Both the position numbers and the translations under genes were made by a program. A model generated the notes under the pieces. That model was not told the DNA's origin. It worked only from the letters and a program-made list of their open reading frames with translations, and made no database searches. DNA of 64,000 nt from the NCBI GenBank assembly GCA_000146045.2, contig BK006940.2, positions 64,001 to 128,000 on the forward strand, in the 5' to 3' direction. This DNA is from TPA_inf: Saccharomyces (taxonomy: Eukaryota). This document shows positions 1-64,000 of the stretch, piece after piece (within the stretch, counting starts at the first letter, position 1; each line of letters begins with the position of its first letter).

Positions 1-242
1 TGATAAATGCTTGGTTGGCTTGCGGAATTGGGGTAGTTGCTTTTCTTAAAGTTTTTTGATGATCTTCGTGTTTCAAAAGCTAAAGCATTTCTTTTTCTTT
101 TCTATTTTTCACTAATTTTCGTGAAGTGACATATTGCAAAAATAAAATATGTAAATCAAAAGAGGGACAAAAGGATATATTAAGGGTGGTGAATTATGAT
201 ATGAATAGCATTTTATAAATTAATATACATGTGAGTGTCTAT

Positions 243-932
243 TTATTCGTCATCCTCTTCTTCGTCAGCATCTTCAGGGGTGACTTGATAGAAAACCAAT
301 TTGTATTGGTTTTGCCTTATAGAGACGAATCTGATCCAGTCTCTTAGCTGATTCTTCTTCAAATACTTCTTTGTTAGATATTTCAAGTATTTACCAGAAA
401 ATTTGGCACTGGATACTACAGTGACTATAGAACCATCTTCAGTAACCTCAATGGCGTTCCCTAAGTTTCCTACGGCACCATCTACTTTAATATGATCGAT
501 TAAGTACTTGGAATATGAAGCCGGATCGAAGACTCCGTTTTCAGTTGGAGAGGAAACGTCAACGGTTAAGGTTTTGATAACTTTTTGCTTTCTGGAAGTC
601 TGTTACAGTTTTATGTTAGTAATCCCAACTGAGATGAAATCATCCTTGTCGTTTGGACGAGGAAAAAATGTCTGGCCTACTGCTATTAACAATCACTTCA
701 TATAGCTAGAGAAAGCGCATTGCCTCTGTTAAAGCTATAAGGGGTGAATTTTTAAAATACAGAATAGCTGAATACATAAAAATGTAACTTCGAGATGGAA
801 TCCACTAGTTCGCTGTGAAAGCGGGACTGTTCAATGAACTGTAGGAATAGACAAACTTTTTAAAGATTTTATTTTCTTTCATGTTCTCTAATTGTGACAT
901 AGGAACGAAAATTAACGTACGTTTGGAGCCAT
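243..932 (-). CDS. RPL22B: 60S ribosomal protein L22, two exons: complement(join(243..599,921..932)); spliceosomal intron 600..920
   Basis: Reverse complement of 921..932 is ATGGCTCCAAAC (MAPN). It is followed by the 5' splice site GTACGT (rc of 915..920), branchpoint TACTAAC (rc of 615..621) and 3' AG (rc of 600..601). Exon 2 translates [26 protein letters not shown]...[16 protein letters not shown] then stop; the acidic C-terminus is typical of yeast L22. Not in the ORF track because exon 1 is only 12 nt. Confidence 0.85.
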
Positions 933-1476
933 TGTGGTTGATATTTGTGAAACGATATAGGTTTACTGTGCTACGGTGTTTTTATGATCCCAGATGTTCA
1001 AAAAAAATCAATAATTATCAATTAATCGTGTACTTTAATAATCCATATATGAATCATTTAGGTAATTAGCTCTTTTTTGCTTGAAAAATTCATCCATTCG
1101 GCTCGCGTTGTCTAAAAAAAAAAGTTTGGAAACTTTTTTGTATAATTTATGGGTGTTATCTCTGAATATGTACGGGTGTTGACATGGAGAAAGCAGTCTC
1201 GATATTTTGCCGACCTTAATGCTTTAAGAATATGAAAGGAAATGCGGTGCAAATAAACGATCCTATCGTGGTAGTAGGAAAGGGTGTGTACTACTAATAG
1301 AGAATTATACCATACGCTAGTTTGTTTCCGAGTTTGAATAGCTTCGTATTTTCCTTACTGGCTGGTACAGTTAGTTTTAGTGATTCTATTAGTGATTGGA
1401 AAGCATAGTGGAAGGGTTTCTCGAACGTAATAGAGGCAGAGTTAAAAGAGAAGATTAAACATTACAGTACTAAAAG

Positions 1477-4400
1477 ATGTCCGATTCGGAGGAAGATTTA
1501 GGTGTACAGTTGAAAGGCTTGAAGATAGCGAGGCATTTGAAGGAGTCAGGGGAGCATACTGATGAAGAATCCAACTCAAGCCCCGAACATGATTGCGGCT
1601 TGAGTAATCAAGATGATTTAACTGTTATGCATACACAGGCTAAAGAAGAAGTTTTTAAACGAAGAGAAGAAGACGGAACACGAACCGAAGATGCTTTACA
1701 TGAGGGAGAAGCAGGAAAAGAGGGCACAGGTTTTCCCTCATCACAGTCAGTGTGCAGTCCTAATGAAGCAGATAGCGGTATTGATCGGGCCGATAAACCT
1801 ATTTTGCTGGACCCTTTTAAATCTGTGCACGATACGGATCCTGTTCCAGGTACAAAGTCCAGGAGCAATTCAGACTCCGACTCTGATTCAGATGATGGAG
1901 GCTGGCAAGAGATGCCCGCTGTCTCATCGTTCAATATATATAACCACAGAGGCGAACTAGAGTTGACTTCCAAGGTTAGAAACTCAGAACAAGCCTCTGA
2001 GACGTCTCCCACAGTTCCTCCAGGAAAAAATTGCAAAAGTGTCAATGATTCTAGATTTGACTATACGAAAATGGCCGCTGAGCAGCAAGCCCAACGATCC
2101 TATCGAACAAATAAAAAAACAGATTTCCTTTTTGACCACAAAGTACTGAAAAAGAAAATTAACAGTTCGCAAACTTCCGTAAATTTGACTTCTTCCCCTT
2201 CGACTACATCCTTGAACAATGAAAAAAATAATGATGACGATGATGATGATTCTTATGACGAATATGAGGACGACGTGGAACCAGTGAACGACTTGAATCG
2301 GGACTCGCAGTTAAACATAACGAAAAATCTGCTATCTGATATGGAGAAGTTTGCCTACGTAGGTGCAATAAACATTTTGGCAAATCAAATGTGCACGAAT
2401 TTGGCTACGCTGTGTCTTTGTATTGACATTAAATCCCACAAGAAACTAGCACATAGATTACAGTTTACCCAGAAGGATATGGCTGCTTGGAAAACTGTGG
2501 TTTTATCACGGCTATATGATCATTTGGGGATATCTCAAGAAGAAATTGTTATGATTGAGAAGCTTTCTCTGCACAAAATCCAATTGGAAGATTTGTGTAA
2601 ATGTTTGAAAACCACTCAGAGCATTGATAATCCATGGGAGAATGATAGAGACCACGAAGAAGACGGTATAGAGGAAACTACGGAACGAATGAGTCCAAAT
2701 GAACAAAATGGCTCAGTACAGGCTAGTACTCCCGACCCAGAACAATCCGCAACACCTGAAACACCAAAGGCTAAACAATCACCGTTATCTTCGGACGTTC
2801 CAGGAAAAGTACTCGATCCGGAAAATGTCAAAAGCCAAGACAAATTAAATATAGATGTGGCGTGGACCATTATATGTGATCTTTTCCTAATATGCTTGCA
2901 ATCCTCCACCTATGATTCGAGGTCAAGGACTTTGTTGATAAATTTTGCCAAAGTCTTGAATATGACTAGCTTGGAAATTTGTGAATTTGAAAGACGAGTA
3001 ACAGATTCCTTAGACATGGAACAATCTACAGAAGATCAAGTATGGGATGAACAAGATCACATGAGAAATAGACGGAGAAGCAAAAGAAGAAAGAAAATGG
3101 CATATGTCGCACTTGCCATGGTAGGTGGTTCTTTGGTCCTTGGACTAAGTGGTGGTTTACTAGCCCCCGTCATTGGCGGGGGGATTGCTGCTGGTTTGTC
3201 AACAATAGGTATTACTGGTGCTACAAGTTTCTTGACCGGAGTGGGTGGTACCACTGTTGTTGCCGTTTCAAGTACTGCTATTGGTGCCAACATCGGTGCT
3301 AGAGGTATGTCAAAAAGGATGGGAAGTGTGAGAACTTTTGAGTTCAGGCCACTGCATAATAATAGAAGGGTTAATCTAATCCTAACAGTGTCAGGCTGGA
3401 TGGTTGGTAACGAAGATGATGTTAGATTGCCATTTTCTACGGTGGACCCTGTTGAAGGTGACCTGTACTCGTTATATTGGGAGCCCGAAATGCTAAAGTC
3501 TATTGGTCAAACGGTCAGTATTGTAGCTACCGAAATTTTTACCACCTCGCTTCAACAAATTTTGGGTGCCACTGTTTTAACAGCCTTGATCAGTTCTATC
3601 CAATGGCCGATGGCTTTATCGAAATTGGGTTATATTTTAGATAATCCGTGGAATGTTTCTTTGGACAGAGCTTGGTCTGCAGGCAAAATTCTTGCTGACA
3701 CCCTAATTGCAAGAAATTTAGGTGCCCGCCCCATTACACTGGTTGGCTTCTCAATAGGTGCGAGGGTCATTTTTTCTTGTTTAATCGAATTGTGCAAGAA
3801 AAAGGCTCTAGGTTTGATTGAAAACGTTTATCTATTCGGTACACCAGCTGTCATGAAAAAGGAGCAACTAGTCATGGCAAGATCTGTAGTTAGTGGGAGG
3901 TTTGTAAATGGTTATTCGGATAAAGATTGGTTTTTAGCATATTTATTTAGAGCTGCTGCTGGTGGATTTAGTGCTGTTATGGGTATTTCTACGATAGAAA
4001 ACGTTGAAGGTATCGAGAATATTAATTGCACTGAATTTGTTGATGGTCATTTGAATTATCGTAAAAGCATGCCTAAGTTATTAAAAAGAATTGGTATTGC
4101 TGTTTTAAGTGAGGAGTTTGTCGAGATAGAGGAGATGATGAACCCAGAAGAAGTGAAAAGAAAAAGGAAATTAATAAATGATGTCGATGCAGCCCAAAAA
4201 AAACTAAGTGAAAGAAAAAAGCATAACAGTTGGGTGCCGAAGTGGTTGAAACCGAAGAAATCCAAATGGAAGGTCATGGTCGAAGAAGCTGTCGAAGAAG
4301 GAAGAGATATGCAAGACCTACCAGAAAATGACGTCAATAACAATGAAAACGAAAATCCAGATGAACATGAAGGGATAGCAAGGCAAAAACGCAGAGATGC

Positions 4401-4698
4401 TGCTCTTGTCGATCATGGGGCATTAATGCATGAGTTACAACTTATAAAACAAGCGATGCACGAAGACGAAATAAAGAATAAAGCATGCCTTCCAGGAGAA
4501 GACAAGGAAGTGGAATCATCAAACGACTTCTTGGGGGAGTCGCATTACAAACCACCGTCAACACCAAAAATTAATCCACCACAAAGCCCTAATAACTTCC
4601 AATTGTTAAGTGCTGGGAGAACTATTCTTCCAGAGGATGATGATTTCGACCCTCGAGGAAAAAAAAAGGTTGAATTCTCTTTCCCAGATGATATCTAG
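1477..4698 (+). CDS. MIL1: Predicted alpha/beta-hydrolase (lipase-like) membrane protein, 1073 aa; Asp/Ser-rich N-terminus
   Basis: Single 1073-aa ORF. It has a GxSxG motif (VGFSIGARV) and a hydrophobic Gly-rich segment (MAYVALAMVGGSLVLGLSGGLLAPVIGGGIAAGL). Recognised as YFL034W. Confidence 0.85.
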   Translation: MSDSEEDLGVQLKGLKIARHLKESGEHTDEESNSSPEHDCGLSNQDDLTVMHTQAKEEVFKRREEDGTRTEDALHEGEAGKEGTGFPSSQSVCSPNEADSGIDRADKPILLDPFKSVHDTDPVPGTKSRSNSDSDSDSDDGGWQEMPAVSSFNIYNHRGELELTSKVRNSEQASETSPTVPPGKNCKSVNDSRFDYTKMAAEQQAQRSYRTNKKTDFLFDHKVLKKKINSSQTSVNLTSSPSTTSLNNEKNNDDDDDDSYDEYEDDVEPVNDLNRDSQLNITKNLLSDMEKFAYVGAINILANQMCTNLATLCLCIDIKSHKKLAHRLQFTQKDMAAWKTVVLSRLYDHLGISQEEIVMIEKLSLHKIQLEDLCKCLKTTQSIDNPWENDRDHEEDGIEETTERMSPNEQNGSVQASTPDPEQSATPETPKAKQSPLSSDVPGKVLDPENVKSQDKLNIDVAWTIICDLFLICLQSSTYDSRSRTLLINFAKVLNMTSLEICEFERRVTDSLDMEQSTEDQVWDEQDHMRNRRRSKRRKKMAYVALAMVGGSLVLGLSGGLLAPVIGGGIAAGLSTIGITGATSFLTGVGGTTVVAVSSTAIGANIGARGMSKRMGSVRTFEFRPLHNNRRVNLILTVSGWMVGNEDDVRLPFSTVDPVEGDLYSLYWEPEMLKSIGQTVSIVATEIFTTSLQQILGATVLTALISSIQWPMALSKLGYILDNPWNVSLDRAWSAGKILADTLIARNLGARPITLVGFSIGARVIFSCLIELCKKKALGLIENVYLFGTPAVMKKEQLVMARSVVSGRFVNGYSDKDWFLAYLFRAAAGGFSAVMGISTIENVEGIENINCTEFVDGHLNYRKSMPKLLKRIGIAVLSEEFVEIEEMMNPEEVKRKRKLINDVDAAQKKLSERKKHNSWVPKWLKPKKSKWKVMVEEAVEEGRDMQDLPENDVNNNENENPDEHEGIARQKRRDAALVDHGALMHELQLIKQAMHEDEIKNKACLPGEDKEVESSNDFLGESHYKPPSTPKINPPQSPNNFQLLSAGRTILPEDDDFDPRGKKKVEFSFPDDI

Positions 4699-5114
4699 AT
4701 GGCTTTTATTCTATTAAAATGATCTATCATAGACACATTCATAGGTTAAATAGGACGTTCTCCAAAATATGTAACAATACTATATAGAATAATATATGTG
4801 TTTTATTCTGCTTTTAATATTTCCAGATTTTAAAGTTTTGATACAAAATATGAAATTAGGGACTTCAAAAATTCTAATTTAGCCTCGAAATTGAGAAATG
4901 AAATTAGATCATAAATTAACTCTAACAAAGGAGAATATATATACGTACATATATATATATATATATATAAGTTATTGTAATTGAGAAAAAAATAAACATC
5001 ATATAAAACTTCCGTTTTAATGAACGGGGGAAAATCCATGATTATTCTCAGATTTGCTTTCAAGCAAAGTTTTTATTCAGTTATTTTTTTTAATTATCTT
5101 TATCTTAAAATTTA

Positions 5115-8100
5115 TCAGTGCGTTTCATCAGAATCGCTCAATATAGTATGCTCTTCATCTTCTTGAGACTTTTTCAGTGCGTACTTAGCCACCAATTTTT
5201 TTAGCTCGTCAAGTTTTACCGGTTTTTCTAAAACATCGTCAAAGACTCTACTGGTTGCCGCCTCCTGAAAATAATTTGTTATGGCCACAATTGGTGTTGT
5301 CGAATTAGCACCATTTGTTTGCTTTAGTAGTTGAACAATGTCAATAGCACCAAGTTTTGGAAGCTTCAAGGCTGTCATAATTAAGTCAAAACTTACACCA
5401 CTAGTGGCTCTACTAACTAGTTCATCACCGGCACCAACACTGACGACGGTACAGCCCAAATTTTCTAAGTCTTTAGTAACCCGATATCTATGAATCGGTA
5501 TAGGCTCACAAACAAGAACATCCATGTGGTATCCAATCTCAGAAGTGCTCGAGCTCTTTCGGCCACTACGCCTCCTGTTTCTTAAAGAGTTAACTCTTGA
5601 TATAGCCTGTAGTCGGTCGCTTTCCTCTGCCGAGAGATCACTGGAATTGGTCCGTTGCGAAAAACTCTTTGATAGAACCCTCTGTCTTGAAAAATATGAG
5701 CTCACGGTGGTGGTATTAGCAGGTGATAGTGGCGACTTGAATTTAGTCATCGTAGGTGAATCCGAGCTATTTGCTGTTGTTTGTTGGTTATCCCCGATTA
5801 TACTACCCTTCCTTGATAATGTTGACGAGTCGATACTAATACTTCGTTCAGGAGAATATGATCTTGTGGAGAATGAATCAGACCTCAAAAATGTTTTGGG
5901 AAATGTGCCAAATGTTGAAGGAGAACCGGATATGGTAGGCTTATGTATTTTCAACTTGCCACCAGATGTAGTGTTTGAAGCGTTACTCCCTGGAGTTGAC
6001 ACTGATCCGTCTGAGGATGACCCCATTAGTGACGCAGAAGAGGTTCTTCTGTGAACCCCAGGTTGTTCAGAAAAATGTTCACTTTTCAGTCTATTTATAG
6101 CATCTTTATTAGCTTTATCAAGAGCCGATAAATTCCTGAAATTAAAAGAACCAAATTCCGTTTGTGAATCATTCAATTTACTTGATCTGCGATCCCTCAT
6201 ATGTGGAGGTATAGCCAGTGACAAATTCTTCAGATTGGGTGAGTTTTTGGCACTTGTAGTAGTTGTACCGGTCCCGTTAGGTGTAATATATCCTGTTTCT
6301 TGAGGTACTGACTCTAATACAGAAGCAATACTTAATTTATTAACCGGTGTATGTGCACCAAAGTCATGCACGCTACTGTTGGAATTATTTGAGCTCCTAT
6401 TAGTGGTGTTACTCATCGATAGTTTACGGGATAAAATATTTTTATGATTCAATGGTGGAGAGAGATTAGCTGCAGATAATTCAGAAACATCGGTGTTAAT
6501 GCCATGTTTACCAAACAAAATATTGGCATTATCGTTTTCGATATCGTCTCCAAAATCTTGGAGCTCTGCACCCCTTAGGTCAAAATAATCAGTATCTTCT
6601 GGATTGTCTATTGTAGGGACAAAAGAAGCTTCCTCATCGTAAACATGATCCCAATCCACATTCTTGAAATAAGGGTGATCTTTAATTTCTTGAATTCCTT
6701 TCGCACCCAGTCTTTTCGCAGGATCCACAACCAACAATTTTTCTATCAAATCTTTTGCCTCTGGTGTTAGGAATTCTCGCTCTTCTTCTTCATTTTTAAA
6801 CTCTGGCCATTGAATGACTCCTGATAGAATTTTCTTAAAAACAGCATCTGGTGTTTCTGCATGGAATGGAGGATACCCTAAAAGTAATTCGAAAAATATA
6901 CAACCAACTGACCACCAGTCGCATTGCTTGTTATCTTCACCCTTTCCTTCAATAGTTTCTGGAGCGAGATAATCGGGAGTCCCAAAAAATTTCTTATTTT
7001 GCTTGCTATCATCAGGATAAAACAAAGCTAAATCCGAAGGTGCTGGCGAAAGGGAAATGTTATTATTCGAGTTAATATTCGTATTGGTAGCTGCGATAGC
7101 ATCTGAAGATAATAGGTCATTAGAAAAGGATTTATTCTCAGTGAGTGATTTCCTTCTCATAATATTATTAGCGTTCGAATTTGTGGGATTTGCTAAAGGA
7201 GGAGTACTAGAACGAGAAATATCAAGGAGGGAAAATGATAATTGAGATTCACTTCTTCTAAGGGACGCTGGGAGATCGATGTTCGAACTTCCGTGTGATC
7301 TGTCCTTCCCACGGTAATATGAAGGATAAACAACAGTGTTCGTACTGGGCGTTGGCGTCATTGAGTGGGAATTGGAAGTACTTGAGTATTCTGAGTGTTC
7401 GTATTGCTGACCTAGTGATGACTTCTTGCTTCTATTATACTGCTTATGATCTGATGTGAAGCTATCTGGGGTTGATAATTGAGAATGATTACTATTGTTG
7501 TTGTTCATGGTAAAATTATTTGCTGGGTTATCGATTGGTAAAGTGGAACTGATACTTAGCGACGACTTATGTGGGACAAACTTGTGACGGCGAATCAGAC
7601 CAGCTCTTGATAAACCGAAATCTGTTAATTTCACATGACCTGCATTATCAATTAGTAGATTTTCAGGCTTTAAGTCATGATGAATGATCCCATTTTGATG
7701 CATATCATTCACACCGACAACGATTTCGGTTAGGTATTGCTTGGCCCATTGATCGGGCAGATACCCCATCATCTTGATTAAAGTGGCCAAATCTCCACCT
7801 GGTAAATATTCCATCACTAAGAAAAGGTTATCTTTATTTTGGAAACTAGCAAATAGTCTCGCAACATAGGGCTTATCACTTTGAACCATCATGATTGCTC
7901 TCTCGGATTTGACATTTGTTACTTGATTTTTGGCAATCATATCTGATTTCCTTAGAACCTTTATAGCAAAATAATCTCCTGTGAGTTTTTTCCGTGCTAG
8001 ATAAACACTACCATAAGCACCTTTGCTGATTGGTTTCAAGATATCGTAATCTTTTATGCTAGGCGTTGGAGATTTAACAGTTTGGTTTGTGGCCAATAAA

Positions 8101-9354
8101 AGGGGTGATAATGGCATATTCGGTGAAGTTAACATTGCATTATTGATACTATCTGTTCTGGCAATATTGGAAGGGTGCTGCTCTGGGGTTAAAAAATCCT
8201 TGGAGAATGTGAAAGGTGAAGATATCGGCGATTTATCATGAATCAGTTTAAAACTGTTTGTCTGCTGCATAGAATGGCTTGCGAGATTACCAAATGATGG
8301 TGAACCACGCCTTGGGGTCAAGGAAATACTTGTCATTAGTTTTGGTAATACTGAGTTTGTGGAATTGTTACTATTAGTCTTGGTACCCGTGGTGGTCGCC
8401 TGAGTAGAGGATGTTATGGTGGTATCTACGGAAGGTTGAGGTTGAAGAGAATCTTTATCTCTAGACAGCATTTCGTTGGTGCGGTCATCATTATCTACAT
8501 GTGAGTATTCTATCTTTTGTCTTGGTGTTATGGATCTTGATCTTATCCCCAGCCTTGACGAAGAGGAAGAAGGTCTTTCCGAGTTACTAGTCCGAGAGTC
8601 GGTGGCTTCACCAATACCATACTGTTTCATACTACTACCCCTACTATTAGTGTTATTATCTCTATCAATAGATATCGTGGATTCGATACTTGGGTTCGGA
8701 ATGATGTCAGCGTTTAAATAGGCATCAGAGAATAATCCGTTTGAGTCAAGTTTCCTTCGAGGTGTCGGTAGTTTCATAACGGTGTTGCTACAACTACGGG
8801 GCAAAGGAGAAGGATGCCTGATATCATTTGCAGTTGGTGTTTCTTCAATGGAAGAAACCGGGAAAGGAATAGGCTCCAGATGAGACTTGGAGGGTGCTTC
8901 AAAGGACGCACATTGGTCGTGTTGGACTTGCAGGGGAGTAGAGGAGGAATATATGAGATTCTCGGCTTCTGGTTGTTGAGAGTGAATTTGCGGCAGTGGG
9001 GAATGAAATATGGAAGAAGACCTTAAATTCATTGGGTGAGTTAGGATTGCATGCTTATTTATTTCAATTTGCTCGCGGATCAGTTGTACCACATAGTTGT
9101 TGACCTCGTTTTTAATCTTTAAAGAATAGGTCATTGCGTTATCCAACCTCAACACGGCATCCACTTTTTTCCTTGCCAAGTCCAGAGTATCGTGAATCAA
9201 AAGAGCTAGTCCAGGATCCTGATCATCATTGAGAAAAAATCTTGATTGCCACGACGTGACGTTTTGAATGTTGTGGTTAGTCCTTGGGGAAAACTGAAAA
9301 TATGAATTCAAGCTAACTGTATCTTTTTGGATAGGGAATTGATCTAACAAAGCA

Positions 9355-9386
<32 letters not shown>

Positions 9387-10427
9387 GTTATTATTACCAT
9401 TATCTTGAGGAAATGTTGAAAGACTGTGGTAAAGATCAGGAACCATTTCACTCGGGTTGATATCTATGGCGTCCTGACACAGCTCTCTTAAGGAGTCTAA
9501 AACTTGGTTAAGGAAGTTGTTGGAACGTACCTGTATCTGACTGCCCTTATACTCTGAATCTTTCGTGAAGTTTGCCAAGATCGCCTGTTGCTCAAGAAGA
9601 TTATCGTGTAGTAATTGTATGAGCGATTCCGTTCTATGCTCGCAAACGCAACTTTGCGAATGGGTCTCCAACCACCAAACAGGGACAAAGTTCTCACAGA
9701 CCCGGCATAGTTCCATTTTTGGCAGAGGTAGATTGAACTCGTCTATTATCATTTCCAGTCGTATTCTCTTCAAGTACTGCACGAAGATCTTAGCGCCGAA
9801 CCCAAGCGTCTTGGCGAACTCTTCGGGAAGTTGGATATCGATATCGTCGCAATTATCGGATAACTGGATGACCATGTCGTCTTGAGCGTCTTCGTTGGCA
9901 TAAAAGTCTGACCAGTCGTTTGTGCGAGGCTTGACTATCCACATCGTGTGAGAGGGCAACTGTGTGTGGCCATCCCTGATTAAGATACCACGTGCTTCCA
10001 AGGTCGTTATCGTACTTTCATCGTCACAGCCTGCGCTACCTTCATAGTCGGCTGCCTTTATCTTGAACGTTATAGTGCAACTGGTGTCATCATTCATGAG
10101 CAGCATGTCTGTGGCCTTTTGAAAGACACCTTTATCTTGATCGGATCCGAGAATAAGGTCTGCAATGTACGTCGGAGAAGAGCCACTATCATCGGCGACT
10201 CCTGTGATCGTGTTCCACTGTGGAGAGCCATATCGCACCTTGCCGTCCAGTTCCAGCTCCAAGATCATACACGGATTCTTCTCTGTGGCCAGCTGCAGAT
10301 ATTTTTCATAATTGGAGGAAGTCAATGAGCTTGGGTTCGAATTCGATGATATCGGGGAGAGCTTGTTTATGCCAAGTCCCTCTTTCATAGCCTGAGATCC
10401 GCCTGCGGTGTTACTTCTATTGAACAT
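5115..10427 (-). CDS. RIM15: Ser/Thr protein kinase of the PAS/Greatwall class with C-terminal receiver domain, 1770 aa
   Basis: 1770-aa ORF. Kinase motifs present: GAYGSVYLARKK, HRDLKPENLL, DFGLS, and a long kinase insert before GTPDYLAPE. Internal run of 16 Asn. Recognised as RIM15. Confidence 0.9.
9358..9399 (-). repeat. RIM15: (AAT)n trinucleotide repeat encoding the 16-Asn run of RIM15
   Basis: Plus strand (TTA)n with one GTT interruption: ttattattattattattattattattgttattatt. Confidence 0.9.
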
Positions 10428-11178
10428 CTGTCTTCCTCTACTGGGCTTATCTATTCTATCAAATGAGGCAAGAGAAAGGAAAGGGAAAAAAAAAAAGGGA
10501 AAATGCTTGATGAGTTAGGAATTCAGTAAAAGCACCCACCAGAACCTCTACAGCAGGCCTTCCAGGAGTGGTTAAGAGGATAGAGAATTCTGTATATATA
10601 TATACGTCTATATCTATACAAAAAACGGCAGACAATGCAGAAGTTGAAAATGCTGTGATACGAACAACAACTTATTTTTACAATGAAAAACAACACCAAG
10701 CTGCCAAAAGCTGTATATTAAAGTTAAAGCTCCCTCATTTTTAGTAAGGACGCTTTCTTTTCCCACAAAAGGGACGAGGAAAAAAAGAAAAACCTGGAAA
10801 TATAGTCACGTGACATGAATAAACAAGACCTAGGGCAATATGGAAAAAGAAGCTAGGATAAAAATACATTTATGAGGGTTGTAAGGCAAAGTGGCTCAGC
10901 ATTAAGTAGGGCTAAAAAGAGTCGCAAATATACATCGTACCGAGTGATGAACGTGGTTTTGAACACCTTGTTCTCTTTTGTTCTCGCTCCCTACATTCAC
11001 TATATATTAGAAGAAATTTCACCTCAATGGACAACTCGAGAAATGAATACAGAAATATGTTTTTTAGCGAAATTTTCCTTTCTTCTTGTCTTCTTGTTTT
11101 ATTTAAACTTCCAAGGCTTTAACTCAGTGTCAAACATAACAACCTCCTCCTCCCCCACCTACGACAACAACCGCCACT

Positions 11179-12147
11179 ATGGAAATGACTGATTTTGAAC
11201 TAACTAGTAATTCGCAATCGAACTTGGCTATCCCTACCAACTTCAAGTCGACTCTGCCTCCAAGGAAAAGAGCCAAGACAAAAGAGGAAAAGGAACAGCG
11301 AAGGATCGAGCGTATTTTGAGAAACAGAAGAGCTGCTCACCAGAGCAGAGAGAAAAAAAGACTACATCTGCAGTATCTCGAGAGAAAATGTTCTCTTTTG
11401 GAAAATTTACTGAACAGCGTCAACCTTGAAAAACTGGCTGACCACGAAGACGCGTTGACTTGCAGCCACGACGCTTTTGTTGCTTCTCTTGACGAGTACA
11501 GGGATTTCCAGAGCACGAGGGGCGCTTCACTGGACACCAGGGCCAGTTCGCACTCGTCGTCTGATACGTTCACACCTTCACCTCTGAACTGTACAATGGA
11601 GCCTGCGACTTTGTCGCCCAAGAGTATGCGCGATTCCGCGTCGGACCAAGAGACTTCATGGGAGCTGCAGATGTTTAAGACGGAAAATGTACCAGAGTCG
11701 ACGACGCTACCTGCCGTAGACAACAACAATTTGTTTGATGCGGTGGCCTCGCCGTTGGCAGACCCACTCTGCGACGATATAGCGGGAAACAGTCTACCCT
11801 TTGACAATTCAATTGATCTTGACAATTGGCGTAATCCAGCCGTGATTACGATGACCAGGAAACTACAGTGAACAAGAACACTAGCCCCAGCTTTTGCTTT
11901 CTGCTTTTTTTCTTTTTTTTTTTTTTTAGTCGTGGTTCTCTGATGGGGGAGGAGCCGGTTAAAGTACCTTCAAAAGCAGAATGCAGGGTTATTGGAAGCT
12001 TTCTTTTTTTCTTTTATGCTAGTTTTTCCTGAACAAATAGAGCCATTCTTTTCTTATTACTAAGAAATGGACGGCTTGCTTGTACTGTCCGAAGCGCAGT
12101 CAGGTTTGAATTCATTTGAATTGAATGATTTCTTCATCACTTCATGA
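11179..12147 (+). CDS. HAC1: bZIP UPR transcription factor, join(11179..11839,12092..12147) = 238 aa (Hac1i) after Ire1/tRNA-ligase splicing; the unspliced ORF 11179..11871 encodes the 230-aa Hac1u
   Basis: bZIP basic region KRAKTKEEKEQRRIERILRNRRAAHQSREKKR. The unspliced ORF ends ...NWRNPAVITMTRKLQ. Exon 2 (12092..12147) reads (E)AQSGLNSFELNDFFITS plus stop in frame with exon 1 once the 252 nt are removed. Confidence 0.9.
11840..12091 (+). other. HAC1: Unconventional 252-nt HAC1 intron with Ire1 cleavage stem-loops at both junctions
   Basis: 5' site: gtaatc CAG|CCGT gattac, a 6-bp perfect stem with 7-nt loop CNG|CNGN. 3' site: actgt CCG|AAGC gcagt, a 5-bp stem with 7-nt loop. No GT..AG or TACTAAC signals. 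Intron segment 11944..11957 (tgggggaggagccg) is complementary to 5' UTR 11144..11157 (ctcctcctccccca). Confidence 0.9.
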
Positions 12148-12830
12148 AGACAATCGCAAGAGGGTATAATTTTTTTTTTCTCGTTATTATCGCTGTTGGT
12201 GGGTTTTTTCTTTTCATATATTTCTTTTTCGCTTAGTGGTTTCTACTGTTCTGTCTCCGGTTAGTGTGTGCTACTTCAACCGAAGAAGAAGAGGCTTTTC
12301 AAGAATGCAAACGTGAGGTTGGCGCGCCCTCCTACAATTATTTGTGGCGACTGGGCAGCGACACTGAACATAGCTCTTGAACAAGACCCTTTTTTGGCTG
12401 CAAGGAGCAAGACTGGCTGGGGTTCCACCTCAAAGAGCCACGCTCTGCTTTTTTTCTATCTGTTTGTGTCATATCTATCTGTCTATTTATCTATATATAT
12501 ATTTTTTTATATAAAACTATAAAGAATTCTTGATGTATGCCCTTAGGTTGGGCAGCTTTTCAACCTTAGACTTGATGCTAACGCCGCTCTGTTCCTTCTC
12601 CCGTGCTCCCGCAAGCGAACATCTCCCCCTAACTCCGGGCCAATGAGTGATAACTATATCAAATACCTTCGAAAGGACCTTAGTCATCATATCACTCTCA
12701 CTCTCACGGCTCTCTGTAGTCCTCCTCGAGGAGTGGCCAAGAATGTTCTGTTCCGCAGTCTTTATATAATCGCACTGGTTGAAGACGAAAGCTCATATAA
12801 TTCTTTTTCCATAGCCTAAATACACCAACG

Positions 12831-13988
12831 ATGACTAAATCTGTAGATACGCTGCTGATCCCAGGCCCCATTATCCTAAGCGGAGCAGTCCAGAAGGCCC
12901 TGGACGTTCCCTCTTTGGGCCACACCTCTCCTGAGTTCGTCTCTATTTTTCAAAGGGTGCTAAAGAACACAAGAGCTGTCTTCAAATCCGCTGCTGCCTC
13001 GAAGTCTCAGCCTTTTGTGCTTGCCGGCTCTGGTACGTTGGGGTGGGACATATTTGCCTCGAACTTTATTCTTTCGAAGGCCCCCAACAAGAACGTGCTG
13101 GTCGTATCCACTGGGACATTTTCTGACAGGTTTGCTGACTGTCTGCGTAGCTACGGTGCGCAAGTAGATGTTGTTAGGCCCCTCAAGATAGGCGAATCAG
13201 TTCCCTTAGAACTGATTACTGAAAAGTTGTCGCAAAATAGCTATGGGGCTGTCACGGTTACGCACGTTGACACTTCAACGGCAGTGCTGTCCGATCTGAA
13301 AGCCATTTCGCAAGCGATTAAGCAGACTTCGCCGGAAACGTTCTTCGTAGTCGATGCTGTATGCTCGATTGGATGCGAAGAGTTTGAATTTGATGAATGG
13401 GGGGTGGATTTCGCCTTGACTGCTTCGCAAAAGGCTATTGGCGCTCCAGCGGGTCTTTCTATCTCGCTATGCAGTAGCAGATTCATGGATTATGCACTCA
13501 ACGACAGCAAAAATGGTCATGTACATGGGTATTTTTCCTCGTTGAGAAGATGGACACCAATAATGGAAAATTATGAGGCTGGTAAAGGAGCTTATTTTGC
13601 AACCCCACCCGTACAACTAATTAATAGCCTTGATGTAGCCTTGAAAGAAATTCTCGAAGAGGGGTTGCATAAGAGATGGGATTTGCACCGTGAAATGAGT
13701 GATTGGTTTAAAGACAGTTTGGTTAATGGCTTGCAATTGACATCCGTCAGTAGGTATCCTTCTAACATGTCTGCGCACGGGTTGACAGCCGTATACGTAG
13801 CAGATCCTCCTGATGTCATTGCTTTTTTAAAGTCACACGGTGTAGTCATTGCCGGAGGTATTCACAAGGACATCGGACCCAAGTATATCCGTATTGGACA
13901 TATGGGTGTGACCGCTTGCAACAAGAATTTACCGTACATGAAGAACTGCTTCGACTTAATAAAACTAGCTCTTCAGAGGAAAAAGTGA
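12831..13988 (+). CDS. AGX1: Alanine:glyoxylate aminotransferase (class V aminotransferase), 385 aa
   Basis: 385-aa ORF recognised as AGX1; PLP-lysine region ...TASQKAIGAPAG. Confidence 0.85.
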   Translation: MTKSVDTLLIPGPIILSGAVQKALDVPSLGHTSPEFVSIFQRVLKNTRAVFKSAAASKSQPFVLAGSGTLGWDIFASNFILSKAPNKNVLVVSTGTFSDRFADCLRSYGAQVDVVRPLKIGESVPLELITEKLSQNSYGAVTVTHVDTSTAVLSDLKAISQAIKQTSPETFFVVDAVCSIGCEEFEFDEWGVDFALTASQKAIGAPAGLSISLCSSRFMDYALNDSKNGHVHGYFSSLRRWTPIMENYEAGKGAYFATPPVQLINSLDVALKEILEEGLHKRWDLHREMSDWFKDSLVNGLQLTSVSRYPSNMSAHGLTAVYVADPPDVIAFLKSHGVVIAGGIHKDIGPKYIRIGHMGVTACNKNLPYMKNCFDLIKLALQRKK

Positions 13989-14010
13989 TTACCCTCGTAC
14001 TTTTCATTTC

Positions 14011-14034
14011 ATATATATATATATATATATATAT
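14011..14034 (+). repeat. (TA)12 microsatellite in the AGX1/CAK1 convergent 3' region; a similar (TA)n lies at 4947..4969 downstream of MIL1
   Basis: Direct reading. Confidence 0.9.
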
Positions 14035-14054
14035 GTACCTATATATTCTTCTTA

Positions 14055-15161
14055 TTATGGCTTTTCTAATTCTTGCAAGATTCTTTGACAGCTCCATCTT
14101 TCGTTTGGTGAAAATGAAACCATCCCCAGGATACAATTAATGAACTTCTGCTTGACTTTGACATCCGCAATCTCGTCCAGTCGAGGCATATTCCTCTCAA
14201 CAATGCTAATCTGTACATCTTTCTCCTGGTCCAGTACATACTTGCCATCGCCATCTGCACCAAACATACCAACAAATGCATCAACCGAGCCGTGTTGCGC
14301 AACCTCTTCCCATTTCTGAATGGACGGTATGCCCAACTTTTCGAATATTGAGCAAATCAGTCTGAAATCGCTTCCATCTGAGTTCATGTCGTCGCTGCCG
14401 TCATCAATCATGGCCGGAACGTGCCCCATACGGCTTGTTTCTCTCTGGAACCACTGAGAAATAATTATCAACAACGACCACACGTCCACGCCACCATCAT
14501 AGCATTTTACTCCAAAAAGCACTTCTGGGGCCTTGTAAATTCCTGTGCTTATATCCGTCACCTTGCTATCCATGGGTTCCGCACTTGTTTGTGAGTTATT
14601 TGCCATGTCATAAGAGATGCCAAAATCAATTATGTACAACTTTGGGGATACGGTGCTGGTATTGTTTGTTAGCATGATATTTTGCGGTTTGATGTCGCGG
14701 TGAATGATCTTGTTCTCATGTAAGAATGCAATCCCTTCAACCATTTGCCGGAAAAAGGACAAAGAATACCGATTGACGTCCAATTGATTAGTATATTTCT
14801 GAACGGGGGGGTCCGCAACAATTGGGATACTGGGATTTAGCAAATCGTAATAGGGATTTTTTTTTCTTCTATCTCTTTTATAGTGCATTTGCATGAACTC
14901 ATAAAGGTTCATCTCTTCAAAGGGAAACAACAACAATAGGTCATTATTATCGGTAGCCTTAGACTCTAGAAGAGGTAAGATGTGCTTACATTTGTTGCCC
15001 AGTTTGTTTAATATCGATACTTCGAATTTGGCGTTATGTGGCGGGATATCGAAATCTAGTGCTAGACATTTAATGGCATATGTATCCGACCTATAAATCC
15101 TAGCAGTTCTAGTAGATTTGACCAACTGACAGTGTGTAATGTCTATACTATCCAGTTTCAT
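14055..15161 (-). CDS. CAK1: Cdk-activating kinase, atypical protein kinase lacking the Gly-loop, 368 aa
   Basis: 368-aa ORF with HRDIKPQNIM, DFGIS, YKAPE motifs; recognised as CAK1. Confidence 0.85.
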   Translation of the reverse strand: MKLDSIDITHCQLVKSTRTARIYRSDTYAIKCLALDFDIPPHNAKFEVSILNKLGNKCKHILPLLESKATDNNDLLLLFPFEEMNLYEFMQMHYKRDRRKKNPYYDLLNPSIPIVADPPVQKYTNQLDVNRYSLSFFRQMVEGIAFLHENKIIHRDIKPQNIMLTNNTSTVSPKLYIIDFGISYDMANNSQTSAEPMDSKVTDISTGIYKAPEVLFGVKCYDGGVDVWSLLIIISQWFQRETSRMGHVPAMIDDGSDDMNSDGSDFRLICSIFEKLGIPSIQKWEEVAQHGSVDAFVGMFGADGDGKYVLDQEKDVQISIVERNMPRLDEIADVKVKQKFINCILGMVSFSPNERWSCQRILQELEKP

Positions 15162-15343
15162 TAAGATGGGCGTGAATTTTGTTGCCTCTCTTCTTCATCT
15201 GGCCTCTTTGCTTCTATGAGACTTCTGTCGTTTTCCTTTTTTTAGGATCACAAACTACTTCTATAACTTAAATAGTCAAATCACATTTTCCACTAAGATA
15301 CATATTTTCTATACAGGGGGTCTTTGCAGTTATATATACTCAG

Positions 15344-16213
15344 TTATATACCAATCTCTTTGTCAGGAATTTGATTATCACGTTTCAACCATTCTAGTGC
15401 TAATGGATGCAAACTATTCACTTTACTAATAACAACCTTATTGTTGTCATTTTCAAAGGCCACTTGTCCATTAACTTTAGCATTGACCACTTCAGAGAAC
15501 TCTACGTCTTTCTGATAATCTAAATTATCCACAATCTTACCTGATTTCATATGGTATACTTGGTTAGGCCATTTGGCCAAGCCGTCAAAAATATGTGTAG
15601 CGTAGACCACTGAGCATCTTCTGGTTTCGGTCTCCCACTTTAAAAACTCCAGAAGTCTTGCTCTGGCAATAACATCGAGATCCACAGTGACCTCATCAAG
15701 TAGTAAAACTCTCCAAGGTTTCAAGAGCCCCATGGCTAACTGAACTCTTCTCTTTTGTCCATCACTTAACCTGTGCATTCTCCAACGTACATCGATGTCC
15801 AGGATTCTAACCAATCTTTCACCTCTTTCCCTAAAATGATCGAATCCAATACTTTTTAATAGTTCCAAGACGCCGATATCCCTATTAATGATACTCATAT
15901 GGCACCATTCCGTACCTAGATAAGTGGTCGTTTGGTAGTTCGTCGAATCTTCAACACTTTCATCATCGTCCACTTGATTCATAGATAATGGACTGAATGG
16001 ATCAAGACCATTGACCAGGATTTTTCCATCAAGGCAAAGATGCTTACCGCTTAGTAATTTCAAAAGGGTGGATTTACCAGCACCATTGGCACCCACAACT
16101 AAAGATCTTGTATTCCATGGGATTTGAAGATTGATATCAACAACTGACGGATCGGAGCTTTCTTTGAATTTGTACGTTAGGTTACGCACCTCAATAGCAA
16201 ATTGGGAAACCAT
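15344..16213 (-). CDS. CAF16: ABC-type ATPase (nucleotide-binding domain only), 289 aa
   Basis: Walker A GANGAGKST, ABC signature LSDGQKRRV, Walker B LLLDE. Confidence 0.85.
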   Translation of the reverse strand: MVSQFAIEVRNLTYKFKESSDPSVVDINLQIPWNTRSLVVGANGAGKSTLLKLLSGKHLCLDGKILVNGLDPFSPLSMNQVDDDESVEDSTNYQTTTYLGTEWCHMSIINRDIGVLELLKSIGFDHFRERGERLVRILDIDVRWRMHRLSDGQKRRVQLAMGLLKPWRVLLLDEVTVDLDVIARARLLEFLKWETETRRCSVVYATHIFDGLAKWPNQVYHMKSGKIVDNLDYQKDVEFSEVVNAKVNGQVAFENDNNKVVISKVNSLHPLALEWLKRDNQIPDKEIGI

Positions 16214-16418
16214 CTTGAGAGTTATCTAATATCTTGATATCTTATGCAGGAGTACTGGTTTTCTCCATACTAAAAATCTCTCTTTCAGAATTTTCGTTTT
16301 TTCTTATTTGAGTCATCCTCGAAGAAATTTCCGCAGCGAATTTTAAAGAAGCACTTTATAATAATACCTTACATATGAGTTTGTTTCTATGTCATGGGTA
16401 TATAAGGTATATTGTATG

Positions 16419-17912
16419 CTATCTAGTTGGATGCCCCAGTTTCAAAATGTCCCTAATCGGATCCACCCAGATGTGACTAACGTGGTGCAAATTTATATTT
16501 ATATGTGATAAGTCTTTCAACTTTGTGGAGATCATGTAACGTAGATTGAGTACTAAACTCAACGACCTTGTAGTCCGTAATTGGTACAGGATAGCTACAA
16601 TCCCGATAAGTAAAGAAATTTTGCTCCACCTGTTATATTTGGAGGGTAAAAAATGGCCAAGTCTTTGGACCAACGCCCTTGTCTTGGATCTGGCGGCGAC
16701 ACCATGATACTTTTCTTCCTTGTAATGCTCGTTCATCTTTGTTTGTTCGCTCAAATAGAAGATAATGGTGCTCATATCGAAGCATCCTGGCTTTCCACAT
16801 GCTGTATTGAGTAATGCACTATATTTATTAAGACTCACCCGTTTCAAAGCCTTCTTGCTGGCAGTAGTCGCATCTTTTCTAGTTATTTGCAAGACTTCTT
16901 CCCAAAGCGCCTCATCATACAGTTTTTTCTGTAAAACTGTTTGTATAGCACCATGGCGCAGGTCAAAATCGTTCTCGAAGAAATCAGAATTAGCTTCTAT
17001 TTGCTTCGAAATTTCAGACGCATTTTGCAATAGCAGGTTCTTGTATATGATCAAAGGTAAACGCATAGATTGCATCGATATTGTCATGTCAAATATCTGG
17101 AAAAGAATTTTATGAAGATTGTTGTCACCGCTATCTATAGGTTTCAAATTATGTGCAAAGATTGTCAATATTGACCCAATAGCGAAAAGGGGCTCATTTT
17201 CGTCAAATTTGAATAGATTATAGAATTTCATGTTTGATTCCTTTATCAATGAAGAGATTACTCTCAATTGCTCAAATGAAAAATCTAGTGAGTTCATCAT
17301 GAAATCCCTCAGATATAATAGGGTAAATGCTTCGATGCAATAAAACAGCCTTTCCATATCAATTTCTTCTTGCAATGAGAGATTTTCTAGTTCCAGTCCG
17401 TTCTCTTTTGTGACATTCCAACTAAAACACATGATGAAAACAGACACAATATCATGATAACCTTGGTAATAGTTCAACGTTGGGTACTTTCTCAATACCC
17501 GAGTAATTAACTCCACCAGTAGTTTTCTCAATTGCAGTTTCAAGTTTTTGTCGACAATTCCACCAAAAGACCTTTCTGCATCCAATATCACCTGACCTTC
17601 ATCTTTATGTTTTTCCACTGGTGTAATGTACTCTGTTGCATCATCAATAAGCAACTGGGACGCCAATAATTCATACCAACAATCTTTTCTTAATGAGTTG
17701 TTTACAAACCCCAGAGGCCCTAAACCTATGTACCTCAAAGCTCGGACATCTTTTTTCTCTAATAACTTTGATATAACTTTTCCTTTTTGTTCTTCTGCCT
17801 TTCCACTGTCACAACGAGAAAGTGATTCCAGATATGCGTTATAACCTCCCCTTGTCAACGCGTCTTTGTCGTGGCTACTCTGATTAGTATGAAATAATGA
17901 CCTTAATGGCAT
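16419..17912 (-). CDS. GYP8: Rab GTPase-activating protein (TBC domain), 497 aa
   Basis: 497-aa ORF recognised as GYP8; TBC-type Arg/Gln finger context. Confidence 0.8.
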   Translation of the reverse strand: MPLRSLFHTNQSSHDKDALTRGGYNAYLESLSRCDSGKAEEQKGKVISKLLEKKDVRALRYIGLGPLGFVNNSLRKDCWYELLASQLLIDDATEYITPVEKHKDEGQVILDAERSFGGIVDKNLKLQLRKLLVELITRVLRKYPTLNYYQGYHDIVSVFIMCFSWNVTKENGLELENLSLQEEIDMERLFYCIEAFTLLYLRDFMMNSLDFSFEQLRVISSLIKESNMKFYNLFKFDENEPLFAIGSILTIFAHNLKPIDSGDNNLHKILFQIFDMTISMQSMRLPLIIYKNLLLQNASEISKQIEANSDFFENDFDLRHGAIQTVLQKKLYDEALWEEVLQITRKDATTASKKALKRVSLNKYSALLNTACGKPGCFDMSTIIFYLSEQTKMNEHYKEEKYHGVAARSKTRALVQRLGHFLPSKYNRWSKISLLIGIVAILYQLRTTRSLSLVLNLRYMISTKLKDLSHININLHHVSHIWVDPIRDILKLGHPTR

Positions 17913-18350
17913 CGTATTTTGTTAATTGGCTTGTTCTATGTCATTTGCTAAATTTTCTCTTTATTTCTTTACTTTGCCAATTCAAGATAATCTTCCCTTC
18001 CCAGAGAGAAAAAAGGAAAAATTTAGCTATGAAACCTCAATAAGCTTTTTAATACACCAAAGATTCAAGATAAGAGCATAGAACGAACTGTAGAATAGTC
18101 CGGATATGTTATCCAATGCCTGCCAAAATGCATTGTCACACGCTGTAGTGCTCGAATAGGTGTTGCAATCCGTCAATATACGTCTTGCTCTGTGGGTAAA
18201 TGTCTCGTGCATTAAGACAGGCTAGTATAAACGAGAAGAAGTATCCTGCTTTGCAATGAAACAATAGTATCCGCTAAGAATTTAAGCAGGCCAACGTCCA
18301 TACTGCTTAGGACCTGTGCCTGGCAAGTCGCAGATTGAAGTTTTTTCAAC

Positions 18351-18389
18351 CATGTAAATTTCCTAATTGGGTAAGTACATGATGAAACA
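18351..18389 (+). promoter_or_regulatory. STE2: a-specific-gene operator (alpha2-Mcm1, 31 bp: catgtaaatttcctaattgggtaagtacatg) immediately followed by a pheromone response element TGAAACA (18383..18389)
   Basis: 31-bp element with CATGTA...TACATG ends and a central CCTAATTGGG Mcm1 core, about 200 bp upstream of the STE2 ATG. Adjacent TGAAACA is the Ste12 PRE consensus. Confidence 0.8.
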
Positions 18390-18579
18390 CATATGAAGAA
18401 AAAAGCTTTCCTACATATTCAAGATTTTTTTCTGTGGGTGGAATACTATTTAAGGAGTGCTATTAGTATCTTATTTGACTTCAAAGCAATACGATACCTT
18501 TTCTTTTCACCTGCTCTGGCTATAATTATAATTGGTTACTTAAAAATGCACCGTTAAGAACCATATCCAAGAATCAAAA

Positions 18580-19875
18580 ATGTCTGATGCGGCTCCTTCA
18601 TTGAGCAATCTATTTTATGATCCAACGTATAATCCTGGTCAAAGCACCATTAACTACACTTCCATATATGGGAATGGATCTACCATCACTTTCGATGAGT
18701 TGCAAGGTTTAGTTAACAGTACTGTTACTCAGGCCATTATGTTTGGTGTCAGATGTGGTGCAGCTGCTTTGACTTTGATTGTCATGTGGATGACATCGAG
18801 AAGCAGAAAAACGCCGATTTTCATTATCAACCAAGTTTCATTGTTTTTAATCATTTTGCATTCTGCACTCTATTTTAAATATTTACTGTCTAATTACTCT
18901 TCAGTGACTTACGCTCTCACCGGATTTCCTCAGTTCATCAGTAGAGGTGACGTTCATGTTTATGGTGCTACAAATATAATTCAAGTCCTTCTTGTGGCTT
19001 CTATTGAGACTTCACTGGTGTTTCAGATAAAAGTTATTTTCACAGGCGACAACTTCAAAAGGATAGGTTTGATGCTGACGTCGATATCTTTCACTTTAGG
19101 GATTGCTACAGTTACCATGTATTTTGTAAGCGCTGTTAAAGGTATGATTGTGACTTATAATGATGTTAGTGCCACCCAAGATAAATACTTCAATGCATCC
19201 ACAATTTTACTTGCATCCTCAATAAACTTTATGTCATTTGTCCTGGTAGTTAAATTGATTTTAGCTATTAGATCAAGAAGATTCCTTGGTCTCAAGCAGT
19301 TCGATAGTTTCCATATTTTACTCATAATGTCATGTCAATCTTTGTTGGTTCCATCGATAATATTCATCCTCGCATACAGTTTGAAACCAAACCAGGGAAC
19401 AGATGTCTTGACTACTGTTGCAACATTACTTGCTGTATTGTCTTTACCATTATCATCAATGTGGGCCACGGCTGCTAATAATGCATCCAAAACAAACACA
19501 ATTACTTCAGACTTTACAACATCCACAGATAGGTTTTATCCAGGCACGCTGTCTAGCTTTCAAACTGATAGTATCAACAACGATGCTAAAAGCAGTCTCA
19601 GAAGTAGATTATATGACCTATATCCTAGAAGGAAGGAAACAACATCGGATAAACATTCGGAAAGAACTTTTGTTTCTGAGACTGCAGATGATATAGAGAA
19701 AAATCAGTTTTATCAGTTGCCCACACCTACGAGTTCAAAAAATACTAGGATAGGACCGTTTGCTGATGCAAGTTACAAAGAGGGAGAAGTTGAACCCGTC
19801 GACATGTACACTCCCGATACGGCAGCTGATGAGGAAGCCAGAAAGTTCTGGACTGAAGATAATAATAATTTATGA
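18580..19875 (+). CDS. STE2: alpha-factor pheromone receptor, 7-TM GPCR, 431 aa
   Basis: 431-aa ORF beginning MSDAAPSLSNLFYDPTYNPGQSTINYTS; seven hydrophobic segments and a Ser/Thr-rich C-tail. Confidence 0.95.
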   Translation: MSDAAPSLSNLFYDPTYNPGQSTINYTSIYGNGSTITFDELQGLVNSTVTQAIMFGVRCGAAALTLIVMWMTSRSRKTPIFIINQVSLFLIILHSALYFKYLLSNYSSVTYALTGFPQFISRGDVHVYGATNIIQVLLVASIETSLVFQIKVIFTGDNFKRIGLMLTSISFTLGIATVTMYFVSAVKGMIVTYNDVSATQDKYFNASTILLASSINFMSFVLVVKLILAIRSRRFLGLKQFDSFHILLIMSCQSLLVPSIIFILAYSLKPNQGTDVLTTVATLLAVLSLPLSSMWATAANNASKTNTITSDFTTSTDRFYPGTLSSFQTDSINNDAKSSLRSRLYDLYPRRKETTSDKHSERTFVSETADDIEKNQFYQLPTPTSSKNTRIGPFADASYKEGEVEPVDMYTPDTAADEEARKFWTEDNNNL

Positions 19876-20144
19876 TCAAAATTTACGGCTTTGAAAAAGT
19901 AATTTCGTGACCTTCGGTATAAGGTTACTACTAGATTCAGGTGCTCATCAGATGCACCACATTCTCTATAAAAAAAAATGGTATCTTTCTTATTTGATAA
20001 TATTTAAACTCCTTTACATAATAAACATCTCGTAAGTAGTGGTAGAAACCACCTTTGCTTTTACGAGTTCAAGCTTTTTTCTTGCCATGATCTAGAACTC
20101 TCAGGCAATATATACAGTTAATCTTTTTTTACTGGGTTGTAGTT

Positions 20145-23100
20145 CTAATGTATTGTTTCGAAAAATAGCAACCAGGCACATATTATGTTCACCAAGTGGT
20201 GTATCCAGTACAGATTTCTTATTCCATAAATGAAACTGAAAACGGTTAAGTACACAAATAAAATGATGGTAACTTTACCATCCCACGTGTCTAAAGGTAC
20301 GCTGTTTGGCATTTTGAAAATAGAATTATTTCCAACCAAAAAAATAATTGGTGCCACTGCTAGTATATTGTGATGGGATCTAAATGAAGTTTCCCATTTG
20401 ATGGCAACATTATGCAGGAAAACAATAATGATAGGGATGTTAATGGCACTAACAAATAATAAAAGCAGAAGCAACGTCATATTATAATTTAGTAAGTTCA
20501 ATTTCTGCTCGTTGTTTGATAGTTTCAACAGCGCTACTCTAATGCAGGTAGCAATTTGGATTACTAATGAGATAACAAACGCCATCTGGTATGGTATGTG
20601 AAAAAATACCAACAGTAATAAAAGCACAGATGCCATTAATCTTCCCTTACCATACGCTTTATGTTCAATAGTATCAAAAGCCTCTTTATCTTCAGTGTTT
20701 TTCTTTGATAACTTCCGTTGAAGGAATATTACTAAAATTTCCAAGGATCCAAAAATCTTAGAAACTAGTGCTAGTAATCCAACTGTCATAACCCCAAAGA
20801 GAATTCCAATAGTTGACATAAACCAATCTCTGATCCCCAAATAATAAAAATTTGCATGCATGTTTCTCTCGGATAGCAGAAATGGATAATTTAAACCGAC
20901 AGGATCCAATAAATAAAGTATTCGTTGTACCAACTTATTATTAACCACAGGCGAAGCTAAGAACAGCGTAAAAAACATTAATATTCCGTGCTTTCTTAAA
21001 ATATATCCCAAAGTGCTATCAAAGGAAGGAAACTCAGATGTCTTGTTGTACCAGTAGAACTGGTATGACAGTACGAGTGCTATAAACGCGACTGGAAAAG
21101 ATGCTAGTGCTAATCTGTACCTGATAAACAGCATTTTCAAAGTTAAAGACCAATTAATAGTCATTTTAGCTTCTAAGGACATTCCGGGTGGAATAAAAAA
21201 ACTTAATTGTAGCGATCTCGGTTCGCTTTCATTTAATGGGATAAACGGTGCTACATTATGCATATTTATATCGAGACTTTTGTTTATAATATTTAGATGC
21301 CATTTAGACTCGAAAGGTTCGTAAACCCATTGCCTTATGAAAGGCTGAAACAATGTCTCTTCGGAAGCAATACCTTCGTTGCTTGCCTCAATCTTGGTTT
21401 CTAATTTGTACGATAATAAAGAATCCCACAAATTACTGAAACTTATAACCTGCTCGATGTCTTTGCCATCCAAGTGTAGTTGTTCTCCAAAGAGCAATAT
21501 TTGAGAAGGTGTAGTATTGACTATTTGTACATTGGAGACGTTGCGCAGTAATGCCAAAAGAAACCCCTGATTGTCCTCCATGCCTTCTTGTTCTGAAAAT
21601 TCACCGTAAGTGGGTTTGCTTATCATCAAGTAGTCGTACTTCTGTAGTATATTCTTGCCAACACTAACGGCTTTAAACGGATTTTTTGCTTCTCCAAAAG
21701 AAGAATCAGCTGCGAACTGAGTATCTTTTGAAGACCTGGGCACTGTTAGAATACTATCAACAGCTGTTATACAGCTTAGATTCACCCTGGACTCTGTACA
21801 GAAATAGATCATAGGCATATCGAGACTAGTTAATAATGTGAAATGCAGGTGTTCAGTGGAGGAGATGTTACTCGGAATATTTATTTTTGTATAATTGTTG
21901 TGCCACTTTTCCAGGTTAAACATTTCAAAATCTAGGACATCGTTCATTTCCAAAGTAGCGTAATCAGAAAAGAAGTTGTCACTAAATTCTTGTAAGTTTT
22001 CTTGAGGATAATTTAACTTACTATTCATCCATGAGTAGTCTTCAAACCCTGAAAGCAATAGTTTTCTAGCGATTTGCAATCTCTGATTCAATGGCTTAAC
22101 TTTTTCAGGTTTGGAGGCATCTATACTTTCCAATAAAAGGCGCGCTAGTACCTCTCTTAATTGCTTGCACCAAACAATGGCTAAATGATCAATTGGAGTC
22201 CAAACATCTGGAATAGTAGTTGTGAAGCTGGTGAACCCATTTTCTAAGCTAACCAAATCTTCTACAGATGCATAATCTGCAGGTAAAGTAGTATCCAATA
22301 TACCGCCTGTAATGGAAACCAATGAAATGTTCTTAGAGAAAAAAGAATCGTTTTGGGATAACTGCTTTCTCCAATATTCGTTTGTATTTTTGTAAAGCTT
22401 TAAAATGTCACCATCAAAGGTTACTGGTGAAGCAGCATGAGGTGATGATAAGGTCAATATGGTGCTTATACTTCCCGGTACGTGGTTCTTCAAAGTTAGC
22501 ATGACCCTGGATACAATACCGCCCATGGAATGTCCCACGATAATAACTGACTGCGGTTTTGGATGTGGGTAATCAGGGGTCCTTTCGTAAAGAGACAAGA
22601 TGTACTTAATGGCATCATTTAGGTATTCAGCTTGATCAAGCATTGTTTCACCATGAAACGCAGTGAAATCTTCATTGAAATCTGCCGTAAAGAAGTCCAA
22701 ATTTCGCACATTTTCGTTACGCAGAGTCGCCCTGGTATTGGAATCAAAATATATATTGGAGCAAGCGGAAGCAATCGATCTGCATTGCCTAAAAGAACCT
22801 GCATTTCCGGGTATAAAAAGTACAGGGATACCATCAAGTTGTAACTCATCACCATTTAAAGGTTCTCGGTCTACGCTTTGTTCTCGATACAAGTAAAGAT
22901 GATACTTGTGTGCCAGTGGTGTATACCTCTCGTCAAATCCATCGATCCTTGCGTAAGATGGAAACATATAGATAGATTCACACTGAGGAGCATCTGCACC
23001 ATTAAAAGGTTTCAGTAGCGATATCAATAAAAGCGAGCAAATGCTTAAAATGCCAAGAATAGAGAAAAGGCGATATGTGTAAGGTTTTTTTGCTATCTTA

Positions 23101-23234
23101 TCATTGTTCATATATTTGGGGGAAGCTTTATCCTGGTCTTCACGCGTAGCGAGTACTCTCGAGTATTGACCAGATGAGTTAACTTTATTAATTATGGGCC
23201 GCGTTATAACACTAACTAATCTCCTGATACCCAT
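20145..23234 (-). CDS. BST1: GPI inositol deacylase (PGAP1 family lipase), 1029 aa; the track ORF extends 35 codons further upstream to 23339 but the likely start is the Met at 23232..23234
   Basis: Lipase motif GHSMGG. Recognised as BST1, 1029 aa, starting [17 protein letters not shown]. Multiple C-terminal TM segments. Confidence 0.8.
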
Positions 23235-23846
23235 AACGAAATGAAGATTTTTGTATGATGGTAAGCCTAAGATATAGGCCAATGCTTTAAAGTAGAGGGA
23301 GTATTTCGAGTGTGAATTTACTATCAGATGGAACTGCAAGGAATGTGTTGAGACTCATTTTTACTTTTTCTTGTTATGACTTGGTTGGTATATTTAGACC
23401 TTTTTCAAAATTCGCGCCATACAGGAAAAAAAAATGGATAATAAGAAGAAATGCATTTATTTGAGGGTACCTAGTGAGTTATGCAATTGTCTATATAAGA
23501 GTATGAATCTAACTTAAATACATCAAGCATTTGGGATGAAATCATGCGAAAAATCAAAAGGTCACAACCGTGTGAAATGGAAATTAAAAAAAACGTTAAA
23601 AATATGTAGTCTTGTGAAGGTGATAATATTACAGCCGGATGATACTTGCTATTTTTCTTTTGAAATTTATTGTAGTTATCTTTTTTTGTTTTTTGTTTTT
23701 TTTCATTATTATTGCGTTATCGGTGTTCATTTCGGTGATTTGAATCTTCAGTAATGTTGCCTCGACTTTCGTAGTAAACTTTGAATGTCAGGTTTGTTAA
23801 ATGCCAATGCGTAGAAAGATGTTCGAGAGGTACAAAGTTGTGCTGC

Positions 23847-26345
23847 TCATGATGAATTTTTCTGGGTTATAGAAGAGTTCTGTTTCGCTTCTGAATTGAT
23901 TAACGAATCATTTAATTTTTTTAGGGAGTTCGAAGAATTTGAATTATTGTTCTGTGATTTCTGCTTTTGTTGTTGTGCTTGCTGCTGTTGCTGCTGCTGC
24001 TGTTGTTGTTGCTGTTGTAAATGTTGTATATGCTTTTGTTTCAGTCTGGTGATATAGTCCCTACGATACTTTATGGTGGCTTCCCTTAATTGTTCGTAGG
24101 ACTTCGTACCCAACATTGTTCCGAATCTAATCACCTGAGTATCATTTGAAATCTGGTTAAGTCTTGCCGGTTCATCTGAAAACTTGATCCCATATTCATT
24201 TTGTGGAGAATCATACTTCCACTTGTCGTAAAGTCTGACAAATTCGTCGTATTTGGAATCGTAAACATTAATCGAGTCAGTATCGTTACTACCTTCTCTT
24301 GAATATTGTTCTTTTTCGATTGAATCGAAATCTACAAAATCCATTAAAGAACATGCAGACTTGGTCGACGATGTTGTAAAATTTGGCATACGATCAACAT
24401 ACTTAATATTAGATCTACCAACTCTCTTCCTGAATTTTATTGGATACTCTCTCGAATGAATTTCCAAATTTTCTTGGAATGGGTCGTACAGTTCAGTTTT
24501 TTTGATTCTTTTGGTATCCAAGTTGTAATTATCTTTGTTTCTCGAACGGCCATTTGAATCATATATTCTGATGTCATCAGATATCCCCTTCAAGTATTCT
24601 GGTAAATGTGAAGAATAAAAAGATCTATCTATCTGAAACTTGGATGACGCGATAGATGCAAAGGGAACATTACTAGTCGAAAAATTTTTAGGCAACGACA
24701 TGTCAAATACAGGATTAAAGGGATCGTCCGTTAAGTTGAAAAAGACATCTGCGTCTTCAATTTTCCGTTTCTCCATCTTTTCCTGAACGAACTTTCTTGC
24801 ATTTTTTTCTTTGCTGTTCAATAGAGCATCCACGTCTTCCAATACAATGTCAGGAATTTTGGAAGATGGTAGTTTGACATAAACATGAGACGTAATTGGC
24901 TGTGATGTTGAAGAAGAGGATGCATTCGCGAGTTGCTTTCCGTTTTCAGTCTTAAGGGCATTTTGCTGTTGTTGTTGTTGTTGCTGTAACAGTTGCTGCT
25001 GTTGCTGCTTGGTGAGCCTAGAAGATTTGTCTTCAAGTTGGTTATTCCTTTTATTGTTCTTTGCCTTCGCTGCCGCTGCTGCAGCAGCTGCTCTCTTAAG
25101 TTCAGCTTTCCTTAGTTCAGCTTCCCTTTGTTCGACCGTAACAATCGTGGGGCGTTTTCTCTTGTGGTTAATCAAGTCATCGTCTTCTCCACTAATGTTC
25201 AAAGATCTTTTCAAATTCTTAATTTTTACCCTTTGATCGAATATTTTTAATTCATCATTAATCCAATTTAGGGAAACGTTCTCACGTTTAGCAACAAGCA
25301 GGGCCAAGTCCTTCGCGTTTTTCAATTCTTGATGCAACGCCCTTAAACGCTGACTGTTTAAGATATCTATACGTCTTGTTTTCCGCGGATGTCTCACTTC
25401 TCTTCTTCTGAAACAGACGTAGGGATCAATCTCTTCTTTTTCACCCGGCCTTTCAAATTTCAGCTGCGGAAAAATTTCGTACCCGTTAACTTCAATTTTT
25501 CTTTCTCTCCAATAATCATAAATTTTAGAGCCGAACTTCTCTATCAGCTGAATTAAAGGTCTCGTATTCATTTGAGATACGGGGTCGAATTGTGTGATAA
25601 AATGTGTTTTATGAGAATTTATTTCATGATTCAGCTGGTTTCTTAGATTGAAATCAGCCATATCTGATTTTATTAATGTGGGCTTCAATTCTTCAAAAGA
25701 AAGTATACTTTCCGGATCCATACTCAAGAATGGTTGACGCTCGTGAATAGCATGTTCAAAACTGGAACAAAGTATTTCAAATTCGTCTTCAGTTAAAATG
25801 TCTGATGAACCTTTGTTGACTTGTTCATTTAAAAAGGTCTCATCTCTTTCATCCATATTGTAGTTGGTACCACAGCAATCCTCCACAGTGGCAGAAAATT
25901 TGATGTAGCTGGTGGTCTCCTGGAAACTGCCCGTATAAAACTTATCATATTCATTCCAAGTCATAGAAGCATCCGGGGTCGGAATATAGTCTTTGTGCTT
26001 TGTATGACCAGAACCCATTTGTAATATTCGATGCAAATGGACCTCCTTTTCTTCATTTTTTTCTACACCAGTTTCGATCTCAACCACCTCTCTCTGTTGC
26101 AATTCATCTTTATCCAGGTGTTTCAGATCGTTAGGCAGATATATCTTAAGATGTTGCTTCACAGATATTTTTCGATGTCTAAATCGACTATTACTGCTAC
26201 CAGCACTGGCTCCAGCACCTGAATCGCCTTTTGAGAATGAATCTAGACCGTCATCGTGCGCACTCCTAGATCCAGACCGCCTAGTGCTTCTACCAGATTT
26301 ATGCGAACCGTCATTGATCTCTATAGCGTTTGAAGGTGTCGGCAT
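23847..26345 (-). CDS. EPL1: Enhancer-of-polycomb-like NuA4 histone acetyltransferase subunit, 832 aa, with C-terminal polyQ
   Basis: 832-aa ORF recognised as EPL1. Poly-Ala and polyQ tracts in the C-terminal half. Confidence 0.85.
23966..24020 (-). repeat. EPL1: CAG/CAA trinucleotide run encoding the C-terminal polyQ of EPL1 ([22 protein letters not shown])
   Basis: Plus strand shows (TTG/CTG)n; a second Q/A-rich run lies at about 24958..25100. Confidence 0.85.
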
Positions 26346-26985
26346 CGTTATTATCGTTATTTGCTAATGTTATTACAATGTTTTTATAAGCACGTGACTA
26401 TAATGTTACCCTATCGTGTGCAATTTTTATTTATGTTGACCTGAAGTCCGCAGTTGCCGTACAATGTGAGAATATGGACAAAAGGAAGGCGAGGGTGGCA
26501 AAAAGAGGAGTCAAAAATAGATAGCGTTTATTTTATTATAGCAGCTCAGAGGAACGCGATGTGGTGTAATAATATTGCGAGTGTCTAATGACCACCAGAA
26601 TACGAGCACAGTTTTGGCTGATTTTTGCAAACTTTTTTGCTTTTGTGTAGTAACCTCTCACAGGTATTGCTTGTATGCTATACCATGTGATATGTAATAG
26701 TACAATTTTGTGGTCGGATCGTGCTTTTGCCACCCGCGGCCGACGGAGAAAATTTTTTTCCTCTATCCCTTTGTTTCTCGCTTACTCCTGCGGTATGGGG
26801 TGCTAACTATGGTGAGCGAGTATGGGAAGAAGTAGCGATATACGGGTAACCCTAATGTTTGGGTGTTTTGAAATTTATCCTTGGAGGATAGGCGATGAGC
26901 TGCTCTTAAAGGTTTTAACAGAGAGTGTTGTATGAATATTCTGTAGAATTTTATAGTAAACAGGTATCCTCAGACTGTAATAGCC

Positions 26986-29376
26986 ATGGATTTGTTAGCG
27001 GCCAGCGTAGAAAGTACGTTGAAAAATCTGCAAGATAAGAGAAACTTTCTTTCGGAACAAAGAGAGCACTATATAGATATCAGAAGCCGACTGGTTAGAT
27101 TTATCAATGACAATGATGATGGCGAAGAAGAAGGCGAAGGCCAAGGGATGGTGTTTGGTGATATCATAATTTCTACGAGTAAGATATATCTAAGTCTAGG
27201 CTATGAGTATTACGTTGAAAAGACCAAAGAGGAGGCCATCACGTTTGTTGATGATAAATTAAAACTAATGGAGGACGCCATTGAGCAATTTAACCTGAAG
27301 ATCGAAGAGGCTAAAAAGACCTTAGACAACTTGAATCACATGGAGGACGGAAATGGAATTGAAGAAGACGAAGCGAACAACGACGAAGATTTTCTGCCCT
27401 CTATGGAGATTAGAGAAGAACTAGATGACGAGGGAAATGTCATAAGTAGTTCCGTTACCCCTACAACAAAGCAACCATCACAATCGAATTCCAAAAAAGA
27501 ACAGACACCTGCAGTCGGTCCAAAGGAGAAAGGATTAGCAAAGGAGAAGAAATCAAAGTCATTCGAAGAAAACTTGAAAGGAAAGTTATTGAAAAGGAAC
27601 GATGAAGTAAAGAAAAAAGTGCAGCCATCTAAAGTAGATACAGAAAACGTGTATACATTTGCCGACTTGGTCCAACAGATGGACCAACAAGATGAATTGG
27701 AGGACGGCTATATTGAAACTGATGAAATAAATTATGATTATGATGCGTTCGAAAACTCCAATTTCAAAGTCAATGATAACTATGAAGAGGATGACGAGGA
27801 CGAAGATGAAGAAGAGTATCTAAATCATTCTATTATACCTGGCTTTGAAGCGCAGTCCTCATTTTTACAACAAATTCAACGCCTACGCGCACAAAAGCAA
27901 TCCCAAGATCATGAGAGGGAAGAAGGTGACGTTAATAAATCATTAAAACCTATTTTGAAAAAGTCTTCTTTTGCTGAGAATTCAGACAAAAAGCAGAAAA
28001 AGAAACAAGTCGGGTTTGCATCTTCTCTAGAAATTCACGAAGTCGAAAACTTGAAAGAAGAGAACAAGAGGCAGATGCAATCCTTTGCGGTGCCCATGTA
28101 TGAAACCCAGGAAAGCACAGGTATCGCTAATAAAATGACATCGGATGAGTTTGATGGTGATTTATTTGCTAAGATGTTGGGTGTCCAAGAGGCCGATGAA
28201 GTGCATGAAAAATATAAAGAGGAACTGATAAATCAAGAGAGACTTGAAGGGGAAGCAAGCAGGTCGAATAGAAGAACTAGGGTGTCCAGATTCCGGAAGG
28301 ATAGAGCTTCTAAAAAAGAAAATACGTTATCAACTTTCAAACAGGAAACGACAAGGTCAGTGGAGAACGAGGTAGTGGAAAAAGAGCCTGTTGTGGGGGA
28401 TATTATAGAAAAAGAACCTGTTGTGGGGGATGTTATAGAAAAAGAACCTGTTGTGGGGGATGTTATAGAAAAAGAGCCTGCTGTCACCGATATAGTGGAA
28501 AGGGAGCCTGCTGTCAACGATATAGTGGAAAGGAAGCCTGTTGTGGGGGATATTATAGAAAAAGAACCTACTATCAACGATATAGTGGAAAAAGAACCGG
28601 AAATTAACAGCAAGAGCGAGTTTGAGACTCCTTTTAAAAAGAAAAAGCTAAAATCACTGCAAAAACCAAGATCATCGAAATCAATGAAAAAAAAATTTGA
28701 TCCCAAAATTCTCGAAAATATAAGTGATGACGATTATGATGATGATGACGATGGTAATAAGAAACTTTTGTCCAACAAAAGTAAAAATAACACTGATGAG
28801 CAAGATAAATTTCCTTCAAAAATCCAAGAGGTGTCTAGGTCGATGGCTAAGACGGGCGCCACAGTAGGGAGTGAGCCGGTTAGAATTACAAATGTCGATT
28901 ATCACGCCCTAGGTGGAAACTTGGATGATATGGTCAAGGCATATTCATTGGGGTTATATGACGACGATTTAGAGGAAGATCCAGGAACCATAGTGGAAAA
29001 GCTCGAGGATTTCAAAGAATACAATAAGCAGGTGGAGTTGCTGCGTGACGAAATTCGAGACTTTCAACTAGAAAACAAGCCAGTGACGATGGAGGAGGAG
29101 GAAAATGATGGCAATGTTATGAATGATATCATTGAGCATGAATTTCCTGAAAGTTACACAAATGACGAGGACGAAGTAGCACTACATCCGGGCCGGCTAC
29201 AGGAAGAGGTTGCTATAGAGTACAGACGGTTGAAAGAAGCTACCGCGTCGAAATGGCAATCATCATCACCCGCCGCACACACTGAAGGCGAATTGGAGCC
29301 TATTGATAAGTTCGGGAACCCGGTCAAGACAAGTCGTTTCCGCTCTCAACGGCTCCATATGGACAGTAAACCATAA
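26986..29376 (+). CDS. BUD27: Prefoldin-like / URI-family protein, 796 aa
   Basis: 796-aa ORF recognised as BUD27; acidic, Lys-rich, with internal decapeptide repeats. Confidence 0.85.
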   Translation: MDLLAASVESTLKNLQDKRNFLSEQREHYIDIRSRLVRFINDNDDGEEEGEGQGMVFGDIIISTSKIYLSLGYEYYVEKTKEEAITFVDDKLKLMEDAIEQFNLKIEEAKKTLDNLNHMEDGNGIEEDEANNDEDFLPSMEIREELDDEGNVISSSVTPTTKQPSQSNSKKEQTPAVGPKEKGLAKEKKSKSFEENLKGKLLKRNDEVKKKVQPSKVDTENVYTFADLVQQMDQQDELEDGYIETDEINYDYDAFENSNFKVNDNYEEDDEDEDEEEYLNHSIIPGFEAQSSFLQQIQRLRAQKQSQDHEREEGDVNKSLKPILKKSSFAENSDKKQKKKQVGFASSLEIHEVENLKEENKRQMQSFAVPMYETQESTGIANKMTSDEFDGDLFAKMLGVQEADEVHEKYKEELINQERLEGEASRSNRRTRVSRFRKDRASKKENTLSTFKQETTRSVENEVVEKEPVVGDIIEKEPVVGDVIEKEPVVGDVIEKEPAVTDIVEREPAVNDIVERKPVVGDIIEKEPTINDIVEKEPEINSKSEFETPFKKKKLKSLQKPRSSKSMKKKFDPKILENISDDDYDDDDDGNKKLLSNKSKNNTDEQDKFPSKIQEVSRSMAKTGATVGSEPVRITNVDYHALGGNLDDMVKAYSLGLYDDDLEEDPGTIVEKLEDFKEYNKQVELLRDEIRDFQLENKPVTMEEEENDGNVMNDIIEHEFPESYTNDEDEVALHPGRLQEEVAIEYRRLKEATASKWQSSSPAAHTEGELEPIDKFGNPVKTSRFRSQRLHMDSKP
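28378..28617 (+). repeat. BUD27: 8 tandem copies of a 30-bp (10-aa) coding minisatellite: EKEPVVGD[IV]I variants
   Basis: Units gaaaaagagcctgttgtgggggatattata / gaaaaagaacctgttgtgggggatgttata etc. They translate VEKEPVVGDIIEKEPVVGDVIEKEPVVGDVIEKEPAVTDIVEREPAVNDIVERKPVVGDIIEKEPTINDIVEKEPEIN. Confidence 0.9.
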
Positions 29377-29498
29377 CCCATATGGAGACAGAAAGTAAAT
29401 CAGAATCTATATTAACATATACGTATATATTTGTTTTGTGTACAATAACTACTACAAAATTGGGGACAGACGATATAAAACTAGAGGAACTGCTGAGC

Positions 29499-31010
29499 TT
29501 ATTCGTACAAGTCTTCGTCCAATCTAGCAGCAGGATTGGTTTCGATAAAGTCCAAAGAGACTTTATGACCTAACAGTTCTCTGATGTTTTGAACCTTATA
29601 TTTGATCATGGTAGGTCTTTCCAAGGATAACCCCCAACCAAGGACTCTTAGATCCTTTGGTAGACCCATGGACTCGAGCATTTCTGGTCTGAACATACCA
29701 GAGTTACCGATTTCGACCCATTTTTGCAAACCTTCGTGCCAAGAAAAGATTTCCATTGATGGCTCGGTGTAAGGATTGTAGGTAGGCTTGAATCTCAAAC
29801 CGGTGACACCCATTCTTTCGAAAAACTCTTCCATGAACTTGATCAGGTCACCCAGAGTAATGTTGTAGTCGGCAAGAACACCTTCCACCTGGTGGAATTC
29901 GGCCAAATGGGTGGCGTCAACTGCTTCGTTACGGAAAACACGGTCGATAGAAAACAATCTGGTGGGCTTTGGATCTTTGGCCAAATCGTGCAGCATTCTG
30001 GCAGAGATGGCTGTGGAGTGAGTTCTCAAGACCAATTTTTGACATTCTTCTGGCTTCCAGTTGTAACGATAACCGATGGACCCGAATCTCCCCTGTTCGT
30101 GAACGGCTTTGATATTGTCCATGTATGTCTTGTCATCGGGCAAGTCAGCGGTTAGTGGGTCCTTGATGTAGAAAGTGTCTTGCAGGTCACGAGCAGGATG
30201 CTGTTGTGGGACGTAAAGGGCATCGAAGTTCCAGAAACCTGTCTCGACGTATTGGTTCGAGGGCATCTCTGTGAATCCCATGGAAAAGAAAATTTGTCTA
30301 AATTCCTCTCTGACTTTGTTTAAGGGGTGAAGAGCACCTGAAGATATTTGCACACCTTGAGAATTGAAATTGTAAGGCTTGAACTTCAAGTCCTTGTATG
30401 CATTGGTGGAGACCATGTCGGAGGTAAGATCGGTTTCCAATTTGGTGAGGTCGGTCGAGAACTCTGGCCCTTTGGTAACGTTGAAATCTGTGATTTTACC
30501 TTGAGCAATTAACTTTCTTTTCTTCAAGTCGTTCAAAATCTTGGCGTCAATGCTATCCAGATGCGAGTTGTTCTTGATTTGCGCTAGAATAGATTGCGTT
30601 TCATCAGTAAGCTCATTTAAATCGGTATTTTGCAATTTTGCGGAGAGTTCAAGCTCGTTTGAGGCGTTTTTGGCGATCCAGCCGTTCTTGAAAGCTCTAG
30701 CCTGACCGACCTTACCAACTTGAGGACCCAGTTTGGACATCACATCTTTGATTTGAAGTTGACCCAACTCTTGGATGAGCTTGACTAGTTTAATTTCGTA
30801 CGAACCTTCATTCAAAATTTGAGCACCTTCTTTGGTCAAGTCATACGTAACCGTGTCGACCTTGGAAAACTCTAACTTGTTGTGGGCTTTCAAAGAGTTC
30901 AAAGCGGAAAGAACATCTTGAGAGCCGTGCTGAGGGAAAGTTGCCAGTGTGGACTTGATCTCATCCAATTCATCTAGTTTTTTTAGAATTTCTAATTGGA
31001 AGTCAGACAT
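29499..31010 (-). CDS. FRS2: Phenylalanyl-tRNA synthetase alpha subunit (cytoplasmic), 503 aa
   Basis: Class II aaRS motifs (FRNE...; [10 protein letters not shown]); recognised as FRS2. Confidence 0.9.
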
Positions 31011-31724
31011 CTTTACGTTAGGGGGTGAGAGAGGGAGGGGGGTGCCTTTAATGTATATATACGTAAGATATATATATATATGTATATATATGGAAATGTA
31101 TTCACAACTTTACATGTGCATTAACCACAAGTACTGCGTACGTTCAAGATTACAGCAATGCGTTTTATTAATTTTTCAAGCATTTTTCACGTAGAGAGGA
31201 ACAAAGTTTACTGAAAAGAAAAGAGGTAGAGAAAAACAGAAAAATTTTTTTTTTCTGTTTTTCCTGCCTCTTTTCTTTGTTTGATTCAATATGGTCGACC
31301 GGGTAAACCCCTGATAAAACGATACCAAAGCCGGGTCACCTAACTTATGGCCAAATGCGACCGGTCCCGCTTTCCGATTTTAGCCGGCGAAGACGTACTT
31401 GGCGCCATAATCAAAACCTAGCTTGCCCAATACTTCTGAGTTCTACGTGGTGCAAAAATATTTTTTTTTTTTTGAAAAACCTACCCTATTTCATTATAGA
31501 TGCATCCATCAGTATTACGGTGTCCTCACACAACCCTGTCTCTGCACAACGTAATACCTCCTTTTCCCGTCTGCTAGCTCTCATTTCGCGGTAATCCAAC
31601 TTCAACCAGCAACCCGGATCTTCTATACGCAGTCCGGTGTGTGGGTGCATGACTGATTGGTCCGGCCGATAACAGGTGTGCTTGCACCCAGTGCCCAACG
31701 TCAACAAAGCAGGAACAACGGGCT

Positions 31725-31757
31725 GATAAGGGAGAAGATAAGATAAGATAAGATAAC
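31725..31757 (+). promoter_or_regulatory. GAT1: Cluster of five GATAA(G) motifs (GATAAG at 31725..31730, then GATAAGATAAGATAAGATAAC at 31737..31757), i.e. UAS-NTR / GATA-factor sites about 210 bp upstream of GAT1
   Basis: Direct reading of the sequence. GATAAG is the binding core for Gln3/Gat1/Dal80/Gzf3. Confidence 0.75.
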
Positions 31758-31965
31758 AAATCATTGCGTCCGACCACAGGCCGACACATAGCAGAACGAT
31801 GTGAAGCAGCGCAGCATAGTGTTAGTGCCGGTGCAGCTACCGCTGGTATTAACAGCCACCACAATACAGAGCAACAATAATAACAGCACTATGAGTCGCA
31901 CACTTGCGGTGCCCGGCCCAGCCACATATATATAGGTGTGTGCCACTCCCGGCCCCGGTATTAGC

Positions 31966-33498
31966 ATGCACGTTTTCTTTCCTTTGCTTTTCCGCCCTTC
32001 CCCTGTTCTGTTCATCGCATGTGCATATATATATATAGATATATATATACATTGTACACGGTGCACGGTAGTGAACATAACTATGAGCACGAACAGAGTC
32101 CCGAACCTCGACCCGGACTTGAATTTAAACAAAGAAATCTGGGACCTGTACTCGAGCGCCCAGAAAATATTGCCCGATTCTAACCGTATTTTGAACCTTT
32201 CTTGGCGTTTGCATAACCGCACGTCTTTCCATCGAATTAACCGCATAATGCAACATTCTAACTCTATTATGGACTTCTCCGCCTCGCCCTTTGCCAGCGG
32301 CGTGAACGCCGCTGGCCCAGGCAACAACGACCTCGATGACACCGATACTGATAACCAGCAATTCTTCCTTTCAGACATGAACCTCAACGGATCTTCTGTT
32401 TTTGAAAATGTGTTTGACGACGATGACGATGATGATGACGTGGAGACGCACTCCATTGTGCACTCAGACCTGCTCAACGACATGGACAGCGCTTCCCAGC
32501 GTGCTTCACATAATGCTTCTGGTTTCCCTAATTTTCTGGACACTTCCTGCTCGTCCTCCTTCGATGACCACTTTATTTTCACCAATAACTTACCATTTTT
32601 AAATAATAATAGCATTAATAATAATCATAGTCATAATAGTAGTCATAATAATAACAGTCCCAGCATCGCCAATAATACAAACGCAAACACAAACACAAAC
32701 ACAAGTGCAAGTACAAACACCAATAGTCCTTTACTGAGAAGAAACCCCTCCCCATCTATAGTGAAGCCTGGCTCGCGAAGAAATTCCTCCGTGAGGAAGA
32801 AGAAACCTGCTTTGAAGAAGATCAAGTCTTCCACTTCTGTGCAATCTTCGGCTACTCCGCCTTCGAACACCTCATCCAATCCGGATATAAAATGCTCCAA
32901 CTGCACAACCTCCACCACTCCGCTGTGGAGGAAGGACCCCAAGGGTCTTCCCCTGTGCAATGCTTGCGGCCTCTTCCTCAAGCTCCACGGCGTCACAAGG
33001 CCTCTGTCGTTGAAGACTGACATCATTAAGAAGAGACAGAGGTCGTCTACCAAGATAAACAACAATATAACGCCCCCTCCATCGTCGTCTCTCAATCCGG
33101 GAGCAGCAGGGAAAAAGAAAAACTATACAGCAAGTGTGGCAGCGTCCAAGAGGAAGAACTCACTGAACATTGTCGCACCTTTGAAGTCTCAGGACATACC
33201 CATTCCGAAGATTGCCTCACCTTCCATCCCACAATACCTCCGCTCTAACACTCGCCACCACCTTTCGAGTTCCGTACCCATCGAGGCGGAAACGTTCTCC
33301 AGCTTTCGGCCTGATATGAATATGACTATGAACATGAACCTTCACAACGCCTCAACCTCCTCCTTCAACAATGAAGCCTTCTGGAAGCCTTTGGACTCCG
33401 CAATAGATCATCATTCTGGAGACACAAATCCAAACTCAAACATGAACACCACTCCAAATGGCAATCTGAGCCTGGATTGGTTGAATCTGAATTTATAG
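31966..33498 (+). CDS. GAT1: GATA-type zinc-finger transcriptional activator of nitrogen catabolite repression genes, 510 aa from ATG 31966; the ORF is open from 31936 and in-frame downstream Mets are known alternative starts
   Basis: GATA zinc finger [33 protein letters not shown]. Poly-Asp and Asn-rich regions. TATATATA at 31926..31934 lies only about 30 bp upstream of the first ATG. Confidence 0.85.
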
Positions 33499-35230
33499 AT
33501 CCCCCAAAAAAAAAAAAGTACTCGCTTCTTTCCATGTCCGCTTCATATATATATACACATACTAATCAAACTCTATGTATACATAGAATAAAAAGAAGAA
33601 CACTATATTTATTTCATAAAAAAAAAAAAAAAATAACAAAAAAAGTGCAACATTTATCAAAAGCTCAGTGTGCGTTATGCTTCCATGTGACCCAACATCT
33701 ATTGCGGCGGTGACAGAATAGTTGAAAGGCGCAGGGCTCACACACAGGAATGGCCCTCCCAAATTTAAAAGAGAACTAAACCAGTTATCCTAGGCAATTA
33801 CTTTATTTGAGTCTTATATGACGTCACTAGAAGCTCAGTAAGAGCAACCGAGACCTGAACATCCTTTTTTTTTTGCTTCTTTATTTGGCAGCATTTTTCA
33901 AAAATAATAAAATGGAAGCCGCGAGTACGAACAATGATGTGTTCTGGGAATACCTCGTCAAAACAAGACAATGGCAAGGATTTTCTTTCATCAGGCAGAA
34001 AGATCTGGATCTGAATGGCATCATTTTGTGATGTGTAAAAGCGGGACCTTGTTATTTCGACTTTTTGCATCATGTTGATGCAATTTGCTACTTTTCCGAC
34101 GGTGCGCTCCAACGGATGGGTATTTCCTTAATAACAAGGCATTTCTCTGGAAGTTGGCTTACTGTTTGAAATCACAGCCGGTCACAAAATAAAGTAAAAA
34201 AACTATCTCTCTCCACAAGAAGTAATTACAGGTTGTATACTACATATGATCGTATTTCTTTATGAACACTAAGGAGTTTCCCGCTGTGTACCGCAATATC
34301 CACACAAAAGGAAGGAAGAAACTTCTGTGGCTTGACAGATAAATAACTGCAGTAGTCGGTGCGTACTAATTGTTTGGTCGTGTCTGAAAAATCTTGAATT
34401 TTCAGAAAAGAATAAGCCCCAAATGTCAGTGATGGTAGTAGCAGTACTCCCCTACGATTTTAGATACTTTAGAGAGCCCACCTTCAGAATCGGAAGGAGG
34501 ATAATTTTGTAAAGCCCTTCTGTTTTTTCTCTTGCATAACTTATATTTCCACATCAAAAAGTAGTGTGCTAAGAAAAAGGAGACGAGAAAAAGGATTACG
34601 GCACTCTCTGCATCTAGACATATACCAAAAGTTGGGTTTGCTCACGAAAATACCATAATTGTGGTGTCAAAAAAATCCTGCCTCATAATACCACTGCAGC
34701 AATTGTGGATGACTAAAAAATAACTTGCATTCCACGATGTTATTTTACTTTATAAAGCACCTGCAATTTTTTTTTTTGTATTAACTCATCGAGTATGTCT
34801 GATGTGTAAACTGAACCAGGCTTAATATCGTTTCTAATTCTTGTTGTGAGAAAACTTTCCTGCCTAGTGTATTTCGTCAGGGCGAACCTTCGGATAGGCA
34901 CCGAACTCCGAGATTCTTGCTCCAATTTAAGAAATAAGCTTTTTCCGTCCCAATACAATAGAACATTATTAAAGTTAATAATAAAAATGGCACGGCACCA
35001 GTTGGAAGTTAAATCCCAACATTTGCTGCAAGAATAGAAAAGAAGTCATAACAAATTTGCATATTACTTACGGCTTCAAAAAAGCACCGAAACTAATCGA
35101 GAAAGCTTATAATATCGGTATACATTTGAATGTATTTTAACTATTTCTATATCAAAAAAAAAAAAAAAAATTGTATATTTTTCGTTATTCTCTAATTCGT
35201 ATCACATTTTATCCCTAAGGGAATCTATCT

Positions 35231-35599
35231 CTAATTTGCAATAGTGTAGATACCGTCTGCGGATAGAGCGCTAGAGATAGCTGGCTTTAATCTGCTAGAG
35301 TACCATGGAACACCAGTGATAACTCTGGTAACTTGGTCGGCGGGAATACCAGTCAACATGGTGGTGAAATCACCGTAGTTGAAAACAGCTTCTGCAATTT
35401 CAACTGGATAAGTTTCAGTTGGGTGGGCAGCTTGGAAGGAGTAGTATTCAGCCAAATGAGCTCTGATATCGGAAACATAGACACCTAATTCAACCAAATT
35501 AACTCTTTCGTCAGATTGAGATAGTGTAGTGGTTGCTGCAGCGGAGGCACCAGCGGCAATGGCGGCGACACCAGCGGCGATTGAAGTTAATTTGACCAT
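35231..35599 (-). CDS. PAU5: Seripauperin family protein, 122 aa, with N-terminal signal peptide
   Basis: [53 protein letters not shown]... is the conserved PAU/seripauperin sequence. Confidence 0.85.
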
Positions 35600-36577
35600 T
35601 GTATTTGTTGTTTTTTGGGTTGTTGCTTAGTGGAGATATAAGCTTAACTGGAAGGAAAAGAACAGAGAAATGTCTCAAACAAAGCTGATCAAACCGCTGT
35701 ATTTATATAAATTTTTTGAGCAATTACATCCCAAACAGGCTATTACTGGTCACTCATTTTGCACTCATATCTCACATATTCTAATTCCTGGCCACTTAGC
35801 CATTATTACTATGGGGGTGTATTTTCCTTGAACGATGCTGCACTTCGTATAAGAAACACGCTTCATATTCCCCATATCTTCGTATGTTTAGAGCGCAAGA
35901 ATGTTCCTTACAGTAAAGGTGCCTTTCGACCTGCAGACACAATGTTAGCCAAGTAATAGAAGCAAAGCCAATATTGTCTTGGCCTCGTTCAATTGCCTAA
36001 CCCTTGGCACTAAACGGTTGCTAGGAGAAAAAACACGGACCTTTTCCCAAATTAGAAACACTAAAAAATGTTAATATGGTACTAGTCGTCGTACCCTGCT
36101 GAAATCATAAAAACCTTACGCCATCTGTGGGACTCGTCATAGGGTTTAGTGTATATTGAATGTTGGAAAATCTCTCGTTCTGATATGCCCAACAAACCAA
36201 CAATGTACAATGTGAGGTTTCTACAAATCAACAACTATGGTTTCCCCTAATTCACTTGGATTGATTGGTTCTAGTGAAAACTTTACCTGTTACAAAGTTT
36301 TGAATCATTTTAATTAGATATCGTGTACCGAACAGTATCTGATTCGTATAAAAAAAGGAATATTGAAGGTCAGTTATCCTAGTGACAGGTGAAAAAAAAT
36401 TGATATGTATGCCCTTTGTATTATCTTTGGGGTGGAAAGAAGTGAAAACAGAAGCAAATTGGTTTTGCAGTAAGTTTAGTCTTTTGACCTGTAACTGGTT
36501 AATTTCGAAATGACTGGTGGAGCCTGACTCGAATATAGAGCAAAGGGAGTCTTTAGTAGTATATCTTCTTACTTCGA

Positions 36578-36911
36578 TGATATTTGAATAAAGTTCAACT
36601 ATCATCTACCGATTAGTATTCATATTACTACTATATTATAATATGGGTGTGAGAATATGGCGTAACGTTTGAGAGATAGTCTCAGGTGTAGTGGAAGCTG
36701 AAATTCAGGGGAATGATGTTGTAATGGAATAATTAATGACAGGATATGAGATGGAAGGAAATTTAATTATATTATTACATAGAAATATCGATTTCCTTTT
36801 GTGAATTTCTATATCCTCGAGGAAACTTTCTGGTATACTTTGTATACTAAATTTTATAGCCTTTGACAACAACGAAATCCCAAAAAGTATTTCATAATTC
36901 ATGTACTTACG
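36578..36911 (+). mobile_element. Solo Ty1/Ty2-type delta LTR (about 334 bp, diverged, no clear target-site duplication)
   Basis: Collinear similarity to delta LTR along its length: TGATATTTGAATAAAGTTCAACTATCATCTAC..., TAGTGGAAGCTGAAA..., TTCTATATCCTCGAGGAAACTTTCTGGTATAC..., ATAGCCTTTGACAACAACGAAATCCCAA.... About 470 bp upstream of a tRNA gene, the classic Ty1 insertion window. Confidence 0.75.
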
Positions 36912-37047
36912 AGAAGAAAAATCATTGCCCTGCTAGTGCTTCAAAAAATATAATTGGGAGCAACTAAAATCTCCTTGCAATGAGTTACAAGGAACAGATT
37001 CTTACCGGTAGTCCTGGTGAGCAAAAGACTTAACCATGTGGCAGCCG

Positions 37048-37368
37048 TTGTCTAATATCCACTAGCTATACACTTACATGGAATATTGGTTGCTGAAATA
37101 ATTAGACTTAATGGTAGCAAACGTAGTGGTCATCCATATGAATATATGAGCAAGAAATAAACGTGAACATGTAAAATAGTAATACAGACACCATAATGTA
37201 CAGGTTAATCCTGATATGTTTCTCGAATGAAATCGGGAAGACTAATAGGAGGCTCAATTCTATATTCACTCACGTTATGCGCCTGAATTTGAATGGATAT
37301 TGTTGATAGAAGATTCCCTTTAATCACTCTCCTATATAAATATTTCTGTTTTTCTTATTAACGCAACA
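37048..37368 (+). mobile_element. Possible second, highly degenerate LTR remnant (family uncertain) abutting the tRNA gene
   Basis: Begins TGTTGTC and ends GCAACA (LTR-type TGTTG...CAACA termini). Short patches resemble the delta (GCTGAAATAAT..., AGATTCCCTTTAAT...CTCCTATATAAATA). Weak; could be chance. Confidence 0.3.
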
Positions 37369-37375
37369 ATAATTC

Positions 37376-37478
37376 GGGCGTGTGGTCTAGTGGTATGATT
37401 CTCGCTTTGGGCGACTTCCTGAATAAACAGGAAGACAAAGCATGCGAGAGGCCCTGGGTTCAATTCCCAGCTCGCCCC
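37376..37478 (+). tRNA. tP(UGG): tRNA-Pro (anticodon UGG) with a 31-nt intron (37412..37442) 3' of the anticodon
   Basis: GGGCGTGTGGTCTAGTGGTATGATTCTCGCTTTGGG [intron cgacttcctgaataaacaggaagacaaagca] TGCGAGAGGCCCTGGGTTCAATTCCCAGCTCGCCCC. Acceptor, D, anticodon and T stems all pair, the T-loop is GTTCAAT, and a T-run terminator follows at 37480..37488. End coordinate +/-1. Confidence 0.9.
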
Positions 37479-37627
37479 CTTTTTTTTGCATATCTGGTCA
37501 TAATATCTTATCTGATCGACTAGTAGTTTCCTCATATATTAATTCCTTGTGCAATTTTTTTTTACTTACTCAATACTAAGCGGTTCTTCATAAATATATA
37601 TACTATACTGTTTATTATTTCCTGTTT

Positions 37628-39127
37628 TCAACAATGAATAGCTTTATCATAGGCAGCCATGTTAGCTTCCTTAAATGCTTCGGACAAAGTAGGATGAGCA
37701 TGGCAGACCCTAGCAACATCTTCTGCGGAAGCGCCATATTCTAAGGCTAAGCCAGCTTCAGCAATCATTTCACCGGCATTTGGACCGATAATGTGAGCCC
37801 CCAAAATACGCTCGGTCTTGGAATCGATCAAAATCTTCACGAAACCTTCAGTGTCTTGGTTGGTCTTGGCTCTTGAATTGGCCGCAAAGGGGAACTTACC
37901 AATTTTATAGTCAATGCCGGCTTCTTTCAATTGCTCTTCGGTTTTACCAACCCATGCTACTTCTGGGTGAGAATACATGACCGAAGGAATGTTGTTATAG
38001 TTGACATGACCGTGACCAGTTTTCAACATTTCGACAGCTGCAATACCTTCCTCTTCGGCTTTGTGAGCCAGCATTGGACCAAATGTAACATCTCCTACCA
38101 CTTTAATGTGTGGGAACTTGGAATTAAATTGGTCATCAATGACTAGGCGTCCCCTTTTGTCTACTTCTAATCCAATCTTTTCAGCCCCTAAGCCAGCAAT
38201 GTAAGGTCTTCTACCAACAGCAACCAGCAAAACTTCAGCTTCCAAATTTTCTTGCTTATTCGTTTTAGTATCTTCTACAACAATTTCGACGACGTTCTTG
38301 TCGTCGTTTCTCTTTGCAGAAATAACTTTGGTGCTTAATTTGAAGTCCAAACCTTGCTTTTTCAAGAACTTTTGGGTGGCTTTGGCAACCTCGCCGTCCA
38401 TAGATGCACCAATTTGAGGTTGAAATTCTACTACAGTAACCTTGGAGCCTAATCTAGAGTAAACTGAACCCATTTCCAATCCGATGATTCCTCCACCAAT
38501 GATGGTTAATCTTTTGGGAATTTCCTTTAACGAAAGAGCACCTGTTGAAGAGACAATTTTTTCCTCATCTATTTCAATACCGGGGAAGGGTGTAACTTCA
38601 GAGCCCGTGGCGACTATGATGTTCTTAACATCTAGTATGTGGTCTTCCTTGACAGTGCCTTCCAACCCATCAACGGGAGTTACTCTGATCTTCGTTTCGT
38701 CTTCGAATGAACCATTACCTTTATAATAGGTGACCTTATTTTTCTTGAACAGAAGCTCAATACCTCCAGTTAATTGCTTAACAGCGTCATCCTTAGCCTT
38801 TTGGAAGTTTGCTACGTTAATTTTGATATCACCGTTGACGTCAATACCTCTCTTTTGCGCTTCCGTATGCATTTGGTGGAATAAATGAGAATTATTTAGA
38901 AGTGCTTTGGAGGGGATACATCCAACGTTAAGACAGGTACCGCCTAATTTGCCTCTTTTTTCTACACATGCAGTGTTAAATCCCAATTGAGCAGCTTTGA
39001 TAGCAGCCACGTAACCAGCAGGGCCACCACCGATGATGACTACATCATGTGACTTGTTAATGGTCAATGTCCTGACTGTGGACGAAAAGGCACGCTTATT
39101 ATTTAGGAGTGATCTGATTCTTAACAT
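37628..39127 (-). CDS. LPD1: Dihydrolipoamide dehydrogenase (E3 of PDH/KGDH/GCV), mitochondrial, 499 aa
   Basis: FAD/NAD Rossmann motifs [14 protein letters not shown], redox disulfide [14 protein letters not shown]-terminal HAHPTLSEA. Confidence 0.95.
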
Positions 39128-39698
39128 TGTGAACTGTTAGTATGTTCTTTGATGGTACGACAGAGACAATCGAACAAAACCGTATATATATAAATATACG
39201 TTATATGTATATATATATCTATATATATTCGAGGTGAGTCAAAGGGTACGAATTATCATCAAATTGTTTATTAGCATTATAATACACTAAGTTTCCATTA
39301 AGTTGCTCCGCGGAGACTTCTCGCCAATGAGGGAACAGCCGTTCGAGATGATAAAGTATTCTAAAAACGAGTCATCATTAAAAACGATTCACGTGATATT
39401 CACGTGCATAAACCATTAGTAAGTATATATTTTTAGTGGGATATATGAGGGTACATTGCATCATGACTATTCGTGGTAGTCACGCATACGTTTGTCAGTG
39501 GCATTGTTCGAGTATTCCTCTGTTCTTCATTTCCCTTTTTTCCTATAGCCTCGCCTACGCTCTTTCACGTTTGTGCTGATAGAAACAATGTGGTAAGAAA
39601 AATTAAATCTCTAAAGGTGCAATGAATGTATAAGAAAGTACAACGCATATAGAGTATCCGGCATAGGACAGGATTACGCAAACACACGCACAGATACA

Positions 39699-39932
39699 AT
39701 GGTTTCTACCCCTGAACTGAAGAAATATATGGACAAGAAGATATTGCTGAATATAAATGGATCTAGGAAAGTGGCAGGAATTTTGCGAGGCTACGATATT
39801 TTCTTAAACGTCGTTCTTGATGATGCAATGGAGATAAATGGTGAAGACCCTGCCAATAACCACCAGCTAGGCTTGCAGACCGTCATTAGGGGCAACTCCA
39901 TAATATCCCTAGAGGCTCTAGATGCCATATAA
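39699..39932 (+). CDS. SMX2: Sm G core snRNP protein, 77 aa
   Basis: Sm fold motifs (ILLNINGSRKVAGILRGYDIFLNVVLDDA ... IRGNSI). Confidence 0.85.
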   Translation: MVSTPELKKYMDKKILLNINGSRKVAGILRGYDIFLNVVLDDAMEINGEDPANNHQLGLQTVIRGNSIISLEALDAI

Positions 39933-39982
39933 AATTATATATATATATATATATGTCGACCTCTATGTACTATACAGCAATA

Positions 39983-40462
39983 CTATTTTCTAATTTGCAT
40001 TTCCACGCCTGCGTTGCTAAACCCACATTTTTCATAGAATTTGACATTTTTCTCATCGCAATCTAAAATAATCTTATAACAACCGTAGTCAAAGCCGATA
40101 GTTACCAATTGATCAATCAAGAGCTTGCCCAAACCTTGGCCCTGATACTTGGAGTTTACTGCAATGTCCTCGATGTGGCCACATAGCCCCAGTTCATGAA
40201 TGATCTTTCTTTCGATGATGATATTCCCCGTAGCGGCAACCGTCTCGGTGCGCTTGTCCACAATCACCATGGGGTTATATTGCATTATTTTTTTATCTTC
40301 GTTATCATTCCATACTGTGGCTTCATTCCAGTATTTTATGAGTTTGCTGAAGGATTCGGGGGTAATAGTGCCCACGGTGGTCAAAACCTTTAGCGTCTCA
40401 GTGACCTGTTCCAAATCCCCCTCTTCCATTCGCCTTATATAAAATCCATCGGGTAAGCTCAT
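39983..40462 (-). CDS. GNA1: Glucosamine-6-phosphate N-acetyltransferase (GNAT family), 159 aa
   Basis: GNAT acetyl-CoA motif QGQGLGKLLIDQL; recognised as GNA1. Convergent with SMX2, only 50 bp between stop codons. Confidence 0.85.
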   Translation of the reverse strand: MSLPDGFYIRRMEEGDLEQVTETLKVLTTVGTITPESFSKLIKYWNEATVWNDNEDKKIMQYNPMVIVDKRTETVAATGNIIIERKIIHELGLCGHIEDIAVNSKYQGQGLGKLLIDQLVTIGFDYGCYKIILDCDEKNVKFYEKCGFSNAGVEMQIRK

Positions 40463-40558
40463 TATTTTATGTTGATATCCAGCTTCCGTTCGTCAACTAT
40501 TCTCTCGAGCTCAGTTTTGGGTTTTGGCATGTAAACAATGCCTTCGCTTGTATTACGC

Positions 40559-40598
40559 AAAAAAAAAAAAAATAAATAAAAAAAAAAAAAAAAAAATA
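40559..40598 (+). repeat. About 40-bp poly(dA:dT) tract (A13 TAAAT A20-like) in the GNA1 promoter / MDJ1 3' flank
   Basis: Direct reading: aaaaaaaaaaaaataaataaaaaaaaaaaaaaaaaaata. Confidence 0.9.
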
Positions 40599-40700
40599 AG
40601 GTATAAATCGTTGGTTCTTTTATGCACAATTATTTAACTATAGTTATCTATTTACGTAAAGGCTTCTATTTTTCCTTATCTACAAGAAATTGCATGAAGT

Positions 40701-42236
40701 TTAATTTTTTTTGTCACCTTTGATCTTCCTGAATGTGTTGGTAATGAAATTTTCTAGTCTCTTCAAAGTGTTGTCGTCATCCTTTTTTGCGTGTTTTTCC
40801 TCTTCTTGTTTTTGTTTCTTCAGTATCTCTTCATTAATGGCTGTACCCGCGGCTGTGCCCGGTTGCATGGTTTTCTTGGCCATGTCATCGTTGGTGACAT
40901 CTGCCAGTGCCTCCCACAAGCATTTTTCTGCCAGCGATTGCGGTTTCTTAACAACGATCTTGTACTGGACTTTCATATCACCGCGAATGGTTGATGTTTT
41001 AGGAACACCCATGTTAGGAATGGATATCACTTGATTGTATTGAGTCCCTGGAGCGACCTTTATCCTGATCTTTTGTCCCTCCACAGTGGGGATAGTGACA
41101 GTACCACCAAGTGCAGCTGTGGTTATAGGAATCTCCTTGTCGTACCAAATATCGTACTTGTTCTTTATCGAAAAGTTGGGATCCTTGTCGACACGAATTC
41201 TCACCAAAATATCACCTCTTGATAACTTGACTGAATCTTTCAAGTCCGCCTCTACAGCGATGTCAGGGTATGAGCCTTGGCCAGGGATCCTGACCACGTC
41301 GCCGTCCTGTAATCCATGTGGCAAGTCCACCGTAATTGTCTTTGCCCTGTTGACCTGAACACCCTCACCATGGCACTTGGTACAATTGTCCTGAGGCCGT
41401 TTCATGGTACCTTCACCGTTGCAAGTAGGACAAGTCGACATCATCTGAAATCCGCCCCTAATGTGAACAGTGGTTCCTGTTCCGTGACAAGTGCTACAAC
41501 TGACCTTATGCGTGTTTGGTTTCATTCCCGTCCCTGAACAGGTACTACAAGGGTCCAGCGCAGAGAATCTTAACTGAACGTTCTTGGACCCAAACACTGC
41601 GTCCTTGAAAGACACTTTATGGACAATCTCGATTGGGTCGCCCCTATATTGTCTGAACATAGATGACGACCTGCTTGCGCCACCGCTACCGCGGCCACCA
41701 CCACCAAATGCAGCACCAAACAGGTCTTCAAAATTGATACCGCCAAATGGCGAGCCGCCTGCACTGGTGAATCCTGAGAAATCATGAAATTGGGAACCAA
41801 AGGGAGAGCCACTACCACCACCGGCACCTCCAGCGGCACCGCCGCCGCCGAAGGCAGCGGGCCCAAATTGATCGTACTGCTGCCTCTTCGTTTCGTCTGA
41901 CAGAATTTCATAAGCGTTCTGTAAATCGTGGAATTTCTTCTCAGCATCCGGTTCCTTGTTGATATCCGGGTGGTACTTCTTTGCCAGTTTGTAGTATGCT
42001 TTTTTGATTTCCGCACCTGTAGCAGATTTCTTCAAGCCTAAAGTATCGTACGGGTCCTTGAATGCTTCGTTGTTTCTGATTGCAGAAGTATGGAAGCTAG
42101 ATTTTGGTATTCGTGGAGCGATGGATGCAAACGCGATGGCATGTCTATAAAGAATATTATTGATATGGCGAGAATGTCCCACATGGTGTCTAAAGACACC
42201 GGAACACCTTGACAATACACCTTGTTGGAAAGCCAT
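40701..42236 (-). CDS. MDJ1: Mitochondrial DnaJ (type I Hsp40) co-chaperone, 511 aa
   Basis: J-domain [21 protein letters not shown]-rich region, four CxxCxGxG zinc-finger repeats. Confidence 0.95.
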
Positions 42237-42577
42237 TGTTATGTTATGTTTAGAGTATGATATAGGACTTCTCTCTCTTTTTTTTTTTTTGTCCAGGTGG
42301 AGTGCGATTTGTTCGTTATATGCCTCATTCCTTAATTTTTATCAGTCAGAACGTTATTTCGCGCTGCAAGTTCCTTACTTTTCCATAGAGTTCCACAGGA
42401 TGTAAAGAAAAATAATGATAAAAAAAAGCAGAACATATTACCCTTCTTTTGGAGCGTACTTCCATCTGTTACCCGCTCATCCAAATGCACATTCTGTTAC
42501 CCTCTTGTTCGGTATTTTTCGGAGTTCTCCTTTTCTCCTTCTTTTCCTCTTGATACACAGAAAAGTGGGAGAAGGTA

Positions 42578-43070
42578 GGGGGAGTCAGAGAATGAAGAAA
42601 AAAAGGGGACGCGCAAATCCAAGTGAAAATCTCCGGGAGCGGGCGGATCCCACTAACGGCCCAGCCGAAAATGGAAAAAAAGGGTCGGTGATGTGTGGGT
42701 GCCAGCTGGCGGTAGCAATGACGACGTGTTGACGGGCCCTTGGCTCTTGGGACAAGGACTAGAAGCCAAAAGCCAGAGGCGGTAAAAATAGCAAGACTAG
42801 AATATTGCTGGCATCTGTTAAGGGGATATGTTGCAACTTGCAGGGGGCGGCACAAAATAACATAGAAACGTAGTAAAGAGGGGAAAAGGAAAAGGAAAAG
42901 GAAAAGGAAGGAAAAAAACCCATTGACGTAGAAATTGAAAGAAGGAAAGGTATACGCAAGCATTAATACAACCCACAAACACAGACCAGAAGCACTCTAG
43001 ACGGAGAGTAACTAGATCTACAGCCCCTGGAAAATCGTTTGGTCAACTTTGAGGTTCCGGTCGTCCCCCT
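42578..43070 (+). promoter_or_regulatory. HSP12: Seven stress-response element cores (AGGGG / CCCCT) in the HSP12 promoter, at 42578, 42604, 42831, 42842, 42879 (AGGGG) and 43024, 43066 (CCCCT)
   Basis: Direct motif reading in the 700 bp upstream of the HSP12 ATG. The (GGAAAA)4 microsatellite at 42884..42913 lies among them. Confidence 0.8.
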
Positions 43071-43255
43071 CTTGATCTGAAAGGTCTTTCTCTAAATCTA
43101 TATTAAAACGTATAAATAGGACGGTGAATTGCGTTCTACTTCCTCAATTGCGTTTGATCTTATTTAATCTCTCTCTAATATATAGAAAAAAAAACCATCT
43201 GATTATTCGATAATCTCAAACAAACAACTCAAAACAAAAAAAACTAAATACAACA

Positions 43256-43585
43256 ATGTCTGACGCAGGTAGAAAAGGATTCGGTGAAAAAGCTTCTGAA
43301 GCTTTGAAGCCAGACTCTCAAAAGTCATACGCTGAACAAGGTAAGGAATACATCACTGACAAGGCCGACAAGGTCGCTGGTAAGGTTCAACCAGAAGACA
43401 ACAAGGGTGTCTTCCAAGGTGTCCACGACTCTGCCGAAAAAGGCAAGGATAACGCTGAAGGTCAAGGTGAATCTTTGGCAGACCAAGCTAGAGATTACAT
43501 GGGAGCCGCCAAGTCCAAGTTGAACGATGCCGTCGAATATGTTTCCGGTCGTGTCCACGGTGAAGAAGACCCAACCAAGAAGTAA
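43256..43585 (+). CDS. HSP12: Small hydrophilic stress protein (LEA-like), 109 aa
   Basis: MSDAGRKGFGEKASEALKPDSQKSYAEQGKEYITDKADKVAGKVQPEDNKGVFQGVHDSAEKGKDNAEGQGESLADQARDYMGAAKSKLNDAVEYVSGRVHGEEDPTKK. Confidence 0.95.
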   Translation: MSDAGRKGFGEKASEALKPDSQKSYAEQGKEYITDKADKVAGKVQPEDNKGVFQGVHDSAEKGKDNAEGQGESLADQARDYMGAAKSKLNDAVEYVSGRVHGEEDPTKK

Positions 43586-43811
43586 ATCTTTCGGAACTCT
43601 TTGTAGTTACATGGTTTTTTCTTTATGATGTGTGATGTTCCTTAATATTATATTCAATGAATAGCAGAGTAATAAAAAAATTCTAAAAAAAAAACGCTTA
43701 AATCGAGGTGGAATATATAAACTTAAGTACGCATATACTCTAGTTCAGTTTAAAAATTAGCTGTTTTTTTAAAAAAAAAAATTCTCTTTCTTTACAAAAT
43801 GTTCTTAAATG

Positions 43812-43838
43812 TATGTATGTGTGTGTGTGTGTGTGTGC
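43812..43838 (+). repeat. (TG)n / (TGTA) microsatellite
   Basis: gtatgtatgtgtgtgtgtgtgtgtgtg, just downstream of the IES1 stop (minus strand). Confidence 0.9.
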
Positions 43839-43851
43839 GTATTGTTCTATT

Positions 43852-45930
43852 TCACTCCAGCTTAAACATGGCGGTTGCTTCTTCGTCATCAATTTCCGCG
43901 CGTTCGATTTTATTTAAAAGTACTTTCTTTGAAGCGCCGAGATTTTTCATGAAATCCGTCTCAAATCCAAGCAAATTATCTTTGAATTTCTTTCTCTTTT
44001 TACCGCGAATCCCAAGCACTGACGCTACGGGGATGTCTTCAAATTCATTGAATATCTTGATTAACCCAATATCGCGTCTTTTCAACCTGTTTGGCACCTG
44101 GGATTTTTTCAAATCGGCGAGAAACTCCTCTTGTGTCTTACCATTTTCTGACACATGCTTGTTCAGATCTAGCGATATTAGCTTGTCGACCTTGTTTACC
44201 GTAGCCGAACTATTGTATTTTTTCAATGGTGTTAGATTTAAATCGTTTTTGTCAATGATAGCAGCGGAGGTGATTTCTTCTTCTGTTTCTGTTGGTGCTG
44301 CTGGCGTTACTTTGGGCAGTTGTGGTGTGACTTTTTTCCTGTTCAATGTCATGGGTGAAGAAGATTCCAGTATGGGCGTAGGCGTCAAAAGTGATCTAGT
44401 CTCCTCTACAGTCTCCTCGCTCTTGTCATCTTCCCCTTCACCGTCCTCTTCACTCTTGTCACCACCGATACTGGGCTTTTTCACCTCTGTAACATTGGTA
44501 CGCTCGCGCTTCCTACCCTCCTCCATCTTACTCATGAATTCTCTTCTCTTGATGCGTTGGTTGGCTCCGAACTCTAATTCATCTTCAGGATCCGTGTCGT
44601 AACTGCGTTCCGTACACCTTAAAATGAACTTTCCAGCAGGTGCACCATCTTCCAATCCATTGAAAAATCTTACTGATTCTTCGACCTCCTCCTGGCTTAA
44701 GTTTGTCTCCAAATGAATATATAGCAGCCAAATCAATATGTTTGATCTATCCTTTGGCTCGTATTTCGAATAGTCCAGTATATCAAATAATGTTGTTGCA
44801 TAAGCTGCTTTTGATTCTTGTTTTTCATTTTCCGCTTCCGTTTCTTTTACTTCATTCTGTTCATCTACCATATCTTGCTCCTGAGCTTTCGATTCGACTT
44901 CCACATACTTGGAAAGAAACCTCTTGTCAATTAGGCCGGAATTATCACATATGCTAAACAACATATTAATAATGTTAAATTTGTTAACGGTGTCCACTTC
45001 ACCATCATTTTGGTCGACCTTTTTGTAAGTCTCCATCAATGAGAGTTGCTCATTGCCCCACGGCAGATTTTTCAGAATAGATTTCAGTCTAGGTGTATCC
45101 TGCAAAAGTTTCGGATCATTGGCATGTAATTGTAAAACTGGCACGGAGTGAAAAGTTCTCAATTGCGATGTCATTTCTAAATAAAAATTTATAGTGGTGT
45201 TCAACCTACCAATGTTGACCAATAACGCTAAAACACAAGTAGAAAATGCTACTTGTTGGTCTAATAATAGTTTATCTCTGAGAATTTTGGAACATTTGAT
45301 AGAAGTGGCTATTGTCAACACATACAATTGTGCGAACGTCAATTTATCGTTAAATACAAATGTCCTTGCATCGTACTCTTTGTCGGTCACGTTGATTGAT
45401 AATTTATCGCCATCGATATTAATGGGTACAATAGAGTTCTTGTATAGGGGTTTTAGAACATTAGTGAAGATTTGCCTCTTGTCCATCAACAGTTCTTGCA
45501 TGAAACTGAACTGAATGTCCTTTCTATTGAATGGCTCGCCGTCAGGTTTCTTCAAATGACGATTGTATTTACTGGCATTGCTTTCTTTGGGTTTCCTTCT
45601 AACAGTGTTAGTTGTCACTGGCCCCGTTGCCGTACTTGCTCCTGTTGCTTCAGGCACTGTAGAAGGTTCGAAGTTGAGCAAGATGTTGGTATTTTCTTCT
45701 TCACTTTGCGTGGAGTCATCATCATTTTTATCGTCGATTTCAATCTCGTGTATAACTGGAATGCTTTTTGTAGTCACAGTCTCGGTCTCTGATTGAATGG
45801 AGCTTGGGGATGCTTCTTCTTGTGATCCCGATTTTACAGATTGCATTGGAGAATCTGCTTTTGTTTCGTCAGAATTGTCTTCTCGTAGTTGGAAAGTATC
45901 ATGAATTGGATCGTATACTCTCTTCCCCAT
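43852..45930 (-). CDS. IES1: INO80 chromatin-remodelling complex subunit, 692 aa
   Basis: 692-aa ORF recognised as IES1; acidic and Ser/Thr-rich. Confidence 0.8.
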
Positions 45931-46479
45931 CTTTAATTAGAGTGTCGCCTTTATTTAGCTTTCGATTTTACTTAGTTAATCATGAACTGTTTCCAATACC
46001 ATATCAGCATTCATTGGGCGTTCTTTACTTACTTGTACCGTTACCGCATTCGAGGGTAACCTGTTTTTCGTTGTACACGATATGCTACAGAATTGTCTTA
46101 ATATGGGCTAAGAAAAAAAAAAGTCTGATTATTTCTGATACTGCAAAATATATACTGGCTTGGTTAAGAAAAGTGTTGCTTTAGTTCCTTTACATCAAGA
46201 GTCGTTAAATTGTTTTGTGTCATAACAGTAGTGGTCTTTTGAGACATCAATCGACTCTCAGGTTTTCCTTCTGTTCATCTTCTTGTTTTCGGTAAAGGTC
46301 AGCCAGCATATTTCAATTCTCTCTTTTTTGAAATAACATTATGTAATCTTTCAATCCTTTCTATCCAACGTCTGCTAAATAATTTATTCAAATGACATGT
46401 AGACCAGAAAATCGAACGTTGGATAATTTTTCATCCTGAATCATGTTGGTCTCAACTAGAGCAATTTTTTCACGTCCTC

Positions 46480-46488
46480 TGACACAAA
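46480..46488 (+). promoter_or_regulatory. Middle sporulation element GACACAAAA (consensus gNCRCAAAW, Ndt80/Sum1 site) about 160 bp upstream of YFL012W
   Basis: Exact match to the MSE consensus on the coding strand of YFL012W. Confidence 0.55.
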
Positions 46489-46646
46489 ACTCGATAAACT
46501 GTCGCATCAGTTTAAAAAAATATGTACGTGTATAATAACTGAATTTAAAAGGATAGTAAATAATTTTTGCATTTTATGGAATGTCAAAATACTAATAAGT
46601 CGCAAATATAGCTATCAAATACCATAATTTAGCTACTTATAGAAAG

Positions 46647-47093
46647 ATGCCCAAATCCCGACCAAAAAGGACCATTGCGTCTTCCTCGTCAGTTTTTTAT
46701 GGAAGTTCACCTTTCCAAAATGATGGCTACATCAAAGTAATGGAACTCGTATCACACATTGTCATTGAAATAAATCATTCACCTACCGCAACAACGGATG
46801 AAACGAGAAAGCAGAATAATCCGGAGCTGAAAGTGAAAGAACCAGTTTGTAACCTCAAGAAGTGGGAAAATAACACTAACTTTATATTGGAAGATCATAC
46901 GAAGAATAAAACAAAACTTTCTAGCACAGATAGGATACGTAAGTGGTTTAGAAGACATATATTAAAGGAAGAGATCGAAATCCTTTCCCATGGAAAACAA
47001 TTGAGTAGTATTGATGAGGATTATTGCCCTTCAAATGTTCTTGTAGGATGTTCAAGAGATCTAAATAAACTCAGATCATTTCAAAATTTTTAG
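46647..47093 (+). CDS. Uncharacterised 148-aa protein (YFL012W)
   Basis: Isolated 148-aa ORF with its own upstream MSE; recognised as YFL012W, function unknown. Confidence 0.6.
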   Translation: MPKSRPKRTIASSSSVFYGSSPFQNDGYIKVMELVSHIVIEINHSPTATTDETRKQNNPELKVKEPVCNLKKWENNTNFILEDHTKNKTKLSSTDRIRKWFRRHILKEEIEILSHGKQLSSIDEDYCPSNVLVGCSRDLNKLRSFQNF

Positions 47094-48344
47094 GAATATA
47101 AAATTTCTCAGTAAGAAAAAGAAGATGAATGCGTTTATAGTATTTTAAGTTGTTCAATAGAATATCTTCAATATGTTCATATGTGGACTAAAAGAAGATT
47201 TTGGTATATGTCTATAAATTTATTGTTGGTAAACGCCATTAAGCAGCTTTCCAAGAATATGTTATCATTGAGGAGAAGTACGAAAACTGATTATGCACGA
47301 TTAGGAAAAATTCTGCAAGGAGTATTAAAAAATGGCCTTCGAGAAGAAATGAAATCTCTTTCGATGAGCAATGGTCTTATGGATAATTTGATAGACATAT
47401 GAAAAAGTCAAAAGTTTTTTTGGCCATATGCAGTAAAAACTTACCCTTCAAATTGCAAAACCATTAGTTTTATTATATTTTTTTTTTTTTCTTTCATTGA
47501 AGTATACACGAAATCCCATACGCAAATAAACAGTCGTTGTATCATCAATTTCGGCTGTCTGGATGGCGACTACGAGAGGAAGCTTGCTTGCCATGATAGG
47601 ACCAATCTCAATTTTTAATTTTTCATTAACTAGCTAATTTTCTATAATGCTCTAAGTTTCCTTTTTCGTTTTGTTTCTTTATAGTGATGATGCTGTTATT
47701 GTGACGCTATCAAATCATATACTGTCATCAATCCTCATCTCATCGGCTCCGGAACGCGTTGAATATGTTGTTAAACAAGCTCTTTATAGCTAGCTATAGT
47801 AGAAAAGGAAGGAAAGAAGTCTAATCGCTGTATTATCGACTGACAAGGGTTGTCAGTTGCCTTCTTTTATTTTTTGTACTCCCCTGAATCGAGCGGATGT
47901 ATTTTTTAACAAAGTATTCAGAATTGTTTTTGTATAATCAAAATTTGTCGACGCTAAGAAAATGACGGACGTCGTAATTCCGCTACTAGGTTTTGTGTGC
48001 TCATCGATATTTGACACCTATTTTCGACACTTTTAAGGTTATATACTTTGTTTCGGATGTGGGGTACACTCAGTTGACTGATTATGAAAGATATGGCGTA
48101 GCCGTTGGGTTAGGGTTATTACACAGAAATGAATTATACCAGTGAAATTATTCTCTTTATGTTTGTTCCTACATGTTTTCCAATCAGAAGGAATTGTTAT
48201 ATAAGGACACAAGAAATGTGTTGGTACGCTCTGCGCCTCAATGACGGTTTATCTATCTAAAACTATTTCTTTCTCGTAATAAAAATACAATAAATAATTA
48301 ATAATAATATAGTTGATCGATATAACAAAAAAATAACAGCGAGG

Positions 48345-49985
48345 ATGGTTAGTTCAAGTGTTTCCATTTTGGGGACTAGCGCCAAGGCATCCACTTCTCT
48401 AAGTAGAAAGGATGAAATTAAACTAACCCCTGAAACAAGGGAAGCTAGCTTGGACATTCCATACAAACCCATTATTGCATACTGGACGGTGATGGGTCTC
48501 TGTCTGATGATTGCCTTTGGTGGATTCATTTTTGGTTGGGATACAGGAACCATTTCAGGGTTTATTAACCAAACAGATTTCAAGAGAAGGTTTGGTGAGT
48601 TACAAAGGGACGGCAGTTTTCAACTATCAGATGTCAGGACAGGGCTAATTGTCGGTATCTTCAACATAGGTTGTGCTTTAGGTGGCCTAACGCTGGGACG
48701 CCTGGGCGATATTTATGGGCGTAAAATCGGCTTAATGTGTGTTATACTGGTGTATGTTGTTGGTATCGTGATCCAGATTGCTTCCTCTGACAAATGGTAT
48801 CAATATTTTATTGGTAGAATTGTTTCTGGAATGGGTGTTGGAGGTGTTGCTGTGCTGTCGCCAACTTTGATCTCAGAAATTTCCCCAAAGCACCTAAGAG
48901 GCACTTGTGTCTCTTTTTACCAGCTAATGATTACCCTTGGAATTTTCTTGGGCTACTGTACCAATTATGGTACAAAGAAATATTCAAATTCAATACAGTG
49001 GCGGGTTCCCTTGGGTTTGTGTTTTGCGTGGGCAATCTTTATGGTGATTGGAATGGTTATGGTTCCGGAATCGCCCAGATATTTAGTAGAAAAAGGTAAG
49101 TATGAAGAAGCTAGAAGGTCTTTGGCCAAATCAAACAAGGTCACAGTTACTGATCCAGGCGTTGTTTTTGAGTTTGATACTATAGTTGCAAATATGGAAT
49201 TAGAAAGGGCTGTTGGAAATGCCAGTTGGCACGAACTCTTCTCAAATAAAGGAGCAATTCTACCAAGGGTAATAATGGGAATCGTTATCCAGTCACTGCA
49301 ACAGCTTACTGGCTGTAATTATTTTTTCTACTACGGCACGACCATTTTCAATGCTGTTGGAATGCAAGACTCTTTCGAGACTTCCATTGTCCTTGGGGCT
49401 GTTAATTTTGCTTCTACATTTGTTGCACTATACATTGTGGATAAATTTGGGCGTCGAAAATGTTTATTGTGGGGGTCTGCCTCGATGGCAATTTGTTTCG
49501 TCATATTCGCCACCGTTGGCGTCACTAGATTATGGCCACAAGGGAAAGACCAACCTTCTTCGCAAAGTGCTGGTAATGTTATGATCGTTTTTACTTGTTT
49601 CTTCATTTTCTCTTTTGCCATTACTTGGGCTCCTATCGCCTATGTCATTGTGGCAGAAACTTATCCATTAAGAGTTAAAAATCGTGCCATGGCCATTGCG
49701 GTTGGTGCGAACTGGATGTGGGGTTTCTTGATTGGATTTTTCACACCCTTTATCACTAGATCCATAGGATTTTCTTATGGCTATGTTTTCATGGGTTGCT
49801 TAATCTTTTCGTACTTCTACGTTTTCTTCTTTGTTTGCGAAACAAAGGGATTAACTCTGGAGGAAGTTAATGAAATGTACGAAGAAAGAATAAAGCCATG
49901 GAAGTCCGGAGGTTGGATTCCCAGTTCTAGAAGAACACCACAACCAACAAGCAGTACACCATTAGTTATTGTTGATAGTAAATAA
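48345..49985 (+). CDS. HXT10: Hexose transporter (MFS sugar porter), 546 aa
   Basis: 12 TM segments and sugar-porter signatures (GRK/R loop motifs, PESPR, PETKG). Confidence 0.9.
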
Positions 49986-50989
49986 TTTCTAAATATTCTT
50001 GTACTCTGGTAAACAGAAATAACAACAGATAATGGATTGATGCTTTACTTCTATTTCATGGAGATTGGTTTTATATAATAGCCTTTATTAATGGCGTCAC
50101 AAATTGAAAAAAAAATTAAAAAAAATAAGACGGACACATTTGCGACGCCGGTGAATAAATGCATATAAGTAGTTTATAAGCTAGCTACTACTCAGAAATA
50201 ATTTCAAAAAAAAAAAGAAGTGGGCACTTTAAAATGAAGATTAGCTATAGTAAATTACTGTAGTATAACAACTACCTGCTATCTTTCTGAAAAAATCAGG
50301 CAATGTAAGGTCAAACTTGTACCATCGACATATATAATGTTTTGAGATATAAGTAACTAGAGACCAGTTTATACAGGATCTTACCTCTTTTTACCGTTAT
50401 GAAAGCTTTATTACTGCGTTGTTAGTAAACACACATATTATTTTCGGGTAGTCCTGTCGATGTTCCAAGGCTTTGCATTTATCATTGTTTCCGCTTCATC
50501 GGTGGTATTAGTTAGTGTATCTGTATGTGAAGTATGTGGATAGGTGCTTCTATTATTGGAACAAAACACCTTAAACGCGCACTAGGTTATAGGAAAGGGT
50601 CCATTATTCAAAGAACGGCTTATTGAAAAGTATGTTGTAAAGCTCGGTCATATCGCGCATAGCCACGATAAGGCGTGGTGCTGCTTCATAGATTGAGAGG
50701 CGCAGTCAATACACAACCATACCGGTAGTTTGATAAATGATACTATCATTCCGGAAGCTCTCTAGTAAGCTGTAGGTGGCATATACGGTATCTATCATCT
50801 AGTAATAGCTATTGATTTTTTTCTCGACTATGCTATATGTGTTGTGATGGTTCACTTAGAAGTGAAAAAGTAGCAATAAATTAGACAGACAGAAGTAATT
50901 GAAGCTACATTCAACAACATGGCTAAGTAAAAAAGCGTAGAATATCATGATGGGTTTTTTTATCTTTTAATTGCTTTCTATGTAGTATA

Positions 50990-51274
50990 ATGGACCGATC
51001 TTTGCAAGTATATATCTGTATGTATCCATATTTAGATGGCAGCAAGCAATATAGATTTGATGAGCTTATATCATTTTATCGTCCTTGTCCAAAAAGTCTT
51101 GATAACATTAAAAGTCACTACCGTCAAATCCATCATCAAATCCGCCGTCGAACCCACCAGCATCATCAAATCCGCCGTCGGACCCACCAGCATCATCACC
51201 GTAGTAATTGTTCTCGACAACGACAGTGTCTGGTCCGTCATAGTTGTGGTCGTCAAATGCGTGTTCTAGCATAG
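50990..51274 (+). CDS. AUA1: Small 94-aa His/Arg-rich ORF antisense to the 3' end of WWM1
   Basis: 94-aa ORF MDRSLQVYICMYPYLDGSKQ...HHQIRRRTHQHHQIRRRTHQHHH. It owes its internal repeat to the 30-bp duplication in WWM1 on the other strand. The coding status of one partner of such antisense pairs is always uncertain. Confidence 0.4.
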   Translation: MDRSLQVYICMYPYLDGSKQYRFDELISFYRPCPKSLDNIKSHYRQIHHQIRRRTHQHHQIRRRTHQHHHRSNCSRQRQCLVRHSCGRQMRVLA

Positions 51275-51743
51275 CTCCACCTAACAAACCCGCACCAACA
51301 CCAAGTAAACCACCCATCATGGCACCGCCGTGTCCACTACCTTTACTGGTGCTTGGCGCAGTTCCATAGTATGCTTGCTGTGGTGCTGCTGCTGGCATAG
51401 GGGCTTGTTGAGGATAGTAACGCTGCTGTTGAGGGTATTGAGGGTACTGAGGCTGTTGAGGCTGATAGTAACGAGGTTGCTGTGCTTGGGCCCCTGCTTG
51501 CACTTGCGGTGTTGATTGAGAAGAATAAGGTGGAGGAGCCTGGTCTGCCTGTTGACGAGAACTCTTCTCATTGTTAACACCTGGTGGAGGACCTTTGGGT
51601 CTTGGCCATGTTGTTCCCCTTGGTGGTTCCCACTGAGAGCTGTTCGTAGATAAATCTACATAATACCAAGTCTGGTATTCATCATCAAAAACAGCCTTCC
51701 AGCCAGAAGGCACTTGAGGAGGATTACTTTTACTTTGAGCCAT
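51108..51743 (-). CDS. WWM1: WW-domain protein with Q/P/Y-rich low-complexity region and Gly/Asp-rich C-terminus, 211 aa
   Basis: N-terminal WW domain (PSGWKAVFDDEYQTWYYVDLSTNSSQWEPP), then PPPY and a Q/Y/P-rich segment. Confidence 0.85.
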   Translation of the reverse strand: MAQSKSNPPQVPSGWKAVFDDEYQTWYYVDLSTNSSQWEPPRGTTWPRPKGPPPGVNNEKSSRQQADQAPPPYSSQSTPQVQAGAQAQQPRYYQPQQPQYPQYPQQQRYYPQQAPMPAAAPQQAYYGTAPSTSKGSGHGGAMMGGLLGVGAGLLGGAMLEHAFDDHNYDGPDTVVVENNYYGDDAGGSDGGFDDAGGFDGGFDDGFDGSDF

Positions 51744-52144
51744 TACTTTAAAATGTTTTGGGTTTTTTTATCGACTCTCTTGTAGTGAGTGATAAAAGCA
51801 ATTCAGAAAGAGTCTTTTGATTATCATGACTAAAGTAAACTTTTTCTTCCAGCTGCCGGCTCGGTCAGGTGGACGAAACAAAAAAGCCTGTTGAAATAAT
51901 ACTGAATACGTTAAAACGTCACAGCGCTTGTATATCTTGTGAGAGAAAGGCTATTACCACTGTTATATGAATATAGATTGCTCAACAAAGCGTGTCTTTT
52001 TCTGTGTGCTTAAAATATAGTGTCTTTTTTGGGAAAAAAACGTTTATTTACAGTATTCTCTTCTTCTTCTCCTCATTCAACTTGTTGCGGTTCGAAGAAA
52101 ATTACGCATAAAGAATCAAAGAAAGGCAAAAATTACGCTGTACG

Positions 52145-54484
52145 ATGGGGTCGTTTCCCTTAGCTGAGTTTCCATTACGTGATATCCCTGTTCCTTATAG
52201 CTACCGTGTGTCTGGCGGTATAGCTTCCTCAGGTAGTGTTACTGCGCTTGTTACTGCCGCTGGCACTCATCGAAACTCGTCCACGGCTAAGACAGTTGAG
52301 ACAGAAGACGGCGAAGAAGATATCGATGAGTATCAGAGGAAAAGAGCAGCTGGTTCTGGCGAATCCACTCCTGAACGCAGTGATTTCAAAAGGGTAAAAC
52401 ATGATAATCACAAAACCCTCCATCCAGTTAACTTACAGAACACCGGTGCAGCGTCTGTGGATAATGACGGTCTGCACAATTTAACAGATATATCCAACGA
52501 TGCAGAAAAACTTTTGATGTCTGTGGATGATGGTTCTGCCGCACCTTCTACATTGAGTGTAAACATGGGAGTGGCATCTCATAATGTTGCTGCTCCCACT
52601 ACCGTCAATGCGGCAACAATAACTGGCAGTGATGTTAGTAACAATGTTAATAGTGCTACTATTAACAATCCTATGGAGGAAGGAGCGCTGCCGTTATCAC
52701 CCACTGCTTCCTCTCCAGGTACCACAACTCCTTTAGCTAAAACTACGAAAACTATCAACAACAATAATAATATCGCCGATTTGATAGAATCCAAAGATTC
52801 TATAATCTCCCCTGAATACCTTTCTGATGAGATTTTCAGCGCAATAAACAATAATCTCCCTCACGCATACTTCAAAAATTTATTATTTAGATTAGTTGCC
52901 AACATGGATAGGAGTGAACTATCCGACTTGGGGACTTTAATCAAGGATAATTTAAAGAGGGACCTAATAACGTCTTTGCCTTTTGAAATAAGTTTGAAAA
53001 TTTTCAATTATTTGCAATTCGAGGATATTATAAATTCCCTTGGGGTCTCCCAAAATTGGAACAAAATAATTAGAAAATCTACATCGTTGTGGAAAAAACT
53101 TCTGATATCGGAAAATTTTGTGAGCCCAAAGGGTTTTAATTCTCTCAATCTCAAACTCTCCCAAAAATACCCAAAACTCTCACAACAAGATCGCCTTAGA
53201 TTATCTTTTCTGGAGAATATATTCATTTTAAAAAATTGGTACAATCCCAAGTTTGTACCACAAAGGACCACGTTAAGAGGCCATATGACGAGTGTTATTA
53301 CGTGCTTGCAATTTGAAGATAATTATGTCATTACGGGGGCTGATGACAAAATGATCAGAGTTTATGATTCGATAAACAAGAAATTTCTTCTACAACTATC
53401 AGGTCATGATGGTGGGGTTTGGGCATTGAAGTATGCCCATGGCGGTATTTTAGTCAGCGGTTCTACAGACAGAACGGTGCGAGTTTGGGATATTAAGAAA
53501 GGTTGTTGTACCCATGTGTTTAAAGGTCATAACTCTACGGTGAGGTGCCTAGATATAGTAGAATATAAAAATATCAAGTACATTGTTACTGGTTCGAGAG
53601 ATAACACTTTGCACGTTTGGAAATTGCCCAAGGAGTCCTCCGTTCCTGATCATGGGGAAGAACATGATTATCCATTAGTCTTTCATACCCCTGAGGAGAA
53701 CCCATATTTTGTTGGTGTTTTAAGAGGACATATGGCATCTGTAAGAACTGTCTCAGGCCACGGTAATATTGTCGTTAGTGGCTCCTATGATAATACACTG
53801 ATTGTGTGGGATGTTGCGCAAATGAAATGTTTGTATATTTTAAGTGGACATACGGATCGTATTTATTCGACAATCTACGATCATGAAAGAAAAAGGTGCA
53901 TCTCTGCCAGTATGGATACCACTATTAGAATTTGGGATTTGGAAAATATATGGAATAATGGAGAATGTTCCTACGCAACAAATTCAGCATCGCCATGCGC
54001 CAAAATACTTGGTGCTATGTACACTTTGCAGGGTCATACAGCTTTGGTCGGTTTATTAAGATTATCCGACAAATTTTTGGTCAGTGCCGCTGCAGACGGT
54101 TCAATAAGGGGTTGGGACGCAAACGACTACTCTAGAAAATTTTCCTACCATCATACCAATTTGAGTGCAATTACCACATTTTATGTATCGGATAATATTT
54201 TGGTGAGTGGATCGGAAAATCAGTTCAACATCTATAATCTACGGAGTGGGAAATTGGTCCACGCAAATATTCTAAAAGATGCTGATCAGATTTGGTCGGT
54301 TAATTTTAAGGGCAAAACACTTGTTGCAGCAGTTGAAAAAGATGGACAGAGCTTTTTAGAAATTCTGGATTTCAGCAAAGCTTCAAAAATTAACTACGTT
54401 AGCAATCCCGTAAACTCCTCGTCGTCGTCTTTGGAATCCATTTCTACTTCTTTGGGTCTAACGAGGACAACTATAATACCATGA
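52145..54484 (+). CDS. CDC4: F-box / WD40-repeat substrate receptor of SCF ubiquitin ligase, 779 aa
   Basis: F-box (LITSLPFEISLKIFNYLQFEDIINSLGVSQNWNKII) followed by 8 WD repeats (GH...WD). Confidence 0.95.
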   Translation: MGSFPLAEFPLRDIPVPYSYRVSGGIASSGSVTALVTAAGTHRNSSTAKTVETEDGEEDIDEYQRKRAAGSGESTPERSDFKRVKHDNHKTLHPVNLQNTGAASVDNDGLHNLTDISNDAEKLLMSVDDGSAAPSTLSVNMGVASHNVAAPTTVNAATITGSDVSNNVNSATINNPMEEGALPLSPTASSPGTTTPLAKTTKTINNNNNIADLIESKDSIISPEYLSDEIFSAINNNLPHAYFKNLLFRLVANMDRSELSDLGTLIKDNLKRDLITSLPFEISLKIFNYLQFEDIINSLGVSQNWNKIIRKSTSLWKKLLISENFVSPKGFNSLNLKLSQKYPKLSQQDRLRLSFLENIFILKNWYNPKFVPQRTTLRGHMTSVITCLQFEDNYVITGADDKMIRVYDSINKKFLLQLSGHDGGVWALKYAHGGILVSGSTDRTVRVWDIKKGCCTHVFKGHNSTVRCLDIVEYKNIKYIVTGSRDNTLHVWKLPKESSVPDHGEEHDYPLVFHTPEENPYFVGVLRGHMASVRTVSGHGNIVVSGSYDNTLIVWDVAQMKCLYILSGHTDRIYSTIYDHERKRCISASMDTTIRIWDLENIWNNGECSYATNSASPCAKILGAMYTLQGHTALVGLLRLSDKFLVSAAADGSIRGWDANDYSRKFSYHHTNLSAITTFYVSDNILVSGSENQFNIYNLRSGKLVHANILKDADQIWSVNFKGKTLVAAVEKDGQSFLEILDFSKASKINYVSNPVNSSSSSLESISTSLGLTRTTIIP

Positions 54485-55305
54485 CCTTTCCCAGAGAATA
54501 AGCATTGACTCATACTTAGATAATATAGCTTAATAAGTAGTTATATAATCAGTAAAAAAGTACAATAACAACTTCGTACATTTTATTGAATATAAACTGC
54601 AGCTAAACTGCTTGTATGTTCAATTTTAATTGTGTTTACAAAAAGGGTGCCGTTTATTAATTAATGTTTCTTCCCTGAAAATATGGAAAGTACAAGTTTT
54701 TAGTTGAGAAGGGTTTAAGAAAGTTTTGAAAATGATCTAAAAAAATATAAAAGCAATCAAAGAAATAAAAGCTGGAAAAATGCGTAATAACCGAAGTGAC
54801 TAAAATTTCTTTACGCGCCAAATAAGAAATCGATGCTCTTGAAAGTAGCAACCATTTTTTAAATAATATATTCCTGATGGTTCTTGGCCCAAGAGTTTTC
54901 TTGAACTTTTAACGTTAAGAAGTTGATTCTGCTGATTTTTTTCAAGTTATCAAGCGTTATGTTTTGAAACATCTGTTCCGTTTTCAGTTTTTCAAAAAGA
55001 TCGATATTCTCTTGAGAATTAGGAAGTTCTACGCTCAACCTCCCGTGGGCAGAAGAAATACAAAAGCTAATACAATTGTGTTAGAATAAAGTTCTAATAT
55101 TATCTAATTAGTAGTATTCATGTTACTAGTATATTATCACATGATATTTCTCAAATTGGACAATGTAAATAATGAGTGTTTTTATGACACAATCTTTATC
55201 GTTAGATGTTTCAACGTTCCAAGGCTTGGTTCTATCGCTCTTCTCTTCAAATTGTAATCGTTTGTCATGATAAACACGTACGGGAAAAAAAAAAAAAGTA
55301 TCAAT

Positions 55306-55311
55306 AACGCG
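55306..55311 (+). promoter_or_regulatory. SMC1: MluI cell-cycle box ACGCGT (MBF site) about 118 bp upstream of SMC1
   Basis: Exact ACGCGT in the SMC1 promoter. Confidence 0.5.
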
Positions 55312-55428
55312 TAAAGTGAATAGAGTATTGGATTCTATAAGACCGAAGACGCTCATATCACATCTCATAAAATCACTTAAAGCAAGCATCCAGAGGCTAT
55401 TGATAAAAAGCAGGCACAAGGAGACGCA

Positions 55429-58400
55429 ATGGGACGTTTAGTTGGCTTAGAACTAAGTAATTTCAAGTCCTATAGAGGCGTTACCAAGGTAGGATTCGGC
55501 GAGTCGAATTTCACAAGTATTATCGGTCCTAACGGATCTGGTAAATCGAATATGATGGATGCTATCTCATTCGTACTCGGTGTGCGGAGTAATCATTTGA
55601 GGTCAAACATCTTGAAAGATTTAATCTATAGAGGTGTTCTAAACGATGAGAATAGTGACGATTATGATAACGAGGGCGCTGCCTCTTCGAACCCACAATC
55701 CGCATACGTGAAGGCATTTTATCAAAAAGGTAACAAACTGGTGGAGCTGATGAGGATAATTTCCAGAAACGGTGACACTAGTTATAAAATTGATGGAAAA
55801 ACTGTCTCCTATAAGGACTATTCTATATTTCTTGAGAACGAAAATATTCTTATCAAAGCCAAAAATTTTCTAGTGTTCCAGGGTGATGTTGAGCAAATTG
55901 CAGCACAATCTCCCGTAGAATTATCAAGAATGTTTGAAGAAGTATCAGGTTCTATCCAATACAAAAAGGAGTATGAAGAGTTGAAGGAAAAGATTGAGAA
56001 ATTAAGCAAATCTGCAACCGAATCTATAAAAAATAGGAGAAGGATCCATGGAGAATTGAAGACATATAAAGAAGGTATCAATAAGAACGAGGAGTATAGG
56101 AAACAATTGGACAAAAAAAATGAATTACAGAAGTTCCAGGCTCTATGGCAGTTATATCATTTAGAGCAACAAAAAGAGGAGCTAACGGACAAGCTGTCCG
56201 CATTAAACTCTGAAATATCGTCTTTAAAGGGAAAAATAAATAACGAGATGAAATCATTACAACGCTCAAAATCTTCCTTTGTTAAAGAAAGCGCAGTAAT
56301 TTCTAAGCAAAAAAGTAAATTAGATTATATCTTCAAGGATAAGGAAAAATTAGTCTCGGATTTACGGCTCATAAAGGTTCCTCAACAGGCAGCAGGGAAG
56401 CGAATTTCCCATATAGAAAAAAGAATCGAAAGTTTACAGAAAGATCTTCAAAGACAGAAGACTTATGTGGAGAGATTTGAAACACAACTAAAAGTGGTGA
56501 CCAGATCAAAGGAAGCTTTTGAAGAGGAAATCAAACAATCTGCTAGAAACTATGACAAATTCAAGCTAAATGAAAATGATTTAAAGACATATAATTGCTT
56601 ACATGAAAAATATCTGACTGAAGGTGGGTCAATCCTAGAAGAAAAAATTGCCGTTTTGAACAACGATAAGCGAGAAATCCAAGAGGAATTGGAGAGATTC
56701 AACAAAAGGGCAGATATTTCTAAAAGAAGGATAACGGAGGAGCTTTCTATAACAGGAGAAAAATTGGACACGCAATTAAACGATTTAAGAGTTTCTTTGA
56801 ATGAGAAAAACGCCCTTCATACTGAACGTTTGCACGAGCTGAAAAAATTACAATCTGATATTGAATCTGCTAATAATCAAGAATACGACTTAAATTTCAA
56901 GTTGAGGGAAACGTTGGTTAAGATCGATGACTTGAGTGCTAATCAAAGAGAAACAATGAAAGAAAGAAAACTAAGAGAAAATATAGCAATGTTGAAAAGA
57001 TTCTTCCCCGGAGTAAAAGGTCTTGTTCATGATCTTTGTCACCCAAAAAAGGAGAAATATGGCTTGGCAGTGTCTACCATCTTAGGTAAGAACTTTGATT
57101 CCGTCATTGTAGAAAATTTAACCGTAGCTCAAGAATGCATTGCATTTTTGAAGAAGCAACGTGCGGGCACTGCATCTTTCATACCACTAGACACAATTGA
57201 GACAGAGTTACCTACATTATCATTGCCTGACTCACAAGACTATATTTTATCAATTAATGCTATTGACTACGAGCCGGAATATGAAAAAGCGATGCAATAT
57301 GTGTGTGGCGATTCCATCATATGTAATACGTTGAATATTGCTAAAGATCTGAAATGGAAAAAGGGCATAAGAGGCAAATTGGTTACAATTGAAGGTGCTT
57401 TGATCCACAAGGCCGGTTTGATGACAGGTGGTATATCAGGAGATGCCAATAATAGGTGGGATAAAGAAGAATATCAAAGCTTAATGTCTTTAAAAGACAA
57501 ATTACTAATCCAAATCGATGAACTTTCCAACGGTCAACGCTCTAATTCAATCAGAGCAAGAGAAGTTGAAAATAGTGTTTCACTATTGAACTCGGACATA
57601 GCAAATTTGAGAACTCAAGTAACACAACAAAAACGCTCCTTGGATGAAAATCGTTTAGAGATTAAGTACCATAATGACTTGATAGAGAAAGAAATTCAAC
57701 CGAAGATAACTGAACTAAAGAAGAAGCTAGATGATTTAGAAAATACTAAAGATAATTTAGTGAAAGAGAAGGAGGCTTTACAAAATAATATTTTCAAAGA
57801 ATTCACTAGTAAAATTGGCTTTACAATCAAAGAATATGAAAATCATTCCGGTGAATTGATGAGACAACAATCTAAAGAATTACAGCAGTTACAAAAACAA
57901 ATTTTGACCGTTGAAAATAAGTTGCAGTTTGAGACAGACAGACTAAGTACTACTCAAAGAAGATATGAAAAGGCGCAAAAGGATTTAGAGAATGCTCAAG
58001 TTGAAATGAAGTCTTTGGAAGAACAGGAATATGCAATAGAAATGAAAATCGGATCAATAGAGTCTAAATTGGAAGAACACAAAAATCACTTAGATGAGTT
58101 ACAGAAGAAATTTGTAACGAAGCAAAGTGAATTAAATTCCAGCGAAGATATTCTAGAGGACATGAACAGCAACTTACAAGTCTTAAAAAGGGAAAGAGAC
58201 GGTATAAAGGAAGATATTGAAAAGTTTGATTTAGAGAGAGTAACAGCGTTAAAGAATTGTAAAATTTCTAATATAAATATACCTATATCATCTGAAACAA
58301 CGATAGATGATTTACCAATATCTTCCACTGATAATGAAGCAATTACAATTTCCAACAGTATCGATATAAACTATAAAGGACTACCTAAAAAATACAAAGA

Positions 58401-59106
58401 AAACAATACCGATTCGGCAAGGAAGGAGCTGGAGCAGAAGATTCATGAAGTGGAGGAAATATTGAACGAGTTGCAGCCCAATGCAAGAGCTTTGGAGAGA
58501 TACGACGAGGCGGAAGGAAGGTTTGAAGTGATTAATAACGAAACAGAACAACTAAAGGCCGAAGAAAAGAAAATATTAAACCAGTTCCTAAAAATTAAGA
58601 AAAAAAGAAAGGAACTGTTCGAAAAGACATTTGATTATGTGAGCGACCATTTAGACGCAATCTACAGGGAACTTACTAAAAATCCCAACTCCAATGTGGA
58701 ATTGGCCGGTGGTAACGCTTCTTTAACCATAGAAGACGAAGATGAACCGTTCAATGCGGGAATCAAATATCATGCCACTCCGCCTCTTAAAAGATTCAAA
58801 GACATGGAATATCTTTCTGGTGGTGAAAAAACCGTAGCTGCATTAGCTCTATTATTTGCTATTAATTCCTACCAGCCTAGTCCCTTCTTCGTGCTGGACG
58901 AAGTGGACGCAGCCCTAGACATTACTAACGTCCAGAGAATTGCTGCCTATATAAGAAGGCACCGTAATCCAGATCTCCAATTCATTGTCATTTCATTGAA
59001 GAACACCATGTTTGAAAAATCTGACGCTCTCGTTGGGGTTTACAGACAGCAACAAGAAAACTCGTCGAAGATCATAACTTTGGACTTGAGCAATTACGCA
59101 GAATAA
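55429..59106 (+). CDS. SMC1: Cohesin SMC ATPase subunit, 1225 aa
   Basis: N-terminal Walker A GPNGSGKSN, long coiled coils with central hinge, C-terminal signature LSGGEKT and Walker B VLDEVDAALD. Confidence 0.95.
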   Translation: MGRLVGLELSNFKSYRGVTKVGFGESNFTSIIGPNGSGKSNMMDAISFVLGVRSNHLRSNILKDLIYRGVLNDENSDDYDNEGAASSNPQSAYVKAFYQKGNKLVELMRIISRNGDTSYKIDGKTVSYKDYSIFLENENILIKAKNFLVFQGDVEQIAAQSPVELSRMFEEVSGSIQYKKEYEELKEKIEKLSKSATESIKNRRRIHGELKTYKEGINKNEEYRKQLDKKNELQKFQALWQLYHLEQQKEELTDKLSALNSEISSLKGKINNEMKSLQRSKSSFVKESAVISKQKSKLDYIFKDKEKLVSDLRLIKVPQQAAGKRISHIEKRIESLQKDLQRQKTYVERFETQLKVVTRSKEAFEEEIKQSARNYDKFKLNENDLKTYNCLHEKYLTEGGSILEEKIAVLNNDKREIQEELERFNKRADISKRRITEELSITGEKLDTQLNDLRVSLNEKNALHTERLHELKKLQSDIESANNQEYDLNFKLRETLVKIDDLSANQRETMKERKLRENIAMLKRFFPGVKGLVHDLCHPKKEKYGLAVSTILGKNFDSVIVENLTVAQECIAFLKKQRAGTASFIPLDTIETELPTLSLPDSQDYILSINAIDYEPEYEKAMQYVCGDSIICNTLNIAKDLKWKKGIRGKLVTIEGALIHKAGLMTGGISGDANNRWDKEEYQSLMSLKDKLLIQIDELSNGQRSNSIRAREVENSVSLLNSDIANLRTQVTQQKRSLDENRLEIKYHNDLIEKEIQPKITELKKKLDDLENTKDNLVKEKEALQNNIFKEFTSKIGFTIKEYENHSGELMRQQSKELQQLQKQILTVENKLQFETDRLSTTQRRYEKAQKDLENAQVEMKSLEEQEYAIEMKIGSIESKLEEHKNHLDELQKKFVTKQSELNSSEDILEDMNSNLQVLKRERDGIKEDIEKFDLERVTALKNCKISNINIPISSETTIDDLPISSTDNEAITISNSIDINYKGLPKKYKENNTDSARKELEQKIHEVEEILNELQPNARALERYDEAEGRFEVINNETEQLKAEEKKILNQFLKIKKKRKELFEKTFDYVSDHLDAIYRELTKNPNSNVELAGGNASLTIEDEDEPFNAGIKYHATPPLKRFKDMEYLSGGEKTVAALALLFAINSYQPSPFFVLDEVDAALDITNVQRIAAYIRRHRNPDLQFIVISLKNTMFEKSDALVGVYRQQQENSSKIITLDLSNYAE

Positions 59107-59478
59107 TCTATGAAACCAACCTCTGCTATAACCCGTCAAATAACTAATAATATCTATATAGGTCAACTAGCTAGTGCAATATCATAGTAACAATAATATT
59201 AATAACGTCACTTTTTTTCCAGGGTAACCCAATTGTGGTGGGTGGCGGCCGAGGTATCCCTTAGAAAAGAATTTTTTAAGTTCTTTCTCATCTCTTACCA
59301 GTGGAGAAGTACACGATATTTGCAAAGTCTGTCATCAGGGCTTGATAATAAAGCTGCATTAGATCTTAGCAAAAACTACGAGAAGAACATTGAATATTGT
59401 AGCTGTATTTGCATACATAAACTTTATCATTGTTCGTTAGCTAGCTTTGCACATTAATTTTTCGATTTGTTACCGCCA

Positions 59479-62400
59479 ATGACCGCTAACAATGACGATG
59501 ATATCAAATCACCCATTCCCATTACTAACAAGACCTTATCCCAATTGAAGCGCTTTGAGAGAAGTCCAGGAAGGCCCAGTTCTTCTCAGGGCGAGATAAA
59601 ACGTAAAAAGTCTAGGCTATATGCCGCAGACGGAAGACCACATTCTCCGCTAAGAGCAAGGTCTGCTACCCCAACGCTACAGGACCAAAAACTGTTCAAT
59701 GGCATGGATTCCACTTCCCTTTTGAATGAAAGGCTACAGCATTATACGCTGGATTATGTTAGTGACAGGGCCCAGCATATGAAGAATATATATGACCCAT
59801 CATCTCGCTGGTTCAGCAGATCCGTGAGGCCTGAATTTCCTATTGAAGAGTTCTTACCATATAAGACTGAAAGTCATGAAGATCAAGCGAAATACTTGTG
59901 CCATGTCTTAGTTAATCTTTATATTGCGATCAGCTCATTAGATATACAAGGTTTGATTTCTATTTCCAGTAAAGATCTGGCTGATTTAAAGAAAGAAGTG
60001 GATGATTTAGCTCTTAAAACCGATCTTTTCAGGTTATCTAACAACACAGCGGAGAATGACTTACTTGGTAACGATATTGCTGATTATGACGATGCGGAAG
60101 GCCTGGAGGACGAATTGGATGAATACTTCGACTTAGCAGGCCCCGACTTTAATGCTACCGGAAAAATCACAGCTAAATCAGCTACTATTGTGAATGTAAA
60201 CCATTGGACTAATGAGCTCAAAAATTGTCTACATTTTGATTTTCCAGTAGCTTTAAGAAAGTCGCTAGCGACAGTTTATTATTATTTGTCTCTTGTTCAG
60301 GGCCAAAAGGTGTATAGACAAATGCATGTCGATATGTTCGAAAGATTAGTAAGCCTTGACGATGATAGGACAAATTTCACTGAACTGTTGCAAAAACAAG
60401 GTCTTTTGCTAGATCATCAAATCATGCTCAATTTCCTGTGCGAATTTCTACCTTATCCAGATCCCGACTATGCTCGTTATGAATTATCATCAAAGGAAGA
60501 TTTACAGTTATTTAGATTACTTTTGAAGCATGCACATAATGCAAAACCATTTTTCGATAAGTCAAAGGAAAGTTTGTTAGTTGATACGATGAATTTTCTG
60601 TTGTCTAGTCTTGCACCATCTACTATGATGGCTGTCATGCCTATCGTTACATCCGTTGTGCCCTATCATTATCATATCCATTCTAAGATCATCGATTATT
60701 TCCCGTTTTGCTATAGCATCTGGAGCTCAGTCAGCGCAAACGTGGCCATCGACACTCACATGTATGATTTTGTTGGGTCAATTTCCAAAGACGTTCATAA
60801 TAAGATTTTGAGTAGCGAGCATGAAAAGGATGTAGTTGGAGTGGAGTTTGGAGAATTCGGGATTTTTACTGATGATCAAATGACTTTTATGTTCAATAGG
60901 TTACAAGGCCATCTTAGAACAGACGGTCAAATACATTCGTATTCCCGCACAGTGAAGCCTTTTGTTTATGCTATAAACGGATCAAAAAAAGATAGGTTTT
61001 TTGAAAAACTTGTAAGTTTAGCCAAAGCAATCGAAACATTTATCCATCCCTCTAATAATGGGTTTTGGACCAAGCCAAATGCTAAATTCGTTCATGCATT
61101 TATAAAGTCTTACCACGGAAGGGTCAAATATGAAGAAGATATTTGTGCTAGGGGCGTCACAAATGGGATATGTTTAACTTCTTTTTGTCACGAAGAGATA
61201 GTTGAAATATTCTTAAATATTATCAGTCTGGGTTCACAGAATAAAAATCCTGATATTGCGAACTATTACATCTCTTGTTTCGCATATCTGTTAGAGCTGG
61301 ATCCTTCAAATGCATATTTAATTTATGACAAAATACTGATAGATTTGTACGATACGCTGGCTGACCAATTTATCAATTCGAGACACAGAATCATTTCCTC
61401 TTTGAAACAATTTACAAGAGTAATTCGGTTTATTGTGATGGATAAGCTATATCGCGTGCACATAACAAACGTCCTTTCGATGCTGGTCTCCAAACTTGAT
61501 ATGAACGATACTAATTTGACAAGCAACCTCATCAACGGTATTGTATCTATAGCCGCTTTCATTCCTATCCAAGACCTCACTGGGGAGGACGATTATATAT
61601 CGTTTGAATCGGATACTCTTCCTTTAGTTCAACAACATTTTTATCATATTAAGTGTGGCGAAAGTTCAAAGACCTTCCGAGTTGATGATGAACTGTTAAA
61701 TAACGCTTTCAAAGCTTCCACTACAGTTTTTCAAAGTATGCTAAAAGTATACGTAGAAAAAATTTTCCAATTGGTTGATGTAGACTTAGAGGACTCTTTG
61801 GTTACTAAAATAAACCAAACAACTATGATTTTACAAGAGTCTATGGACGATAAAATATTTAATTATTTTGCTTCTTTATTACAGAGAAACTTCTGGAGTA
61901 ATGACTCCTTCAAGGAAAAGGATCCAAACTATGAATTAGTTACTATCCCACTAGCGGCTTTAGTAAGAAGGAATAATGGTTTGAGTAAAGAGTTGGTCAG
62001 AACTCTTTTATTCCATATCAAAGAACAAATCAAAAGAGGCGCCGGGTCTGTAAGAAGTACTTCAGAGATTCAACAGAGGGATGTTAAGTTAGTTTTATAC
62101 TTAACTGCACTAAATGATGTCTTAAGGCAATGTCATGAATCTCTATTGGAGTATAGCGATGAGTTGATAACATTCATGAAATATTTATACGACAACGTCA
62201 CTAACCCGCCATTGGATGTTATCACATCTATTGTTATTCACAGTGCTTTAGCAACTCTATGTACAACCGAAATAACTGATTGTCGTCTATTCCCAGAGGA
62301 CTCTAAGATTCCGGAAAAAGACAGATGGGGAGGACTACAGTTCGATCCTCGAAGATTTGATAAACAGCATTTGAGTTTTCAGTGGCACGTACCTTCTAGT

Positions 62401-64000
62401 GACGAGATAACTTTATCCATAAGCATTCTAGAAAGCCTTTCCGAATACTGTATTAACAACGTAGAAGAACTGATGAAAGCTCCAAGACATGATTCCGAAT
62501 ATGGCGATATGATACAAAAATATGTTTTAGTTATGACACATACGCTTTCCGGGTCAAGTTTACTTTTTGATCCAGATTTTAACAAATATAGGACGCAATC
62601 AAACTTATCATACAGAGAGAAACTGATTTTATTAAAGAATATACGCGAAAATAATTGTGACCCTCAAGAACTGGATATTGATATTGAACAAATTCGTTCT
62701 GGCAAGGATGATGAAGACTATATTGAGAGTAAGGACATTGAAGCAGGGCTGAATGCAGGAGTTTCCGATGTTGTGCAGTTAAGAGATGAGTTTCCGGATG
62801 AATTAATTGTTGATGAAGAAGTAGTGTCTGAGATGCCATCTGGTGTAAATACCCCTATCGCGGGGACGCATGGCACGGACAATTCAGCTATGAGTTCGGA
62901 TCTAGCTTTCAGGGATTTAGATATTTACACCTGTAATTATTACTTCGGAAATACCACTGAGGAGAAGTTACAAAACCCACAATATTTACAAGTCCACAGA
63001 GTTAGAGCGCGCATTGGACATTTCTTTCACAAACTCTATGTTTTTTTATCTACAAACTTCGAAAACAACACCAACATGTTCCAAATTCTATTGCACGGAT
63101 TGAAAGTTTGGTTCACAGATCTGGGACAAGAAACGGTCTTCAATGAAGACCCAAATGCCTTCATTGACGTTGATTTCCTAGAAAACGTTCAATCTCTCTC
63201 ACACGTAAATGAGCCCTTCACGAGAACCAATTTTGCAATCAGAGCAAACAGTTTGCACCAGAGTAGAGTTCTATTACATTCAACAAATAGAAAAGCTTCC
63301 AAGCTGGAAAACCTATTGTTAGTTGACATCATACAGTTAGCGACATCCCTTTATCCTGATATTTATAAACCAGCACAGGGAACTTTGGTACACTGTATGA
63401 AACAATTAGTTGGGTCATATGGCGTAGTCATCAATAAAATTATTCCATCATTAGAGAAAGCGATTAAGGATCATGATTATATGAAAATCCAAGTTATTTT
63501 AAATGTTTTGTTAATTAAGAAAATCCATAGGAAGCTTATGACGGATTATAAAGACATCGGCAGATTGATATTTCTGCTTATTGAATGTTGTCGTGTGAAT
63601 GAATTAGAGATTGGTATGTATGCAGATAAAATCTTAACTGACATAGTGATTGGGATCAAGATTCCTTCTAGTGTATGTGTCATTTCCGATCAAGCTTTCT
63701 TACCTTTAGCACCTCCTGATGGTACTATTAATTTGCAAGTTGAAGCGGTAAAGCTTGCCAAAAAGAAAAAGCGTGAGTACTACCTCTCTCTGTTAGTGGA
63801 TTTGCAGGACAAACTTTTAGACAAATTAGATAATGAAAAAGATATGGGGTGGAAGATAAGAATGTTCATTTTACGTTTTGTTACACAAATCCAATCGAAC
63901 CTCGAAAGCAAACCCGATAAAAGAGCAGTATTTTCAATAATCTCCCAAATCTCCACAAAACATCCCGAAATCATACATTTGGTTGTAAAGTCATTGTTGT
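59479..64000 (+). CDS. BLM10: Proteasome activator (PA200 homologue), 5' partial; the ORF runs off the window end
   Basis: Open frame from ATG 59479 (MTANNDDDIKSPIPITNKTLSQLKRF...) to the window end with no stop. It is absent from the ORF track only because it is unterminated. Confidence 0.85.
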   Translation, partial: MTANNDDDIKSPIPITNKTLSQLKRFERSPGRPSSSQGEIKRKKSRLYAADGRPHSPLRARSATPTLQDQKLFNGMDSTSLLNERLQHYTLDYVSDRAQHMKNIYDPSSRWFSRSVRPEFPIEEFLPYKTESHEDQAKYLCHVLVNLYIAISSLDIQGLISISSKDLADLKKEVDDLALKTDLFRLSNNTAENDLLGNDIADYDDAEGLEDELDEYFDLAGPDFNATGKITAKSATIVNVNHWTNELKNCLHFDFPVALRKSLATVYYYLSLVQGQKVYRQMHVDMFERLVSLDDDRTNFTELLQKQGLLLDHQIMLNFLCEFLPYPDPDYARYELSSKEDLQLFRLLLKHAHNAKPFFDKSKESLLVDTMNFLLSSLAPSTMMAVMPIVTSVVPYHYHIHSKIIDYFPFCYSIWSSVSANVAIDTHMYDFVGSISKDVHNKILSSEHEKDVVGVEFGEFGIFTDDQMTFMFNRLQGHLRTDGQIHSYSRTVKPFVYAINGSKKDRFFEKLVSLAKAIETFIHPSNNGFWTKPNAKFVHAFIKSYHGRVKYEEDICARGVTNGICLTSFCHEEIVEIFLNIISLGSQNKNPDIANYYISCFAYLLELDPSNAYLIYDKILIDLYDTLADQFINSRHRIISSLKQFTRVIRFIVMDKLYRVHITNVLSMLVSKLDMNDTNLTSNLINGIVSIAAFIPIQDLTGEDDYISFESDTLPLVQQHFYHIKCGESSKTFRVDDELLNNAFKASTTVFQSMLKVYVEKIFQLVDVDLEDSLVTKINQTTMILQESMDDKIFNYFASLLQRNFWSNDSFKEKDPNYELVTIPLAALVRRNNGLSKELVRTLLFHIKEQIKRGAGSVRSTSEIQQRDVKLVLYLTALNDVLRQCHESLLEYSDELITFMKYLYDNVTNPPLDVITSIVIHSALATLCTTEITDCRLFPEDSKIPEKDRWGGLQFDPRRFDKQHLSFQWHVPSSDEITLSISILESLSEYCINNVEELMKAPRHDSEYGDMIQKYVLVMTHTLSGSSLLFDPDFNKYRTQSNLSYREKLILLKNIRENNCDPQELDIDIEQIRSGKDDEDYIESKDIEAGLNAGVSDVVQLRDEFPDELIVDEEVVSEMPSGVNTPIAGTHGTDNSAMSSDLAFRDLDIYTCNYYFGNTTEEKLQNPQYLQVHRVRARIGHFFHKLYVFLSTNFENNTNMFQILLHGLKVWFTDLGQETVFNEDPNAFIDVDFLENVQSLSHVNEPFTRTNFAIRANSLHQSRVLLHSTNRKASKLENLLLVDIIQLATSLYPDIYKPAQGTLVHCMKQLVGSYGVVINKIIPSLEKAIKDHDYMKIQVILNVLLIKKIHRKLMTDYKDIGRLIFLLIECCRVNELEIGMYADKILTDIVIGIKIPSSVCVISDQAFLPLAPPDGTINLQVEAVKLAKKKKREYYLSLLVDLQDKLLDKLDNEKDMGWKIRMFILRFVTQIQSNLESKPDKRAVFSIISQISTKHPEIIHLVVKSLL

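Follow-up and report, generated by a model that had tools for sequence, protein, structure and literature searches.

The HAC1 locus

HAC1 is the effector of the yeast unfolded protein response, and the founding example of both cytoplasmic, spliceosome-independent mRNA splicing and intron-based translational control. We analysed a window of 64,000 nucleotides of Saccharomyces DNA, within which the stretch described here almost certainly represents an intact wild-type, or reference, allele of S. cerevisiae HAC1 (YFL031W) with its known post-transcriptional switch; nothing substantive was found that speaks against this identification. The component features are collected in Table 1.

An open reading frame on the + strand (11179..11871) encodes the 230-aa product of the unspliced message, Hac1u, which terminates in AVITMTRKLQ. 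The translation is identical to a database protein (P0123) annotated as 'Hac1 [Saccharomyces cerevisiae]', and in UniProt as 'Isoform U of Transcriptional activator HAC1'. A bZIP domain is recognised at residues 37-86, where the Pfam model bZIP_2 passes its cut-off (E = 2.7e-05) and bZIP_1 matches slightly under its own. Using exact-protein look-ups and the contigs that these returned, we found that 9679..13371 (3693 bp) matches two public S. cerevisiae contigs with 100% identity, and that departures from it in a third contig are limited to the termini of the alignment and the lengths of homopolymer runs. None of the differences in other strains falls in the splice-site hairpins, in the leader-intron duplex or in the conserved blocks of the 3' UTR. 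A large RIM15-like kinase gene lies upstream of HAC1 and an Aminotran_5 gene downstream, an order that is kept in all of the Saccharomyces loci fetched, and the sizes of the open reading frames across the window fit what we take to be the left arm of chromosome VI, from RIM15 through SMC1. An earlier interpretation made from the letters of the DNA (hereafter the sequence-only reading) had named the gene as HAC1 and judged the locus to be intact, and the exact match of the protein and of 3.7 kb of DNA to the reference bears this out; its coordinates, and all four of the strings that it quoted, were likewise recovered in place.

For comparative purposes, the S. cerevisiae locus was set beside those of S. 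paradoxus, S. mikatae, S. kudriavzevii, S. uvarum and S. eubayanus, and beside the more distant loci of N. castellii, Z. rouxii, K. lactis, L. fermentati, T. globosa and K. africana.

Table 1. Positions of HAC1 features within the window, with the evidence on which each is based.
Feature	Position	Strand	Basis
5' leader	11111..11178	+	68-nt length from PMC8881652; start site literature-based
Leader half of duplex; core 11147..11157 (CUCCUCCCCCA), flanks 11141..11144 and 11159	11141..11159	+	mRNA fold; published -38..-20
Exon 1 coding sequence, 220 codons plus 1 nt; bZIP at residues 37-86	11179..11839	+	translation; Pfam; protein identity
5' splice-site hairpin; stem 11830-36 with 11844-50, loop CAG↓CCGU 11837-43, Ire1 cut after G11839	11830..11850	+	folding; conservation; published G661
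Hac1u-specific tail, AVITMTRKLQ codons and TGA stop	11839..11871	+	translation; conservation; degron role from PMC5114014
Unconventional intron, 252 nt, without spliceosomal signals	11840..12091	+	sequence; excision; comparative lengths
Intron half of duplex; core 11944..11954 (UGGGGGAGGAG)	11942..11960	+	fold; shuffles; published 764..782
3' splice-site hairpin; stem 12084-88 with 12096-12100, loop CCG↓AAGC 12089-95, Ire1 cut after G12091	12084..12100	+	folding; conservation; published G913
Exon 2 coding sequence, 18-aa tail EAQSGLNSFELNDFFITS and TGA stop (12145..12147)	12092..12147	+	in-silico excision
Extended 3' UTR stem-loop, likely 3' bipartite element (3' BE)	12270..12408	+	fold; invariant blocks; PMC4279078, PMC6627864

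Base-pairing between the leader and the intron

The sequence-only reading had drawn attention to complementarity of at least 11 contiguous nt between the leader and the intron, citing ctcctcctccccca (11144..11157) and tgggggaggagccg (11944..11957). Eleven contiguous Watson-Crick pairs do indeed join 11147..11157 to 11944..11954 and, with the A of the ATG at 11179 as position 1, they coincide base-for-base with the published core of A(-22)..C(-32) and U766..G776, set within a duplex of -38..-20 with 764..782 (PMC8881652). A match of this length was equalled in 11 of 2000 shuffles (~0.5%, p ~0.005), and the energy of the duplex in none of 1000 shuffles of the intron and one of 1000 shuffles of the leader. 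Contiguous pairing assessed against shuffles is the better test here; a loose scan of duplex energy between the leader and ~1010 other 252-nt chunks of the window, in which six chunks scored as high as the intron or higher, discriminates poorly. [quoted passage not shown]

The pairing is conserved among all six Saccharomyces species. Each possesses a perfect leader-intron complement of 10-12 nt, which was matched by at most one in 200 shuffles in every case; CTCCTCCCCC is present in 6/6 leaders and GGGGGAGGAG is invariant in the six introns, while invariant columns make up 38% of the leader and 47% of the intron interior.

Rüegsegger is said to have originally proposed that the unspliced mRNA is kept silent because the duplex brings elongating ribosomes to a halt, a model that was reportedly long accepted on account of the polysome-like sedimentation of HAC1u mRNA. 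The sequence-only reading adopted this older view when it described the pairing as the geometry used to stall translation, and the model is still drawn in PMC4279078. We nevertheless regard stalling as very improbable, and on this point the sequence-only reading has been superseded, for current evidence indicates that it is initiation that is blocked (PMC5114014, PMC8881652). HAC1u has the fewest ribosome footprints among expressed yeast genes, its sedimentation is unchanged when the open reading frame is cut to 21 nt, and heparin shifts 83% of the mRNA into non-translating fractions (PMC5114014). Furthermore, the duplex is situated ~30 nt from the cap (30-36 nt with the published 68-nt leader), and translation is derepressed either by insertion of 24 nt between cap and duplex or by overexpression of eIF4A (PMC8881652). 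The sequence alone does not separate the initiation block from the stalling model.

An invariant block within the intron (11930..11939), together with co-folds in the six species, suggests that the leader-intron interaction might extend to a second helix that has not been described. The intron motif GUCGUGG (11929..11935), which overlaps the invariant block, can pair with CUACGAC in the leader (11159..11165) across an internal loop adjoining the known core. All seven pairs can form in S. cerevisiae, S. paradoxus and S. mikatae, and five to six in the other three Saccharomyces, with a chance probability in S. cerevisiae of ~3.6%; the published boundary of the duplex is placed at -20/764 (PMC8881652). 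We consider this second helix possible but rather doubtful; if it were true, the blocked region would reach nearer to the AUG. The three species in which it pairs best are closely related, and a duplex of 11 bp has been reported to suffice for repression (PMC8881652).

Splice-site hairpins

The two junctions are contained in the strings gtaatcCAG↓CCGTgattac (11831..11849) and actgtCCG↓AAGCgcagt (12084..12100), where the arrow denotes the cut, and the sequence-only reading had assigned both to 7-nt loops of the CNG↓NNGN type, accepting that folds that failed to place them there should count against it. The 3' site behaves precisely as described, with a minimum-energy fold consisting of a 5-bp stem, which includes a U-G closing pair, and a 7-nt loop. 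At the 5' site the stem is the one claimed (7 bp when C11830-G11850 is counted, otherwise 6), but the open 7-nt loop is the second-best fold at -2.7 kcal/mol, behind a structure of -3.3 kcal/mol in which an additional C11837-G11842 pair is formed and U11843 is bulged. Taken to the letter this is a marginal miss; however, the gap of 0.6 kcal/mol is inside the error of the energy model, and G11839↓C11840 is unpaired in both folds. In the Ire1 motif, the two bases of the additional pair, C11837 and G11842, correspond to the conserved C(-3) and G(+3).

Both stems are present in the minimum-energy fold of the 1036-nt unspliced mRNA, with pair probabilities of 0.94-0.99 for the 5' hairpin and 0.74-0.91 for the 3' hairpin. 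The published Ire1 cuts, G661 and G913, correspond exactly to 11839 and 12091 (PMC8881652), and cleavage by Ire1 followed by joining by tRNA ligase under ER stress is known experimentally for exactly this sequence (PMC8881652, PMC6627864).

Hairpins of this kind are not rare, and the possibility that they and the leader-intron complementarity are chance matches, in an ordinary gene that undergoes no splicing, draws on several observations. The z-scores of the short hairpins are weak (-1 to -3.3), and stems of at least 5 bp enclosing CNGNNGN occur 13 times in the window, 11 on the + strand and two on the - strand where ~4.3 per strand are expected, among them another pair on the + strand, at 22914 and 23171, separated by 257 nt; in addition, there are the six chunks that equal the intron in the loose energy scan. 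The pair at 22914 and 23171 is taken to be fortuitous, both members lying inside, and antisense to, a long minus-strand open reading frame (20145..23339). The hairpin motif by itself is far too common to be used for finding new Ire1 substrates, and the case for HAC1 rests instead on the combination of signals, on conservation and on identity with a characterised gene.

Conservation of the junctions

Across the six Saccharomyces species a 47-nt invariant block spans the 5' junction, and blocks of 16 nt and 32 nt lie around the 3' junction, in marked contrast to the intron interior. The sole break in the invariance of the hairpins is a change from CCG to CTG at the 3' site of S. eubayanus, which affects the free N of CNG. 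The six distant species also possess both hairpins, the first where the unspliced bZIP open reading frame ends and the second 99-297 nt downstream, and in all 12 species the loops fit the consensus of a 7-nt CNG↓(C/A)NGN cut after the G at position 3. Excision in silico restores the conserved junction WRNP↓EAQS in 12/12 species. These regularities, along with the 11-bp match that is retained in six diverged leaders and the base identity of the locus with an experimentally characterised gene, leave chance resemblance with a negligible likelihood.

Changes affecting both sides of a pair were seen once in each stem, with U-A replaced by C-G in K. lactis and C-G by U-A in K. africana. Covariation in this 12-species sample is not significant when compared with shuffles (148/500 and 58/500), because the stems are nearly invariant. 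The splice-site stems are conserved but do not covary, and the evidence for their structural role comes from published mutagenesis.

Intron excision and the exchange of C-termini

When G11839 is joined to A12092, 252 nt (11840..12091) are removed and the result is a 238-aa protein, Hac1i, ending in EAQSGLNSFELNDFFITS. In this way excision in silico reproduces the exchange of AVITMTRKLQ for an 18-aa tail that the sequence-only reading had put forward. As 252 is divisible by three there is no frameshift; the tail is altered by a stop codon that lies in frame, 10 codons inside the intron. The 18-aa tail is identical in the six Saccharomyces species and the spliced tail is conserved in all 12, such that a bZIP host protein acquires a conserved activating C-terminus. 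Intron length varies from 227 to 260 nt in the other Saccharomyces.

The description of the intron as devoid of spliceosomal signals was accurate: its 5' end is CCGTGA and its 3' end TCCG, neither GTATGT nor TACTAAC is present when sought in the intron, and there is no YAG at the 3' end. A conventional spliceosomal intron, which might be inferred from a near-consensus branchpoint (TACTAAG, 12058..12064) 27 nt upstream of the 3' junction, is rejected as having practically no prospect of being correct, given that the 5' and 3' sites are absent and that TACTAAG is not kept in other Saccharomyces species (alignment columns 1029-1035) and can reportedly be deleted without effect on HAC1 splicing (PMC6627864).

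Among the six Saccharomyces species, 91% of columns in the codons of the Hac1u-specific tail are invariant and 9/10 residues are identical; the Leu codon shows synonymous differences, and the final position is occupied by Q, L or H. This 10-aa tail has been characterised as a Duh1-dependent degron that constitutes a second, independent silencer (PMC5114014); the tail is present and conserved here, and its function is taken from that work.

A structured element in the 3' UTR

The stem-loop located in the 3' UTR, beyond the exon 2 coding sequence, has a folding energy of -58.3 kcal/mol (z = -2.4) and a consensus fold of 40 pairs, two of which are changed on both sides. Two invariant blocks, 12318..12333 and 12353..12367, occupy opposite strands of the distal stem. 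A 3' BE is known to exist and to target HAC1 mRNA to Ire1 foci (PMC4279078, PMC6627864), and the descriptions given in later papers, combined with the fold and its conservation, make it likely that this is the element; the extended stem-loop carries conserved motifs on either strand of its distal part, and its boundaries are approximate. No Rfam family matched the intron, the hairpins or the 3' UTR element, either in a permissive search of 10500..13000 or at the gathering threshold over the whole window.

The sequence-only reading had stated that 11140-12150 carries the full set of splicing and attenuation signals. Those that it listed are all present, but the set is not complete, for the 3' UTR stem-loop (~12270..12408) falls outside that range and the Hac1u tail is also a degron.

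The post-transcriptional switch

Together, the features of the locus almost certainly make up the known switch, which operates as follows. In the unstressed cell, pairing of the leader (11141..11159) with the intron (11942..11960) at a distance of ~30 nt from the cap blocks initiation, and protein that is made in spite of this ends in the intron-encoded AVITMTRKLQ and is thereby marked by a degron. Under ER stress, a 3' UTR stem-loop takes the mRNA to clusters of Ire1, which cuts after the position-3 G of each 7-nt loop (G11839 and G12091), the exons then being joined by tRNA ligase. With the 252-nt intron gone, both silencers are lost at once, and the 18-aa activating tail takes the place of the 10-aa one.

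The open reading frames, junction hairpins, duplex, conservation and identity with the reference gene are all observed directly in the DNA. Published experiments (PMC8881652, PMC5114014, PMC6627864, PMC4279078) supply the evidence for cleavage by Ire1 and for ligation, as well as for the block to initiation, the degron and the part played by targeting. Excision of the 252 nt has already been demonstrated in published work as an RT-PCR size shift after DTT or tunicamycin that depends on IRE1; recombinant Ire1 is likewise reported to cleave at G11839 and G12091, and mutations in the leader or intron half of the duplex to derepress Hac1u in ire1-delta duh1-delta cells. Indeed, all of the HAC1 features picked out by the sequence-only reading have been known, and dissected experimentally, for more than 20 years, and finding an intact HAC1 in a window of yeast chromosome VI adds nothing new. 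The value of the analysis is that of a positive control, in which a reading of sequence alone recovered the junctions and the long-range pairing to the exact base.

Comparison with known systems

The closest comparison is S. cerevisiae HAC1 (YFL031W) itself, from which the locus shows no difference: the protein, 3.7 kb of DNA, the cut sites G661/G913 and the duplex of -38..-20 with 764..782 are all identical. The HAC1 orthologues of more distant Saccharomycetaceae have the two hairpins and the WRNP↓EAQS junction in common with S. cerevisiae. They differ in sharing only AVIT of the Hac1u tail, in having introns of 99-297 nt and in being without the CTCCTCCCCC/GGGGGAGGAG duplex, although some display unrelated leader-intron complementarity, for example 11 nt in K. 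lactis.

Beyond the yeasts, metazoan XBP1 and plant bZIP60 resemble HAC1 in possessing twin stem-loops with 7-nt loops of the CNG↓CNGN type, which Ire1 cuts after the G at position 3, and in that excision converts the C-terminus of a bZIP factor to its active form. Their introns are 20-26 nt long and bring about a frameshift, whereas in HAC1 the intron spans 252 nt, a length divisible by three, and works through a stop codon in frame after 10 codons. Saccharomyces-type HAC1 is further set apart from XBP1 and bZIP60 by its leader-intron duplex, its Duh1 degron tail and its 3' BE. In yeast the exons are ligated by the tRNA ligase Trl1, in metazoans by RtcB.

RNA elements and protein ends of HAC1

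An extended, conserved stem-loop in the HAC1 3' UTR (see table), beyond the range of the sequence-only reading, contains two invariant blocks (12318..12333 and 12353..12367) and a lower stem in which both sides have changed at two pairs. This structure agrees with the 3' bipartite element described in the literature, through which the mRNA is targeted to Ire1 foci.

Features in the window, with strand where assigned
Feature	Position	Strand	Remarks
Extended stem-loop	12270..12408		HAC1 3' UTR; conserved
Palindrome TCACGTGA, CACGTG core	10807..10812		HAC1 promoter, ~-372 from ATG
106-aa ORF	10872..11192	+	Overlaps HAC1 promoter, leader and first codons
tRNA gene	37376..37478	+	Rfam, 48.7 bits
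Stem-plus-CNGNNGN hairpin pair	22914 and 23171	+	257 nt apart

Variation at the protein level is seen in the final residue of the Hac1u degron tail (11866..11868), which is not conserved: S. cerevisiae and S. paradoxus have Q, S. mikatae has L, and the remaining three species, S. kudriavzevii, S. uvarum and S. eubayanus, have H. Every difference among five Saccharomyces species has been described as synonymous (PMC8002603). At the other end of the protein, HAC1 is started at the second methionine (MTDFE...) in some public annotations, those of S. paradoxus and several S. cerevisiae strains, giving products of 228 and 236 aa against the full-length 230 and 238; since the DNA does contain the upstream ATGGAA, the shorter form is a difference of annotation and not of sequence.

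Upstream region of HAC1

The promoter palindrome may represent an E-box or a site of the bZIP type (ACGTG). All six Saccharomyces species keep TCACGTG, at positions from -358 to -411. The overlapping 106-aa ORF is poorly conserved over its aligned portion, the alignment beginning within the ORF at 11080, and is probably not a genuine gene.

Other features in the window

The tRNA gene carries an insertion of approximately 34 nt adjoining the anticodon loop, which reads CUUUGGG and therefore gives the anticodon UGG (Pro). ARAGORN, with the settings used, reported no tRNA in the window, presumably because of the intron. Splicing of tRNA introns of this kind relies on the same ligase as that of HAC1. 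The hairpin pair listed in the table, the second of its kind, was judged to be a chance occurrence, because both hairpins lie antisense within a long minus-strand ORF (20145..23339). The fourth loop position, which is C or A in the known sites, is T in one of the two.

Leader-intron complementarity within and beyond Saccharomyces

A possible second leader-intron helix is predicted, in which intron positions 11929..11939 would pair with the leader at 11159..11176, in the stretch that separates the known duplex from the AUG. The intron segment 11930..11939 (TCGTGGTTCT) does not vary across the six Saccharomyces species, and the predicted pairing of GUCGUGG with CUACGAC is complete (7/7) in S. 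cerevisiae, S. paradoxus and S. mikatae, whose three congeners reach 5-6 pairs; the probability of such pairing by chance is about 3.6% (S. cerevisiae). The published duplex, at -38..-20, does not include this pairing.

According to the literature, the translational block by the 5' UTR is confined to Saccharomyces. Among other yeasts, complements between leader and intron reach 11 nt in K. africana and 9 nt in T. globosa, lengths attained in 7 and 5 of 200 shuffles respectively. The K. lactis leader (-54..-44) is perfectly complementary over 11 nt to its own 297-nt HAC1 intron (3/200 shuffles); the complementary sequence, CTGTGAGACGG, is unrelated to that of the Saccharomyces duplex.
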